Of a DNA stretch of 64,000 nt, positions 1 through 64,000 are shown in pieces (positions within the stretch are counted from its first letter, which is position 1; the number at the start of each line of letters is the position of its first letter). The translations under genes and the position numbers were made by a program. The stretch is taken from contig OZ004613.1 in NCBI GenBank assembly GCA_963924565.1, positions 23,126,001 to 23,190,000 of the forward strand. Reading direction: 5' to 3'. The notes beneath the pieces are model-generated. The model was given only the letters and a program-made list of their open reading frames with translations. It made no database searches and had not been told where the DNA came from. Source of the stretch: Ascidiella aspersa (taxonomy: Eukaryota).

Positions 1-330
1 ACCGCTTGTTTGCAAGAGGCCGCGATCGACGCGCATTTGCGTGCAAAGCCCGGTAACCTTATCGCGCAAACTTGCGCGCCGGGCGAAACCGATCCGCCGT
101 CGGTCACACGCGCTGACCAGGGCCCTTTGAGAGCTCCCTGGGTGACGTCACTCTCTATTGTGGCAGCTATTTGACGACATAACACCAGGCACCCGGACCC
201 CGGGGACGGGCACTTGTCCCGGTCTTGCCGACTAATCAGCATCAATCCTGATCGGGTTTCCATTCTTCGCCTTGGAATTTTTGCGCGCTTTGACAGAAAC
301 GGCGGCTGTTATTCTGTGCCATCGGAATTT
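1..330. promoter_or_regulatory. CpG-rich promoter/enhancer-like block with CRE (143-150)
   Basis: High CpG density and TGACGTCA; no linked gene identified inside the window. Confidence 0.35.
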
Positions 331-3300
331 CCTGTTGCGACGTTTTTTTTAGATAATTTGGAAAAAAAAATCGTGATTATTTCCTTGCAGAATAGGCGAA
401 TCCGTTTTATAATAAATTCCACCCAAAACACTATGGTCGTGCGTTATTTTTGTTTAATTTGGAAAATCACCAAAATTCCTAGAATAAAAAGTCTTTAGCC
501 TGTATTTTTTTTAAAACGAGCCTTTCGTGTATTTACGTCTAACTATTATGTAATTTTGTTGTGAAAATCTCATATTGCAGAAACTGAAACTGCAACGAGA
601 AGCGCGCAAATGTTTTTATCAAAAAAGTATGTAAGTATAATAAGCGCACTTCTCTCATTTCATTTATGCCTGAAAATAACCTGTTTAGTTTTTTTTTAAA
701 TATTGGTTAAACAGCATTTACAAGCCGTTGGGACCACAAGGTTTCAAATAATTTCATATAGATGTCTCCACGACTTAAGTTTAGTGAGCCAGGTTCTTGT
801 TCACAAAGTACCAACATCATCATGGGCAAGGCCAGACCCAGGAAACGGGGAAGGTGAAAATTTTGAGGGTTGTGATCGTACCGTGACGTCTTATAACAAT
901 TGATCTTTAATATAACCGTTGTAAAAAAATAATGCCGTTCATTTAGTTTAAATTGGCAAAACGTTTCAACTTAAAAGAACACGTGAGACTCGCACATTGA
1001 TCACAATACCAACACTTAAAGTTTTATTTAACAGAACTTGCACGTTGTATAGAGTTTATGGCACATAATAACTATAACGTTTCATATCTTTCTCCATTTA
1101 ACAAGGCCGCCTTATAAATAATTTTATTTACAGATACGCAACGAATCCTAGAAAAACAGGCCGTTGTAAGGGATCCGGCTCCTTTAGAATTTTAGATATA
1201 CCGGACGAAGTGGGCCGCTGCATGTGGGTCTCAACGCAGAAGCAGCTCACTTCGTTTATTTTTTGACGCCTTGACAAATCACAACATCTGGCCTTTTCAC
1301 GGCCGCTGCCAATCCGTCTAAACCTGACCAGGCGATCAAAACAGACCGGCGGAGTAATGCCAAACGTAAGGTTGGTTTAGTAGCTGGTCTCCTATGATAA
1401 TCGTCGTAATGTTTGTATGATCTCCGTAATTTTGGTGAAAGTGTGGATTTTCGACTCACGACCGAGATTCATTTCGTAAAAAAAAAAACTTATTTTCTTG
1501 TTTGTTCGATGTTTTCAATTGTAGCTGTTATGGTTTGTATTTGCCACAATGTAGCGATCCCGGTTAGTTACGTTTTAACCAAACTAAACTAATGTTTACT
1601 ATAAAGTAAAAATGTGTTACCTAAGAAACTGTATTATAAAGGAGGATGGCTATTTTGCTTTTAAAATTAACGCTGTGAGATATAAATAACATAAAACTAT
1701 TTCACAAGTACTTCTTCTCAACGCATACTGCAGTCTTAGAATTCTCTTGATTATGAGCTATGACAAATATATACATTTTTGCATATTAAAAATTCAGAAA
1801 TTGTTCTGAGATTTACAGAGTTTGCAAGAGAGACGCTTGGTGACTTTCGCAACTCGACGTTACTCGTCGCTTAAGCTTAACATAAGACAATCAGTGGATT
1901 AATGCACTAATAAAAAAATCATACATATGCATAAAAATATATTGTTCACAACTGATCTACGGTAAAATAGAGTTGCATAATAAAAAACAGGCCTTTATTA
2001 AAATAACTGGAGTTGCTTATCGAGGCTTCTATATACGATTAATGCTGAATACAATATCTAAAATGTATTTTTTTGTTCATTTTACTTCGTTTCTGTGGCC
2101 TAAACACCGAGTGACGTTGTAGCGTTTCGATTTACAAAGAACCACGAAGGTTAAAATAATATGTAAAAGAACTAAAAACGACACCAACGGTTCTCCTTGT
2201 GAACTGCAAACGCTTTACATAAAATATTCTGATGTAAAGCATACTTTGTATTTTATTTGTGTTTGTAGTTTTAAGCAGAACATGATACTTTTTACGGCGC
2301 AACTGAAGAATTTTGAATTTTAATTAAGTTGTTTGAGATTTTTTTAACAACTGGCAGTGTTGAAACAAGTATAGATCCAATAATAAACAATATAAGTAAT
2401 TGCAATATTTTCGCCGTGTTTCATGCTATGAGAATAAAAAGAAGCACTAATCGTGTATTTTTCACAAAGCAACCTAAATTACATTTAAAACACCCCACAT
2501 GGCGCAACGCGTGTCGGTTCAACGTATACGTCAGCACACCAACCCAATAGATTCCTGCATAGTTGCACCGCACCATTCACAAATAATCCAAGTTGTCATC
2601 AAACCCTCCGAAAAACAAACTTGAGGTTGGCGTCGTGCCTTGCGTTCCCCGGGCGACACCTGTTGTTTTGCCCGACGGTCATGAAAGTAATTTGATTTAA
2701 CGTCCGCATATCGCAAAGCCCCTTCCGTTAGCTGTTTGTGTAAATTCGCTTGACGGAAGCGCCGTCGAGAATTTTCGGGTGGAATAATAATAAAATCAGA
2801 CGTGATTGTGGCATGTCGCAAAAGCGGTTGTGGGCACTTCGTATAGAAAAATAATGCAGCCCTTGTGTGAGTATTTTGGGATCATATTTCCAGCTGCATC
2901 GCAGAACAACGTACTATTGTATGAAAAAACAACTTTTGGAAATTTTTAGTAAGATAATACCAGAGTTCAAATCTTACATTTTTAAACTTTGTTTAGTACA
3001 AAACGATGTTTTGCTTGCACTTTATATCTGTATTATTGCGAATTTTACTTGTCTTAAATTCGACCGGCAAATTATGTTGATTATTTCATGTAAAACTATA
3101 TAGATGCACACATGTACACCTAAACGCTCACAAAGAACAATGTAGAACACACAAAAATTAGAAAATTATGATGGTTATTCATACATTGTAGTCATTTTAG
3201 TCAATTTCTTTTTTTCAGATTGATACTCTCAAAAGTTACAATTTAGTTTAAAATTATATTCTTTTAAAATTTAATCCATTTGCGTTTTGCCTATTTTGGT

Positions 3301-6300
3301 CTGATACCAATTTAAGAAAAAAAATATTTTTATCCGGCAAAAAAAGCACACACAAAAGTTTGAAATGTAAATTAAAAAATATTAAGTTGATTGGTAAATT
3401 AATTTTTTAGTACCTTGAAAAAAAACAAAACAACAAAACAATCTCCAATCTGAGAGTTTTCAGTCCTATAAGCTTTTACAATTAAACGTATTAATTTATC
3501 GCATTTGCGCACTATACAGCCAGCACATGGAAATCACAAACCCAAATTCGGTTGTTTGCATTTCTACGGCAAGAGCAAGAGAAAAAGCGCCAGAAATTTT
3601 CGCAGCAGCGGTAATTAGTTCTGCCCTGGGTCGCGAACAAAGACCATGGTCGGGGGGAGAGGGGAAATACTTTAAAGCTTGGTCACGCTTTCGGGAAAGG
3701 TTAATTTGTACGGAAACTCGCTTCAACGCAAGGTAAACGACACGCAAGCGATCGTACGAAGTGAGCTGCTGTCGTTTCGGGCGATTTTTCGACCAAACCT
3801 AAGTTTATATAAACAAACCCCCCGAAATTAAGTTTGCTAATCTCAGAAGGTTCTTCGTGCATTTTACATTTTTATTTCATACTACATTTTTTATCTAAGT
3901 TAGGGCAAAACCAGTATAAAGAGGCAAAAAACAGTTATTTTAGATTATAGAAACAAATTAAGGAAATCGAACAAACTGCATAGCTTAAGCATTATGTAGT
4001 AAATTTTCATGCAAAAATGCTAAATCAAAGTTGTATTTTGATGTTGTATTTGTTTTATTTTGCACGTTAAACGTGACGGCAATTTGTGGTGATATTGTAC
4101 TTTTTATAGAAGCGTGATGTAAGGCCCTTTTGTCGAAATTTAATTGACATGTAATTTTGTTTTCGCACAAACAATTTCATGACTTTATTCCCGTTACTAA
4201 CAATATTTTTGACGATTTATGCCTCCCAAGTTTGCCGAAAAAGGAATACAAAATAAAAAAAAAGTATTTTTATTTTTTAAAGATTTAAAAAAATATTTAA
4301 TGTCACTGTCGGTATGCTTGTTGTTAGGGTTAATGGATTATTTTGATTTTTTTAAACGTGTGGCTGTGGCCTCACGAACATTTTTTACGGAAATTTGTCA
4401 AGCCGCTGATTGACCCTGGTGCAGCTCAATAGCGCAACCTACCGGATATTTGTATTTTAGTTGCAATACTACTCTTGGACATGTATATTTTTTTAATTGT
4501 TTTGTTAAAACAGAATTGGTCGTAAAAATATTTACTTTCCTAAAATTGGAACATCGGTTTAATTTATTATTTTATCGGAAGGCTTCAGACAGTGTTGTAA
4601 ACATGTAATTTGCAACATACCTCCGTTCCAAGTCTATAAAGAAAACTATATTCTCATTCTGTCTTTTTAAGTAAACTATTTCGAAAGGTGTGAATCACAA
4701 TGCAATTTCAATGTTGCTAACATACTATTGAATCGCGCAATTCCTAGCCTGCGTCACAAATCAAATATAAAAAAAATCTATCAGTAAACACGGTTCGTCT
4801 AATTTTATTGACAAACAATGCAATTCGTGTTGGTTTCATAATTCTAAAGCGAGATATTCTGTATTATTAAATACTATTCCGAAACCAGGAAATGCTTAGT
4901 GTTTTTACTATTAAAATGACCAGTATAAATTGGATGCAATATAAATTCAACTCATTCGAATAATCACTATGCGACATTTAGTACCGTCACATAACAATTT
5001 TTTTACTTTATTATTTAAGAGCGATAAGGGCGATGATATTCAACTACATTAAATCATATTGCCTTAAAATGAAATCCAGTTGTGTAAAGTTGTTCGAAGA
5101 ATGTAAAAACCGTGGTAATATATTCGTCGTTTTAAACATTTTCACCCGACAATTCAGTTAGGTGTCGCTCAAGAACAAAACTTGAAAAAAAATAATTTTA
5201 CCTTTACCTTCTGTTTTCTGTTTGTCGATGTGTGTTTTGTTGCTAGGTAATGCCAGCTTCAACGCAATATTTTTCATAATGTGTGATACCGACCACCAGT
5301 ATTAATTGAGCGAATCAAGTTTGCCACTGATTTTTTTGGTAATTTCGCAAAATAACGCTATTGTATCAGAAATAGGGATGTAGCCAAGCATCCTAGACTT
5401 ATTTACATCATCCATGAAAAAACTAGTAAGATTATGGTTTTTACATATTCATTTCTCGTTTTGTCACAGTGTTTGCTTAGCTGAAACTGTTTGATTTAAC
5501 AAAAAAATTGCGCTGCGCATTTCTAGTATTTTTTATTCTAGTGATGCCATATTTTGCGATTTTACACGGAGGTGTGTTACTTGTTTTTATCTAACGACAG
5601 TATGACGCTTTCGTGTCTTTCAGACTAACATTTTTGATGAACTTTCTCTAGTTGAACGAATATGGTTGTACGAAAACGCTTTAAAATGCCATACTTACAA
5701 AACAAATGAGCAGTCGCGTATCAATAATGGCTAGCCAAAGTGAGAAATTTCATACCGAGAACAAATATTGTTATAATGAGCAAGAGTATTTTAAGGCTGA
5801 ATTATTAACACTCCGGAAATAATAAAAAAATTCTAAAAATATATGAACGGTGTACAGTTAACTCACATAAAGATTTTGCCTGTTTTTGCTCGTGATTATT
5901 TTCATTGTCTAATCCAGGGGGGAACTTATAGTTACGCGGACTAATAAAATAAAATTTGGTTTGCGTGGACTATGGTGGACGTGAAGTCTTCGCAGATGAC
6001 GCCATAATAGAAGTAGACTGAGATGACGCCATTTTACATGCATACTAAATGAACCTGCGTTTTCCGGTCGTGCTTCCGTGCAAATATTCAATTTAAATGG
6101 AGTCTAAATGCACTCAAAACTATGTTTTTTTATCAATCGCCCTTTTTAAAAAAAAATCATTTTTAAAATCATTCCCCAAGGAGTCCATGGCCCCAGTTTA
6201 AGAACCTCTGGTTTAATCTAATGTATAGGTTTATTGATGAACTCGGAAAACGTAAGACTTTTAAACAATTTGAAATGATGAAAGCGAAGAAGAAGTAAAC

Positions 6301-6444
6301 TGTAGTGCGCAAACGGCCTGATCGTGCAGCGCAAGTGCAATGTGCATACACTGGTAAGCAGGATTATAATTTCGCTTGGAATTCTCATATGTTCAAGAGC
6401 AGACAATTTTAACGTTAAAACCACTAACGCTTTTCCGTTGGTTC

Positions 6445-6957
6445 CAGGGGTGGGGAAGCTGTGGGTCGCGAGCCATATATCGCTGTTTATGTTACGCCAT
6501 ATGACTCTTTTGATAAAATTATCTTGCTTACAAATAAATCTAAGCTCTCATTTATCAGCATGATCTGAATAAAACTGCTCAAAGTGATGGCCGCTTTCCA
6601 ACTTTTTTGTGCCTTTTTTATTACAGATAGTAGCATCATTATTTGGCGATTTTCGCGAATTTTATTACTGTAAGTATTTTCAGGAGTATTATCCCGTTAA
6701 AAAAATCTCTTTACACCCAAAAGGCCTTTCCGACGGAATTCTGTAATTGAAGTTTTGCAAACACAACTAATTCTTTTTTCGCGCTTAGTATGTCCTGTCT
6801 TTTAAATGAAAACAAAATAAATGGCCCAGCTCAAATTACTATAATTTTCCAACTATAACTATAGATGTAATAAAAATATTATATGGCTCTCAAGGTAAAA
6901 CAACTAAGTATATTTGGCTTTTATGGCTCCCTTTGCTAAACAGGTTCCCGACCCCTG
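6445..6957. mobile_element. hAT-type MITE, older
   Basis: TIRs CAGGGGTGGGGAAGCTG / CAGGTTCCCGACCCCTG; degenerate TSD GTTGGTTC/GTTTGTAC; GAGCCA/TGGCTC subterminal motifs. Confidence 0.75.
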
Positions 6958-7758
6958 GTTTGTACAATGTAAAGAGAGTCATGTCGATGATGCCAAATGT
7001 GCAAGTCCACAAATTGTAGTTGGCTTGGAGATTTAGCCCTGCATACACGGCCCTTTGCTGTTAAAATCATTTTTCTGAAGTCCTGCAAAAGCTAAAGGTT
7101 TTTTCACAGTTGGGGTTTAGAACGATTTTTTACACAACACTTAAAATGTACAACTCAGAGAGAAACACATAGAGAAAAGTTGCGCAAGTTTGCAAATGTA
7201 ACTGAACAAATAAAAAATCCGCCTTATGCCTTTCAACTAAGGCTTACAGCTTAACGAACCGCCGCAAAATGTCCTCGACAACTTATCCAACTTAATTTGT
7301 TTAAATACCCGATACAAACCATTTAAATAAAATTAAAATAGGCAGTAGTGTAGATAATTACAAAAGGACAACCAACAATAACAGATGTTGTAAAGCTTAC
7401 GAGTCATGCAACCAAACGTGTATCAGTAAATGTTGACAACGGGTCGGGGCATCCGATTAGCAACAGGCCGTATTTAAAACATATATACGCTACTTTTTGA
7501 GGGAAAGTTAACGTTTTTAAAAATCAGCGATAAAACGGCAATATGCAGCGCGACTAAGAGCGGAAATAAAATGGTGACGATCACTTGCAGCTGCTAAAAC
7601 TGGAAAAAACAAAAATAGGAGCGGTGCTGGAACCGTTGCCGTCACGGTCCGGTCAAACGCGGAGCGGCGAACGCGGAAAACTTTGCGGAATGAGTGAAAT
7701 GCGGAAAAACGATAGAAGGAGAAACGCTAACGGACTTGGTTCTTGTCGAGGGTCGAAT

Positions 7759-7841
7759 CTAGGAGAGGAAAAAGGACCAGGCGTGGCACTTGCGCTTGCA
7801 AAGGTGGCAGAATCGCGCGATCATGAAGCGGCTTCTGTTGA
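7759..7841 (-). CDS. Secreted cysteine-rich cationic peptide precursor, terminal coding exon (VNRSRFMIARFCHLCKRKCHAWSFFLS*)
   Basis: Very strong acceptor (ctcttttttgttttgtttttatggcag). Phase 1 matches exon 15375-15222 and supplies three Cys that mirror the first three. Followed by T-rich, UTR-like sequence. Confidence 0.7.
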
Positions 7842-10800
7842 CTGCCATAAAAACAAAACAAAAAAGAGTTGTAGTTATGGAACATTAAACATACTGGTTG
7901 TGCTACCAAATTTATATGGGTAAAAAAACTTAAATAAAACCACCAAAAACTACCACTAAAACTATTCAACACTTTAGAAGAAAAACGTAATCCTGTTCGA
8001 GAAAGCTAAATGTGTTTGTTTGCTTAAGTTTTCAATAAGGGCTTTTTCTAGCTTTGTACGTTGAACGTTTAAACTGAACGAAACAATTGATGATGCCCCT
8101 TAAAGTTTTAGCTTTACTTGGTTCTATGCTCTTCTGGGCAGTGATAAGCACAAAGAAACCTGCTGTCAATTGTTTCCTATTTCATAGCAATACCACAACG
8201 CAAATCATTTGTTAAAAAGACTATAAAGGTTTTTTTTATCATTTTTCCCCCTTTTATTATTTTAACAAAGAACTAAGAATAAACTCGCGTTTAAGGCCAC
8301 GAACTTCCTGTCAAAATTAAGAGCTTGTTGTAGCGATGAAGTTTGTAACTCTACAGTTCTGAACAGCGGGACGGACGCCCTTATCTCTCAACACCAGCAA
8401 AGCTATTCCGGGCCAATATTTATACGAGTGTCAACAGCCTACGCATCAAAAGGCCACGACTTCTGACGGGCCCGATTTCGGTTGTATGGATTATGCGCAT
8501 TAATGCACACATAATGTTAGTTTTAACTTCTAACTTTCTTAAGTAATAAAAAAAGCGAAAGACACTCGAGCAATTTTTTTGCACGAACATTTGCTTGTTA
8601 ACGAGGAATTTAGTTAGGATTCTATAAACTTTGTGTTTACCTATGGGGTGGCGTTCATTTTTATGGAAGAGACAAATCAAACATTTTCAATGAAAATAAT
8701 TGCACACCTTCATTTGAGGGATTTTTTGTTAACAACAGTGATTGACTCACCAAACTTCGTTTATAAAAAAAAAGAAAAGTTAAAATATTATCAAAAATTA
8801 ACATCGTGTTGGCTGAAAAATTAACCAATGAGCCAGATCTGGCAAAATAAAATAGACAAAAACTATATGTTGTAAAACTACTTTATAATGTAGATAAACA
8901 GCAGGTTTACTTTTTATATAGATTTACAAAAAGCCACAAAACTGCAACACGCTTGATTTTGTCAACCTCGAGATTAAGAAATGTAGAAAGTCAAGATTGA
9001 AAAGCATAGCGCAAGAGATTATCATTATTCAGCACCCTGATTCAATAAAACGCCAATGTTGTCATAACACAAGCGCCAGGTGAGTCCTCAAAGGGCCTTG
9101 GCCTGTTTTGCTTTGTCGTATCATCAATATGTCTCGACATTTTGTGTATTTAAGCCTATGCGATAGAGCCACCGTAAGACCGCCACCCGTAGTCAAGGCT
9201 ATGGGCCAAACGCTTGCGACAATAAGCAAAAATACACAAAATTCTTTCATATGAAAGCTTTGAGGGCTCTATGGCGCTTTGAAGCTATTAGCAGTTTTGA
9301 GGCAAAGCCTTTATAAACGGGGAATCCGCGCAGCACCAGACTCTATTCAATTTGCCACTGGGCTCAGTTACTTAGAACATTCATGACATATTAGTTGGTG
9401 CGTATATTGCAATTTAATCATCGATCTTCGAAGATGAAATAAACCCGACCTCCCAAGGAGCAATTTTATTATGCCGATGGGCCGGTAAATACCAAAGCCT
9501 GCCACCTACGACTTAGCGAAGGTTTGCGGCGAGACTGGCGCCATGTTTGTTGGCCTTTGTTTATTTTCACACATCGAACCGCACTTGACGTTCATAAAAT
9601 ATGTATTTTTTATCATGCTTTTGAAAAAGTATATACCTTTAATTTGTCCAATTCGCCAGGCGCTAAAATTGTAGCTGAGTGTTTTAAAAAGCTTCTATAG
9701 AATTAAGCCTAGAGCAACAACAGCGAATTCGACAGAGCGGCAAAAATATTTGCGAAATCATCACTTCAATATAAATCGAACGATGAAATGCTTTTATGAA
9801 CTGGCGATGCGTGTAAAGGCCTTTTATTCAAGAAAAAAATTTACAGTTGCGCGCTTTTGTTAACCACCATTCGGGTACACCCCTTAGGCTTAAAACTTAT
9901 AATTTATAACCAATAGTTTAAAACCGAAACTCGTTAAAAAAGCATTGATGTGTTCCCAGTCGGTAGAGCTAAAGCTTTTATAATTATCATTAAAAGTGTC
10001 TGAAAGTTAATATCTATAACACAACTTTACAGGAACTTAGTTACAATTTTCATGTTACTTGACGTTACCTCATTAGTGTTCTGTAAAATTGACGTTTGAT
10101 CAAAAATTAAACTGTATTTTTTTGTAATTCGCGACACATAAAACAGTTTTAAATGTTAGATTCGGATGTTGGTTACGTACAAGATAGCTAACGGGCGTGT
10201 TAATTGATTTTTGTGACTTTGTGCTAATTGATTTTTGGCGTTGTAAATTGAAAACCAAAACTTTAAATTGCCTCATATGTTATATTAGTCGGGGAGCAAT
10301 TTGTCTTCTTTAGTAAGCTAACTATACCTTTGGGTAAAAGTACAAAAGGAGTGAGACAAAAATATCCTTACAGGAACGCATATAGTTTTTGAGATAACGT
10401 CATAAAGTTATATTGTAACATGACGTCCCAAAACAATCGCGTACAACCTTGTAACTGAATTTTCATTGAAATTTTTTTTATTGAAGGTAGCGATAAAGCA
10501 TAATCGCAAATTTTAGCTTGGTGAAACAATGTTTTACTGGAATGCCATTCCGGCGGTTACTCAAAAAACTTAAGATAATTTTTCACCAATTTGACAAAGA
10601 GAGTGCGGTTACATCAAAATTACTTGTTTCAACATAGTTATTTAGCTATGCTAACAAAATAGCATTTCTTGCTCAATATTGCCGCCATTTGACCTGACTT
10701 GTCGTATTTCGCTTGGCGAGCATTCTCAACGCCGCAAGTGCATTGTTGGTAGGTTGCCAGTTTTAAAATTTGTTTTGCGACCGTTTACTTTTAGTCTAGA

Positions 10801-12517
10801 ACGAATATTTGTTTTAAACTGTTCAAAACAAGAGAAGAAAATTAAAATTCAACTTTTAGATATCCAAGCAAATCCGTGCCCTTAACTCATTCCTAAAATG
10901 GTTTGTTGTTTAGTTTGGCAGGCGACCGACACTTGAAACTGGACTTTACTATTTTCGATGCTCGGTTTACGGTTTCTTGTTTGCCGTTCACTTAGGGTGG
11001 CCGGGATGGTTGCTTATTGTACACCGCACAGCACTTAAGAGGTTGCTGCGTGCCAAAACTACTCGCAGCAAAGCGAAAAAACACTTGCTTCCTCATTTGC
11101 TGTTTACTTCCGTGTTTGTTTGGTATCGAGGCGTTCTGCATGTTTAAGAGATGTGCAGTAAACAGCCTAAATCGGCAAAGGATAATGTCCGAAGCAGAAT
11201 ATAGGCCTAACCAAACATTTTTTTACTCAGTTTTTCAATTATATTTTCAGTGCAGATTTATCAGATTAATCGTCTCGAAATATTGATTTAAATGTCTTAA
11301 ATTAATGTCGTATATCCGTCAAAAATTTGCAGAGCGGCTTAATTCTCAGGTCAACTGTAACGCATTAACGCCGACCTACGGGCCGAGTTGTACTTTGCTA
11401 CTTGGAATCTGCGCAAGATTTAAAATTAAAATTATTCTTGCATATTGAACGGACATTTTTGCCAATCTACTTTGATCTGAAGAGAGCCGAACAACTTTCA
11501 ATCGCCATCGACCGAATTTGTCGAGGGTGCGTGTATGCATTCTGGACATTTACTTGCATCCATATTGTTTATATTACTTTGGTGGAAACTTTGTAAACTT
11601 TCCTGAACAAATTGCAGTTTAATCAGGTCGATTTCCATCGATTATGTGATACTGTACGTGTGTCATAATTTACTATGACGATCATTATTTAAAAACAAAG
11701 CGAAAATTTTGGGCTAAGCGTGGTAGAATAAATATCTTCTGATTTATGAATGAATTACAAATTGACTGTGGTATATTTTGACGGTAGAAATATTCTTTAT
11801 AGTGGGCCTACTTAATGTTTTTTACTCATTTTTCTAAACTATACTTCACAGGTTTATTAGACTAATTGTCTTAAATTATGGATTGAAAGAACCAACAGGA
11901 AGTGAAACGTAACGTTTTGGTTGCTTGCTTAACTTTACATATTTACAGTACGGCACTTTAACATATTTACAGTATTAACATCTATTTTAAAGAGAAGTTT
12001 TGGTTATGTTCGCATGTCTTCTCAAAAATGACAAACGGTTGCAACCGATAAGGCAATTTTGTTTTGAACCCTCCAACCTAACGCTATTTGCCTCTCGCGA
12101 ATCGAAAAACAACCCCAGGTAAACACTTACTGTTAAAGGGGGCCAAGCAGTGAACAACCAGCAGCCTTAAAGCGTTATCCATGTCGTTGACCGCTTAATA
12201 AATATTATGTCGCGATTGCGGTGCACCGTAAAACGAATAAGGGTTGGTATTGGTCGCACGATGAACCAACAGGCTTGTTTGAACTGCGGCGCCCGTTTAA
12301 CCAACGCAAACGCGAGCGGTTTTGGTTCGCGCGACCGCAAAACGAAGCTGGAATGACGCGGGGGGTAAAAACTATACTTTCCCATATTTTCTGGGGTGAT
12401 TTTTGTGTTCACTAATTTAGGACGAGTTGTTTAGCAAAGCAGGGCCGACCGTAATTCATCTAAAAACCTGATAACTTAGTGTCTGTTCTGTTTTGTTTCA
12501 CAGTTTTACCTCTAGAC

Positions 12518-12864
12518 AGTGTTGCAAACAAGTCATTGTTTAAGTAACTTAAGTCCCAGTGATGGATTTTTAAATAAATAAGTCAAGTCCCAGTCAAGTC
12601 ATAATTGAAATAACTCATTTACATTCCTGGTCAAGTACTTGTCATAAAAAATTAAACGTTAATAACTCAACTAGAAAATAGTAAAAAACGCAACCTATAG
12701 CAAGAAAATTGTTTTATGTGCAAAACTTAGGATAAATAACCCAATTGTATAAATAAATGCTTGGTGAAAACGCTTTTTTAACCAAAATGATTTGCCCAAA
12801 AGACTGAAAACTATAACTTTAGTGCACCTAAGTCAAGTCATCTACTTAAGTCTTTTAACACTTG
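12518..12864 (+). repeat. Dispersed repeat family C (AAGTC-rich, CAGTGTTG end, probably a MITE)
   Basis: AAAAACGCAAC..TTATGTGCA..GATAAATAACCCAA recurs in reverse orientation at ~46070-46135. Confidence 0.65.
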
Positions 12865-13561
12865 CCAAAACCACTCCTGCATGACATTAACATGGTAATA
12901 ACCCCTTTCCTGAACTAGTGTTTTTAACCCTTAATGGTGACGTGGCTAGAATATTTGATTTCCAACCTGACGCGCATCTTTGCGGTCTTTAAAAACACCC
13001 TTCATACAAAGTGTAAAAAGTACCCTAAGTGTATTTACCATTAAATTTTTACGCAACACTGTACGACGTTCAAAGTCCGACAGCCCCATAAAAGCTAAAC
13101 TGGCAAAGGTGAGTTACTGCATTGCGTGTTTCGGGTGTGTCAAAATATGGCCTTGTCCAAAACCCACCCAGGGTGACATGACGCCGCATTTATCTTTGAG
13201 TGCGGATTTCAAGACTAAACCTGATAAACTGCAAGTTGTGGTGGAAAACATTTCGATACCACAACGAAAGAAACAAATAAGAGGGCTCGCGTATCTTTCA
13301 ACGGCAGAATAATGGACTGCCTCTAACGGAATGCATTACGCCGGCTCACATATATCTTCATAAGTTCGTATAGTTAAATTAAAAACAATCAGTTTTTAAA
13401 AACTGGATAATAGTATCGTTATAGTCGACGTGTCAAACACTTTTTAAAACACTAGGAAATCATTAATCCTATTAGCAGTGAACAATAGTGAGCATCATAC
13501 AGGGATTATAGGCGATAGAATAATATGTAAAACTCTCACTACATCAAAACTTAAACCAAAA

Positions 13562-13720
13562 GCTATACAGGCTCAATTGGTAGATCGACGGTCCCGGCTT
13601 GACCGGAGGTCGTGAGTTAGAACCTCACTGCAGGCTAGTTGTTTTTCTAGCTGCCCTCCGCTTGCATCTTTGATCGACAGATTCGGTGAGTGTGCAATGG
13701 CTTTCGGTGAACTAATGATA
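13562..13720 (+). mobile_element. tRNA-derived SINE, copy 1 (in the intron of the peptide gene)
   Basis: Aligns to 27126-27290 (GACGGTCCCGGCTTGACCGGAGGT...AACCTCACTGCAGGC...GCTTGCATC..GATCGACAGATT). Confidence 0.8.
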
Positions 13721-15221
13721 CGTAAGCTGTAATCGTTGGTCAAAACGCAGCTTCAGAAGGGCTAGATTTCAGTGGTTAACACACATATGTGTGTGCATGT
13801 TTCATGGAATACATCCAAACTATTTGTGAAAAGACATTTCATCATAACCAATGCTTTTCAAAGCAGAATTTAGGCGTGGGCGACGGCCGACGGGGCATTG
13901 GTATGTTCTCTCTAATTGCGCGTATTTTCTGTTGTGATATATTATCGGTTCGGTGCCTTTACAAACAGCATGTACATGTTAAACTTGCGTGCAAACTAAG
14001 TGCATTCTTGTGGTAAAAAACGCGACCGAAGATTTTCCATGTGCTTGGACCGTTACCAACGCAAGGTTACGCCCTTAATCATTCAGACAGTAAAACTTCG
14101 GTGGGTTACGATTGATTCCAGTCCTAAATCACTGTCGAGAGATCGTTAAAAAGTACGACCTATTTGATCTGGTTGTTTGCGGATTTGTTTAAACTTGCTT
14201 AAGCGCGTTGAGGCTTTGGGTCTTTAGATATGATGACATGCCAGAAACAATGCACAGACGCAAAAGATTAAGCCTTCTGAAACGCGCCTGGCGGATTTAA
14301 AATCGATTACGCTTGATGTGGTCTGTCCCAATCGTCACGTTAAAAAAAAAACTTGATCGGTAAACAAGCTTGAGCACTAACATATTTAGAAAACATAATT
14401 TAGGAATGATGCTTTACTATGTTTTATATACAAGTCCTATCTACACATTATTGAAATTTCCGTTTTAATATAGCTAACTTGTAAAACATTGTTGTAATCT
14501 ACGTGGAACCTAATTTGTTACACAGCAAATTACCACTCATTTAAAATAAGTTTACCAGCGTTTTAAAAAAAACGTTGAAATATGTCCATCCACAAAACGT
14601 GTAATATAAGCAAAGACTATCAAAGACAGGGGGTGCTGTGTAAGCCAAAGGTTTGCAGAGGACTTGTGTATTACTTTTGTGGGGTCACAGAACGTCTGTA
14701 TGCCTTAAACCTATAAAACGAGAATGCCCTCGTTTGCTCTAAACCATTTAAAGAAAACGGCATTGATTACCAATTAGTTGCGTCAATATTTAGAAAGCCT
14801 ATAATGCGTTTTTCTTCGATCACACAGTTGGCGCACTGAGCGCATTTCCCTTTGTTTCTTGATGCGTTGCCAAAGCAATGAAGCGCAACTCCTCAACCAG
14901 GAAAGGAGGAATTAGCTCTTTGGATTCAATACAAAAGCGCGTGTAATTTTTAATATGAATTGACTTTTGGTGGCTTATAAGCCTTTCCGTGCTGTCCTAT
15001 CGATTTTTAAAAGACGGAAGCGTCTGTCGCTCAAGCGCAGTTATGACAAATGACACGTATGCAGTCCATTGCTGTCTTGGCGATCTTTTTAAAGTCGCCA
15101 TGTCGATATACTCGAAGTTTCAGCGAGAAGCGCTATCTAATTGCCCTGCGCGACTTAATATTCATGAGGCTTACGTGTCCTGTCGCAAGCGTGAGAAATC
15201 GATAAACAGGAATGCGCTTAC

Positions 15222-15375
15222 CGTCACGTCTGAAACGGTGCATCTGACAGCGGCGACAGTAGCGCTGGCAGTACACCTGTCTTCGGTCCAAGGCCAAGCT
15301 CTCGTAGCCAGCTGTGAAAAGGTCGACGGTCAGTATGACCGCTAGGAGAAGCAGCATGCAGCGTTTGGAGTCCAT
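15222..15375 (-). CDS. Secreted cysteine-rich cationic peptide precursor, coding exon 1 (MDSKRCMLLLLAVILTVDLFTAGYESLALDRRQVYCQRYCRRCQMHRFRRD)
   Basis: A-rich context caaaaaATG, hydrophobic signal-like core, strong donor G|GTAAGC (phase 1), upstream acceptor tttttgttttcag at 15478-15490. Confidence 0.75.
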
Positions 15376-16569
15376 TTTTTGTCAGGTTTTCGCGCGTGAT
15401 TCACTTGTCCAACAGTGTAATGCGCTTTGCAAGGCTTTAGTTAGCTTTTACGTAAAAATATCACGGTTTACTTAAGACTGAAAACAAAAATCCAACAAGT
15501 TAATAAACAGTCGGCTATTACTATAAGATGAGTGATAGTATTAAAGCACTTTTTCCTTATATTACAATGCTAAGAGACTTAAAGATAAAAAAAATTGAAA
15601 CCAACCTACGTTAGTTTATATTTTAAACATTTCTGCCAGTGGTTCTTAACTTTATTTAGTGTCGCTACTCATAAGAAGTATTTCACGGATTTAAACATAG
15701 CCTATATTTAAAATTTGTGACGTTATAACCAGCAATTAAATAACAAAAAAGTACAAAATAATTTACTTCACATAAGCATAAACATAAAACATGTGGTATT
15801 TTATTTTGTTTTGTAGGTAAAATATAGCATTCGATATCGTTACCAAAATTTACCATCTAAAAAAATCAAACTACCCCATCGTGGGTAAATACCACGAACT
15901 ACTGATTTTTTTACAGTAATTATAGTGGCGCTTTAAGCCAGGGGTTAGCCAATGTAATTCATCCGGCCCGCCGCCATCCTCTCCCCGCCGCCAACTAGGC
16001 ACGAGTCAATTTTAAATACTTTTTGACTATTTTACCTCAGTTCAGGCAAAAAATTTTCGCGTCGCCGTGCGATTTGTTTACGATTTAATGCTCTCTTTTC
16101 AACTATAGATTACGCCGTGGAAGGCTGTCAAGTGTGTCGCGGACAAACGGAAAACGTATTTACAAATATTAGACATATTATATTTTTTAACATTTTTGTT
16201 ATTTTATTTTTATTTTCAGCAATGTAATAAAATATTGCAAGAATTTAAAATAAATGCCGGTATACCAAAATAAAATCGCGCCTTGCTCGCCAGTTCAGCC
16301 CTGGCCTAAAAGGGTTAACAACAATGATCTAGATTAAGTATTAATGTTAACGCGTTTTCTCAAAGTTTGATAACATTTTTCATTAGTAGTATGGCTGACG
16401 ACCTGAGGACTAGGATTTAAACCAAACAAACTCTTTTTTTCGCGCTTTGCGCTAACAGTTTATTGCCTCCTTAAATGTAATTAAACGCTTTTAGGTGCAA
16501 AAAAAGATGCGAGTCTGCCTGGTTCACAATAGTTCTAACATTTTTTAACACAATTCTTAGTTAACTTTT

Positions 16570-16637
16570 GTGCGTCCCGCACAGACCTTTCTGAGGTTGA
16601 TTTTGGCCCGCGACTGGAAAAAGGTTGCCGACCCCTG
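16570..16637 (-). mobile_element. Family B MITE terminal fragment
   Basis: Reverse complement CAGGGGTCGGCAACCTTTTTCCAGTCGCGGGCCAAAATCAACCTCAGAAAGGTCTG matches 33063 onward. Confidence 0.65.
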
Positions 16638-19600
16638 TTTTAAGCAGTAATTTCTTCAATCGATATAACTTAAACCCTTTCTTTATGTATTCCAAGCGCC
16701 ACTGTACGCTCAACAACATACTAAGCAACATATTTTGCAAACAGGCGCCAACTTTCTGCCCGTGAAGAGAGGGCAAGTGCACTTCAAGAAATAGATTTGA
16801 TTGACTTGCCCGTTGTCGGTTCTCTATTTGTCTGCACAACAAGATTTCCTTGACGAAATAAGCCTGGGTTTGTCAAGATCCCCGGCCGTCGGTGCGCCGC
16901 AATAGGGCCCTGCTTTCGACAGCCGAAGCACGTCGCTACAGCTTTGTTACTGCCGAAGACAAACGGGCGAAAAACTGGCTCACCCAAGAGCAAACACGCA
17001 AGCGTATATTTTGCCAGTTGGCATTTCCCTTGTTCGCCTGGCGAGCCGAGTTTTGGCGACTGTCCAAGGCGCCAAATTTGCAGTGTTCGATTTCTGCTCT
17101 AGCTTACTCACACACTTTACTTTAGTAAGTCCAATTATTTCCATAGATTTCCGTTAGCGGTTGGGTAGTTTAACAAGTAGGTTGCCCCTAAATCTAATTA
17201 TCCGACTCCCCTCATGAAAGAGTGAACAGAAATGATTTCCCGTCGTTAACCCTGCCATAACACAAGCGACATCAATTTCCCCCGCGGGAAATCGTAAACC
17301 GACCCAAACCGTTAAAATCCCGAAGCTTACCATCGGCCTCTTCTTCGCTTTCAAACAATCTGCGAACTGCATGCGCTCCCTAACGCGAAACAAACCTGTC
17401 AGTTTTCTAAGCTTTCGACGCCGTAATGCGAAAACAATTTCCAAAGCACCTCGTATGCTCCCGCGGATTAAACGTTACGAAATCTTCAGTCAGCGAAAAA
17501 CGAAGAAGTAACAGGCCGCGCCGCGACAAACACAGCAAAGCCGGGGCACCTGGACCTCAATGGGCACGCCGACTATTTCTCGAACACTTTCCCTCTACAT
17601 GCAGAAGCTCACGTACCGCTGAGCCATGCACAAACACGCGGCTTGTACGACAAGCTGCCAACATCGCCAATCTATCTGCGCGGGTGATATTGAGGCACCA
17701 GAGGTGACGCCGCCCCATCGCTTGCAGTTCAAATGCCTTGGCAAACAGAGAGAGGTCGCGCAAAGCGGGACCCGAAACTTTTTCTTCGCCCTTCGCGATC
17801 GTCAAAGCGTGAGCGCACTGAACTTGCCTCTTGACGAAATTGAAGGGCGGCAGAATAACCATTGATGTTTGTTTTCGATGTTGTTTCATGTTATTTGGCG
17901 CTAACCGATCCAACACGGAAATATATTTTAAGTTAGCTAATCTCAAATGCAAGAAACATTGTGGTTTAAAAACTTGACGCTGCCTCCAATTTTAAAGGCC
18001 GAATATAAAAGCCTCAGTTCCTTTTTTTACAAAGTTTCGAGATATTTTCTGCGAAACCCTGCGCTTTTGTACCTGAAAGGGCTAATTTTTCACTATTGAT
18101 AAAACTGACAGCGGGCTACCTTGAGGTTAAAAATATTTGCACTGTGCCCAATTTTAAAGTGTTCAATTTTCATCTTTCTAAAACGTAAGGAAAACGGTCT
18201 GATAATAATCGTCATAATCCTTCCTGGGTTTTCGAATGTGATGCACAAAGTAGAAGACTGCAGATAAAAATAACATTTCCCCCAAATAATGTTATAGGCC
18301 ACACAGTAGCCATCAAATTAGAAGACGCTTACCATGGCTGAAATGTTTCTCTAAATTCAGACAAGTGTAAAACAACTACATTCAACTTATTAATCACCGG
18401 TATCGTGCAACCTTATTTCTTGTAACGCCTGTAATTCAACCCTATCGTACATTTCTTATTGAAACTCGCCAATCTTTCCTAATCGCGCAATCGAATTTGA
18501 TTAACACGCATTCAATAAAGGTTAATTTCTGAATCGCCCTGCCGGAGCGTCGTAACTTGAAACTAAGTAAAATGTCAACTACAGCGCCAACTCAGTTAGA
18601 CAGACAGCCGACAAAAGGCTGCGGTTACACGGCAGGTTTTCCAGAAATCAGCTTCTCTGTATGCCACAAGAATCGATCTGCGAGTTAAACGCTGACGAGC
18701 CATCTGAAATGACTGGTGTCGCTTCTCATGGAGACGAACTGTTGGCATTCGCGCGCCCTGTAATTTATGGAGAATCGCTTGTGTTACAAAGCACGTCGAA
18801 GTGACGAGTGTGCGCTTGACTTGCTCACACGTGACCTCTGCTATTTGCACAAACCGTAAGAACACATATAGAGTAATGCGCCAAACTTCCATTGTAATAT
18901 TGTGCATTGTGTGCATGATTTCTGCTCAGAAATCACTTGTAGTGTTATACTTCGATTACAGTTCTGAGCTACAGGTTTATGCAAATTAGGCTTAGAAGAA
19001 CGTATAAAGTAAAATCTCCATCTCAGTAGTAGTTTTTTAACCTTTGTTATTCGTTCGTAAAAAACCTTACATTAAAAAGGTTCGTCGCTGTCTTGCATTT
19101 TTGTCAATGACAAATTGTAGGAAGATGTTGTGACTCAAATACCGAGAACTTCCTTACATCCTGATCTGATTTTTTGTCAAGTTGTCATTAACAAAGGGGG
19201 CCAAATTAGTTACATTAAAATTAGTTTTTAAACTAAGAAAATTTCCCACAGAATTTGTTTTGTGAACAAACGTGTAAACACGATAGCAATTTAACGCTTT
19301 TAAAGCCCTATTGGGTTAACATCACACTTGCGTCACCCTAATCGGAGACTTTGGACTTTCTTACTGACCGCAAAATGTACGACAAACCCCCACTGTTGCG
19401 TTATCACAAACATTAAACGACTCCAACAGATTTGTGCACGTTTTGTTAGATTTGGTTGAATGAAACGTTTTCTCATCCTTAAACCATCAAAAAAATTAAA
19501 GATTTAGTTTTTACTTCTGTTTTTCCAATATTAGCTGACAATCGTCTTCCATTTTACTTTGCCCCAAAGAACTAAGTCAACATTATAAAAGGATTGTAAT

Positions 19601-22600
19601 AACAGTGGCGCGATTTTAACTGCGGAAGTATATCATTTTAGTATCAGGCAGACGCACAGTTGTCGATTTTTCTCCTCTACAAACCTTAAAACAACATTTT
19701 TCGCAAACATAGACCATCAAAGGGATTAAAGCATTTCCGCCCTTTCCCTCTGTTTTACTCAATCGACTTGCATCCATCATAAACGAAGGATCTGGAATCA
19801 ATTTTAATCGGCATCGTTCCAAATAACCAATTAGAATTTTAGTGATCCGACCCGCACGCGTGCCTCCTTTTAACCTGCCAGTTTCCTACGAATTTGCCTG
19901 GAGCATAATCTGCTGGCTGAAAAAACCAGAGGCATTAGGTAGCCGCAATCTTCGTGTAGTCGGCACAAGCTCGTGTGTGTATTATCTATTATACATAGTC
20001 TACAAAAAAGGCTGGCGGTCACCTTTGCTTGATTGCAAGATTTTTATGACTTGACAAGTCGGCAACTCAGGGCGTTTGGAATTTTTCCGACCGCATTATT
20101 ATCGGTAACAACATTGGGTTCGTCTGTACTAACGCCAGCCCAATGTCACGTACCAGTAGACTGGCGAAGGTCACGTATCCATGTGGCGACTATACACGGA
20201 ACTCTTTCGTTTTATACCGGAGGTTCTATATTCGGCTTATTCACATCCTAAGGTCATTCCCGTTTCAGTGCCAGACCGTTTTACATAAAAAAAAAACGTC
20301 AATTTACATCAAGTGGGTTGAAAGGTTTGATTACCGCCGCTGCAAAACGTGTTTCAGATATTGCTCTTAATACGCAAATAAATTCTGTTCGAAAAGATAC
20401 ACACTGCTTTAAAAAGATTAATTTGGAGCAAATGTGTGCCAAGTACAAAACAAAGCATTGCTTTAAATCACCTAAAGCTAAAAATTCCTTGCTATATTAC
20501 TCTCGTAACCTCCAAAGTGATACCCGCTGTCAATACAGTGCCCAAACAAGGACGAAATTAACATGGCAATAATAAGAATTGTGTTGGTTGAATTTATTAT
20601 AAATTTAAACATTTTGGAGGTATAAGGTTAACTTTATACACGTTTATAAAATAGACATAAACTTAAAAAATCTCCTGGACACATAAGTCTTTTATAACAG
20701 TTTACAATTTCGACGTCGATCTTAACTATAATAAAACGTCTCTTCCCTTTACTTAAAAACGACTTTCCGCAACTTTATTTCTGCTAAACCTGTAAGGAGA
20801 AGTAACCGCAAAATTCGCTGTTGAGAATATCCTCGCGACTTTTAAGTTTAGCTTGCCGACCGCACTTTATACCGCCATTTCCTTAACGTTGCTAAATTAC
20901 AAAACCACAGATATTTGACATCGACGCGCCGAACGTCGCCTACATTTGCTCTTTAGACATTATCCCACTTCCACATGTCTGTTCTGTTGCGAAACGATGG
21001 CGAACCGCTTGAAACTACAAGTGTCACTTTTGAGATTTTGCGTCGTTTAATTTACGGCCTCTACGTACTATACTTTTGGCTTTAAACTGCAAAGGGTTTG
21101 CATTTAGCTTTTTTTTTGCACTATATAAATTGTGCCCAGAGAGGTGTTACAGTTTGCAAGACCACGTAAACTGCGCTTTGCTACCATTTTGATTGAAAAG
21201 TTGTCGTGGAAGCGATGTTACAAGGATCTGCTTAATTTAAATCAGCTTTGTGAGCATTTCTGGTCAAGGGATGGCAAACAACGTATCGTGGTAATTAGAA
21301 GAAAAACTTTCCCTGTTTCGAAGTAATCATTTAATGAGGCATTTTCGGAAACTCGATGCCACTAAAGGTTCCTTTCTTTGACTCACCCTCTGGAGCTATC
21401 CTCGAATGCCAATCTTAAATCCGGAGCGCTGCGGTGCGACAGCAAAACTTTTCGAGAGTTCGCAGCCCGTTGACGTAATGCGACAGTCTCGGTTGAATTT
21501 GACTTTGGTCGCTAAGTCTCGCCGCTTTTGATTCCACCGCTGAAAATAGATTTCTCTTTAGGCCTGGCTGCAATGTAAATCGGTAATTAGCGCTTTCGTC
21601 TGCCGAGACTACTCAAGACTGACTTGCTAGAGCAGTGGTTCTTAACCGTTGACGAGAGGTGCCCCCTTCCATATACACCTTTAACATAACACATACCTAA
21701 TCCCATCAAGGGAGGTGTCTAAAGTCAGAATGAACATCGCAAACTTTGGTGTTACTCGTTGATAAAATGAACATCATTTATGTTAAGCCTCGCCGAAGAC
21801 TGCAACGTGCCCCCACATGGAGTTGCTATAGTGACGCTTTCTCCCAAAAAAATACGACGTCTATTTGGTTTTTAAATAATAAAAAAAATCAACTCACTGT
21901 CAACTTTGCATTTTTTGATTTTAACTACCAAACAAGTTAGGTAACGGTAAAGATAGACTTCTGCGATTGTCCTACAAATCGCAAAATAAAAGAATATAGC
22001 TTTGCCACGCAAAGTATAAAGTTTTATATAGCGGCCGTCGTGGTGTAGGACACATCGCATAGCAGAAACGGTAACCTCATGAAGAGATCGACATTTAAGG
22101 TTGCTCCGTCGTGGTTTCAAGGGTTTTAAAAGCCGTAAAACCAGATAAAAATGTCAGCTTCATTAGAGTTTGCAAATGCCACCACCATGGAAAGGGAAAG
22201 ATACAGATCACCTCTCAACCAACGTTGTGCCAAACGCACGTTTCATGCCAAATTTGGCGAACAGATAAGCCTCAATTAACCCCTGACGAACCGGTGGCAT
22301 TTTATCCCTGTGCCGCCAACAGGTCGCGCAATTCAATGGCCGCGTAAGACATTTTTATTGAGCCTTTGGGGAAGGTATGGGCGGCCTTTCCGAGCCTTAA
22401 TTAAAATTCGCAGCGCGATCAGCACGCATATCGGTTAATTATACGGCGAGAGCTACGCCGTAAGCCGATAACTGTCGAACGCGTACTGGCAGCATAAGTC
22501 ATAATCAGCGCGATTTTGCGCATTATCGAATATATGCGGGCCAAAGTGGAGCAGGAGAAATACATTATTGCTCTCCACAATGCGGCCAAACCTGATTCGG

Positions 22601-25384
22601 AACAAAGTATTTGCGGCTCATACCGCAATAACGAAATAACGAGTGGGCGAAGGATAGTTGGTGACTCATGTGCTCCAAAAAGTCGAAAAATAGTTTAATT
22701 AACAGCTCATTAACAGATGAAAGTGCCCTGCAATTAATGCTAGTAAAATAATACGTCGATTGTAGTTTTTCGATCCTATTAATAAAATTATCTGCTAAAA
22801 TAAATTTAATATACACATAAGTCTATGTTGCTCCGCACGATGACTACCGTGAATTTTTCTTTAAACAAAAAAATGAGTTTTAGGATTGCTTACTTTTAGT
22901 TATCTTTATTCTATTTGCTTACGCCAATTTAAAAAAAGGCATTAAAGATAATTACTGAAACTCAGTAAAAATTAGCCTCCTTCGAATTAATAATTAGTGT
23001 TTACAAAATCTAAAGAAAAAAAACAGCATCTTTAACATGCTTTGCCGAACCCCTTTTTATATAAAAAAAAATATCTTTCTTCACTTGTGGCCTACTTTTT
23101 AAATAAAGGTATTCGAATCCAAAAGCACTTATCTCATTGACATTTAAGTTCTACATAAAGTAGAAAATTATTATTTTTGGTAAATCCACTAAGTCGGGTT
23201 ATAAGTGGAACAAGAGGTTTGCCGACTGCCTCTTTTTACGTATGGAAATTTTTACGAAATAAGATAGTAAACAAATTACACTTTTAAACATCCACAATAA
23301 ATATTTTTTGACTATTTTTAAAAAAGAGGGTGCCAATCTGTGGGTCGGTTGGGGGTCGACTAGATTTTAAAAAACTATACAGAAAGGGGGTCGCGACGAT
23401 AAAAAAAGTGGGAAACCACTGGATTTAAGAATAGGTAATCGTCGATTTGAACAAATAGTATTACTTGTTTTTTATCTAAAAAAATAAACTATCCCAAATG
23501 GAAGTACATTATTACCAACTAGCGCCATTATTCGACCACTTCTCGCTTTATGGCAACGCTTATACTTAGAAAATGTCGTTTTTGTGGTGTAATTCACTTT
23601 TAGTTCACGCTAACAAATCATTCAATAGTAAACCTATACTATACGACAACTATCATTCGGAATTAGGCGACCAACGCTTACAATATTTTCCCCATTCTTA
23701 TGGCTCGGTTTTCCATTTCGTTTTAGGTTGCGGTTTTTAACACATTTAGCAAAACCAAACTTTGCATTGATATAATAAGTGCTTTAGAAACATTTTTTTA
23801 ATTATACAGATGGTAAAGAAGTTGCTATGTGCCTGTGCTCGTTTATAGCTATAGTCAGTTTGAAAAAGCACAAACAAGTGAAACCAACAGATACAAGGGA
23901 TTGGAGATGAAAGGTACTTTCTTTTTCGTTCCGATACACATGCCCAATAATTTGGACAACAATTACAGTCGTCTCATGTAATATCAACCAGCTACACTTT
24001 CTATTTATTAATAACGTTAAACGTAGAATTTTTAAATGAACAACTCAAACCATCCTCGGGGTATTAAAAACGTAGAAAACGATTCGTACTAATGATATGG
24101 CGCACCTAAAACAATTTTTTTCTGATATGACACCGTCTATCTGAGTTCTTATTCCGCCAGCTCTTTAATAACTATAAACCTGCGTCTATGCGCAGGCGCA
24201 ATTCCTTTGAAGGATCAAAAGCTGGCACTATTGCTGTCTTTACACTGTCTCAGTCGATCCATTTAACGTTCTCAAACAAGGCACTTTACATTCCGCGGTA
24301 AACCACCAATTAAGCATTCTCCTGTAGTTTGCTGCTAAGTCGAAAACACTCCGGTCCGTTGGAGAGTGTCTTCGTTTATTTAGCGCCGACCGAGTCTACA
24401 CGTTAACGCGAAGATGCGTCATCTTAAACGGAGACAGGCGAGAAACGGTCGGCTCGCGCCGCGAATGTTGTTGCAATTATTTTATCTCACTCTTGCAGAG
24501 CGAAGCCTGACTTGCAAGGTGGGCCTGCGAGCTCTTACCGCGAGAAAGTTGGCACCTGCTGCCGCTGATTGCCGCTGATTGCATTCACTTTGGCCTGTGG
24601 CGTTCAACCTCGGACGAGTTGGCGAATTTGTTAGGTGATGGATTGCGCGTTGTTCATCAATTCTAAAGCGGGCATCGTTTGCTTGGCCAGTAATTAGGCC
24701 TTCAGTGGTTTACTGAGATCTGTCTACGCGGTTTTAATGGTGACTGTATATGTGTAAGTGGGCTCGGACATGGGAAAGGTGCCGGGGTCGATAAGGATGA
24801 AGTGCCTTCAAGACAGTAAAGCTGGATTGCTGATCAATAGGCGTTGACAAGCACGTTTTGGTTGCAGAAAGATGAGAAGCGCTGTTTACTTTCTGTCAAT
24901 TTTGACTCAGTTTGCAACTCGAGTAGTTTTTTCGGCTTTCTGGCATTTGTTTCGAACAGTTGTACAAATAACGAAAATTCCAAACACTTGAAAAGTCTTA
25001 TTTTTTGTTTGAATCATAAGAACTTTAGACGGCTTTGGATATAATTTGTTGCTGCTTTGAATTACCTAAATTATGTCACTTTACTACCTTGGTTATAGAA
25101 GTGGTGTTATAGATATTTTGTGTTCATTTTGGTCAAACTGACGTATTACTATGTAACTTACAGTTAATTTTTAAAACGGAAGTTTTTCCTAAATCCCAGT
25201 TAGTGACAAATTGACATCACAAATCTGTAAAAGTATAAATAATCAAACTTTACAACAAATATCCTACGTTATATTAGAAGTAAATGGGATCCAGTATTAT
25301 CTCCTGCAGCCAATTAAACCTGGAATCATAAAAACTGTTACACATTTGGTCTAACAGTCATGGTGCAGACATTGGCTTCCTCAG

Positions 25385-25511
25385 TAAGGCTGCGGAATCA
25401 GTTAAAAACTACCCGAGTCCGACTCCGGCCAAAAAATAAACTCGAGTCCGACTTCCAAGTCCGAGTCCGACATTTTAGGCCAATTACGTCAAGTCCCGGA
25501 TCCGGACCCTG
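25385..25511. repeat. Short MITE-like element with GAGTCCGA repeats
   Basis: Repeated CGAGTCCGAC units; ends AAGGCTGCGGA / TCCGGACCCTG. Confidence 0.45.
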
Positions 25512-25739
25512 CTCTATTGCCTATATTACACCCATACCTAGCGAAAATAAGATATGCAGCAATCCACTCACCTTGCACCCACATTTGGAAAAAAACTTAA
25601 CAGTATGCCATTCCCACTTAACAAATTACATTTACGGTCTAATCGATTGTAAGTTTCGTCGAGTCCCATCTGTAAGCATGCTGAAATTATCATTTAACGC
25701 CCACTGTTTCTAACAATCTTTGTATATGGCCGTGGAAAC

Positions 25740-26611
25740 TTTCTAAATCCAGATAGTTTCCATCCGAAACACATCTTCAGATCAATAGTCTACAGTCAAG
25801 CACTACGATACATCCGGATCTGTTCCGAAACCGAAGACAGAGCAGCACAACTAAAAAAGCTTGCATTGACGTTTGAGAATTTGAATTATAGAAAAAACTT
25901 AGTGCAAAGCCAGATCACCAAAGCCAGGATGAGCAACAGAGAAGACCTCCTGACGCCCACAACCAAAAAGGACAACAACCGGACCCCCATAGTTCTAACG
26001 TACAATCCGCGGCTCCAACACCTGAACCGCATAATCGCCGACCTGCAGCCAATACTGGATAACAATCCTAAAACCGCTTCGATATTTCCTTTAAAGCCAC
26101 TTATAAGTTATCGGCAACCGCGCAACATGCGCAACATAGTCGTCTCCAGCAAATTTAAAGACGAAAAGCAAAACTTTGGTACCCTGCCCTGCGGGAAAAG
26201 TCGTTGTGAACTGTGCTCACATATCAATAGAAGTCACATCATTGAAGGACCGAACGGCAGCAGCGTTGAAGTCGGCGGCAATTACAACTGCGATACCACC
26301 AATGCGGTTTACGCAATCACATGCGTAAAATGTCCCCGAACCATATACATTGGAGAAACTGGACAAACAATCAGAAAGCGCATGAATGGACATAAAAGTG
26401 ACATAAAGCATGGACATATGGAGAAACCGGTCGGCGAACATTTTAACCAAGGATCACACAGTGTAAAAGACCTTAGAGTTTCGGTGATCAAAAAAGTAAG
26501 TAACGGCACCCAAGCGAGGCTCACAGTCGAACAAAACATAATAAAAAAGTTCGATGCCATTAATGTGGGGCTCAATCGGATTTGGGCTTTATGTCACACT
26601 ACACCTCATAG
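25740..26611 (+). pseudogene. Truncated PLE ORF with a probable 1-nt deletion near 26578
   Basis: No RT catalytic core. Restoring one G gives GLNRDLGFMSHYTS*, a PLE-like C-terminus, in place of the hydrophobic read-through of ORF 25866..26900. Confidence 0.8.
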
Positions 26612-26786
26612 CAGGCTGTACTACACCCATCGTACCTTGAAGCGCAGGCATCGTAGCATAATTGTTTTTGCGTCAGTAACACGCTTTTGCGAGCATGTGC
26701 CTGTGGATATGTTAGACGTCACCATTCTTATCGCCTTTTACTTGCGCCTGTGCTTTTACGTGCATTTTAATTGTTTTCATTTATAC

Positions 26787-26826
26787 TTTGACCTGATGAA
26801 GCACGGTTGTGCGAAAGCTTGTCGAG
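26787..26826 (+). ncRNA. Minimal type I hammerhead ribozyme in the PLE pLTR
   Basis: TTTGAC-CTGATGA-A-GCAC(GGTT)GTGC-GAAA-GCTT-GTCGAG: intact core, 4-bp stem II, palindromic short stem III (AAGCTT), stem I TTGAC/GTCGA. Confidence 0.85.
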
Positions 26827-27125
26827 AATCAAATACAATTTGTCTTTATACAGTGCCACCTGATTTCTCTGTTTCTAACAAGGTATTCGTTAACATTTGA
26901 TGCCATGATGGTTGATGCAAACACATTGCGTATGAAAGACACACACACATATGTGTTTAATAACAACTGTGATCTAGCCCCTCGGAAGCTGCTTTATGAC
27001 CAACGTTTACGGCTTCCGTATCAATAGTCCGTATCAAACTGATGATCCCCCAATGTGTAGTTGCTTGTACTAACAGAATGTGCAAGTATTGGCGTATGGT
27101 TGTTTCTCGACTCGCTCCTCTCTGA

Positions 27126-27290
27126 GCCTGCATAGCTCAGTTGGTAGAGCGACGGTCCCGGCTTGACCGGAGGTGTGTTCGAACAGTTCGAACCTCACTG
27201 CAGGCCAGATGTTTTTCTGGCTTGCTCTGCTTGCATCATAGATCGACAGATTTGGAGAGTCTGCGATGGCTTTTCGGTGTACATTGCGTA
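27126..27290 (+). mobile_element. tRNA-derived SINE, copy 2
   Basis: A box TAGCTCAGTTGG, B box GTTCGAACC, acceptor stem GCCTGCA/TGCAGGC; ~85-nt body shared with the copy at 13562. Confidence 0.82.
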
Positions 27291-27946
27291 TGACTATCAA
27301 AATGTCAAATAAAATGTCAAAAAATTTTTACCCAACTATATTTCGTGAGAGCAGAAGACCATTTTCAATGGTATGACCATCTTTACAGTTGAACCCCACG
27401 AGTTAATTTATGTAAGCAACAAGTGGACTGATTATAAAACAATGCTGAAGAATAGTTTGTAATTTCTGGTTCTTTATGAAACAAAACAAAACGTCTGAAA
27501 TGTATATTTCTTTCTTGGACCACCATTTTACGCCAAATATGTCGTTACGAAAGAAGCGAAAATGACGATCGCAATGCGTTGAACAGATTGAGCGATAAAA
27601 TGAAGGCTACTACAACCAATATGAGATGCTTCAAGGAAAAAACACAGTTCGTTCAAGTCAGCAGACTGCATTTAATAGCTTTAAAATATTGTAAAGGGAT
27701 CTTGGAATGATAAAGAAAAGCAACCCTAAAACGATCACCACACAAATCTCTCTCAATGACGACCTCTTGTGATGACGCGATGCTGCTGTTTCGTTGCCTC
27801 AGTGTAAAACAATTAAAAACAAACGATAGCACCAAAACAGGTCTTGTTTTTTCTACCATGTTAGTTCAGACACTCATAACTGACGCACAACAATTGTCTC
27901 ACTATTATCACCAAATTTTGATCAAGGGTGATCTAAACCTATAGGC

Positions 27947-28451
27947 CAGGGGTGTCCAACAAGCGGCACGCGTGCCAAATGTGGCACGCGACCTAATAAA
28001 AAATGACACGCAAGCTCCCAAAACACACTAAAATGGTTATTTAACCAATTGTCAAAAAAAATTACAATTTGTTATTCAGTCAATTGTCATAAAATACTAA
28101 ATTTGTTATAGAGCCAATTGCCATTGTTTGTTCACAATATAAAACAATCGAGGCAATTACCACATCTAACAATTACATCTGATAATATAACATTGTGCTG
28201 GATGGAAGGCTAGCATTAACATAATTACATAACTTGGTGTTGAGTTACAATAGTTAGCTCAGCGACGGACACTTAGATGCAGTCATGCGCATTTCTACTA
28301 CACAGTGTTTCAATTTAAATAAACGTTTTTGATTTTGGTAAAAAAGCGTTTTTATGATTAAAAAGAATTGGTTTGGTTACGAAAATTTGGCACGGGAAGA
28401 AGTTATAAGATAAAAATTGGCTCGCCGACATGTTTGAGTTGGACACCCCTA
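27947..28451. mobile_element. hAT-type MITE
   Basis: TIRs CAGGGGTGTCCAAC / GTTGGACACCCCTA; flanks CTATAGGC and CTATATAGGC (TSD with a TA slip); subterminal TGGCACG repeats. Confidence 0.85.
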
Positions 28452-29100
28452 CTATATAGGCCAACTGGACAAATGTGGGTCGCTGCATTATTATCTATCG
28501 CACGCACAAACTTAATTCAATTTGGTTGCACTCATTTGTTTCTGTTTCGCCCTTTTGTACGAAAATAAATTGTACAAATTAAACAATATTAAACCCTTAT
28601 TAGCACGAGAATTTATTGGGCGTAACATGCTAAACATAGAAAAAGTGTATATCGTGGTTTAAGATGTCGGTAATCTCGAATATCTCTGATCTGCTACACA
28701 AGGATTCGTGTTTTAGGTTTATATCTGCAAACTTATTATCTTACTATACGATCACAGGTGTTATCCTTTATAAAGCAGTGTTTCTTAACCTTTTTCGGGG
28801 CGACCAAAATACTAAGCGTATTAGTAGGCCTACTGTATAGCTTTTACTGAACTTTTTGTAATCGAACAAGACACAACACATTACCTGAAATAAATTTAAA
28901 TTTACTTAAGATGGAGCAGGTTTTCGAATTTCTTCTGCAGATTTCTCATGAATCGAAGACGTTTTGCTAAGACTAATCTCCATAAATCCAACGTTATAAC
29001 ACTACTGCAGTCGGGGACCCAATCAAACCCAACAACGCCCCAATGTTGCTCAAGGCCAATGTATTAAGAAAAACTTTGATCTAGTTTGTAGGGTTTATGT

Positions 29101-29597
29101 CAGGGGTCCCCAACCTTTTTTGCTGTTCGTATCCCTTTGTCAGGTCAGAGCATTATTCGTACCCCAAAACAAATTCTGATGAAATTTTTCAGATATACAT
29201 TGCTAAATTACATTGCTTTCAAAGCTTAACTGAAAGTTAAACCGATATTTCACTAAAAAATGCAAAAATCGGAAAATAATTAAATAACAGTTATTTTGTT
29301 TGTAACTTTCTTAAATTCGCTCAAACGATGGTTCGATTATTCTCAAGGCAACACGTAAATCATCTGCTAGTTATAAAAATGCATTGTAATGAGCCAATCA
29401 AGTTTCTTACTTAATAACAACAATTGTTTGTAGTTAATTATGTTTTTTTGATCATAATTTCATTTACAATTTAAAAATAAAACTGAACTGTGAAAGCTGG
29501 TTGAAAGGCTGCTCTACGGCCCAAGGATCTTCATACCCCTTGAAGTTTAATCTAGTACACCCGAAGGCTACGAGTACCCCCGGTTGGGAACCCCCTG
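29101..29597. mobile_element. Non-autonomous hAT-type MITE with perfect 8-bp TSD GTTTATGT
   Basis: TIRs CAGGGGTCCCCAACC / GGTTGGGAACCCCCTG; identical 8-mers at 29093-29100 and 29598-29605. Confidence 0.9.
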
Positions 29598-30791
29598 GTT
29601 TATGTTGACGGAACAAATTAGTGTATTCGCAAAACTGAAAACCGTCAAAAGACGAATTTCGGCCTAAAATCGTTGAAACAATTTGCGTTAATAAAGTGAT
29701 GGCAAATGACATTTTTAGGCATTCAACGAGAAACTGTTCTGTCCGGGGTGAATCGTGCAACAGCGGCGTATTTAAAATTGGTCTATCAATAGAGAAAATT
29801 GCAATACGCGTGCGGGCAGACAATGAGCTGTCCTTATTATAAGGCACGTATATTCAACCAAACTATACTACCATTGACAGTCTTTTCTCGATCGTCCGTT
29901 TTAATAATTAAACGCCGCATTAGGCTGTGACGTCGGGGTTATAGTACAGTCGTTTTGGCGTTCGTTCGGATTTAGAACGGCATTTGTTTGCGTCTCACCA
30001 AAGGCGCAAAGGCAATTTGCGCACATGATAGGGCCCGGTGCATTATTCATGCGGTTATCGCGCCTCAAGTTATTTGCGAACGGAACAGCCGGGTGAAAAT
30101 GGCTTCCTGTTGTGTAATACATCGGCGTTTACAACAAAACATCGCTCTGCTGCAAGATGTGTTGAACATCCCACGCTCTGAAAATGCCAGCTGCACCATA
30201 AGGCAAAAATGGAAATGTCTTTCACGAAGCATTCGTTTGATATTTCTGCGACAAGTAGTTTTACTTTTTTATTTGGTCCCTTTCTATTATTTTGGAATTT
30301 TCCATCTGTCTTATCACACCCAAATTTAAGTTTGATCATAAAGCATAACTGAATTTTTAAACCTAAATCAAAGAACCTTGATTGTCTTGGGAGTTTATAA
30401 AACTTCCCTCCTAACAACTGTTTTTCTTCAAAGTTAACATTAACACAAAAACAATTTTGCCGAATATCTTCATATCAAACACAATGATACGGCTACCGTT
30501 AATCATATTTTTTTTTAACTTTAAAGGGCTTGTGACATATGTAACCTTGGGATACATCTCCTAAATAATTAAGCACATCAACAAGTAGGAAAAACACGAC
30601 GTTCAGCAAATGAGAAAAGATTAGTTTGAGATTATCAACTAAAATATGTTAAATGTGATTGCATAACCCTAATGGTAAGTTAAAATGAATACGTTATACT
30701 CTATGTATATGGTTTGGCGTGTATGCAAATGTAAAAGATCTGATTGCATTTTGGGCCCAGTGACCTTCGAAATATCCCACATCCTATAGTG

Positions 30792-31069
30792 CAGTAGTTT
30801 TCAACCGGGGTGCCATTTCTAATGCTCAAGGGTGCCGAGAGATATTTTAGAATTTTTAAGAAGCTGATTCTCGCTCAACTTTTACAGCTTTTTGTAAAGA
30901 TTAAAGTGGATTAAATCCAAATATACATTCCTACGTTGTATAGAGTTTACGTGTGTTGTTCCAGTTCCGTTTATTGTGACATTCTAGTGAATTACCTAAA
31001 AAAAATCTCTCCGCAATCTACTTGTTATTACTGAGGGATGCCGCTAGCCATAAAAGGTTGGCAACACTG
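30792..31069 (+). mobile_element. hAT-type MITE, family A copy 1
   Basis: CAGTAGTTTTCAACCGGGGTGCC...AAAAGGTTGGCAACACTG; near-identical flanks (c/t)TATAGTG; aligns to 55586-55847. Confidence 0.8.
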
Positions 31070-31819
31070 CTTATAGTGTGTTGGTCTCCACTGGTTAGGG
31101 TTTCCCCAACGGATGCAATAATGAAGTTTTGACTGAGACGTCATATCACGCTATTGGCAACACGTGACGTGACATTTCTGACGAATTTCCAATAACTTTG
31201 TTTGCAATAACGTAGGACAGCGAAAACTCGACACATGCGGTTTAATTGAAAAAGCACTGGACAAGCAACCATAAGGTATTATATGTATTGCTTCATTTAG
31301 TATGTGTGCCTTTGAGCTTGTATGGTCTAAATTTTTGGCTGCTTTATCCGATAGGGACATCACCAGATTTTGTAATGATGCATTTTTATTGATTAAAATA
31401 GTAATGTGAATTTTTGAAATGAAAATAGGCAATAGGTGTAAGCGTATTACCGAAATAGTTCTTTGTGCGACCTTTGAAATATTTGAATATTTATTTTCAC
31501 ACAAAATGTTTCTCTAGTTGTCGGATCTGTTTTCAACAGCTTCGCATTAAGTAAATGTCACCGTACTTTAGATAAGGCCTAATTGAAAGCATATAGCTGT
31601 GAGATAGTTATCTTGCCCGTTCGAAAGAATATCTGCCATTTATTCTTACAAATCTTAAAAATTTAAGATGATCGCTTCGCAAAGAACTTAACAGGGATCT
31701 ATGTGAAATTAATTGCCCATCGAACAGTGTCGGTATAGAATCAAACTGTATCAGTTAATTCCACAGCGAAGAAACGGTTTAGTATAGTTAATGTAGTAAC
31801 TTAATAAAGAAATTCTTTA

Positions 31820-32260
31820 GTGGTTTGGAATGCAAAACCGCTAAGCACGATCTCCCTGCGTGCGATTCCCAGGCGACGTTTGGGTCCGAATCGATATAAG
31901 TTATGTAAAGTTTCGATAGGGCAACGCAGCAGTTTCCGAGGCCTCAATGGCTGTCAAAAATGTGACGTCCATGATTTTCCGCCAACACGCAGGCTCGCCC
32001 GAGCCGAAAAGCGAAAAATCTTGGAAATTCTCAGCCGGCCCTCATGCCAAAGCCGGTTATCCACGACCGACGATTGTGTGTGGGTCGAGCGATTGTTTCT
32101 CATCCGTTTCCTTTCCCACAACAGAGCGCTGGGAGCCGCGTCGCTCGGCAGGCTTGCTTGCTGTTCGCTGCGCCGCCTAAGAACCATTCCATATGGAGGT
32201 GGCCCGCTTTAAATTGCTCATGTATAAGGGCTGTTTGCAGTTAGTCTTTTAGGCTAACGC
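31820..32260 (+). promoter_or_regulatory. Putative promoter of the PHEX-like gene (GC-rich block with TATA-like TATAAGGG near 32223)
   Basis: GC/CpG-rich block 0.6-1 kb upstream of the first coding exon. Confidence 0.4.
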
Positions 32261-32877
32261 TGGTACTTCACATTTTTGGATTCTTTCTCGCAAGCTTAGA
32301 AACAGTAAAGTGTATTTATAACGATGGCTCCCTCTCAGCTGCAGTTTTAGACTGAAGACAGTTCTTTAAGCGAAAGTCTTCGCTATTGTGCTGTACCGTA
32401 AACATTTGAATTGGCCAGAGCTAGAATAGTTTATTATTTTATGACAGAAGAAACGGGCTTTTGTTACAACAGCTTATTGAATATAAGTTAAAAGTTCTTT
32501 ACGATGGGCATGCTCTCTGTTTATTTGAGTACTGTGCCCCTACGTTTCTTAAATATAGTTATAAGTTTGTCACATAAATATCCTTGACAAAATTTCCATA
32601 TATTCCCAATAGGCAAGCCATAAAATTAGCATTATAAAACGGGGCAATCGCTAAAAGATGCACAAAATGTTACGCGTTCCATTTACATTTTTGTGTGCTT
32701 TTAACGGGAAAGCGACATCCTAAACTGTCATTGAATCTGCCCGCGTTACAACCGTTTCTAAAAACACAATATCAGAAAAAAAATCTATGTATATATATAT
32801 ATACGGTAAAGTCGGTGCATATCGTGAGTTATAGTTACTAATAAGTATGTGTCGTGTTTTTTCAGCGTCCGTTCAAT

Positions 32878-32997
32878 ATGAGAGTTTGTTGGTTGCTAGC
32901 GTTGCTTTGCTTTAGTTGCGCAACAGCATTGGACACGAACGTTCTGGATGAATACGACCTCGAAGTTCAGGATGACGCGTCTATCGAGGATGAGTTG
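32878..32997 (+). CDS. PHEX-like coding exon 1: signal peptide [17 protein letters not shown] plus start of acidic region ([23 protein letters not shown])
   Basis: Acceptor ttttttcag ends at 32865, ATG at 32878, donor gtaagt at 32998. Phase 0 matches the next exon. Confidence 0.8.
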
Positions 32998-35900
32998 GTA
33001 AGTCTTTGGTAAGACGAGTTCGTAAATCGACATTTGTCTGCAACATGTATAATACTATAAACCAGAGGTGGGCAAAATTTTCTAGTCGCGGGCCAAAACC
33101 AAACCCAGAAAGGTCTCTGTGGGCCGTTAAATGTTAACTGTATAGACTTAACGCATCTTATTATAACCGCAAAGACAATAGATCAGGGATAAAACCAGGG
33201 TATTCTGCTATTTACACTCGATAGACGAACGAAATTTACGCAAAGCGCAAAACAGATTTGCTTTTTCGTAGTTAAATAGCAAAGAATATATGAGGAATGG
33301 TCTCGTTCCCAGTTTGTGAAATAGGGCCGGATAATTTGCGTTGGCGGGCCGTAAGTTTGCGGGCCGTAAGTTTGCGGGCCGTAAGAAACCGTCATCGCGC
33401 AATGATTTTTGACGACGTTAACATTAGTCGAACACGAAGTTATTCGACGTTTTTTTGAGGCAGTACTGACAACATACAGGCCAATGATTGTGAAGTTTTT
33501 TAGCCTGTGGCACACATAGGAAATTAAACAAATTGCGGCTCACTTTCTACAAACCTTTACAATCATAACTTAAAATAACACTTAACACGAAAAGCGATCA
33601 GGTCAATTTACGTTAATATTAATAACAGTAAAATGATGAATAGTGAGCAATAAATCTGGCATGTTTGTCGGCATGCTTAGGCCTATGTGCAACACAAAGA
33701 TTTTTTCATGATCATGTAGGTTTTGCGGTACATTTGAAAAGGTCTCTCGAGGCACACTGAATTCCTGCCATAGGCGCGTAACAGTTTACGGCTCTCCAAT
33801 AACAGTGTATTTATGGAAATGTTTCTTGGATAAAAATCAAAATTTGATTTGGATGAAATATAACTGAACGAGAATTTTATAAAACTCACAATATATTTTT
33901 CAAGTTTTATATGTTTAATACTAATATTCAAGTTAATAAAATTCAACAGATCAATGTGTTCAGGTTACCGATTGTTAGTCATTTAAGTCTCTGCAGTTTA
34001 TAAAGAAGTTTAGAACTTTAGTTAGTTTATTTGTTTAGGGGTAAACTTAAAAACTTAAGGGGTAAACATGCTGAACGATTCCTTTTAAGCTATTCAATGT
34101 ACGCCTTGCGTTGTTAATATATTACCGTATGTCAGATAATTGACTTATGTAGGAAGCTGGCGTTTCCGTTAGTGTGGGTTACCTAGACTCGCCTGCTGGT
34201 TTGCTAACGTCTTACGCCATTGTTTTTTTATAATGAGTAAATTTTTGTTGTAGGGGGCGGAATTGTTCAAAACGTATGACAAAAATAATCCTAAATATTT
34301 TGCATAAATTTTTACCGAAATATGAGTTAAGTACATATTAATTCCACTCAACTTTCTTATTGCTGAATCCTGACAAATAACTGATTATACAAGTCTGGGT
34401 GTGTTGCGCAGCTTAGAGAATCACTTCCACCATCTGTTTCCTTCCCATCAGACAGGCCACTTGTTTGTTTTCCTATAACGACATACTTTATATCTTTCTT
34501 TACACTTTTCAACGCTCTTCACAAACCTTTTGGTAAAATGCTTACTATTTTTAACTACGAAAATGTCGTATATATTCTGTGTTGCGAATAGCTTGAATTG
34601 ATTGTTGTCGATCGACAGAATGCCGAAATGGCGACAATATCGGACGAAGACATGGCCGGTGCCCGTTTGGATACGACGAGCAGCGACGCGGAAGACGTCC
34701 TACTGGACAGCGCCTTATCGGAGGTAGATCAACTCGAACAGCTGCTACACAAACAGCTAAATGACGAAGAAGGTGAAGTGAACAATAGAGAGCAAAAAAA
34801 AGATGATATGGATTTGGAAGATGTGGATCAATCAGACGGAGAACCGGAAGACTTTGGCGGACTTCATTTTATGAAGAAACGGAGTCTCCGCGACTTTTAC
34901 TTAGAAAACGCTATGCGACGGTTCCTGTTGGGACCGCATGGGCACAGCAGTCACGACAACTTTCCTCCAGATATGCAAACAGGTGAGCCTTTTTTCATAC
35001 AAATAACAGCAACATGTCGCGATTGCTTGTGTAAAGCGCATTTTGGTATGTTATAATTCTTGTTATTAGTACAACATATTATTACTTAGCAGTTGTAAAA
35101 TGCGAATCCCATTAATAACACAACATATTTGGAGAGAAATTATGTTTACCAGTACACACAAATAGCTATCTGCTTTAGTAGGATGCCTTACAGGTTATTC
35201 AACCGTGACGTTTGATTGTCCATGTCTGACAAAAATAACTTTTAAATCCGTGGAGTTAAACAGATGACAACTCAAACGAAGAAAATGGCACAAACAAAGT
35301 CTTTGAGCAGACTCTGTCGTACACTACAAGCCAGCGAAACTATGCAACCTATGTAATTACGCAGGCTAACTTGCTCTTACGAAGGTTTCCTTGTACCATA
35401 CTATGGTGATAACTATAACCAGCGATCGCCATTGGGCGTTAAACATCATATTTGTCAAAAGTTTAAGCAACTATTTGTTCCTCAGCCCCTCCAAGAACTA
35501 ACTGCTCAAGCTTCGTAAAACCGACCAAGCACTCAAAATCAACTTGCGGAGTGACCAACACAACCATGCTCGGCTCCATTCACTGGTGCCACGTAACATG
35601 CTCCAAGGGATACAAGTGAGTTTTGATATATGTAAAACACATTCGGTGCGCCACAGCGTACTTAAAAATATTGGCCAACGTGTATTTTGGCGAAGTCATA
35701 TAAAAGTCCTATATGTCGCTAATAGTTTAATTGTTGGCCTTGACAACACTTTTGGTTATTAAGCTCTGATTGGGAGGAAATACAACAATTTTGGAGGGTT
35801 AGTTTTGTTTTTCAAATAAACAAAATGTAAATTAGTCAAAAAACTGTATACCACATATTGTCTCACCGTTACACCTGAATCTCAAAGTATCGTTCTAATT

Positions 35901-38900
35901 ATGTTTGGAAATATCATTGTTAGAAAAACAATATAGGACCTTCATAATTTAGGGAAACTTGTTTCCTAATTTAGGGAAACTTGGACATAGATAATTGTAT
36001 GATAATATGGTCGACAAATTAAATTGACGAACCTATTGTTTAACGCTATTGCTATAATCAGAGTGCAATATGTCGAAGCAGTAATAGGCGCTAAAACAAT
36101 GGTTCCTAAACTGATGGGCTCCGAAGAATGCTTGGGGTCCGTGAGGAAGTTTCAAATATTTATCCACGCAAATACCTTTAAATTCTTTAAAGGATAATTG
36201 CATTAGCTCAAGCACCTGTTTTTGATTAGGTTACATAGGTCATTTAGCAATTTGCATTTTACTTCTAATTTCCAATTAATAAAGTAGGAAGAACACGGAT
36301 TCCTCCTGACCAAAACGTTAGAAAACTAATGTTTTAGTTAAGGTTCTAGTTAATTCGCAAAACACCATAGAAATCGTTTTGTTGGTCAAACTAGGTGAAT
36401 GCCTGCTGGCTTTCGAGTGATATGGAATACTTTACCTATGCATTTTTTGCCAGGCTCAAGCTGACCTTTCCCCAGTACGAGCTTTGCGGCAACGCCACTA
36501 AATTCAGGTGGACCTACGAGCTGAGAGGGCTAACAAAAGGATCCGAAAGATGTATTAAAAAAGGTTGCAATTAATCGATTTTTATGCATGATTGTACTAG
36601 GGCGCTTGAGTGAATACTGTGATCTTTGATTGGAAGCCATAAGGTTCGCCATTTAAGAAGAAAAATAACCTAAAATAACGGAGTACATAATTCAGTTGTT
36701 TGCTCGGTTTAAGTGTTTATTTGTGTATAAATAAACATACAACAATGCATAAATTGTTAGTGTCGAAAGTGGAAACACACAAATCAGCTATTTAAATAAT
36801 TAAAAAAGACTATCGATAACATAACGTGGTATAAATGTTACTTATACCATTTAAAAGCTTACAAATCACTGCTTATACTTTATTTTTCAGCTTATTTAGG
36901 CTTTCATTGTAAATATCCAACATATTTTAAGGTGCTAAAGTGGCGACGAAGAAAAAAAAGACAAGCAAAAGCACTACTGCATCTGTCGCATGCACCACAC
37001 CACAATGTTTTGCGTCAGGTCAGTATATTACATTTTTAATAAAGCATATTGAAGTCTTTCGCATTGATGAAATCCTCGCTTACAACATATCTGTAGAGCT
37101 ATTAAACTGCACTTAAAAATGTAACGCAACTTTCACGGCATTAAAACTAAAGGTAATAATTTAAAAAGCAATCCACCCTGGCAAAATACTGTGATTTATA
37201 CTAAAACAATCGCTTTTACAAAATGCTGGAGTGTATTATGCTGTAACAAACACGCGCCAGGTAACGAACACGTGATGGTCGTGCTATTTGATTTACAATC
37301 GCGGCAACTTTAAACAGAATATGCAAATTCATGGTAAGGTTTTATGTAAATTAAACGCAAAACCTTGACTTATTTTGACAAACTGTTGGGTCTATGTAAA
37401 CAGGTTACCTCTAAATAGCAGTATTTGATTAAATGGATAATTGATACACGCCGCGAATTAATTCGTTTTCCAGTGTGTAGATAATAGATACCAAATAAAC
37501 ATTTATGTCAAGATAAACGCGATACATTCGGTATGAATCGCCATTTCGTATACTTTCAAAAGTGTTCGTATGTTTTCCCATTCACTGACTTAGATTTTTA
37601 ATTTTGTTTTGTATAGCACGCTGCTTACGGCTATAGTTTAAACCAAATGGGATGATTTAAAGTTTTGGGGAAAATTTGTTTAACAGTTATTAGCAGTTCA
37701 GCCAACATGTACATTAACTTATTCGAGTTACACATGCCTCTAAATCTTGTAATTGAAATGCAGTAAATAGCCAATTTCTACTTTAGGGCGTTTAAAGATT
37801 TACTATACGGTCAGCATATTAGCAAAGCGATATACTTTCCATCCCTCTATTCAATGTCATGCCCAACAAAAATGGAAGATGAAACACGTACCAATAGATT
37901 TCGATTAGTACATTTCCTTTCGTTTTATGTCTTTGTTTTTTGTTTCTTGATCTAAAATGCAATCAGACACGCTTTAGGTATATAAATAAATGAAGGCACC
38001 GTTAAGGCCTGCAACACCACAACTGTTTCGAAAAAAACATAAACCCAATTATTTTGCAGTTAAATCGATATGCTTGGCCCATAGCAACCCAGCGGATAAC
38101 AACGTTAAAAAAAGTGTCGTTCACAAATGATTTAACTGCGACTGCCGAAACGCCGTTTTAAATTACTTTGAAGGCTGCACCATGAAAGCAGTTTGTGTGT
38201 ATAACTTTTTAATTTTACATATTTTGCTGTTTGAGCATAGTTATGACATCTATCGGATCGGATCGCGATCCTTTTGTTCCTAAATATATTTTTGGTCCAA
38301 ATTAGAAAAGCTAAATCTATTCATTGCGTTTAAGTCAGTCCCATTGCGCAAGTCTGTATAGGGCAAGCGTTAGTAGGCCGGATTCTTAATGTTTAGTGTT
38401 TTCCTGTCACACACAGCCGCCTACTACATGAACAAGATCGACTTCAAGGTGAACCCGTGTGACGACTTTTACGAGTTCGCATGTGGCCGCTGGCTCAAGG
38501 AAACGCCCATCCCACCGTCCAAGAGCAAGTTCCTTACCTACACCACGATCAGAGACCGCGTTGCTCGTAACATGGCAGGTAGGTTGTGCCGGGTTTTGGT
38601 GTATTTGATTTTGTTTGCATAATGACTAAAGTCTCAGTTAAGTTTGCTGATGAGCGTGATCAATAACAAATTATAAATATTTTATACCCTTATTATAATA
38701 AACTCTTCTGTTTTTCTGGGCCATTTAGAAACTTTAAATCCTTGTAGTAACTTGATGTCCTTATACGTTTTGAGTTCTTAATACTTTCCTATCATAACGC
38801 ATTTCTTGATATATTTGTAGTGCTATAAAACATAAAAAATGGAAAAAAACAACTATGACATTCTAATTCATTGTTTTTTAGTGTTTTCAAAAGGTGTCAA

Positions 38901-41900
38901 AATTTCAACCACTGTCTTTTTAGCAGTCTCAAAACTCATATTTGAACACCATTACAATGCTATTCGTTACCTATAGAGTTATTAGTGTCCAATCCTAAAC
39001 TCTTTTAACATTTCAACCTGTATATATATCTTAATTAATGCCTATGGAACTAAAAAGCCTTCGCTTTTTTCAGACTTGCTAAACAAACCCTACGTGAAGA
39101 CCGAATGTGAAGCAGTGAAAAAGGCAAAAATTGTCTACAAGGCTTGCATAAATACAGGTACGTAAGATTTAAAAATACTAAACTACGGTTATAAATAAAA
39201 AGTTCCACAACAAAACCAAAGGTTCCTTTTGGGCCGCGACGACTTAAATTGGTTATAATCCTTTTAAACCAACCAGGTGTGTTTAGGCAGGGCTAGCATT
39301 CAGCGTTTACTTCTAAGATTTGTGCTTGTTTTTAAGTATAGTCATGAGAAAATATTGATGTACTTATTTCTAAGAAACGAGCATCATTTTGAGGTGTGTT
39401 GTTTTTGTCTAAATTTTGTGTGTTTGTTTTGTTTCATACTTCCGTTTTAAAGTAGCTATTGTATACATCAGGTCATCAGGTGGTTTTATACGCAAAGCTA
39501 TACGCGCCAAGTCACAATACTGTAAAGTATTAATTGCTACAGGTTATAAGAATGTTTTTTAATAAATAGGTCTCTTTAACGTGAGTAGAAACAAGTTTTT
39601 CGCTGGAACAGGATAATAAAATTATTCCACACGTATAATTAAAGTGGTTCAATTGTTTGTTTTTTGCAACATGAATACCCTAATATTGTTTTTTTCGAAA
39701 TAGAAGTGTTTTATGTATTCCGAACTGAACTATATAGCTACTTTGTTGCACGTGGTTTCCCAAGAATCGCATTGGAAACTTGCAGTAAATAGCTATACGA
39801 GTGGTAAACTATTGTATACGGATCAGAGTGTAGTGTGGGTAATTTTTGGTCTGAGCAGATGGTAACCCTGCTTCAGGTCCGTTTGATCAGATTAATGCAA
39901 CTATACGTCTGCTTTTTAATTAGAACTGATCGACGAGTTAGACGCGAATCCGCTCCACATGCTTCTCAAGGACGAGTTGCAGTGGCCAATCATCAGCCCG
40001 GACTGGGACCCGAAAGACTTTTTCCTGGAGAAGACACTTGCAACACTGAGAGGAAGATTTAACAACCAGGTCCTCTTCAAAACGGTGGTAAGGAAGACCA
40101 ACGGAAACCACGTGCTACAGGTAAATTAACCCCAGGACTTTGTGATTCTCGGGCGAATCAATTGTTCGATTGAAGCAAACATTACACAAAGGTTTCGTAT
40201 TACATGTAATATAGGTTGACACACAAATATTCACACAGTTAATCGTTGCTTTTCTTCCTATGTCGATTTTGTGGCTTTAAGTCCGCAATAAACCATATCG
40301 ATTTTATTCTTTAATTCTGTATCGGTAAAAACATGGGTCAAATTAAAATAATAAAATTCTGAAGTAAAATACATTAAACCTTTCCATAGTGGCAGTTCGT
40401 TTTTTTGTAAAGATTTACCTAATGCTAAACTATACCCAGGCCTCCTAAATCATATTGAAATTTTCCAATTTTTCAATTGATCTATTATCTTTTTAGAGAA
40501 GCACTATTTTACGTTGTTTGTGTGGCATTTCGTTTATTTTATAAGTTGCCACAGTTTCAAACAGTGCATTGCTATTAAGCCAAACAACCTGTCCAAAAAA
40601 AAAAACACTCGGCAGCTGTAATGTTCGTAGGTGGTCGTGTTGCTTCAACCGGAGTTTATATATTTAGTTTGCAACAGCGACTTGTATTGTTTTTGCAGAC
40701 CTGGAAAGGAAAGCTGGCTCTTCCGTTCGCCTACTATAAGGAGCCGCGCTACGAAAAGGTAAGTCGGAGGGTAAATATATGCTTATGGCCGCTATCAACA
40801 CAAAGTAGATTCCCCACCTCTCTCTTTTTATACAACGGGAATGCGAACAGTGCTAAGACGAGATAGTCATAAACAGTGACAACTCGAAAGGACACTAACA
40901 CAATTGTAGACTCAGCTGATAAATATGACGAAATGATATGCTATACTTAGAAATATATGCAAATTTATTTGTAGAGACATGCAACATTCCCCAAAATACA
41001 TACTATTATCATGCAGCTTTTAATAGCGTCATAATTTTAAGTGCCCCAAACTCGGCAATACTGAAAATAGTAGCACGAAAAGTTGAAAATTACAGAGCTA
41101 TCCACCTTTTTCACAAAATGCAATGAACTACCGGCAAATAATTTTATTATCTGGTATAAGAGCACAGTGCTTTACTGTAAACAAACCTACACTAGCCTAT
41201 TTTTGATGGATGTTTTTAGGTATAGGCAGCGTAAAAGTAAACTAATAAGCAAGCAAATAGCAAACTACTAATAAAGTCACTAAAAAAATGAAATAATATT
41301 GTAGTCTCGTGCCCTTTTTATATTTGGATAAAAAAACCCTATAGGGGCGTGACTGCAACTAAGAACCATTCGTTTAGACGCGTTAAAAGCCTATAGGTAA
41401 ATTCAAAACTTATTTAAACGCAAACCAGCACACCTTTTCGGTTTAGATCTTTGGTTGACTAAACTACACAAACATAATGCTTCTGCATGCAAAAACAAAT
41501 GGCCTTCAAAAGAGCCGCATAAACCCTTTGTTTTCTAGAAACTGGACGCCTATTACGATTTGCTGTACGACGTTGCTATGATGATGGGCGGCAACCACGA
41601 TAGAGTCAACTCGGACATCGGCGACTTGAGACAATTTGAGAGGAAGCTCGCCGACTACAAGCTCGACGACTGGGATTACTTCTCTCCGTTGACCATCAAC
41701 CAACTGCAGTTTCAAGTACCCAACGTAAGAGAACCATCGCTGAATGATTTGTTTCACACTTAATAAAGTGTAGCAACGTCGCAAACCATTGGGATTGGAA
41801 GAACACCGAACAGTAGTACTCTAGGTCTAACAAAAAGGTGGTATTGGTGCTGATGCGATTCCAAACTAATCACACATTTAATATTTGGTTTCCAATCGAA

Positions 41901-44900
41901 TTTAGTACGTAAAATCAATAAATCTCTTTTAATAGTTGTCCAAAATAATACGTCTATGTTTATGTACCAATTAGAAAGATGAATAGAAACTAATTTGAGG
42001 TTTTATATAACAGATTAAAGATAATGTTCCTCTATAAAGATATTTTATCTGACTATATAAATCTTTCTCTTAGGGGTTACAGCCTCCTAATTCCTCCCTT
42101 CATAAAAACTTCATCCCAATTTTGTTGCTATAGTTGCTCATTCGAACTGAAGAGTTTGTTTCTCGCTTACTTGCTGTATATCATACATATATTTTCGTAA
42201 GGCTTTATAATTGCGCTTGCCAAATTGGTTAGGCCTGCGCAGCAAATGGTTGAATCGCAGATTTTAAACACACTTTCTATCGGCCTTACCAAACCCCGTT
42301 CTTATAATGACCCGTTTTTGTTTCTAGATCAACTGGTTATATTTGTTCAAAACCATGATACATTCGCACCCAATCACGAAATCGACCAAAATACAAGTGT
42401 GGAATGTAAATTACTTGAACGATCTCATAAACCTCATCCAGCGAACCAAAAAAAGGTAAAAACGTGATTTCGAATTTGCAAAAAAAATGCAAAATCCAAG
42501 CTTAAATTATTCGACTTTTTATAACTTAAAACGATCGAGTAAACTTTGAAAAGTAAATGCAATTGAGCTGTGAAATACGAAATCCTCTGAAAAATGAGTT
42601 ACAACTTAACCTATCGGTTCCCATATATGATTAAATTAATGATAATCGGGTTATAACATATCATGTAATTTTAGTAAATATACATGTAACCTAAAAAAGT
42701 AAATAACATAGGTAAAAATGTTGTGCAAAATAACCTATAGTACAAATTGGTCATTCTTGATCAAAAACAAGTCAAGATCACGTCATTGTTTGTTGCGTTC
42801 CAATCATAAGTAGAACAATGAAAGTTCTAAGTTATTAGCATTGAAATGCAACGATTGAGACTAAAACAAACGATGCATTTCTTCCATCTCCAGCACTGTT
42901 TCACATTGCCACCCTAAATCAAAACAATATAAGCAAGCAAACCGTTTTACGCGAAAAAGTAACCAATACCATTTTTTACCGAAATCGTGTGGATTAAATT
43001 GTAATTCATTTGCCAAATTTATTTCCAGATCAAGTCATGTACTCAACAAACTTAAGTAAATTCCAAGTCTTCCCAAAACAGTATAACCTGTCCTAAATCA
43101 ATAAAAATGTTCCGTTGCTAGAAATAACATCTTCAATTTGTGCTATACTGATCAATTCCTGATTTGCGTCAAGACATATAAATATAAAAACACTAGTATA
43201 GACTTTAAATTTGATTGGTGTAAAAAATAATCTCAGTGCTCTTCCGCGATGTCAATCCAATAAACATAGGCGAATAAGTAGGAAGTAAACGATATGCAAA
43301 CTCTTAAAGTTTTATTTCATTAAATTTTAGAAAATAATCGCAGCTTCGTCATTTGATTTATCACAGGACAGTTCAAAACTACATGATCTGGCGTTTCGTA
43401 AAACACCGCGTCAGAAATCTCAGCAATCGCTTCTCGCAAGCTTATCTGCGGTACGAGGAAAAGATGCTGGGCAAAGAGTCCCTGCCACCAAGGTGGGACA
43501 AGTGCGCTACCCACCTGCTCTATCTGATGAAAGGCGCCACAGGGAAGCTGTTCATCGACAAGTACTTCTCCGCCGCCAAGAAAAAGGCTGTGAGTTCTTG
43601 TAACTGTAAAGTCCGGATTCTAACCCATAAGCCATATGTCTATATGGTATTTTTGGCATGAAATTAATTAATTTAAGGTTTTCGCTGGTCAACACAGAAT
43701 GACCAATTGATGTGTGTTTCCCACTGTTCATTTCCAATATTTACGTTAACGGCATCATAAATTAAAATCATCACAAAAAATTTCTAATAAAATATGCACA
43801 TAATGTAATGCTGGACTGTTTTCAAAATCAGTGTTTAAACATTAATCCTATAAATAATTACGTAGTTCGGAACTATACGTTGCTTATAAACAATATTTAT
43901 CATATAAATAATTAAACCCGTCTTATATCTACCATCTGCAATAATACAGTCCACACGCTATATGCATGTTAACTTACAAATAGAGAGATTGGTTTAAAAT
44001 AGTTCAAATCATTGACAAAGGATAATCAGAACAAGACTGAGTTTAAAACGGAAAGAAAATAAAGTTCGCTTTGGTTGTTTTTCAGGCAAAGGAACTATTC
44101 AACTTCATCCGCAAAGGATTCCTGCATCTTCTCGACTCCGAAGTGACCTGGATGGACAACAAGACGCGCGCCTACGCAAAGCGAAAGGCTCTCGCCATTA
44201 CGTCAGACATCGGCTACAACCCGGCCATCTACAAGAACACAACATATCTAGATCTTGAAGTGAAGCACGTAAGTGCCGACGTTCGTCGTAATTTTCTTAG
44301 TGGTTTGTTGGTCGAAAATGTAAAGAAAATGAGCCAGCATTTTACCAGCTATTATAGCTCATCGCTTTATGGTGAAGGTTCTAACTGATGAAAAGTAGAG
44401 AAAAATAGGTGATTGTGAATATAAAATGTCCCGCCTGTAATAAATAAGGAAAGTGGTTAACTAAAAATATCTATTAGGCTTTACGCAAAACCGTTCAAAA
44501 TAATTTTACTCGTACCATATGAGCTATTTTGGAGCGTGGTTCACCGTCGAGATTTTTAAATTTTGGTTTAATTTTTCACGACTATTTAGCTTGTTGAAAT
44601 GCTAAACAACAGTGTATAGAAGTGAAGCAGATTCTTAAAGGGTTTGAAACATTTACACAATGATAGTTAACTTGACTATTTTAAATGGTTGTGTTTGATA
44701 ACAAGACACATATTCTGCGTGGATTCTTCTCCAGGGCATCGGAAGTTTAGTATAGCGATTATATTGCGATAAAAAAACAAGAAAGATCGGACTAAAATTG
44801 AAATAAATTATATCACTTACAGCTTGAAGTAAGGACGTGGGATTACTTCGGCAACACACTCAACCTGTTGACGACCATCTCTCAAAACAAATTCAAACTG

Positions 44901-47900
44901 CTGGGCGAGCCTTACAACACCACCGTAGATATGTTCACTCAGAGGCCTACCATGGTGAATGCGTTTTACAGTCCAACAAGGAACCGAATCAGTAAGTTTA
45001 TCTAATATTTGCCAGCATTAAAACAATATATAAATAATGCACTTAGTAGAATTCGTAGGTAAAAACACATGTATCATATATGTGTAGTATTTTATCCAAG
45101 AAAAATCACAATAAAAGTCAAGCTTTTCCAACACAACTAGTAGGTATAGAGCGTTTAATCATTCTTAAATTATATATACGCAGGCACGGGCAATCGTGTT
45201 ATTAAAAAAGTTTATAACGAAGATCCATTCGACGACCTTATAACTTGTTCAATGGCCATTAGGGGAGATTTTTATTTTCACAAATATATTACTATATAGT
45301 CTCTGCAATTCTGTGTTAACTTATTAAACTTGTTTTTAGCTCTTCCCGCCGGAGAAATGCAGTATCCGTTTTACTGGGGAGACAAGTTTCCAAGGTTGGT
45401 AAACAATTGTGTTAAACAATGTTTAGTTAAAACGCACTATAGGGTGATTAATATAGAATTGCGTAGAAATCAAATGATGAAAACACACCATGACTTATAG
45501 GCACCTGAAGACGAAAAAGTATTTTTTAAACAGATCAACAAGGGTATTTTTATTATTATATTTGGAATTGACTTGTTGAGCCGATAAGTTGTACTAAAAA
45601 AAAAACATGACATATTTTAATAACTATAACTATTTTATAGTAGATTATATTGATATACACCCTTGCATTTGTAAACCAGGATGTTCCAGTTCGGTGGCAT
45701 CGGTACGATTCTGGGTCACGAGCTTACTCACGGCTTCGACAACACGGGAAGGCAGTACGACCTCAAGGGTAACTTGAACAACTGGTGGACCACCACGTCC
45801 CTCATGCAGTTCAAGAAGCGTACCACGTGCATGGAGGACCAGTACAGCAACTACTACTTCGCAAAGGCAGGGGAACATGTAAGTATAGCGCGGTGTTGAG
45901 CGCAATGCTGTATGTGACTTATGTAAATAACTTCTCGCAGTTAATTACGGCAAAATGACTTGACTTGACTCAGTCTTTTGGTCAAAAATACCTCACGTCA
46001 TTTATATGTCTTTTGAACAAATGACTTGGATTGAAGTAAAATGTTTTCATTGAGCATTTGTTTTCTTAAAGTTGGGTTATTTATCTCATTGCTGCACATA
46101 ATATGTTTTCCTGTTAAATGTTGCGTTTTTTTTATCAGTTGTGTTGTTGCGTATATTTCACGAGTTTACAAAGTTTGTGAATTTTCCATTTAATATTGGT
46201 TAACAAGGACTTGACTAAGAATTAAATTGCTCTAATTATGACATGGCTTGGACTTCATTTGTCACTTATTTAAAAATACTTAACTTGGGTTAAATTAAAA
46301 GTTATTTTAAAAATGACTTTTTGTTTAATAGCTTTCTTTATGGCCTCGCTGTGCGTTTTCCTTTGGTCATAAATCAACCATCTTGAAATTAAAATTAGAA
46401 CCCAGGCCAGCTGGCTTTCAAGAAACTTAAAACAAGTCGAGGTATCCAAATCCATTGTTTTGAAGATATGTAAGGCATGATCGTCGACCTATAGTTGTAT
46501 TTTGCCCAAAATGCTAAATTTGTTCTATACATAAGACGCCCCCCGCCTTTTTAGGCCCAAGGTTAAAATCTGAGTCCGTTTTGACTTGCATTCGCATTAT
46601 CGTATATTTCACGCTAATCTTGGTTTTCAGCTGAAGGGTGTCAAGACGCTGGGTGAAAACATTGCTGACAACGGCGGCATCAGGGAATCATTCGAGGTTT
46701 GGAAATCGATAAAAAAAGAAAAAATCGCTCCAATAAGTAGTTTTAAAATCTCTAAAAAAAACTGTTTGACCTTTTAAAATTGGCAATTTTAAGACATTAA
46801 AACTTTGCAGGTACATAAACGACATAAAACCCCAAGTTGCTTAATGGGCTTTTCAATTGGCAAATAGTAGTCCTATTATTTAAACTAAAACAGACTTTAG
46901 TTCTTTCGAATGTTTTAATTTGAAAATATCCACATTTATTTTATTTGGCAGTTAAAAGCAACAAATACTAAGATGGTAAATAATAATGGCGTTGAAACAT
47001 TCTTTTCTGTAATATTTAATAACTATCGGTTTTAGAATGCGACTTGCCTCGTGGCTCAACGTTTGTTACGTAACAACTGTATTTCCTACCACAATTTTCG
47101 AGAATATAACCATTGCATTACTAACAGATTAACTAACGCATCTTCTACAAAACAGGGTTATCACCTCTGGTTAAAGGCTAGTGGTTTGAAGGGTGAACAG
47201 GTTGAGCCAACAACCGGCCTTACCAACGACCAAATGTTCTTCGTCGGATTTGCGAACGTAAGAAACCTTGTATATTTAACCGCGAGGTGGCAACAACGAG
47301 TTTATATTTTTGATACGTCACCCAAAACATCCAATTGTAAAGATTGTGGAAAATGTGTGCAAGAAACTAGTATATTTGTTTGAAACAACCTGGATAATTG
47401 AATAAATAACTAGTTGCCAGATTACGCTATTTGCAATAAAGCACAATACCAGAGTTCAACGAATGTTAGGCCCAATAGGCCAGGAAACATTGCTAAGAAT
47501 TTCAGAATATACCACTCTTTTTAAAAGATATTTATTATAAAAAAGCAGGCACAAGCGTTATCTTTCTTCCAGGGTATGTCTTGAATAACATTTTGTCACA
47601 GCTTTACACTTTTACTTAACTTGCTGCAACTATTTGTCAATTTGATTCCTATCGAGTCCACGAAACCGCAGCAAAAATTGGTTTACCCTCCTTCGATCGC
47701 GTTTGTGATAAAACCCAATATAGCGTCCTCCCGTTGTTGTCAGATTGCTACGTTATAGAGCAAATTCATTGCCGCAAATTCGCGTGATGCAACAGAATCC
47801 TTCTATAAACACCCGAACTCTGATCCTATACGTTTACGTTAACGGAGCATCAGCTATAGGATGACGGGCTACTGACAGATGAAACGTGATTTTTGGTTGT

Positions 47901-50900
47901 TTTGGCTTGCCGTGTGTCCGCCAATCCGCTGGTGGAATCTAGAGTTTCGCTTTTCGCATATTCAGAAGCACGTTGGCCACATTTCCTGTACAACATTCGG
48001 TTGTTTTCCCCGCTGAAGTAACTCCATCACTCTATCTTCGCTTTCGTGTGGGGTTTGTTTTGAGGTGACCTGATAGCAATCGAGAACTGGTATTCTACCA
48101 GGTATTGAAAACAATTGTTAAAGGGTATTTTTTACACTGCGGCGCTCATCAAAGTTTTGTCAAACAACAACTCACAAATCAATAAATCACAGAAGACTTT
48201 TAAGTATGAAAGAGGTCATTTCAACTTCGAATATTTGAACCATAAATATATTGATATTGATAGATACCTGCCACTTTCACTTCTTCTTTCTTGGCAATCA
48301 CGAAAATGCACAAACGCACATGTCACTAAGGAGCATCCATCGGCTTGGCATGTAAATATGACCGACATCGGGTTTATAAATTACACAAGTGCATTTCCGC
48401 CTTTTTACGCCGTATTTAAAATAGTTTACTACCAAAGCTTCCGTCCAAAACTTTTACATATACTAAGAAAGGATGTCGTGAAGGACCTTTGAAGGCAAAT
48501 ATAACTAATATTGCAAAAATATAAGAGGATATTGTTTTTCAAGTCAGAATGCCAAAATTGCATAGGGGCTGAAAAAAAATCCACCGAAAAAAAACTAACC
48601 GTTTCCGATGATTATCCTAACGAGAACAATATTTGCTTTGCTTAAGCTTGTGGTGCGCCAAAACAAATAAGTATTCTTAAGTTTCGTAGTTTGTTTACTT
48701 AAACCACCCCAAAATTCTAGGTTGTTCGCACAACTTGTCAGAGTGAGATGTATACAAATGTTAGCCCAAAGTATAACGATCTCGCCAAACGACTTTACAC
48801 TAGCCTCGTATGACACACAACTTTGCAACATTGAAGTTTTGTAAAAGAAAGGCAGCGTGCCGCAAATCGCGAAGTCAAGCTCTTCGTTGGCGATGTGACT
48901 TGCGCGAACCTTGGCAAAATAAAGGGCGTTAAACAATAATTGAAGAGTAAACACTAAAATAGAGGAAAGGAAAAAGAACAAAAATAAGGAAAGAGGAAAG
49001 ATGAAGCGAGGCGAAGCAAAGAGCAAAAATAAACAAATCAAATCAAATAAATGCGACCACATAATAATAAACCTGCCCAGACCAACAATTGTAAAACTGG
49101 GTGAAAAGTGAATAATGCTATAGACTTTTGTAAAGTCATCACCCTTCCAGTTTTGCTGAGTCACCACTCGTCCAAACAAACACGTTTGTCGTTTAGGCGT
49201 CGTTTGCGGTGCATTCACAACACACGCCCAGAAAGAGAAAGAACGTCTTGAGGTTACCCTATATTTGTACAAGTGCTGACTCACCCATTACCCATACGGA
49301 GTGCGGCCCGATCTCTAGATTGGCACAAACTAGTAGTTTTTGTCCCCTTTTCAGACGGCGTTCAATTTTTAGCGGTTGGCCTACTGTCAGTGCGTACCAC
49401 GTGGTTTGCAAAACAATTATTTTCTCTGTCAAGAGTTGTATTTATTGAAGTCAAAAATGAATCAAAAAATTCACAACAGCGGTAGCCGCATACCACATTT
49501 TATTGGCCAATTTAATATGGAAAATACAGAATATATAGTAATTACGGCAGCCGCAATCATTTTATACTTACTTAATTTTCTTTTACGTGCTGCTTTAACT
49601 TCGTCGTACCACCTGAAAAATCTTCGTGAACCTTTAGTGGTACGTCTACTACAGGTTTAGAACGGGAGATGTTCGATAATTTCATGACGTCATAAAACAA
49701 GTTGAACAGAAACCTGTTGTTTTTAGTCGAATAAATGTGAAAGTAAAATGGCGTTTAACTAACTTCAAGGAGAAGTCGCCGAGCTTTTTTAAATAAATTC
49801 AACTCTTTTAAAAAAATATTCCCAATATTTAATATACTCAAAACAAATCATTTAGGACATCATGGAACCCTATCTAGTCCACACAAAATTTGTTCTTTTT
49901 GCAGCACAACAGGCTGTATGTTTCTATAAGTTTAGTGCCTTGTGTGGACTGGGGTGTAAAAGTTCTTTATTAGAGTGTGTTTTGTTCCACAAAAAGTTGA
50001 CAAGCACGCTTTGCAAAACCACTGCCCTCAAAGTGTTCTCTTCCTTTGCCAGGTTCGATGCGGCAAATTTACCCATCGAGGGGCGGTACATGAGGTGGCG
50101 AAGGACGTGCACAGCCCAGGCCGATTCAGGTGAGGGTAATTAACAGGCGCTCGCAACGCGATACCGCTAATCTGCTGGATGGTGAGGTTGCCACGTATAG
50201 GGCGGTATGCCCCTGATATGCGCAACATTGTATTCTATTCTGAACTTTACCTGTGAAGAAAGCAGGTAAAGTTGCTGCGCATGAAAAGGTTAAATTTCGT
50301 GCGGGTTCAACATCGTGTAATATAGTGTTGTAAACAGAGTCATTTAAGTCCAAGCCAAGTTTTCTTTTCTTAAATAACAATACAAGTCACGTCATCATTA
50401 CAGCAGGTCAATCCCAAATGAAGTCCTTTGAAAATTGAATATGGACAAATTTACTTATATGGCCAAATTTAGTTACTAAAAAGTAACAGAGACGCAACGT
50501 ATGGCAAGTAATTTGTATTAGGTGCAACAAAGTCTAGACAAGTTATTTAAAAACAATGCCTTAAGTTCAAAATTCATTGACTTAAAGTCATTATAAACCT
50601 GATTATTATACTTTCTTTGGAAAGAAGTAATAAAATCACCTATTTCATGTTTTACTTTTTTGTCACTTTGTGTAAAACGTTTCCTTTTAAAAAATATGTT
50701 ATAACGCTCCGATTAACAAATGTGAATGCTATAATTACCTGTAGATTTACGAAAAATCGGCGGAATGTTTCTAGGTCGAAAATGATGTGAGCTAAAACTA
50801 AGCATGCCTAGCAAAGCTGTTTATTAGCACAAGGTTTTTAAATATATAAGCACAAGGTTTTGTAGCGTATTTTGTTTTGTTCGATTGCAGAGTCATCGGA

Positions 50901-50990
50901 TCTTTGCAAAACTTCGACAAGTTTTCCACTACGTTCAACTGTCCTGCTGATTCGAAAATGAATCCCAAGACTAAGTGTGTCATTTGGTGA
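32878..50990 (+). CDS. PHEX: PHEX-like M13 (neprilysin family) zinc metalloendopeptidase, secreted form with acidic pro-region and Sushi domain; 20 coding exons, 2802 nt, 933 aa
   Basis: Twenty GT-AG-bounded exons join in matching phase into one open frame from ATG to TGA. Motifs: [30 protein letters not shown] (HExxH), [11 protein letters not shown], terminal CVIW. PHEX-type residues: PAGEMQ, QYSNYY, VRC, RWDKC. The symbol means PHEX-like; orthology is untested. Confidence 0.93.
33063..33385 (+). mobile_element. hAT-type MITE, family B, right end replaced by a 15-bp tandem repeat (GCGGGCCGTAAGTTT x~3)
   Basis: The left end CAGAGGTGGGCAA..AGTCGCGGGCCAAAA..CAGAAAGGTCT matches the reverse complement of 16575-16637. 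Confidence 0.7.
34619..34982 (+). CDS. PHEX-like exon 2: acidic region, KKR and RR dibasic sites
   Basis: cag acceptor and gtgagc donor; 364 nt, phase 0-1; lies within ORF 34598..35056. Confidence 0.85.
35486..35615 (+). CDS. PHEX-like exon 3: first half of Sushi/CCP domain ([39 protein letters not shown])
   Basis: ttcctcag acceptor, gtgagt donor, phase 1-2, C-x-V-x-C-x-x-GY pattern. Confidence 0.85.
36454..36563 (+). CDS. PHEX-like exon 4: second half of Sushi/CCP domain ([36 protein letters not shown])
   Basis: ttttttgccag acceptor, weak gttgca donor, phase 2-1, C...W...C pattern. Confidence 0.8.
36932..37018 (+). CDS. PHEX-like exon 5: Lys-rich linker and first M13 cysteines ([28 protein letters not shown])
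   Basis: Phase 1-1, gtcagt donor. CTTPQC is the canonical start of the M13 ectodomain. Confidence 0.88.
38417..38578 (+). CDS. PHEX-like exon 6 ([14 protein letters not shown])
   Basis: 162 nt, phase 1-1, M13 N-terminal signature. Confidence 0.95.
39074..39157 (+). CDS. PHEX-like exon 7 ([16 protein letters not shown])
   Basis: 84 nt, phase 1-1, KAK..Y.xC M13 motif. Confidence 0.93.
39924..40120 (+). CDS. PHEX-like exon 8 ([26 protein letters not shown])
   Basis: 197 nt, phase 1-0, tag acceptor and gtaaat donor. Confidence 0.92.
40699..40758 (+). CDS. PHEX-like exon 9 ([20 protein letters not shown])
   Basis: 60 nt, phase 0-0, ttttgcag acceptor and gtaagt donor. Confidence 0.88.
41539..41724 (+). 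CDS. PHEX-like exon 10 ([21 protein letters not shown])
   Basis: 186 nt, phase 0-0. Confidence 0.92.
42328..42455 (+). CDS. PHEX-like exon 11 ([17 protein letters not shown])
   Basis: 128 nt, phase 0-2. Confidence 0.9.
43367..43589 (+). CDS. PHEX-like exon 12 ([15 protein letters not shown])
   Basis: 223 nt, phase 2-0. Confidence 0.95.
44086..44268 (+). CDS. PHEX-like exon 13 ([17 protein letters not shown])
   Basis: 183 nt, phase 0-0. Confidence 0.95.
44823..44991 (+). CDS. PHEX-like exon 14 ([12 protein letters not shown])
   Basis: 169 nt, phase 0-1, NAFY substrate-binding motif. Confidence 0.95.
45340..45394 (+). CDS. PHEX-like exon 15 ([18 protein letters not shown])
   Basis: 55 nt, phase 1-2. 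Confidence 0.93.
45680..45878 (+). CDS. PHEX-like exon 16, zinc-binding GHELTHGFD
   Basis: 199 nt, phase 2-0; HELTH at 45717-45731. Confidence 0.97.
45910..46310 (-). repeat. Family C copy in PHEX-like intron 16
   Basis: GACTT-rich; its reverse complement aligns to 12518-12864. Confidence 0.62.
46631..46696 (+). CDS. PHEX-like exon 17 ([11 protein letters not shown], third zinc ligand)
   Basis: 66 nt, phase 0-0. Confidence 0.96.
47156..47257 (+). CDS. PHEX-like exon 18 ([14 protein letters not shown])
   Basis: 102 nt, phase 0-0. Confidence 0.93.
50053..50129 (+). CDS. PHEX-like exon 19 ([15 protein letters not shown])
   Basis: 77 nt, phase 0-2, HSP motif. Confidence 0.95.
50891..50990 (+). 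CDS. PHEX-like exon 20, terminal ([32 protein letters not shown])
   Basis: ttgcag acceptor, canonical M13 C-terminus, TGA stop. Candidate AATAAA signals near 51398 and 51530. Confidence 0.96.
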
Positions 50991-53900
50991 ATGCCGTGTA
51001 TTCGGTCGATATGTATAGCTCGTGTAATTTACCTTATTCGCATTTTTGACTTTCCGTTGGCATCGCCATTGTTTTACCACAAGGCGAAAGTTATTTATTC
51101 CAGTTTGAAGTTTGTGTTTAGGTCGGTTGTTACACAACAAAATAACAATTGATCTTTGATGGCTGAATAATATATTTTGTATTTTATTTGATTGCTTAAA
51201 TTAAGAACTTTGCCTAATGAAATTGCCCTTTAATTATTTGTTCAAGTGGTATTTCTTGAAAATGTCTGCTAGTTGTTATCTGTAGAGCATACTTGGTCAA
51301 CTTAATGATTTTAAATGACTAGTTTAAAGAATTAAAGCTATTGGATGTTAATTCTTAATCCAATTCTAATCTAATATCCGTTATATCATCAATTTTAAAT
51401 AAAGATTCAATTGTTTAAAATTAATGCTATTTCAGGTTGATTTCTAGTGTTCGCGAAATTGCTTATTCTAATTCTAATTCAATTTCAGAAAACTAAAAAG
51501 TCCTAATTTTAACTTTTAACTATTTTCGAAATAAAACAGTATACTGGATAACCTGCTTTTTAAATTTGCAATGAATAAGTAAAAAGGTTTAGCGTACTGG
51601 ATTTTGCTTTATGGGTTGTCTTATCACCCATCGTTAATTTTGTTATTTATTAACATGTTGTACTTCGGGGAAAAACGCACAACAAGATAAACACAGTTCT
51701 TTGCGGAAAGCGAGTATAGACATACAAATTGTTTATATTTTTATAACTTTTCATTTTATATGAAATTTTTTAGTTATAATTTTGTGAGTTCACCTGTTTC
51801 TACTTTTCCGCGTTTTTCATTGCGTATATGTGCAATCACAGATCGACAGAACAATATAAGAAGATTTAAATTGTTCTGATTTGTTTGACAAATTTAGCAG
51901 CAACTTTTGTAAATTAAACAATATTGTTTTTGAAAGTGGAATACATTGTAAGTTCCCTGTGGTATTTTTAACCAACGCTGGGCCAAATAGAAGGTACTGT
52001 TTAAATATAATGAGAATTTTCTTTCGAAAAACAGAATCTGCCTGAATCCGAATGGTGAAAACAAACGATTCTGGTTGCACATCAATGATCAAGATTAAAC
52101 TAAATACATAAATTAGTAAACCTATAATCAGTTTGTTTATTTGCATGCAAAGTACAAAATATTATTAAATAATAAAATTAACAATGGGTGATTGAGCAGC
52201 CCATAAAGGAAAATTCACAGTAAGCTTAACTCTTTTTTTATTTAATTGTAATTAAAAAGCAACGGTTTATTAAGTTCTGTACTTAGTTTATTCTTTATCT
52301 GTTTGAATGCACAAACAAATTATGGAGGGCTAAATAAAATTGTCCACAAAGGTGAATAAATGTTCCAGTCCGTGTTTTTCGTATTTTTTGCATATTACTG
52401 CATACTTCCAGCGTTAAAGACGTACCGAGTTTGCATTATGTAGGGTATATAATTGCATTTCTTCTGTGTGGTAAACATTTTGTCGCCGTAATTACCATAA
52501 ATTCTGCCCAAAAACTTCTCGGTAAATATATGGGCCGTAAAGTTAAAAGTTGGTAAAAGTCTTTAACAAGTTAGAAAAGGTTAGTAGAAGTGGATTATTG
52601 TTTTAAAATAATGCTGCTTCAACTTTATTTAAACCAGTTCTTTCCATCTTACATGCCTCGGTAGGTTGCGATGCAGTAAAAATTCCTGGGGTGTTTATTG
52701 TTTGAAATATGGGCTTGTTTTTCACAACTCTCCGAGGCGTGCCTTTGTAGGTTTGATGGGTGTTACGTCTTCATCGACTGAAAGTTAGCTTAAAATTCGA
52801 TCGCTCAACTAAAATCACGCACGCAAATAAACCCATGGGCGAACCCAAATTTGGTCCGCACCCCCCTTGTGCCCTGCGCAAACACCCCGCACTAAATTTA
52901 GATCTTAGATTTGGGGCTTCAAACGCCGAGCTGCAAACGGGGGCATTGAGGAAGCATGAGACTTAAACCGCATGGACGAAAAAACAAGCCTATCAAAAAT
53001 CACAGCCATAAACCTAAGAAGCGAGAACCGGTTTTGTTACTTGTTAGGTGATCAGTCCTTGAAGCTGACGCCTGTGGACCCCTGGTGGTCCCTAAGGAAG
53101 TGTTAAGGATATACGGCGCAACATATTTTAAATTAATTGACTGTTCAATTTTATTAGTCAGATCACGTCATACAGTTTTAATGATAATAAATTAGGCAAC
53201 AATTGACAGATTGTGTACAGAATTAGGGTACTTTGTTTGTGTAAGCAATTAATGACACATAATGATTAGTCTGTATTTTTTCTGTCTTTTAAGGAAGCAA
53301 AAATGGTAAAATAATTCAAGAGTTATTGTTTGTTAGATCTTGAAAGAAGCGTTCATTTTGGCTTCCTATAGTTCCGAAAAAGAAAAGTCGCCCTATGATG
53401 ATCTTTTAGCGCTGGTGATTGTGCACGCGGACAATTAAATGTGCAACAGGCAAACAGCTTGCTACCCTGAAGCGCGCTGTATTATTTGGACTCGCGAAAA
53501 AGCCGTTCAGATCGAAAACCAAGGCCCGGGTATCTGCGGCAACTCACCGCTAATTGCTGTTTGCGTGAACCTAGAATGAAGGGTCCACTCTTTCGCGTGT
53601 TTGTTTGTAAAGCTAGCGTGTCAGCGGTGCGGTCTATTGCATGGCTTTTTCGGTTTTCGCGGCTTGTTTGTACAGCAGTGCAAATATTTTTCGCTCGTTA
53701 AGGACTTGGGGGGTTGTTAACCCAGGGGTGCAAATACCAAAGTTTCTCTTTGCCGTGGATCGGTTTCAGGTCAGTTATATGATGTGTAATGCAGTAAGGG
53801 GCGCGTTATCCAAGGCCACAAGGTTACAGACCTGCAGTGATTCGCGACTTGTGAAACACATAACAACAGTGGTCCCCCGTTTTATTTTCAGTGTGAGACT

Positions 53901-55337
53901 CACAGCTTTTGATTTTGGGGACTCATGCCAAAGTTTAGGCAATTTAGTTACCGCAAGTGTTATATCATGTTAATTGTATTTCATCACGCTGGCAAGTTTT
54001 TGTTTTATTTGTGGTTTTAAAATTTTTTTTGTTTATTTGTGGTATTTAAAAATACTGACTGAAATTTAGCCAGACGATAGGAACTCAGTAAAATAAGCTT
54101 ATATATAACGCTTTTATTTTAATTGTAAAATCATATTATATTTCCCGAAGGCTGGTATTTTCGTTGAACAAAGCAATGATTTTGAGTGAAACAATGTGTG
54201 TTTTATGATGATTTTATAAAGATACATGAAAGCACAAATCCCAGAAAAACGGCACCCAACCCAGTAGTTAACGAGCAAGCGGGTAAAGTTGTTTCGAAAT
54301 TGAGGGACTTTTTCTACGAAAGTGTTATTTTACAGCACGAGCTCTGCGTGTAAGGAGTCCGATATGTGAGTGGACGCAGCTGCAGCAAGATTGTTAGAGC
54401 ACACATCTGGCCGTAAAGCGGATACTTTATTTGTGCCAGTCCATATTAAAATGCCAATAAAGCGCCATAAAACGCCAGAAAGGCGTCTGCTTCGTGCCTA
54501 GTTAATACTCGGACTTTCTATTAAATTCGCAACAGCATTCTTTAAATTCGTCTGCTGGTGTCTTGGAGAGTTCTTCGTCGAATTGTTTACGAACCGAGTT
54601 TTCACGCCTTTCAATCATGAACTGGTGTATATTGGCGTGAAAAAACAACTCGTCGGCACTTTTGGGCATCTTTGCTAGGCCGTACAAACAACCGTTTAGA
54701 GAGGGTCCGGATATTGCATAACGTGCACAGCTAATGAATTTTCTTGAACAATATTTGTTGTTCGCTTTGCAAAATTGCATTGCGAAAATGGTTAATGAAC
54801 AACTCTTTCTTAGCCAGCAGGCCCTTCTGAAGTTTCCGTCAACCACGGAAAGACGGATTCTTTTTTTCGGCTGAAGGACGGAATGGAAATGTTTCCGTTT
54901 TTTAGTTTAAATTTGAAAATTTTTATCGAGGGGTAAACTATACGAATTGGGCGCTAAAATATTTGCACTGTGCTTGATATAAATAAAGAGCATTGACTCT
55001 TTCAAATTGATAGCCTAAAATCTTATTACCCAGTGGACCAGCAGTGACGTTTGAGTGGAATAGGTTTGGGAGTAGAGATGTCCGTTACTTGGTATTTAAT
55101 CTGAAACCGAAAACAAATCATTTGGGAAAACGTTTAGGGGTACGATCTAACAAAAATACGTCAATACAAGAACAATGCTTTTTTAATGGTTTATTTTAGT
55201 TACCTTTATAGTTGTTAACTTACTATTTTTTGACAGGTTTCCAATTTAGTTAAATCGTGACCGAAATGCAAATACCAAATTAGTGTCTATAAGGATCAAA
55301 TATCATCGTTTATCATGCTATAACTTACTATATCTGT

Positions 55338-55847
55338 ATAGTTCTCAACTGGGGTCCCGCAGCACCAAAGGGTGTTATTTTTATCACTCAAGATTGCCGA
55401 GAGATATTTCAAATTCTTTCGAATTTCAATTTTTCCTCTAGTAGTAAGTTTCTTGATACAATTTTTTGTGTACGATGAATGTGCCAAAAGTAAAAAGTTT
55501 TTTTTCAACTTTGTTGCACAGTTAATTAGTAGGATGCCGCAGGCCAAAACAGGTTGCGAAACACTTTACTATATACTCCTTAACACAGTGGTTTTCAACC
55601 GGGGTGAAGCGGCACAATGCTCAAGGGTGCCGAGAGATATTTGAGAATATTTAAGAATCTGATTTTTGCTCTCTTACGACTTTTTTTGTAAAGATTTTAC
55701 TTGAATAAATCCAATTATAACTTCCTACGTTGTGTAGAGTTGTTCCAATTTCGTTTATTGTGAATTTACTATAAAAAGTCTTGTAGGGGTGCCGCAACCT
55801 ATTTGTCATTTCTATGGGGTGCCGATAGCGATAAAAGTTTGTCACTG
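55338..55847 (+). mobile_element. Two adjacent family A MITE copies (~55338-55565 and 55586-55847)
   Basis: Both carry TCAAC(C/T)GGGGT, CTCAAG..TGCCGAGAGATATTT and ATGCCGC/GTGCCG ends shared with 30792-31069. Confidence 0.75.
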
Positions 55848-57529
55848 CGTTTAGATCTGGAATCTGTACAATCCAATGTGTTCGGAAATCGCTAGTTGGC
55901 TGTAGTGGTTGGGTTAACGAGGTACAAATCCAGCCCTAACTAAAACATGTCAGAAGTCCAGCGAATGCTTAAAATATGTGTCAGTAAAAACAACTGTTTA
56001 ATCGTTGTCGGTAACCTACATTCTTAAAATTACTCGAGGATTGCGATCTTACCCTGTTTCATACGATGGACTTAATTGAACGGCGAAGTTACAGTTAAAA
56101 TCAGCTTTACTTTTTGTGAAGCAAAAGCAGATTCTTGTTTTTTTTTCAGATGCATTGTTAATTTAAAGAAGCGAAAATACTACTTTTGTATTGTACATTA
56201 AAGATCAAACGCTTCTAATGTCGGTAAAACAAAAAAATACTTGTAGGAAAACTATACAGACTTTATTTTTCTAATTAAATAACACTTTGGGCATTTACGA
56301 TGTGCTAAATAAGGTTTTATTGAATGATTTCCCAACTCGTTTTTCTAAACTTTTTTGCCGATTTTTCCGTCGTAAATTTGATATAACCAATGGATGATAT
56401 TAAAAGAGTACTTCGGGAGTCTGCTTGAAGAAATTTAGACATCAAATGATCAGTTTGACATGATTGATGATTAATGGGAATTCCCAAGTGACCTATATAT
56501 ACAGGCACGTGAGTTTATAAAAAAATTCCCGTTTAGACCAAGTCTCAAAATTCTGTTTACACAATTTTGTGTAAAAGATTGTTTGTTTAATCGAAAACCG
56601 TTTCTCGGAAAATGTGTGAGACTTATATATTCGACCCCTAATATATAATAGTATAGATATATACAAAACATTAGATCGACGAACTAATCTCAGTTTAGCC
56701 CCACAATTACGTTGAATTAAATTTGTAATTATACTTATGAATTACACGCTTCCTACAGTTGTTTTGTTTCTAGCCGATTGCCGCACTCGACCAAAGTGCA
56801 AAAGTGCTTGTTTGTGCCTTTTACAAACCGCACTTTGCCCACGAAGGGGAATCGGCCACGGTGCGTGAATTTCGGTTCCGAATTAGCACCGCAAAATAAA
56901 TCTCTCGGTTTGTTTAGTTGTGCGGGCGCCGACCAGAGCGTATATATGAATATTGATTGAGGCGAACAACGTGTTTATCATCCGGGGGAAAAACTAACAC
57001 AGGGGTAGCGGTTTTCGCGCACCAAAGTTTTGTCGAAACGCCAATGCCACATTCCCTTTGGCGTTAGGCGCGCGGTAGAGAGGCGGTCAAATATTAACCA
57101 GCGACAGTGGCATTCCGACTTCAACGACGGCGTGCCCAACTGGCAGGGATCTTCAAACAAAAATCGCTGGCACTTTGATCGGTCTGCGGTCTGGGCTTGC
57201 GTTGGCTAAAAGCGAAACTGTATCTCGTTGTCGCGCCGCTGCGATGGGGAGAGACAGAGCAGCCTTCATTAAGACCCTCGAGTGCAATGACACATTGATT
57301 AGGATAAGGACGCCCCCCTGTCACCCACCCCCTCCCCAAGTGGGGTTTCCGGCAGAAAATCGAAATTGATCTCCTGTGTGTGACGTTATAGTTACGATTG
57401 CGTTGGAAAACCCGTTGACCCTTGCTAAGGAAAGGAAATTGCCGAAAAGGAAATCACCCAACTTCGAAATTATGTACAAGTATGAATAATGCACCGCTAG
57501 TGTCGTCTGGTTGTTTAGGGTTTTTTCTC

Positions 57530-57880
57530 AAAACCGATTAAGTACTTTCAGTTTTAAAAAAATGTTAAAGAATTACTGTACGATCTTATATTTTAGGAAT
57601 TATGTAAATATAAAAGAAGCGTTAGTAGAAATCAATTTTTTAGGTATTAGACTAGACGTTGCAGAACTGCTTCAAGTTTGAAAACCGAATGATTGTTTCG
57701 TGTTGTTTTTTTTAAACCAAAAAAGTACTTTAAGTTTTAAAACTTTTGATCCACGAATTTCTGTTGGATCTTTTACCTTACGAATTATGTAAATATAATA
57801 GAGGCGTTAGAAGAAATCGTGTTTTTGAGGCATTAGACTAGAAGCTACAGAGCTGCTTCGAGTTTTAAAAGCGAATGACG
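57530..57880 (+). repeat. Diverged tandem duplication, ~185-bp unit x2
   Basis: AAGTACTTT.AGTTTTAAAA, GAATTATGTAAATATAA, ATTAGACTAGA and CTGCTTC.AGTTT each occur twice at a ~185-bp offset. Confidence 0.8.
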
Positions 57881-57929
57881 CTGTAATTATTTTTTACAAC
57901 TGGATCATTTTAAATAGCTAAAATAATTC

Positions 57930-58200
57930 GCATTCCGCCAGGAAGAAAACCACCGATCACGAGAAAGCGTCCGTCATTGTCCGTTCGTCGATCTGTCCCG
58001 CCTCGCAATACGTCACGCCTTCGCGCGCCCGGCGCGTCGACAGACATGACGTCACGCCCCCGCGAACTCACTTTTTCGCGCGTTGCCACCTCGAAGGAAA
58101 TTTTCCGCGCAGGAGCTGGCATTCGGCGCACGCTGCAACGGCGAACGGTCGATGTCGGTCTCTCCGCTCTCTCGCGCAGCAAGAATATTGACTGACTTGT
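57930..58200 (+). promoter_or_regulatory. CpG-rich putative promoter with full CRE palindrome TGACGTCA (58047-58054)
   Basis: Sharp rise in GC/CpG directly upstream of the exon at 58402; CRE plus half-site ACGTCA near 58010. Confidence 0.55.
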
Positions 58201-58401
58201 TTTGTGTCGCACAGGTATACAGTTTAAAATTGCTAGTCATTTTACCACCAACTCAACCGTTGAGTGAGAGCTGTTGAAGCTTCGAAGCAAAAAACTGCAT
58301 TGATCAGAAGCCGTCGCCAATCTTTCTGTCATTTTTTCGTCGATTGGATCGTATTTCGAGTCGTCGCTTACCGTTCGTCTGCCAGTTTTCGATGATCTTA
58401 G

Positions 58402-58607
58402 ATGACGAGCCCTAACCCAGCTGTGCAAAAGGCCGCGCTCTGCTGCGCAATCCACATTCTGCTGTCGCTCGCCGTTTCGGTCCAATCTGGCAGGTTGCCG
58501 CTGCTGACCGGGGGCGACGCCAACTCCGCAAGAAAAATCACAAGAAACTTCGCGCCTTCTTTGTCTTTATCGACGCGATTTTCTTCTCTGGAGTCGCTTC
58601 GACGAAG
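58402..58607 (+). CDS. Probable first coding exon of an unidentified secreted protein (MTSPNPAVQKAALCCAIHILLSLAVSVQSG...SLESLRR), phase 2; remainder not found in the window
   Basis: Signal-peptide-like N-terminus, consensus donor AG|GTGAGT at 58608, CpG-rich region directly upstream. Confidence 0.55.
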
Positions 58608-61600
58608 GTGAGTTTTTGTCTATTATTTCTTGAACGAAATATGATGTTTAATTCCACTTTATCCGTGTATTCATTAGACAATATATTCATTAGACAATGA
58701 GTTTGTTTTGCCTTATTCAGCAGGTTGCAGTCATTTTAAGGTGTCACTTAGCTACGAAATACAGCTAATTTTTGTCGATAATTACCTTAACGAAACCTAA
58801 ATTTTAATATCCTGTGGTCTACGGCTGTGTATTCATTCGATAGGACGTACCCTCTTGACTTATTCACCGGGTAGCAGTCCTTTTGAGTTGTCATTTACCT
58901 ACAAAATACCGCCGATTACATTTATATACTTGCCGTATGCACTTGAGTTGTTGACTGTATGACGACCAAGTTTATAACTCGGGCACAAATCACGTGAACT
59001 ATATAGTGAGAGGCGGGCGCTCATTCGAAGTTAGGCAAAGTTTCGCCAGCACGTTTCGGTTTCAGCCACTGAAAAACAACAACTTCTTTTAAATGCTGGC
59101 TGCGGTTTTCTCGTTACCTGCGGGTCTGTAAGCGATACTAGCTGCCCAGTGCATTTGTTTAGACGTGTGCTATACTCGCCCGTAGCGAGCGCGTTACCGA
59201 AACGTGCTTTAAAGCCCTGAAGGTCGAACTTTTCGGAGCTCGCAAGGTCAAATCATGTGACAGGAGAGTGAGGTGTGACGCGTTCTTTGTAAACTACCGT
59301 TTTCAAACGAAAATGCGAGCATGACGCCTGTGTTTTGCGTATGCTTCGCGGTCAAATCACGTACGAAATTCTAAAATAGATTATAATCCCTTTAAATCCT
59401 CGTGTTTGCGTTTTCTCGTCGTAATTTCAGTCTTTACGCGAGCTTCATAGGAGCCGAAACCGGTCTATAACATGTCGATCATCCTGAGAGTGTTTTTCGG
59501 CTGCGCCTTTGGCCCTTGGCCCTTGAAAATTTAAATTCTGTTTCCTTACATTACAAGGCGACGTTCCATTTAGACATTAGGGCAACAAAAAAACTGACCT
59601 ATGCTATTTTCGTGTATTTAATTGCAAAATTTGCGACACAAATATAGAGATAAAACTCTGAATACTTTTGTTTTTAGATTCATAAAGCATAATGACATCC
59701 TTTTTTTATACTTCACAAATTTTAACGACGTTTTGACCTGAATTTGTTGCTATTAAATTTCGTGAGCATACCTTAAAAATTAAGAAAGCCAACAAGTCAA
59801 TATCGGTACGTATATTGTCATTTTTTATCGAGAAAGTCGAATGATTGTGTAAATCAGTTTAATACGACTTTTAGTTTACACCGCCGTAAGTTCGTACGCG
59901 TGTCACAATACCAAACTTATAAAACATCAACCAATTAAAAATAGTATAGAAAATCAACTTTACCTTTAAAAAATATGGTATTTGTAACAATGTAAGCGAT
60001 CCACATACAAAAAAATTGCACAGTAAGCGTCAAATGCCATTTACTGTGTATTTGAGAAGCCGACTTTTCACAACGTCTGTTAAATAATATAAAGTCATAC
60101 CGGAAGTAGAAACAAAATTTTTAGAACGCTTACCAAAAATAGGAAAACGATTCTTCGATATGATACCTTGTATCAAAATGTTAATCTTTTTCAAGGAAAT
60201 TGCTCTTGCGACTTTAGACAATAAATAGGTATCCAATGGTTATGACATCACTGCCGCGTTAAAAGACGTTACATCACTAAATTTTTCAAGTGTCCTTCAG
60301 AGCGGGCGTATTTCTATCCAAGAGACTTTCCGTTTTAAGTCGTTTAATATACACACGCCCAACGCCATTAGGATAAATTAAGGCCAGTGCAGTTGAAGTA
60401 TTAGTCGGAATCATGTAAGTTGTCACGTATACCAATGTCAATCGTAAAGCGTCGTGTTGTAATATGTGACGTCACTGATTGCGTAACTATATAGTTTAAG
60501 GGCGTTTGCCTTGCGTGGCCGCCCGTTGGCTTAAATCGACCAACAAGCGGTTGAAAATTTCCTTAAGACGGAGAACTGATTCATTATATAACCGGCGGGA
60601 CCTATTTAAGGACCATAGTATGCTATCATCGTCCCATGACCCCAGAAGAAACGATCGCGCGTGTATACTGGCGACGGATAAGGACTCCTGGTGCAAATTT
60701 ACCCAGCCTGGGGAGAGGTTTTCGTTTGTTCTTCATGTGGTTTCAATCAGCATCATGCACAGTGTCACGTAGCCAGCCTTCCTATAAAGCGAGGTCCTGT
60801 TCGATTATAATTCGGGCCCAAAGCCAAGGGGAGGTTGTCGGCTGTTTCGGTGGTTTTCTGTTGTATAAATTGCACGCCTGCGGGCGCCCGTTGTTTGGTT
60901 TTAAAGTCCAACCGGCACATTGTACCCGGCATACAGATAACCGTTTTTAATCCTGTTCTATATAAGGTCGTTGCAAGTCAGCTTTGGAAACACAAACACA
61001 AGATACGCGATAAAACGCATTAATCCGTAAACATTGGCCGAAACGGTGATCTTCGGTACTTGAAGATCCCAGATGGTGCGACCCACTGACTGAACAAAGT
61101 CTATCGAATTGACCGCAGATACATGCGCGTGTTAATTTAACCACGTTCTCGACTTAAATAGGCACCAAGCACGTTTAAATAATTATTTACCATTTTATGC
61201 ACTGGCGTTAACTTTGTTTTGCGATTCACTTTGACTTTTATTTGACCATGCCAAATGTACCCCTTACTGGTTTCCACGCGGTAATATTAACGACCAATTT
61301 GCCGCAAGCGATAACGCATCAAGAAAAACCTTTTAGGAGTTTCGGTGTCTATCAACTCTCTTCTTTCCATCATCCGGATTATATTGGCCATACGCCGCGA
61401 AGACTTCCTCAAAAATGCGCTAAGTCAACCCTTGTGTCTATTAGGTTCACCCTATATCGATTTGGTATTTACGAAGCCGGAAAGAAAGCTTATAACCTTT
61501 AAGAGGCGCGTTTTTTTATTTTCGAGTGTCTCCAGAACCCTGAAAATCTTATCCCTGTTTAAATGAAGTAAATCAGTCACGGGCCTTGAGCTCGAAGCTC

Positions 61601-64000
61601 AAACTGTCCAAAAGATGAAAAGCAAACTTGACAAAAAGTTTTGCAGTTCACATCGGCTTATAAACGCCGAAACTTTACTTTCCCTCTCATGCATAAAGGA
61701 TTGTATATCCTACGGGCGACGTTAAATCGTATACTCTTCCGCGCATGTACTAAAAGGCAAAAAAATCGAAATTACTTTGGAAGATCTATTTGTGTACTTC
61801 GCGGCCTACCAGCATTAAAATTGCCAAACAAGGCAAAGTGCCGATTTTCCACTGCATAAAGCAGTAGGACAGAGTTTTTTTTCCGCGTGGACTCTAATCC
61901 TCGCTGAACGATGCGGAGCCCGGGTAATGACGCTTGTGATTTTTTTTGAGGTGCACAGGCTCTCTTTGGGTGGTCGGCGGCGCCTGCCCATCGTAAGTAT
62001 TTGGTTTTTGGCCCACTTGATTCCTCGAATCACCACCGAATCTTATGGGACGCCGACCGTATGAAAAGGCGTGCTAAACCCCGAGTCCTTTCGTAACCGC
62101 GGCAATCCTTTTTTGCTTCTATACTGTTTGGGTAACTTTCCATTGTGGATCGCCGATGTTTTCTTACATAAGCCGCATTCGGTTGTATCGTCTTTTCGCC
62201 CGAAACTCTTCTTTTGCGATACGTCAACGGCTGGGTACGCACGCCCCGAGTATAATAGCCACTGTTACAGCGCGATCAAAGTTTTCTATGTTTTTTTAAC
62301 TTCCCAGCCTGCCAGCTCTGTAGTCTCTCGAGCCGATATTGTGCGCGAATTATCTTCAATCGTTAAGTCTAGCGCTGTAAGGGCTTCTGACGATAATTTT
62401 CGCCCTCAAGAATTGACAATCTTCGTATTGCCCAGGTCGCCAACAGACGCCCCCACCCCCCGGTGTAAGAGGGGTTGGAAAGGGTAAAAAATGTAACGCC
62501 GAGCCTCGGGTGTCGGATTAGGGCGCCGCGTTGAGGTCACGACCGCGCCGTGCTGAAAAAGCCGAAAATGTTTGTAAATATGCGAAGGGAGAGATGTAAC
62601 TCGGCAGCAAACCTTTGCCTTACTCCGAAGTTTATAACTTTGCCCGATAACGCGATCGAAATGCAAGCGCTCGTTGTGGCAAGCTGTCAGCAGGTAAAGC
62701 GAACACTCCTGCACTGTTATGTATTCGTAAAAGTTTCGATGAGAATTTGGGAAAATTAAACTGGACTGGAGCTACTTAGATTAGTAAATGTTTATTTAAA
62801 CCGTATCGCGCTATAAGGCACTTTAGGACAACATGACGCTGATACCGTTTGTAGACATTGCCTTTGAGGCTTACGTTTGATGTATAGTTATAAATGAGCT
62901 GACGTCAGACGGTAGCACGCGGTCTTACTGCCGCAACCGCGTAATTTACACAAGGCACGCCATCATACCGGAGTTAAACCCTTTGTAAGTCTGGTACTAC
63001 CAGTACGCTAAGTTGTGCTGCAACCATGTGTAGTGTAGGGCAATTGGAGGCAACGCAAACTCCTTTTAATTGCATCAACCTGCCTATAAATACTTGAGAC
63101 AAATCTGCACAGTTGCCACCTAAAATTATAATCGAGCGGGCGTCTGCGAGCAGTGATGACTGACGGTTTCTCGGCAAGCCAAATGCTGTCAGATTCGGAG
63201 TTGCGGCGCGATCACTTTGCCTTCTTACTTCAGCCTGTCTACCAAAGCGACTGGTACATCACTAGGCTCTTTACGCCAAGTCGTGTAGATCCAAGACAAA
63301 TCTGACAAAGCTCCGTTTTCTTGCTGCGTTGCGTATTGCAGCGTGCGTCGCATATTTGCCTGTCGCCGTCGCTTGTGTGCTTGGCCGTCAGGCGTGGGAA
63401 ACACGCCAACTAATTAGCGCCTTTGGCTTAGCTCTCCTCCGCAAAGAAATCGCATAGTTTCACGCGGCGGCTTTTTTGCGACGTCACGCGAGTTCAAACG
63501 AGCGGCGATCCTTGATTAATGAGCCGCCGTGCAGCGTGTTGTACTTCGGCAACTAACGCCGAGCGGCTAAGCCGGTTTGGATTACAGTAGTTATAGGCGT
63601 TTAGGTTTCTACCTAAAGGTCGCCAGCTGCTTTCGGGCCCGCCACGACCGGTTATAAACATATGATCAGATTCTGGAAAACGTACATGTTGAATCACCAA
63701 TAATTAATGGACTCCAAATACAGCAAGGATGTAAAATATCCTCCCTATTGCCAAGTACCACAGCCTGATCTTTTTAATGTAGCCTTACAACTTTTTTTCA
63801 TGTCTACTGATTTAAAATGCGCCCGAATCTTGTAAAAAAACAATTTATCAAAATTTGTTTTATGTAAGGCCGTTTTAGTCCATAAAACCGCGATGTGCTT
63901 CAAACCCTTAATAGCTAGTTTGGAAAATCATTCAAAGTCACTCATTAAGAAAGTACAAGCTGGGGCATTTTTATGTTCTCACTTGACCCAGTCGCAGTCG

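Follow-up and report, generated by a model that had tools for sequence, protein, structure and literature searches.

Ascidians depend on innate immunity, and not many cysteine-rich defence peptides have been described from them. The ascidian Synoicum turgens produces two antimicrobial peptides, turgencin A and B, which are cationic and antibacterial and contain six cysteines paired C1-C6, C2-C5 and C3-C4 (PMC7024374). The turgencin genes had not been obtained by the authors who isolated the peptides (PMC7024374). Plants have the alpha-hairpinins (EcAMP1, MBP-1, MiAMP2, Tk-AMP-X, VhTI and Luffin P1), defence peptides rich in Lys and Arg, whose motif is C-x3-C-(x)n-C-x3-C and which form an antiparallel helix-loop-helix with nested disulfides (PMC4695807).

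Here we describe a gene of the ascidian Ascidiella aspersa for a cationic six-cysteine peptide. It lies in a 64,000-nt stretch of contig OZ004613.1 (the window), and all positions below are those of the window.

Structure of the gene

The gene is single-copy and has two exons on the minus strand. A sequence-only reading had joined 15375-15222 to 7841-7759 to give a 78-aa precursor, and this model was reproduced when the coding sequence was rebuilt by script from the window (237 nt, 78-aa product). Exon 1 (15375-15222) begins with ATG, consists of 154 nt, or 51 codons plus one base, and ends ...GACG|GTAAGC. The phase-1 intron (7842-15221, 7,380 nt), delimited by its splice-site sequences (GTAAGC...tttttatggCAG), contains two high-copy repeats, at ~12500-12900 and ~13571-13810; no internal tandem or inverted repeats were found in it. 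Exon 2 is preceded by tttttatggCAG| and reads (G)TC AAC ... from 7841 up to the TAG stop codon at 7761-7759. Its sequence is unique in the genome, in which no paralogues were found. The predicted spliced junction is ...CAGACGTGACG followed directly by TCAACAGAAGCC.... The locus lies in a gene-poor region.

The 5' UTR (15376-15478, ~100 nt) is defined by a transcript contig of run X3, by RNA reads of run X5 and by sequence. The contig aligns up to 15469 and has 11 further letters on this side, and the X5 reads extend to at least 15461. The UTR contains no upstream ATG, and the start codon has a strong Kozak context (AAAAAATGG). The sequence ttttgttttcAG, whose last letter is at 15479, is a consensus acceptor, so the 5' end could be a trans-splice site. 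The 3' UTR (7109-7758) is at least ~650 nt long, its end being placed by arithmetic: the 733 contig letters past the donor would extend to ~7109 if joined at 7841. Canonical AATAAA signals occur downstream only at 6666 and 6622, and the true 3' end may therefore lie beyond ~7109. The mRNA is at least ~1 kb long.

Transcription and splicing

The gene is expressed. Stranded RNA reads of run X5 fall on the exon 1 side only (15222-15470), with a depth of 2.7 in bin 15101-15300 and 8.0 in bin 15301-15500. The first mate is on the plus strand only, and the RNA therefore comes from the minus strand. Over the 5.5 kb of intron examined (9701-15221), depth is zero in the bins outside the repeats. The X3 contig (992 nt, depth 38) aligns through its letters 734-981 to 15222-15469. 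The contig thus breaks off at 15222, precisely where the GT donor had been predicted; this donor is in use. The remaining 733 letters fit nowhere in 9701-15221. Splicing of exon 1 to another place had been named beforehand as grounds for abandoning the model; among the joints listed, none leads from exon 1 into 9701-15221. Two nearer acceptors, 14891 and 12347, were rejected on this ground and on the zero RNA depth there.

The acceptor side is seen through word content. The RNA-like run X3 contains 0.84 of 43 sampled words of 7450-7900, and a share of ~0.86 is expected if 7450-7841 (exon 2 and 3' UTR) is present without the adjoining intron. The DNA-like runs X1 and X2 contain 0.95 and 0.93 of the words. 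Spliced reads across 15222/7841 had been proposed as a check of the model; the break in the contig supports the donor, and the word share points to 7841. Acceptor 7841 is strongly indicated, and 15222 is very probably joined to it. A chimeric X3 contig, or one more small exon within 7842-9700, is a slight possibility.

The choice of acceptor can also be judged against its competitors. Downstream of exon 1, 315 phase-1 AG acceptors open at least 15 codons, and 30 of these supply three or more cysteines. Within the 30, only 7841 creates a mirrored cysteine motif, and its CAG with 18/23 pyrimidines is matched by just one other (12347). With the donor GTAAGC, both splice sites are near consensus, as first read. 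Each three-cysteine motif is rare, with only three occurrences in all six frames of the window (128,000 positions): the target and two from background. GC content is 0.57 in exon 1 and 0.55 (0.554) in the coding piece of exon 2, as against 0.375 in the intron; windows as GC-rich make up 0.16% (154-nt) and 2.8% (83-nt) of those within 6001-16000. The coding polymorphisms common to four runs are all third-position and synonymous (3/3, P ~0.011), two of them, at 15310 and 15319, in the signal-peptide part. Six variants are found in ~95 nt of the 5' UTR.

The precursor and its predicted fold

The precursor begins with a predicted signal peptide (residues 1-23, 15307-15375), recognized by its hydrophobicity. 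Its n-region, MDSKR, is followed by a hydrophobic core of ~15 residues (Kyte-Doolittle 9-residue mean peaking at 3.49), and cleavage, placed by eye, is likely after T-A-G. A short acidic propeptide (residues 24-32, 15280-15306) ends in a dibasic RR, with Gln33 next. A signal peptide with a basic n-region, followed by RR at residues 31-32, is the generic layout of a secreted precursor, and the peptide is probably secreted. General prohormone rules would predict processing at RR and pyroglutamate formation at Gln33.

The mature peptide of 46 aa would then be divided between the exons. Its first half (residues 33-51 and base 1 of codon 52, 15222-15279) carries C36-x3-C40-x2-C43, and its second half (residues 52-78, 7762-7841) carries C63-x2-C66-x3-C70 and a hydrophobic tail, AWSFFLS. 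Translation by script confirmed the previously counted 10 Arg, 2 Lys and 1 Asp, to which 3 His and 6 Cys are added, and the overall spacing C-x3-C-x2-C-x19-C-x2-C-x3-C (Cys at 36, 40, 43, 63, 66 and 70). The peptide is Arg-rich, with a charge of ~+11, a pI of 10.8 and a mass of 5.9 kDa. It ends ...FFLS directly before TAG, without a C-terminal Gly as donor for amidation.

Exon 1 supplies cysteines at i, i+4 and i+7, and exon 2 at j, j+3 and j+7. On a helical wheel, the three cysteines of each half fall within a 60-degree arc, that is, on the same side of an alpha-helix. The two exons meet midway along the 19-residue linker. Folded separately from single sequences, both halves were predicted to be helical, with modest confidence (pLDDT 68 and 73.5; low-value predictions). 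Where the cysteine face of helix 1 continues, the heptad positions are taken by Arg/His instead of hydrophobic residues, so that the linker may form a loop and not extend the helices. The mirrored spacing and the wheel geometry tip the balance slightly towards a helical hairpin with nested disulfides.

Searches were made for relatives. No homologues were found in any collection searched, with queries other than the joined sequence, and the large protein collections that were searched do not contain the protein. No Pfam family matched either exon, and neither Pfam nor PDB showed any similarity to known ascidian peptide hormone families. Vanabin and cellulose-synthase genes are present in the genome, and point to an ascidian.

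Possible functions and alternative explanations

The best overall explanation, held tentatively and at just short of even chances, is that the locus is a real gene for a cationic six-cysteine hairpin peptide of host defence. In this model, the 46-aa mature peptide would follow the signal peptide and the acidic, RR-ending propeptide in the 78-aa precursor, and would fold in the secretory pathway as an antiparallel helix-loop-helix. The hairpin would be stapled by three nested disulfides (C1-C6, C2-C5 and C3-C4), with a very cationic loop left exposed, and the peptide would exert its antimicrobial action by binding to anionic microbial surfaces. A new peptide of antimicrobial type is plausible. 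High positive charge is also found in ligands, toxins and nucleic-acid binders, and a role in host defence, taken by itself, is a possibility that falls somewhat below an even chance. It is possible, though less likely than not, that the peptide founds an undescribed tunicate family of three-rung disulfide-stapled helical hairpins, in which a +11 host-defence effector has each helix with its Cys triad on its own exon and a phase-1 intron at the hairpin turn.

The same peptide could instead act on a receptor, as a hormone, a neuropeptide, or a gamete or settlement cue. Exactly where the exons meet, its loop contains a furin-type R-X-R-R site (R47-F-R-R50|D51); a cut at this site would yield two chains kept together by three disulfides. 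The layout is that of a prohormone (signal peptide, short propeptide, dibasic RR and Gln as pyroglutamate candidate), and the gene is single-copy, while defence peptides are often in expanding families. However, the combination of a +11 charge and an aromatic, hydrophobic tail is more usual among membrane-active peptides, the amidation signal is absent, and the known ascidian peptide hormone families show no likeness in Pfam or PDB. A signalling role, perhaps in two-chain form, is unlikely on balance, yet deserves to be taken seriously.

A second alternative accepts exon 1 and doubts its partner: exon 1 would be spliced to or through another exon, one beyond the stretch covered by the reads, and the mirrored six-cysteine peptide would be an artefact of partner choice. 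Further phase-1 acceptors do exist, for example at 8838. But the run broken at 15222 contains the words of 7450-7841 as expected for a boundary at ~7841, the pyrimidine count of acceptor 7841 is the joint highest among the candidates with three or more cysteines, and the frame that it opens agrees with exon 1 in GC content and in its wealth of Arg and Cys and mirrors its cysteine motif. Such a partner is improbable.

A metal-binding or redox function in a secreted or vesicular peptide, with CXXC pairs and His binding Zn, Cu or V in a vanabin-like manner, is more improbable still. The pairs C40-x2-C43 and C63-x2-C66 are present, their spacing (CX2C-x19-CX2C) is classical for metal sites with four Cys, three His adjoin cysteines, and the vanabin cluster in the genome marks a vanadium-handling lineage. 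Yet the Vanabin-2 profile matches only three sites on contig C3 and not this locus, Pfam is empty for both exons, and the signal peptide routes the cysteines to an oxidizing compartment, where disulfides are expected.

That a real transcript is non-coding, its open frame arising by chance and staying untranslated, fits a short ORF without homologues in a gene-poor region but is very improbable, given an ORF from the first ATG in strong context, a well-formed signal peptide, GC islands at both coding pieces and wholly synonymous coding variation beside a variable 5' UTR.

A cationic hairpin peptide of host defence remains the preferred reading. It offers a concrete, synthesizable candidate for antimicrobial or receptor assays and a test case for the three-disulfide helical hairpin in animals. 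The locus also illustrates how a short gene with a long intron can be missing from very large protein collections, and if the product is merely another orphan secreted peptide, a validated gene model is still gained.

Comparison with known peptides

Several small disulfide-rich peptides invite comparison. The scorpion kappa-KTx peptides (kappa-hefutoxin type) are small and secreted, with C-x3-C...C-x3-C, nested disulfides and two antiparallel helices. They differ in having two disulfides and a far less basic character and in serving as K+ channel blockers in venom; they have no sequence relation to the peptide described here. Vanabins are vanadium-binding, disulfide-laddered proteins of ~90-120 aa with 18 Cys. 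The vanabins (PF11437) share several features with the peptide: restriction to ascidians, a basic character, helices (predicted ones in the peptide) and short Cys intervals (C-x2-5-C) connecting one helix to the next. Identity with a vanabin was rejected, the Vanabin-2 profile (PF11437) matching three sites on contig C3 of the same genome but, even with E up to 10, not this locus.

The alpha-hairpinin motif is present in the outer four cysteines (36/40 and 66/70), and Arg and Lys make up 12 of the 46 residues. Alpha-hairpinins, however, have two disulfides and shorter loops, whereas this peptide has six cysteines and is encoded in an animal (ascidian) genome. As plant peptides, they are frequently released from multimodular or vicilin precursors. 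Any likeness to them would have arisen by convergence and implies no homology.

A family relationship with the turgencins, which the sequence-only reading had cited for comparison, is not supported. The spacing is C3C4C8C2C3C in turgencin A and C3C4C7C2C3C in turgencin B, but C3C2C19C2C3C here. Turgencins have 35-36 aa, are Lys-rich and have a pI of 8.3-9.2, whereas the peptide has 46 aa, is Arg-rich and has a pI of 10.8. The turgencin motifs CXMAC and KKXGG are missing, CQRYC standing in place of the former and the loop lacking KKxGG; turgencins are C-terminally amidated, whereas this peptide ends ...FFLS-stop with no Gly. Beyond the cysteines no sequence similarity is seen between them, and no turgencin gene is known to have been reported with which the locus could be compared. 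The second Cys spacing, the loop length, both motifs and the amidation signal all differ, and the peptide is therefore not a turgencin. What is shared is an ascidian origin, a cationic character and six non-adjacent cysteines. The same reading was right that turgencins end in C-x2-C-x3-C, and the first spacing (C-x3-C) and these last two are identical in turgencins and the peptide. The mirrored spacing here predicts the turgencin pairing C1-C6, C2-C5 and C3-C4 and a helix-loop-helix-like shape. If this is true, the locus would provide the turgencin-type architecture with its first example at the level of a gene.

Gene Structure and Precursor

The gene is real and expressed, its model is very probably correctly spliced, and its predicted product is a secreted, highly cationic six-Cys peptide, an orphan with a new Cys framework. 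The gene is encoded by the minus strand, with its start ATG at 15375. Exon 1 comprises 51 codons plus one base and ends at 15222 in ...GACG|GTAAGC. Exon 2, which opens with TCAACAGAAGCC, begins at 7841 after a pyrimidine-rich tract and CAG, and the phase 1 frame continues to a TAG at 7761-7759. The CDS, joined computationally from the window, is 237 nt long and gives a 78-aa product, 46 residues of which follow an RR site. The 46-aa part contains 10 Arg, 2 Lys, 3 His, 1 Asp and 6 Cys (charge ~+11, pI 10.8, mass 5.9 kDa), the Cys residues being arranged as C-x3-C-x2-C-x19-C-x2-C-x3-C. The rebuilt CDS reproduces exactly the exon positions, the two lengths, the composition and the Cys spacing of the sequence-only reading. 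Residue and charge counts were taken from the joined CDS; homology searches and structure predictions were run exon by exon or half by half.

At the N-terminus of the precursor, a basic n-region leads into a hydrophobic core about 15 residues long, with a Kyte-Doolittle peak of 3.49; T-A-G and then a short acidic propeptide ending in RR come next. The start codon has the context AAAAAATGG, and the 5'UTR contains no upstream ATG. Codon 52 (GTC, Val) is identical in the genomic and spliced frames because the intron and exon 1 both end in G. An in-frame ATG at 7848-7846 (minus strand) opens a 29-aa genomic ORF spanning exon 2, which is probably a coincidence.

Transcription and Splicing

Public sequencing runs were searched with 7450-7900, the region of exon 2 and the 3'UTR, and scored by the share of query words held. 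Three runs from one study of organism A scored 0.95 (X1), 0.93 (X2) and 0.84 (X3); X4, labelled organism B, scored 0.28. X5, a stranded RNA-seq run of organism A, was used as raw reads and mapped together with X4, X1 and X3 to 9701-15700, a stretch that includes exon 1 and the larger part of the intron. X1 is DNA, since every bin of this stretch is covered (depth ~106-125), and X3 behaves as RNA, because outside exon 1 it covers only two patches of repeat.

The donor at 15222 is in use. A 992-nt X3 contig (depth 38) aligns to 15222-15469 through its letters 734-981, so the alignment stops exactly at the predicted donor, and the remaining 733 letters find no placement anywhere in 9701-15221. 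X5 reaches a depth of 2.7 in bin 15101-15300 and 8.0 in bin 15301-15500, with first mates on the + strand only, which in the usual stranded protocol means RNA from the minus strand. The evidence points strongly to use of the acceptor at 7841. A run holding 7450-7841 without 7842-7900 would have a word share of ~0.86, close to that observed for X3 and below the 0.93-0.95 of the DNA runs. By arithmetic, the 733 extra contig letters would extend to ~7109 if begun at 7841. Of the two-exon splice first proposed from the sequence, the donor half is thus established and the acceptor half strongly indicated, and we consider it very likely that 15222 is joined to 7841.

Splicing of exon 1 to another partner, named at the outset as one of the outcomes that would speak against the gene, finds no counterpart in the mapped stretch: among the joints listed none leads from exon 1 into 9701-15221, and X5 depth is zero across that part of the intron, repeats excepted. 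The same two grounds led to rejection of 14891 (4 Cys) and 12347 as alternative acceptors. An unspliced 80-aa read-through ORF was also rejected, because bin 14901-15100 has no RNA depth and the depth of bin 15101-15300 is consistent with cover limited to 15222 and above.

A consensus acceptor, ttttgttttcAG, lies at 15479-15490 (minus strand), ~100 nt upstream of the ATG, and the X3 contig ends a few letters away. Spliced leader addition occurs in many ascidian mRNAs; given the closeness of the contig end, a spliced leader might be joined to the mRNA at 15479.

Composition of the exon pair was compared with its surroundings. A six-frame scan of the window (~128,000 positions) finds each three-Cys motif 3 times, at the target and at two background sites. 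Of the AG sites downstream of exon 1, 315 are in phase 1 and followed by 15 or more open codons, and 30 of these give at least 3 Cys. The site at 7841 is the only one of these 30 to give the mirror Cys motif; it has CAG and 18 pyrimidines in 23 positions, joint top of the set and tied only with 12347. Both coding pieces form GC islands, with a GC content of 0.57 (exon 1) and 0.55 (exon 2) vs 0.375 in the intron and 0.38 in the window. Segments of equal length within 6001-16000 reach these values in 0.16% (exon 1) and 2.8% (exon 2) of cases.

Sequence Variation

Exon 1 has nine listed differences from the window, common to four runs. Six fall in ~95 nt of 5'UTR; the three in the CDS, at 15274, 15310 and 15319, are all third-position synonymous (V34, A22 and L19), with a chance probability of ~0.011, or 0.04 counting transitions alone. 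The X3 contig carries one further difference; provided that X3 and X4 have a common haplotype there, the count for X4 places it within 15222-15231 or past 15433. Across 9701-15700 the four public runs have the same alternative letters, indicating that the assembled haplotype differs from the sequenced individuals. In the intron the runs diverge from the assembly by ~1.5-2.4%, a usual level for a marine invertebrate with high polymorphism. Wherever X4 covers a listed difference, its variants agree with those of the organism A runs; X4 was therefore rejected as a case of cross-species conservation, and may be the same species under a different label.

Search for Relatives and Genome Context

Most searches of protein collections used exon 1 (51 aa), the only exon long enough, and tunicate genomes and transcriptomes were outside their scope. 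Coverage of short, spliced eukaryotic genes in such collections is poor. A homology search with exon 1 in 5.8 billion clusters returned nothing, exon 1 itself included. A phmmer search of 1.84 billion representatives had a single match, P0001, a 679-aa repeat protein that was judged spurious and rejected (24 residues in four repeats, 28% identity). The ESM Atlas gave no usable match and the PDB nothing meaningful; the sole Pfam match was Bee_toxin, at the level of the signal peptide (E 1.3). Searching each exon against its own genome (308.6 Mb in 75 contigs) found no paralogue, and the gene is single-copy there.

The same assembly carries a tandem cluster of three matches to the Vanabin-2 family profile (G000:C3:25475213-25489114) and a 647-aa open frame matching cellulose synthase (G000:C5:19610700-19611167); vanabin and cellulose-synthase genes are ascidian hallmarks, and the pair points to an ascidian genome. 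The studied gene sits in a gene-poor stretch of the window. Its intron contains a SINE-like element of very high copy at 13571-13810 (+ strand), with a summed contig depth of ~760,000 in the DNA run vs ~110 for single-copy sequence, and with transcripts from both strands in the RNA run. The element begins with box A/B-like motifs, ggctcaattggtaga ... gagttagaacctcac; a tRNA origin was not confirmed by ARAGORN or Rfam. A second intronic repeat at ~12500-12900 (summed depth ~30,000-35,000 in the DNA run) has many internal deletions of 48-103 nt in other copies and low RNA cover on both strands. A GIY-YIG nuclease domain (Pfam E 1.2e-7) is encoded by a 344-aa open frame at 25866-26900 (+ strand), which may belong to a Penelope-like retroelement.

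Predicted Fold, Processing and Function

A helical hairpin with nested disulfides is a well-motivated prediction. The Cys residues occupy i, i+4, i+7 in exon 1 and j, j+3, j+7 in exon 2, and on a helical wheel each trio falls inside a 60-degree arc. An antiparallel helix pair would juxtapose 36/70, 40/66 and 43/63 as three nested rungs. A cystine ladder on a beta-hairpin was rejected for geometrical reasons: on a strand, i+7 would face the opposite way, so that the trio i, i+4, i+7 would not lie on a single face. The midpoint of the 19-residue linker, V52-N53-R54, is the exact intron site, so that each exon encodes one arm. AlphaFold, given each half alone as a single sequence (the exon 2 half lengthened to 30 aa by three intron-encoded residues), returned generic helices of modest confidence, and a complex prediction with the halves as separate 30-residue chains scored 0.02, a value that speaks neither for nor against the fold. 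The linker, ...RFRRDVNRSRF..., is extremely basic and Arg/His continue the Cys face of arm 1; instead of packed helices, the hairpin tip may thus form an exposed cationic loop. A furin-type site within the linker, R-F-R-R|D, makes a two-chain product by cleavage possible.

The peptide falls in the common general class of small secreted Cys-rich peptides. Judged from its sequence, the most economical function would be that of a membrane- or surface-active host-defence peptide, a role suggested by the +11 charge, the five Phe and single Trp residues, and the hydrophobic tail. The main rival is that the same peptide acts as a signalling ligand. The peptide makes a good target for synthesis and assay.

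Comparison with Known Families

Plant alpha-hairpinins, which have two disulfides and no relation to the studied peptide, share with it the C-x3-C...C-x3-C helical-hairpin logic and the basic character (PMC4695807). Vanabins offer an ascidian precedent for basic, disulfide-laddered helices, but their family profile has no match at the studied locus. The turgencins, ascidian antimicrobial peptides compared by eye on Cys spacing, resemble the studied peptide in source, positive charge, six separate Cys, and the first and last two spacings, which are identical (PMC7024374). Their C1-C6/C2-C5/C3-C4 pairing is experimental (PMC7024374); the same pairing is predicted here. Turgencins differ in the second spacing (x4 vs x2), the loop (7-8 residues vs 19), the CXMAC and KKXGG motifs and amidation, which are not matched, the length, and the use of Lys rather than Arg (PMC7024374). 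Because of these differences the peptide is not classed as a turgencin, and a family relationship is not supported; the gene may offer the first look at a turgencin-like architecture at the level of a gene.

Follow-up and report, generated by a model that had tools for sequence, protein, structure and literature searches.

Structure of the locus and of the encoded protein

The window, a stretch of 64,000 nucleotides of Ascidiella aspersa contig OZ004613.1, carries on its forward strand a gene of 20 exons (32878-50990), which runs from an ATG at 32878 to a TGA at 50990 and encodes a PHEX-type M13 peptidase of 933 amino acids with the predicted layout of a secreted protein. All 19 introns are bounded by GT-AG, and a single frame is open throughout, with one terminal stop. 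From the N- to the C-terminus, the protein consists of a predicted signal peptide (residues 1-17), an acidic segment (18-128), a short predicted helix that contains RR, a module with six cysteines (168-238), a linker rich in Lys, and, from C262 on, the M13 ectodomain. The features are listed below (↓ marks a cleavage position).

32878-32997, + strand: coding part of exon 1, with the predicted signal peptide and the first acidic part
32878-32928, + strand: predicted signal peptide, residues 1-17, a hydrophobic N-terminus ending in A-T-A↓L
32929-32997, + strand: first part of the acidic segment, residues 18-40, exon 1 (translation)
34619-34982, + strand: exon 2, which holds DTTSSDAED and [17 protein letters not shown]
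34619-34882, + strand: second part of the acidic segment, residues 41-128, exon 2 (composition, RNA depth)
34874-34882, + strand: KKR↓S, candidate convertase site, K126-R128
34916-34921, + strand: RR (R140-R141), the second dibasic site, within a predicted short helix
35503-36553, + strand: 6-Cys CCP/Sushi-like module, C168-C238, exons 3-4 (35486-35615, 36454-36563)
36932-37018, + strand: exon 5, Lys-rich linker and first M13 cysteine motif (translation and alignment)
38417-50990, + strand: M13 catalytic ectodomain, exons 6-20 (Pfam and alignment)
38417-38578, 39074-39157, 39924-40120, 40699-40758, 41539-41724, + strand: exons 6-10
42328-42455, 43367-43589, 44086-44268, 44823-44991, 45340-45394, + strand: exons 11-15
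45680-45878, 46631-46696, 47156-47257, 50053-50129, 50891-50990, + strand: exons 16-20

The signal peptide was called by eye and from the alignment, in which four orthologous or paralogous tunicate proteins show a like hydrophobic start followed by an acidic stretch. An earlier reading of the DNA made from the sequence alone (the sequence-only reading) had proposed an acidic pro-region from 32929 onwards, and this position proved to be the first residue (L18) after the predicted signal peptide. The Lys run of exon 5 is longer in A. aspersa than in the four relatives.

RNA evidence was drawn from a single run labelled as this species, of which about 6% was read; 256 reads were placed, many of them on a repeat. 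RNA in the mate orientation expected for the + strand was present in the bins with 18 of the 20 exons at depths of 0.03 to 1.3 (exon 1 marginal), including 1.26 for the second acidic part in exon 2, and was lacking in all seven exon-free intron bins. No RNA joint across an intron reached the listing threshold in this one low-depth run, and the link between exon 2 and the M13 domain therefore rests on the frame, the splice phases, RNA depth on the matching strand, and orthologues with a colinear layout. Database proteins of Ciona (two genes), Styela, and Clavelina have these parts in a single chain and in this order. When the own genome (308.6 Mb, 75 contigs) was searched with exon 2 and exon 3, the gene itself was the sole match. 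The 20-exon model is taken as sound. It is very improbable that exons 1-2 are a separate small peptide-precursor gene whose join to the peptidase is a modelling artefact. The succession of signal peptide, acidic spacer, KR, short peptide, and RR does resemble a neuropeptide precursor, and the missing RNA joint would fit, but the single open frame, the identical part order in three genera, and the strand-matched RNA led us to reject a separate neuropeptide gene.

Directly 5' of the ATG, at 32858-32877, a pyrimidine run with AG resembles a splice acceptor, and the 12 bases upstream of it are in frame and free of stops. This site may belong to a 5' UTR intron or be a trans-splice acceptor, and an upstream coding exon may exist. 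Intron 1 harbors a high-copy, non-autonomous repeat (33063-33385), at which the contig depth is very high and loose ends are numerous. At 33340-33385 it contains a 15-nt unit in three tandem copies, an array that is shortened in both DNA runs.

Catalytic domain and substrate pocket

The Pfam families Peptidase_M13_N and Peptidase_M13 matched single exons with E values of 8e-13 and 1.9e-19, both above the curated cut-off. The M13 domain is 55-59% identical to tunicate PHEX-like proteins and about 40% identical to vertebrate PHEX, and its zinc and catalytic motifs are intact.

44955, + strand: VNAFY, intact
45354-45356, + strand: E740, residue of the PHEX clade, Ile in neprilysin (alignment with PHEX-clade and neprilysin chains)
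45717-45731, + strand: HELTH zinc motif, H766-H770, intact
46655-46657, + strand: third zinc ligand E828 (GENIAD), intact
50056-50058, + strand: R877, residue of the PHEX clade, Trp in neprilysin (same alignment)
from 50110, + strand: HSPGRFR, intact

The roles of these motifs (HExxH, ENIAD with the third ligand, the Asn of VNAFY, and the C-terminal His/Arg) follow the available part of PMC2259306. Neprilysin chains have Ile in PAGILQ and Trp in AQVWC, the positions at which vertebrate PHEX, amphioxus, and the Ciona membrane forms have Glu and Arg. Among 171 M13 proteins, a set rich in vertebrate PHEX, this pair was E/R in 93, I/W in 35, I/R in one, and other or unparsed in 42. Both columns line the S1' pocket, with Trp693 of neprilysin in that of R877. 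R877 probably binds the acidic side chain at P1', by analogy to the astacins, in which Arg gives an acidic P1' preference according to the accessible text of PMC3186203; that PHEX prefers acidic residues is stated in the part of PMC2259306 that was available. No PHEX-named chain was present among 14 solved relatives. Within the group of secreted tunicate proteins, VNAFY is replaced by VNARY in Ciona gene B and by VNALN in Clavelina (P0021, P0022), which, as judged from the motifs, is a divergence of subsites.

A CCP/Sushi-like module upstream of the catalytic domain

The 6-Cys module follows the basic sites and precedes the catalytic domain; it had gone unmentioned in the sequence-only reading. 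It has 25 invariant columns among four relatives and was limited to the secreted tunicate clade, with five matches among 1438 candidates in a search that is weak for distant relatives. No Pfam family, Sushi included, matched the module. An Atlas match was annotated with Sushi on 12% of its members, at 0.91, and a weak match to PAPP-A2 had an E value of 0.36. Folded alone from four sequences, the module gave an all-beta model with a pLDDT of 63. With this model, chains that contain CCP modules filled the top 19 rows of VIA-align (the best with a Z of 4.6 and an rmsd of 4.3 over 63 residues), and Foldseek returned no match at E 0.001 (best E 0.36), with CCP proteins among the best rows. The module shares with CCP/Sushi/SCR modules a length of about 70 amino acids, the all-beta fold of the model, the framing by cysteines, and a Trp before the last Cys, but it has six cysteines instead of the usual four. 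We describe it tentatively as CCP/Sushi-like, with a structural match obtained for a model of pLDDT 63. After cleavage at either basic site, the module would stay on the enzyme, where it would probably serve targeting.

Phylogenetic position and loss of the membrane anchor

A maximum-likelihood tree of catalytic domains was calculated from 34 rows, with invertebrate M13 proteins as outgroups and without vertebrate NEP or ECE rows. The six rows of the secreted type formed a clade (100/100), the sister of which comprised two tunicate membrane-type PHEX-like rows (100/99), and a PHEX clade of 16 rows united vertebrate PHEX, the tunicate forms, and amphioxus (100/98). A constraint that united the secreted rows with vertebrate PHEX and left the tunicate membrane rows outside, chosen after the tree had been obtained, was rejected (p-AU 0.0011). 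The tree and the Glu/Arg pair thus bear out the PHEX-type active site that had been claimed from the sequence alone.

The type II anchor with a short stalk is absent from the Ascidiella protein, in which a hydrophobic segment begins at residue 1 (mean hydropathy 1.6) and 240 residues precede the M13 domain. Outside the secreted clade, the PHEX-clade proteins of amphioxus, tunicates, and vertebrates have a membrane anchor; the secreted clade itself comprises tunicate proteins only. From the tree position and the anchored relatives, the anchor is therefore ancestral, and the signal peptide, the acidic segment, and the Cys module were gained in tunicates. On the sequences compared, the secreted acidic layout is a tunicate innovation and not the ancestral state of PHEX regulation. 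For the same reason, the gene does not have the bearing on a pre-vertebrate origin of PHEX-acidic peptide regulation that had been suggested for it, and the secreted clade is uninformative on the ancestral state of the vertebrate PHEX-ASARM system.

The own genome contains a second PHEX-clade gene (C7:18.10-18.18 Mb, L003-L012) with a candidate membrane-anchor exon. It is closer to the Ciona membrane form and keeps the Arg (MRC), and it has PAALLQ for the PAGELQ of PHEX and VVSVY in the place of VNAFY, so that its pocket has diverged. Two more M13 genes are located at C4:15.97-15.98 Mb and C5:33.86-33.88 Mb.

Composition and conservation of the acidic segment

Residues 18-128 contain 21 Asp and 16 Glu (33% of 111 residues) with a net charge of -29. 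Serine accounts for only 7 of the 111 residues (6%), and there are two S-x-E motifs. The richness in Asp and Glu that had been described for this stretch therefore holds, but not the richness in Ser. The segment gave no Pfam match, and exon 2 no usable Atlas match. In most relatives, the segment likewise opens with an E-[YF]-D-x-E-like sequence. Asp and Glu make up 30-41% of the region after the signal peptide in all five genes compared (Ascidiella, Ciona A, Ciona B, Styela, and Clavelina), and the distance from signal peptide to module varies between 65 and 150 amino acids. The alignment score of the Ascidiella segment with Ciona A was reached by none of 500 composition-preserving shuffles and that with Clavelina by two of 500, whereas the scores with Styela (121/500) and Ciona B (107/500) were no better than those of the shuffles. 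Across the five genes, acidic composition is thus kept in the aligned sequences while sequence and length drift.

Acidic stalks are rare among M13 proteins: at least 30% Asp/Glu in any 40-residue window of the N-terminal stalk was found in nine of 171, and five of the nine belong to the secreted tunicate clade. The other four (P0166, P0200, P0186, P0222) have Ile/Met-Trp pockets and lack the PHEX pair; an acid-specific site is therefore not needed for an acidic stalk. Long stalks, several with polybasic furin-like runs, occur in these four non-PHEX proteins and in P0237, and invertebrate M13 enzymes may commonly have their stalks processed.

The KKR at 34874-34882 and the RR after it (34916-34921), both pointed out in the sequence-only reading, were confirmed. 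KR↓S[FL] is present in three of the five genes (Ascidiella, Ciona A, and Clavelina), and some basic site in four. Styela, the only one with RxxR, has QER↓G in the place of KR↓S, RxxR 14 residues further on, and RELRK at about the place of the second RR, whereas no dibasic site was found in the segment of Ciona gene B (two entries). A D/E-L-x-x-MRR helix after KR↓S[FL] is common to the Ascidiella gene and Ciona A. The KKR has Met at P4 and is therefore not a canonical furin site. The internal KK of the segment is polymorphic (K101E; 34799 A>G in three of three RNA reads and in both DNA runs). The acidity in all five genes together with KR↓S in three makes a removable pro-segment plausible. As to its conservation, which the sequence-only reading had proposed to check, the acidity is general and the KKR-type site is kept in part; the varying length and the scarcity of conserved sequence weaken the proposal of a built-in substrate mimic or inhibitor.

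AlphaFold2 modelled the Ciona orthologue with a pLDDT below 50 for residues 1-71 and 78-250, whereas the M13 domain is mostly above 90; a helix (139-159) lies in the low-confidence part. The low values are consistent with disorder but no proof of it, because the alignment is shallow there, and the Cys module, left unfolded in the same full-length model, is equally low. The acidic segment is undocked in this single-chain model, which speaks neither for nor against binding of a propeptide.

The segment had been linked to the acidic ASARM/SIBLING peptides, and cleavage at KR would indeed free a polyanionic peptide, a plausible substrate. We consider it improbable, though, that the released peptide is an ASARM-like signal or mineral regulator which is later degraded by the enzyme. 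MEPE-ASARM has nine Ser in 19 residues (PMC3579870, accessible text), and for a segment with 6% Ser and two S-x-E motifs an ASARM-like composition, and with it the proposed link, was rejected; poor sequence conservation and the polymorphic KK also argue against this reading.

Charge contrast and role of the acidic segment

Charges were counted from the sequences, with His, glycans, and modifications ignored. In the Ascidiella protein, the acidic segment (-29) is opposed to +44 for everything after KKR, with +28 in the catalytic domain and +15 for the precursor. The corresponding values for segment and rest are -36/+34 in Ciona A and -28/+51 in Styela. Clavelina has -26 in the segment, +4 in the domain, and +18 in the rest, and Ciona B, without a dibasic site, -16 to -21 against +43 to +46. 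In a survey of 189 single-domain entries (600-760 aa, with HExxH; other fetched proteins were dropped), a catalytic domain of at least +15 was found in 12 of 14 entries of the secreted clade (about six genes, not independent), compared with none of 99 other PHEX-type and five of 76 other M13 domains. The membrane-bound relatives are at -26 (tunicate, Ciona) and -30 (amphioxus). Over conserved columns, 14 basic gains and 23 acidic losses stood against eight acidic gains and 21 basic losses, a small shift, and the basic excess is therefore diffuse.

We give about even chances to the reading that the acidic segment is an anionic, convertase-removed propiece which masks a cationic M13 enzyme of the PHEX clade. 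The layout, the charges, the conservation pattern, the intact catalytic motifs, and the tree position are shown by the sequences; secretion, cleavage, disorder, and charge masking are inferred as likely. The predicted signal peptide, in place of the membrane anchor, would direct secretion of the enzyme; while the strongly basic mature enzyme folds, is stored, and is secreted, a disordered anionic propiece would mask it, keeping it in solution and apart from the acidic proteins of the secretory path. A proprotein convertase would then remove the propiece at KR↓S. The mature enzyme, made up of the CCP-like module and the M13 domain and with a net charge of +44, would bind acidic extracellular substrates and cut them at sites with Asp or Glu at P1'. 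The opposed charges of segment and rest, KR↓S[FL] in three of five genes, and the kept composition are in favor of masking. Against it, the charge of the segment does not follow that of the body from gene to gene, as is seen in Clavelina and Ciona B, and the precursor is still at +15 with the segment attached. The propieces of defensins and cathelicidins are a precedent for charge balance (available part of PMC4571063), the prosegment of RegIII lectins is flexible, acidic, and inhibitory (PMC2643518, as far as accessible), and the M13 enzyme NEP2 is released by furin-like cleavage (excerpts of PMC4131500), with convertase release also given in the available part of PMC12304097. Since the enzyme is predicted to cut before Asp and Glu, it probably digests the propiece too, so that any inhibition would be loose and passing, with no fixed plug of the active site. 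The propiece is thus likely not a specific active-site mimic.

A true zymogen, in which the tethered acidic segment mimics a substrate for the Arg S1' pocket within the catalytic cavity and the enzyme is off until convertase or self-cleavage, is unlikely but deserves consideration. The Ascidiella protein has the PHEX-type Glu/Arg pair, its 37 Asp and Glu would supply numerous P1' positions locally at high concentration, and a basic site marks the boundary in four of five genes. The reading keeps its share of probability because PHEX handles long acidic chains such as osteopontin, the disordered acidic protein that it degrades according to the accessible part of PMC12642872. On the other side, the segment has no conserved motif as expected of a specific inhibitor, varies between 65 and 150 amino acids, and lacks a dibasic site in Ciona B; an Asp/Glu-rich chain is expected to be cut and not to block, and acidic stalks are also found on M13 proteins with the Ile/Trp-type pocket. 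Equally unlikely in our view is the extended proposal that a tunicate PHEX duplicate became a secreted, self-regulating zymogen, the polyacidic segment of which fills the acid-specific cavity and covers the basic surface until removed, and which is then targeted by its private CCP-like module. If the zymogen were true, a genuine inhibitory propeptide would be known for the first time from an M13 peptidase, and the protein would serve as a naturally occurring soluble model of how PHEX recognizes acidic peptides. M13 peptidases are not known as zymogens; a literature search for this combination returned unrelated papers only.

We think it rather doubtful that the segment is a sorting or spacer element without catalytic effect, comparable to granins (acidic, Ca-binding, or sulfated; in granules or matrix), which may stay attached in some species. 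KR↓S is absent from Ciona B and Styela, and in Clavelina the acidic segment precedes a near-neutral domain. In most members, the signal peptide is followed by a Tyr or Phe with acidic surroundings, an arrangement that resembles tyrosine-sulfation sites. However, Ascidiella and Ciona A have both kept KR↓S[FL] with the D/E-L-x-x-MRR helix, and KR↓S recurs in Clavelina, a pattern suggestive of selection for cleavage.

Comparison with related proteins

With vertebrate PHEX, the Ascidiella protein shares the clade (100/98), about 40% identity, the Glu/Arg pair, and intact zinc and catalytic motifs. Vertebrate PHEX, however, is held in the membrane by a type II anchor and has a short stalk and a domain close to neutral (median -1), whereas the Ascidiella protein has a predicted signal peptide, the acidic segment, the Cys module, and a domain of +28. 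The tunicate "PHEX-like" proteins of Ciona (XP_078493279.1, XP_078493290.1), Styela (XP_039273726.2), and Clavelina (XP_076819952.1) form one orthologous group with it (100/100), with the same part order and 55-59% identity in the M13 domain; they are named by automatic annotation only, and their N-terminal parts have no Pfam match. Two Ciona PHEX-clade genes were noted in 2008, with no comment on the N-termini in the accessible part of that paper (PMC2259306). NEP2/MMEL1/SEP/NL1 and Drosophila NEP2 are likewise soluble M13 enzymes, with NEP2 being released at a furin-like stalk site, but it is shed from a membrane anchor and of separate origin, and the available parts of the sources describe no acidic propiece or Cys module for NEP2. 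Defensins, cathelicidins, and RegIII, as far as their sources were accessible, resemble the Ascidiella protein as interpreted here in that they are cationic and secreted and begin with an acidic, flexible segment that is proteolytically removed; they are small antimicrobial proteins, in contrast to the 670-aa enclosed-cavity peptidase of Ascidiella, and the likeness is one of analogy and not of homology.

The genes are thus already in the databases as "PHEX-like", and what appears to be new are the secreted layout, the module, and the charge contrast, for which no description was found in a search of largely open-access literature. The clade is an example of how a conserved family can gain a domain and lose its membrane anchor. 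With a PHEX-type enzyme that is soluble by nature and carries an acidic segment of its own, it can be tested simply how the Arg pocket handles polyacidic chains, and Ciona is amenable to expression and knock-out work on the secreted PHEX-type gene.

Other features of the window

Fourteen other open reading frames of the window had no Pfam match. At 15136-15381 on the - strand lies a codon-biased frame with a signal-peptide-like start and a C-x-x-x-C-x-x-C run, also without a Pfam match. A 400-aa open frame at 25698-26900 on the + strand contains a GIY-YIG endonuclease domain (E 1.5e-7) and is presumably the end of a Penelope-like retroelement.

What the first reader, a model, noticed from the sequence alone, without database searches (positions are those of the whole stretch)
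32878..37018. PHEX-like peptidase rebuilt as a secreted protein: signal peptide, acidic region, Sushi domain, M13
Seen: five phase-compatible exons upstream of the M13 domain encode a short signal peptide (..CATA|LD), ~110 Asp/Glu-rich residues, KKR, a six-Cys Sushi module and a Lys-rich linker. No transmembrane helix is present. Known: PHEX, NEP and ECE are type II membrane proteins with a short cytoplasmic tail and a TM anchor and no accessory domain. I know of no described Sushi-M13 architecture. Inference: a soluble, matrix- or ligand-targeted PHEX-type enzyme.
Basis: partly seen in the sequence, partly recalled or inferred. Interest (0 to 1): 0.88.

Follow-up and report, generated by a model that had tools for sequence, protein, structure and literature searches.

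The report
Secreted M13 peptidase with orphan N-terminus
An animal neprilysin-family (M13) peptidase gene seems to have swapped its usual membrane anchor for a signal peptide, an acidic stretch and a small cysteine-rich module. The module cannot be shown to be a Sushi domain, secreted M13 enzymes are already known, and no transcript evidence could be obtained.

Summary
The five exons are in the sequence as described. All have GT-AG borders, are open, and are phase-compatible (0/1/2/1/1) with the first M13 exon at 38417. They look coding. The proposed frame is the best of six for every exon, and exons 1-4 each beat all 102 open intronic stretches on codon usage. Exon 1 is by far the best of 100 possible first exons and the only one with a hydrophobic start. 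Exon 5 carries the conserved C-x4-C start of the M13 ectodomain. It has no Met and is closed by a stop just upstream, so it needs an upstream phase-1 exon. A canonical paralogue in the same genome has a membrane-anchor exon in that position, with identical intron phases.

One gene for a secreted, catalytically intact M13 enzyme with a roughly 250-aa extension is therefore the best reading (about 0.6).

- "Sushi" is not supported: Pfam found nothing exon by exon, a local Sushi profile scored 5 bits, and hhalign gave 15%.
- Exons 2-4 have no relative anywhere searched.
- Signal-peptide M13 enzymes are well documented in Drosophila and mammals.
- "PHEX-type" is untested.
- The exon 4-to-5 junction is the weakest link.

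Interest is modest.

The parts
32878..32997 (+). Exon 1: start codon, predicted cleavable signal peptide (about 18 aa, A-T-A|L-D) and the start of the acidic region. Ends in phase 0 at the donor TTG|GTAAGT.
   Evidence: translation, splice sites. (best of 100 candidate first exons and the only hydrophobic one). (codon usage). (KD19 of 1.6 against 2.67 for a true anchor).
34619..34982 (+). Exon 2: 121 aa, of which about 85 are strongly acidic, then KKR and a short basic helix. Ends in phase 1 at a strong donor, CAG|GTGAGC.
   Evidence: 28.4 bits, donor 7.7; composition. (AlphaFold2 of this exon alone: helices 19-61 and 90-103, pTM 0.29). (no relative in 1.84 billion representative proteins, the own genome, the PDB or the Atlas).
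35486..35615 (+). Exon 3: first half of the six-Cys module (4 Cys, 2 sequons). Phase 1 in, phase 2 out.
   Evidence: 18.4 bits. (single copy in the genome). (no Pfam family).
36454..36563 (+). Exon 4: second half of the six-Cys module (2 Cys, Trp, 1 sequon). Phase 2 in, phase 1 out. The donor is weak. An alternative donor after 36551 keeps the last Cys through a split codon. If the exon is read through, the frame stops at 36569-36571.
   Evidence: donor -3.7 bits. (alternative donor). (single copy). (no Pfam family).
36932..37018 (+). Exon 5: Lys-rich linker plus the conserved C-x4-C that opens the M13 ectodomain. It has no Met, and the frame is closed by TAA at 36928-36930. Phase 1 in, phase 1 out.
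   Evidence: the own-genome paralogues have the same C-x4-C, the same 17-residue spacing to the Pro-Cys of the next exon, and phase-1 introns on both sides.
38417..38578 (+). Exon 6: start of the Peptidase_M13_N domain (profile positions 1-39).
   Evidence: PF05649, E 7.5e-13. (genome scan hit at the same place). (chained exon).
38417..50990 (+). The rest of the M13 gene, at least 13 exons. Motifs present: NAFYSP (44823-44991), HELTH (45680-45878), GENIADNGG (46631-46696), DVHSP (50053-50129), and a terminal exon ending C-V-I-W plus stop (50891-50990).
   Evidence: PF05649 and PF01431 hits on single exons. (ECE-1 and neprilysin structures). (crude chain of 555 aa that skips some exons).

Best explanation
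One gene on the + strand, 32878 to about 50990, encodes a catalytically competent M13 (neprilysin/ECE family) zinc endopeptidase that is secreted rather than membrane-anchored.

In the ancestral layout, still present in a paralogue of this genome, a first exon with a cytoplasmic tail and signal-anchor helix ends in phase 1. It joins a short C-x4-C exon. Here that first exon has been replaced by:
- exon 1, a cleavable signal peptide;
- exon 2, an acidic, largely helical or disordered stretch of about 105 aa, ending in a KKR dibasic site and a short basic helix.

A two-exon, 240-nt, phase 1-1 cassette (exons 3+4) sits in the same phase-1 intron. It encodes a basic, glycosylatable six-Cys module of unknown fold.

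Shown:
- The exons are open, phase-compatible and coding-like.
- Exon 5 needs an upstream phase-1 exon.
- No anchor exon exists nearby.
- The catalytic motifs are intact.

Inferred:
- The signal peptide is cleaved and the enzyme acts as a soluble extracellular peptidase.
- The acidic stretch may be a propeptide or charge mask for the basic module, removed at KKR by a proprotein convertase.
- The Cys module and Lys-rich linker may tether the enzyme to a matrix or cell-surface ligand.
For: - Splice sites, phases and the open frame.
- Codon usage: the proposed frame is the best of six for all five exons. Exons 1-4 score above all 102 open intronic stretches.
- Exon 1 is the top of 100 possible first exons, without using hydrophobicity as a criterion, and is the only one with a hydrophobic N-terminus.
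- A crude exon-chaining search keeps exons 2, 3 and 4 in all top chains. Without the 32878-36563 exons the best chain falls from about 52-55 to 14 bits and runs through a transposon ORF.
- Exon 5 has no Met and a stop directly upstream.
- No ATG-started ORF with an anchor-like helix and a usable donor lies between 20000 and 38417.
- Only 360 nt separate the read-through stop of exon 4 from exon 5. That is too little for a 3' end, a promoter and a first exon.
- The paralogue at C4:15.98 Mb has an anchor exon (130 nt, phase 1), then a 45-nt C-x4-C exon (phase 1-1), then the M13 start, with identical 17-residue spacing.
- M13 domains and catalytic motifs are present.
- No transmembrane-like segment in 825 chained residues.
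- Secreted M13 proteins with signal peptides are documented (PMC8223033, PMC2259306).
Against: - There is no transcript evidence.
- The junction that ties the extension to the M13 part is the weakest one: exon 4 donor -3.7 bits, exon 5 acceptor -2.8 bits.
- Exon 4 read through ends in a stop after 3 codons, and an AATAAA lies about 160 nt further on, so a short separate transcript is possible.
- Exons 2-4 have no homologue in 1.84 billion representative proteins or in the own genome, so conservation cannot support them.
- An out-of-frame ATG at 32847 lies just upstream of the start codon.
- The signal-peptide call rests on hydrophobicity and the -3/-1 rule only.
Confidence: 0.6

Rival explanations
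1. There are two transcription units, or a short isoform. Exons 1-4 make a separate small secreted protein of about 245 aa (acidic region plus Cys-rich tail) that ends at the read-through stop at 36569-36571. The M13 enzyme is translated from a transcript with a first exon that was not recognised.
For: - The exon 4 donor and the exon 5 acceptor are weak.
- There is an in-frame stop 3 codons past the donor, with an AATAAA about 160 nt downstream.
- Exons 2-4 are orphans unrelated to any M13 protein.
Against: - Exon 5 cannot start translation and needs an upstream phase-1 exon.
- Only 360 nt lie between the stop and exon 5, and they hold no usable ATG exon with a targeting signal.
- No other signal or anchor exon lies within 12 kb upstream, so the genes would have to overlap in the same orientation.
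- Read-through would give an odd number (7) of Cys.
Confidence: 0.15
2. It is one gene, but the Cys module is not constitutive, or is not real. Exon 2 splices straight to exon 5, giving signal peptide, acidic region, linker and M13.
For: - Exon 2 ends in phase 1 at the strongest donor of the set (7.7 bits), and exon 5 accepts phase 1.
- Exons 3+4 total 240 nt, so skipping them keeps the frame.
- The chain without them still scores 42 bits against 52-55.
- The open stretches around exons 3 and 4 are only 50 and 59 codons long.
Against: - Exons 3 and 4 each score above all 102 open intronic stretches on codon usage.
- Exon 3 has a good acceptor and donor, and exon 4 a good acceptor (2.6 and 4.9 bits; 4.6 bits).
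- Together they give an even number of Cys, three sequons and a Trp, as expected of an extracellular module.
Confidence: 0.15
3. One reading: the six-Cys module is a true, if divergent, Sushi/CCP domain. The gene would then be a Sushi-M13 fusion made by exon shuffling.
For: - The motif T-C-x-x-G-Y-x-L, followed by Cys, then Trp 8 residues later, then a last Cys, resembles the second half of Sushi.
- That motif is the only part that aligns.
- The module is a phase 1-1 cassette, as shuffled extracellular modules typically are (general knowledge).
- The genome is rich in Sushi exons: 1739 first-look candidates.
Against: - Pfam found no Sushi hit on either exon at E<=10.
- The local Sushi profile gave 5.1 bits, inside the range of shuffled controls.
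- hhalign gave 14.6% probability over 11 columns, and the global mode aligned nothing.
- The Cys II-III and III-IV spacings (16 and 20) are longer than in all 30 reference domains (about 12-13).
- There are two extra Cys.
Confidence: 0.25

Closest known systems
Signal-peptide (secreted) M13 proteins of Drosophila: two Nep, 18 Nepl and the secreted Nep4 isoform (PMC8223033)
   Same: They have the M13 ectodomain with a predicted signal peptide instead of the type II anchor. For Nep4, the alternative 5' exons decide between the anchored and the secreted form.
   Different: The paper does not describe a roughly 250-aa acidic plus Cys-rich extension. Most fly Nepl proteins lack catalytic residues, whereas this gene keeps HExx[13 protein letters not shown] and DVHSP.
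Mammalian SEP/NL1/MMEL1 and Drosophila NEP2, the soluble neprilysin-like enzymes (PMC2259306, PMC8223033)
   Same: They are active M13 enzymes released into the extracellular space. A basic processing site lies N-terminal of the ectodomain (for SEP, from general knowledge).
   Different: Those enzymes are made with an anchor and released by cleavage. Here no anchor is encoded, and the KKR site lies between the acidic region and a Cys module, not next to a membrane helix.
Canonical type II M13 paralogue of the same genome (G000 C4:15.98 Mb, minus strand)
   Same: It has the same C-x4-C exon, the same 17-residue spacing to the Pro-Cys motif and the same phase-1 introns on both sides of that exon.
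   Different: The paralogue's first exon encodes a 13-residue tail plus a 24-residue anchor helix. The window gene has four exons there instead, with a signal peptide.
Sushi/CCP domain (PF00084)
   Same: Shared features are the C-x-x-G-Y-x-L motif, a later Cys-...-Trp-...-Cys, the phase 1-1 cassette and an extracellular setting.
   Different: It fails every profile test run here. It also has longer loops and two extra Cys.

Membership tests
Peptidase family M13 (neprilysin/ECE/PHEX) | Peptidase_M13_N (PF05649) and Peptidase_M13 (PF01431) domains | tested here: met
   Exon-wise Pfam hits. PF05649 positions 1-39 (E 7.5e-13), 159-225, 263-339 (E 3.8e-17) and 337-380. PF01431 positions 31-95 (E 6e-20), 86-134 and 172-204.
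Peptidase family M13 (neprilysin/ECE/PHEX) | Catalytic motifs: HExxH, the third zinc ligand in ExxxD (GENIADNGG), substrate-binding NAFY/NAYY and the His of DxHSP | tested here: met
   [21 protein letters not shown] and DVHSP are all present in the chained exons.
Peptidase family M13 (neprilysin/ECE/PHEX) | Type II topology, meaning a short cytoplasmic tail plus an uncleaved signal anchor. This is typical of the family but not universal. | tested here: not met
   No anchor-like segment. The maximum KD19 is 1.6, at the 16-residue signal-peptide core, against 2.67 in the paralogue's anchor. SignalP and DeepTMHMM were not available.
PHEX subfamily of M13 | Clusters with PHEX rather than NEP, ECE or KELL in a family tree | not tested
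   No full-length relatives could be fetched because the exon-sized queries fall outside the length window of the protein search. Against solved structures, one exon matches ECE-1 best (74 against 62 bits) and another neprilysin best (33.5 against 24.8).
Sushi/CCP (PF00084) | A match to the family profile at or above the 20.7-bit cut-off | tested here: not met
   No hit on exon 3 or exon 4 alone at E<=10. On the joined module, in a script only, an HMM built from 30 own-genome Sushi exons gave 5.1 bits, about rank 19 of 2000 shuffles. hhalign gave 14.6%. The Pfam model itself was not run on the joined module, because that step was left out.
Sushi/CCP (PF00084) | Four Cys paired I-III and II-IV, an invariant Trp between Cys III and IV, and a beta-sandwich fold | tested here: inconclusive
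   Six Cys and a Trp are present at roughly compatible positions, but the loops are longer than in all 30 reference domains. The fold and disulfide pairing cannot be tested without a prediction on the joined sequence.
Cleavable N-terminal signal peptide | A basic n-region, a hydrophobic core of 7-16 residues and small residues at -3 and -1 | tested here: met
   M-R, then 16 uncharged residues, then A-T-A before L-D. This is a heuristic only; no predictor was run.

The most novel reading that the evidence does not exclude
A lineage-specific, domain-shuffled M13 endopeptidase. Its membrane anchor was replaced by a signal peptide and an acidic propeptide that masks a new basic, disulfide-rich targeting module until a convertase cuts at KKR. 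The result would be an active, matrix- or surface-tethered soluble neprilysin-type enzyme with an accessory domain of a fold not yet linked to this family.
Probability: 0.2. Interest if true: 0.5.

Novelty: new variant of a known kind. Interest (0 to 1): 0.3.

Why it matters
If transcripts confirm the model, this would be an M13 peptidase with an accessory extracellular module and a possible acidic propeptide. The M13 papers read here (PMC2259306, PMC8223033) describe no accessory module. It would also be a clean example of anchor-exon replacement and phase-1 module insertion that can be compared with an unmodified paralogue in the same genome.

It does not touch a long-standing open question. 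Secretion of M13 enzymes is already known. The extension has no recognisable relatives, so nothing about its function can yet be transferred from other proteins.

Tried and rejected
- Homologues of the extension: exon 2 against 1.84 billion representative proteins gave 0 hits. Exons 2, 3 and 4 against the own genome gave only themselves. The PDB gave nothing and the ESM Atlas nothing usable.
- Full-length M13 relatives: the exon 6 ORF in the search for homologous proteins returned one 48-aa fragment. Exon-sized queries cannot reach proteins of about 900 aa.
- Earlier scan notes: none near this place and none for the words tried.
- Sushi: rejected as a demonstrated assignment.
- An alternative anchor-bearing first exon between 20000 and 38417: none found. 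The region between exon 4 and exon 5 holds only a 3-codon ATG exon without a targeting signal (read).
- My crude exon-chaining search over-extends into the upstream Penelope-like ORF at low exon penalties. I treat that as an artefact of the scoring.
- Steps left out on purpose, under the operators' rule on spliced models: no Pfam, InterPro, large-database search, structure prediction or fold search was run on the joined protein or on the joined exon 3+4 module. The joined translation was used only inside local scripts.
My chain of the M13 part skips some exons.
Full report
**Setting.** The window is G000:C7:23126001-23190000 of a 308-Mb, 75-contig animal genome. It is AT-rich, with 35-45% G+C. 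The finding concerns the 5' part of a multi-exon M13 peptidase gene on the + strand.

**Observation.**
- All five intervals have AG/GT borders. The donors are TTG|GTAAGT, CAG|GTGAGC, CAA|GTGAGT, AAG|GTTGCA and CAG|GTCAGT.
- The lengths are 120, 364, 130, 110 and 87 nt, which gives the phases 0, 1, 2, 1, 1.
- The joined frame is open for 270 codons and leaves one base for the acceptor at 38417.

The product starts with M-R and 16 uncharged residues, then A-T-A|L-D. Residues 19-125 hold 37 Asp/Glu against 5 Lys/Arg (pI about 4.05). KKR sits at 126-128. Residues 164-242 are basic (pI about 9.8) and hold six Cys and three N-x-S/T sequons. A KKKK linker and C-T-T-P-Q-C follow. The description is therefore accurate.

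**Is it more than chance?** I trained a codon table on 38 coding segments found by homology, totalling 6.4 kb. These were 30 Sushi exons and 8 stop-free M13 paralogue exon segments of this genome; the homology-defined M13 exon cores of the window were added, bringing the table to about 8 kb.
- The proposed frame is the best of six for all five exons.
- That test favours open frames by construction. I therefore also compared against 102 stop-free intronic stretches of at least 28 codons. Exons 1-4 (0.19-0.24 bits per codon) lie above every one of them (null mean -0.38, maximum 0.11). The Lys-rich exon 5 falls at the 6% tail. Known M13 exons, left out one at a time, score 0.06-0.56.
It is also the only one with a hydrophobic N-terminus, a property the score did not use.
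- A crude exon-chaining search used codon score plus generic splice weights. It keeps exons 2, 3 and 4 in all top chains. At low exon penalties it wrongly runs on into an upstream transposon ORF.

**Link to the M13 part.**
- Exon 6 (38417-38578) matches positions 1-39 of Peptidase_M13_N at E 7.5e-13.
- Exon 5 supplies the C-x4-C that precedes this domain. From its second Cys to the Pro-Cys of exon 6 there are 17 residues. The spacing is the same in two paralogues of this genome.
- Exon 5 has no Met, and its frame is closed by TAA at 36928-36930. Translation must therefore enter from an upstream exon in phase 1.
- Between 20000 and 38417 there is no ATG-started ORF with an anchor-like helix and a usable donor.
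- Only exon 2 (strong donor, 7.7 bits) and exon 4 (either donor) deliver phase 1.
- The paralogue at C4:15.98 Mb shows the ancestral layout. A 130-nt first exon encodes a short tail and a 24-residue anchor and ends in phase 1. A 45-nt C-x4-C exon flanked by phase-1 introns follows, then the M13 start.
- In the window gene the anchor exon is replaced by exons 1-2, which also end in phase 1. Exons 3+4 form a 240-nt phase 1-1 cassette in the same intron. This is the pattern expected from exon shuffling (general knowledge), and it makes the model coherent.

**Weak points.**
- The exon 4 donor (-3.7 bits) and the exon 5 acceptor (-2.8 bits) are poor.
- A donor after 36551 is as good, and it keeps the last Cys through a split codon.
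- If exon 4 is read through, the frame stops after three codons, and an AATAAA lies about 160 nt downstream. A short transcript ending there cannot be excluded.
- The 360 nt before exon 5 cannot hold a 3' end, a promoter and a first exon with a targeting signal. A fully separate M13 gene would therefore have to overlap the upstream one.
- Exon 2 can also join exon 5 directly, so an isoform without the Cys module is possible.

**The M13 part.** Single exons hit PF05649 and PF01431 along their whole lengths. [25 protein letters not shown] and the C-terminal C-x-x-W are all present. The enzyme is predicted to be active. The chained product has no anchor-like segment. Against solved structures, one exon matches ECE-1 best and another neprilysin best. 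'PHEX-type' remains untested.

**The extension.**
- Exon 2 has no relative in 1.84 billion representative proteins, the own genome, the PDB or the Atlas.
- Exons 3 and 4 are single-copy.
- AlphaFold2 on exon 2 alone gives a long helix (residues 19-61 of the exon, block-mean pLDDT 82-96 over residues 21-50) and a short one (90-103), with no compact fold (pTM 0.29).
- The acidic stretch, the KKR site and the basic module suggest an acidic propeptide that masks a basic module until a convertase cuts at KKR. This is inference only.

**Sushi.**
- Pfam finds no family in exon 3 or exon 4.
- Using sequences the tools gave me, I built a profile from 30 high-scoring Sushi exons of this genome. I scored the joined module inside a script. 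It gave 5.1 bits, about rank 19 of 2000 shuffles, and only T-C-S-K-G-Y-K-L-K aligned.
- hhalign gives 14.6% probability over 11 columns, and nothing in global mode.
- The Cys spacings are longer than in every reference domain.
- The module may be a very divergent CCP (I put this at about 0.25), but it cannot be called one.

**What is known.** M13 enzymes are typically type II membrane proteins, but soluble members exist: SEP/NL1, MMEL2 and NEP2 (PMC2259306). In Drosophila, 2 Nep and 18 Nepl proteins carry a signal peptide instead of an anchor, and Nep4 switches between the two by alternative splicing (PMC8223033). Secretion as such is therefore not new. Full-text searches found no paper with both 'Peptidase_M13' and 'Sushi', and nothing describing such an architecture. 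That is weak evidence of absence.

- Under the operators' rule on spliced models, no search, family scan or structure prediction was run on the joined protein or on the joined exon 3+4 module. Joined translations were used only in local scripts.

**Verdict.**
- The single-gene, secreted-M13 reading is the best one (about 0.6).
- 'Sushi' and 'PHEX' are unsupported.
- If real, this is a new variant of a known kind.
- Interest is about 0.3.

Noticed in passing
window 25866-26897 (+): A 344-codon ORF with a GIY-YIG catalytic domain (PF01541, E 1.2e-7). It is probably the endonuclease part of a Penelope-like retroelement, about 6 kb upstream of the M13 gene. My crude exon chaining wrongly attached it to the gene.
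   Followed up: partly
window about 33344-33386 (+), intron 1: Three head-to-tail copies of a roughly 15-nt unit (GCGGGCCGTAAGTTT), read.
   Followed up: no
window 48595-49284 (-): A 229-codon ORF on the opposite strand, inside the long M13 intron between 47.3 and 50.0 kb. It has no Pfam family. It could be a degraded mobile element or a chance ORF.
   Followed up: partly
L054 7971-9242 (G000 C4:31.56 Mb, +): Another M13 paralogue appears to start with a single 424-codon exon. It encodes a long Ser/Arg-rich presumed cytoplasmic region, with the anchor helix only at about residue 320. This is a second, different N-terminal elaboration in the same family.
   Followed up: no
window 32824-32865 and 32847-32849: Just upstream of the start codon there is a GTGAGT...TTTTTTCAG pair only 42 nt apart. 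An out-of-frame ATG at 32847 opens a 22-codon uORF that overlaps the start. A TATATATA run lies at about 32790-32806. The 5' UTR structure is unresolved.
   Followed up: no
Joined to exon 5, it rebuilds the sixth Cys from a split codon and drops four residues.
   Followed up: partly
G000 C1:16.64-16.70 Mb, C3:1.18-1.35 Mb, C8:5.47-5.49 and 6.03-6.14 Mb: Very large tandem arrays of single-exon Sushi domains. There were 1739 first-look candidates genome-wide, and all 150 that were scored lie over the Pfam cut-off.
   Followed up: no
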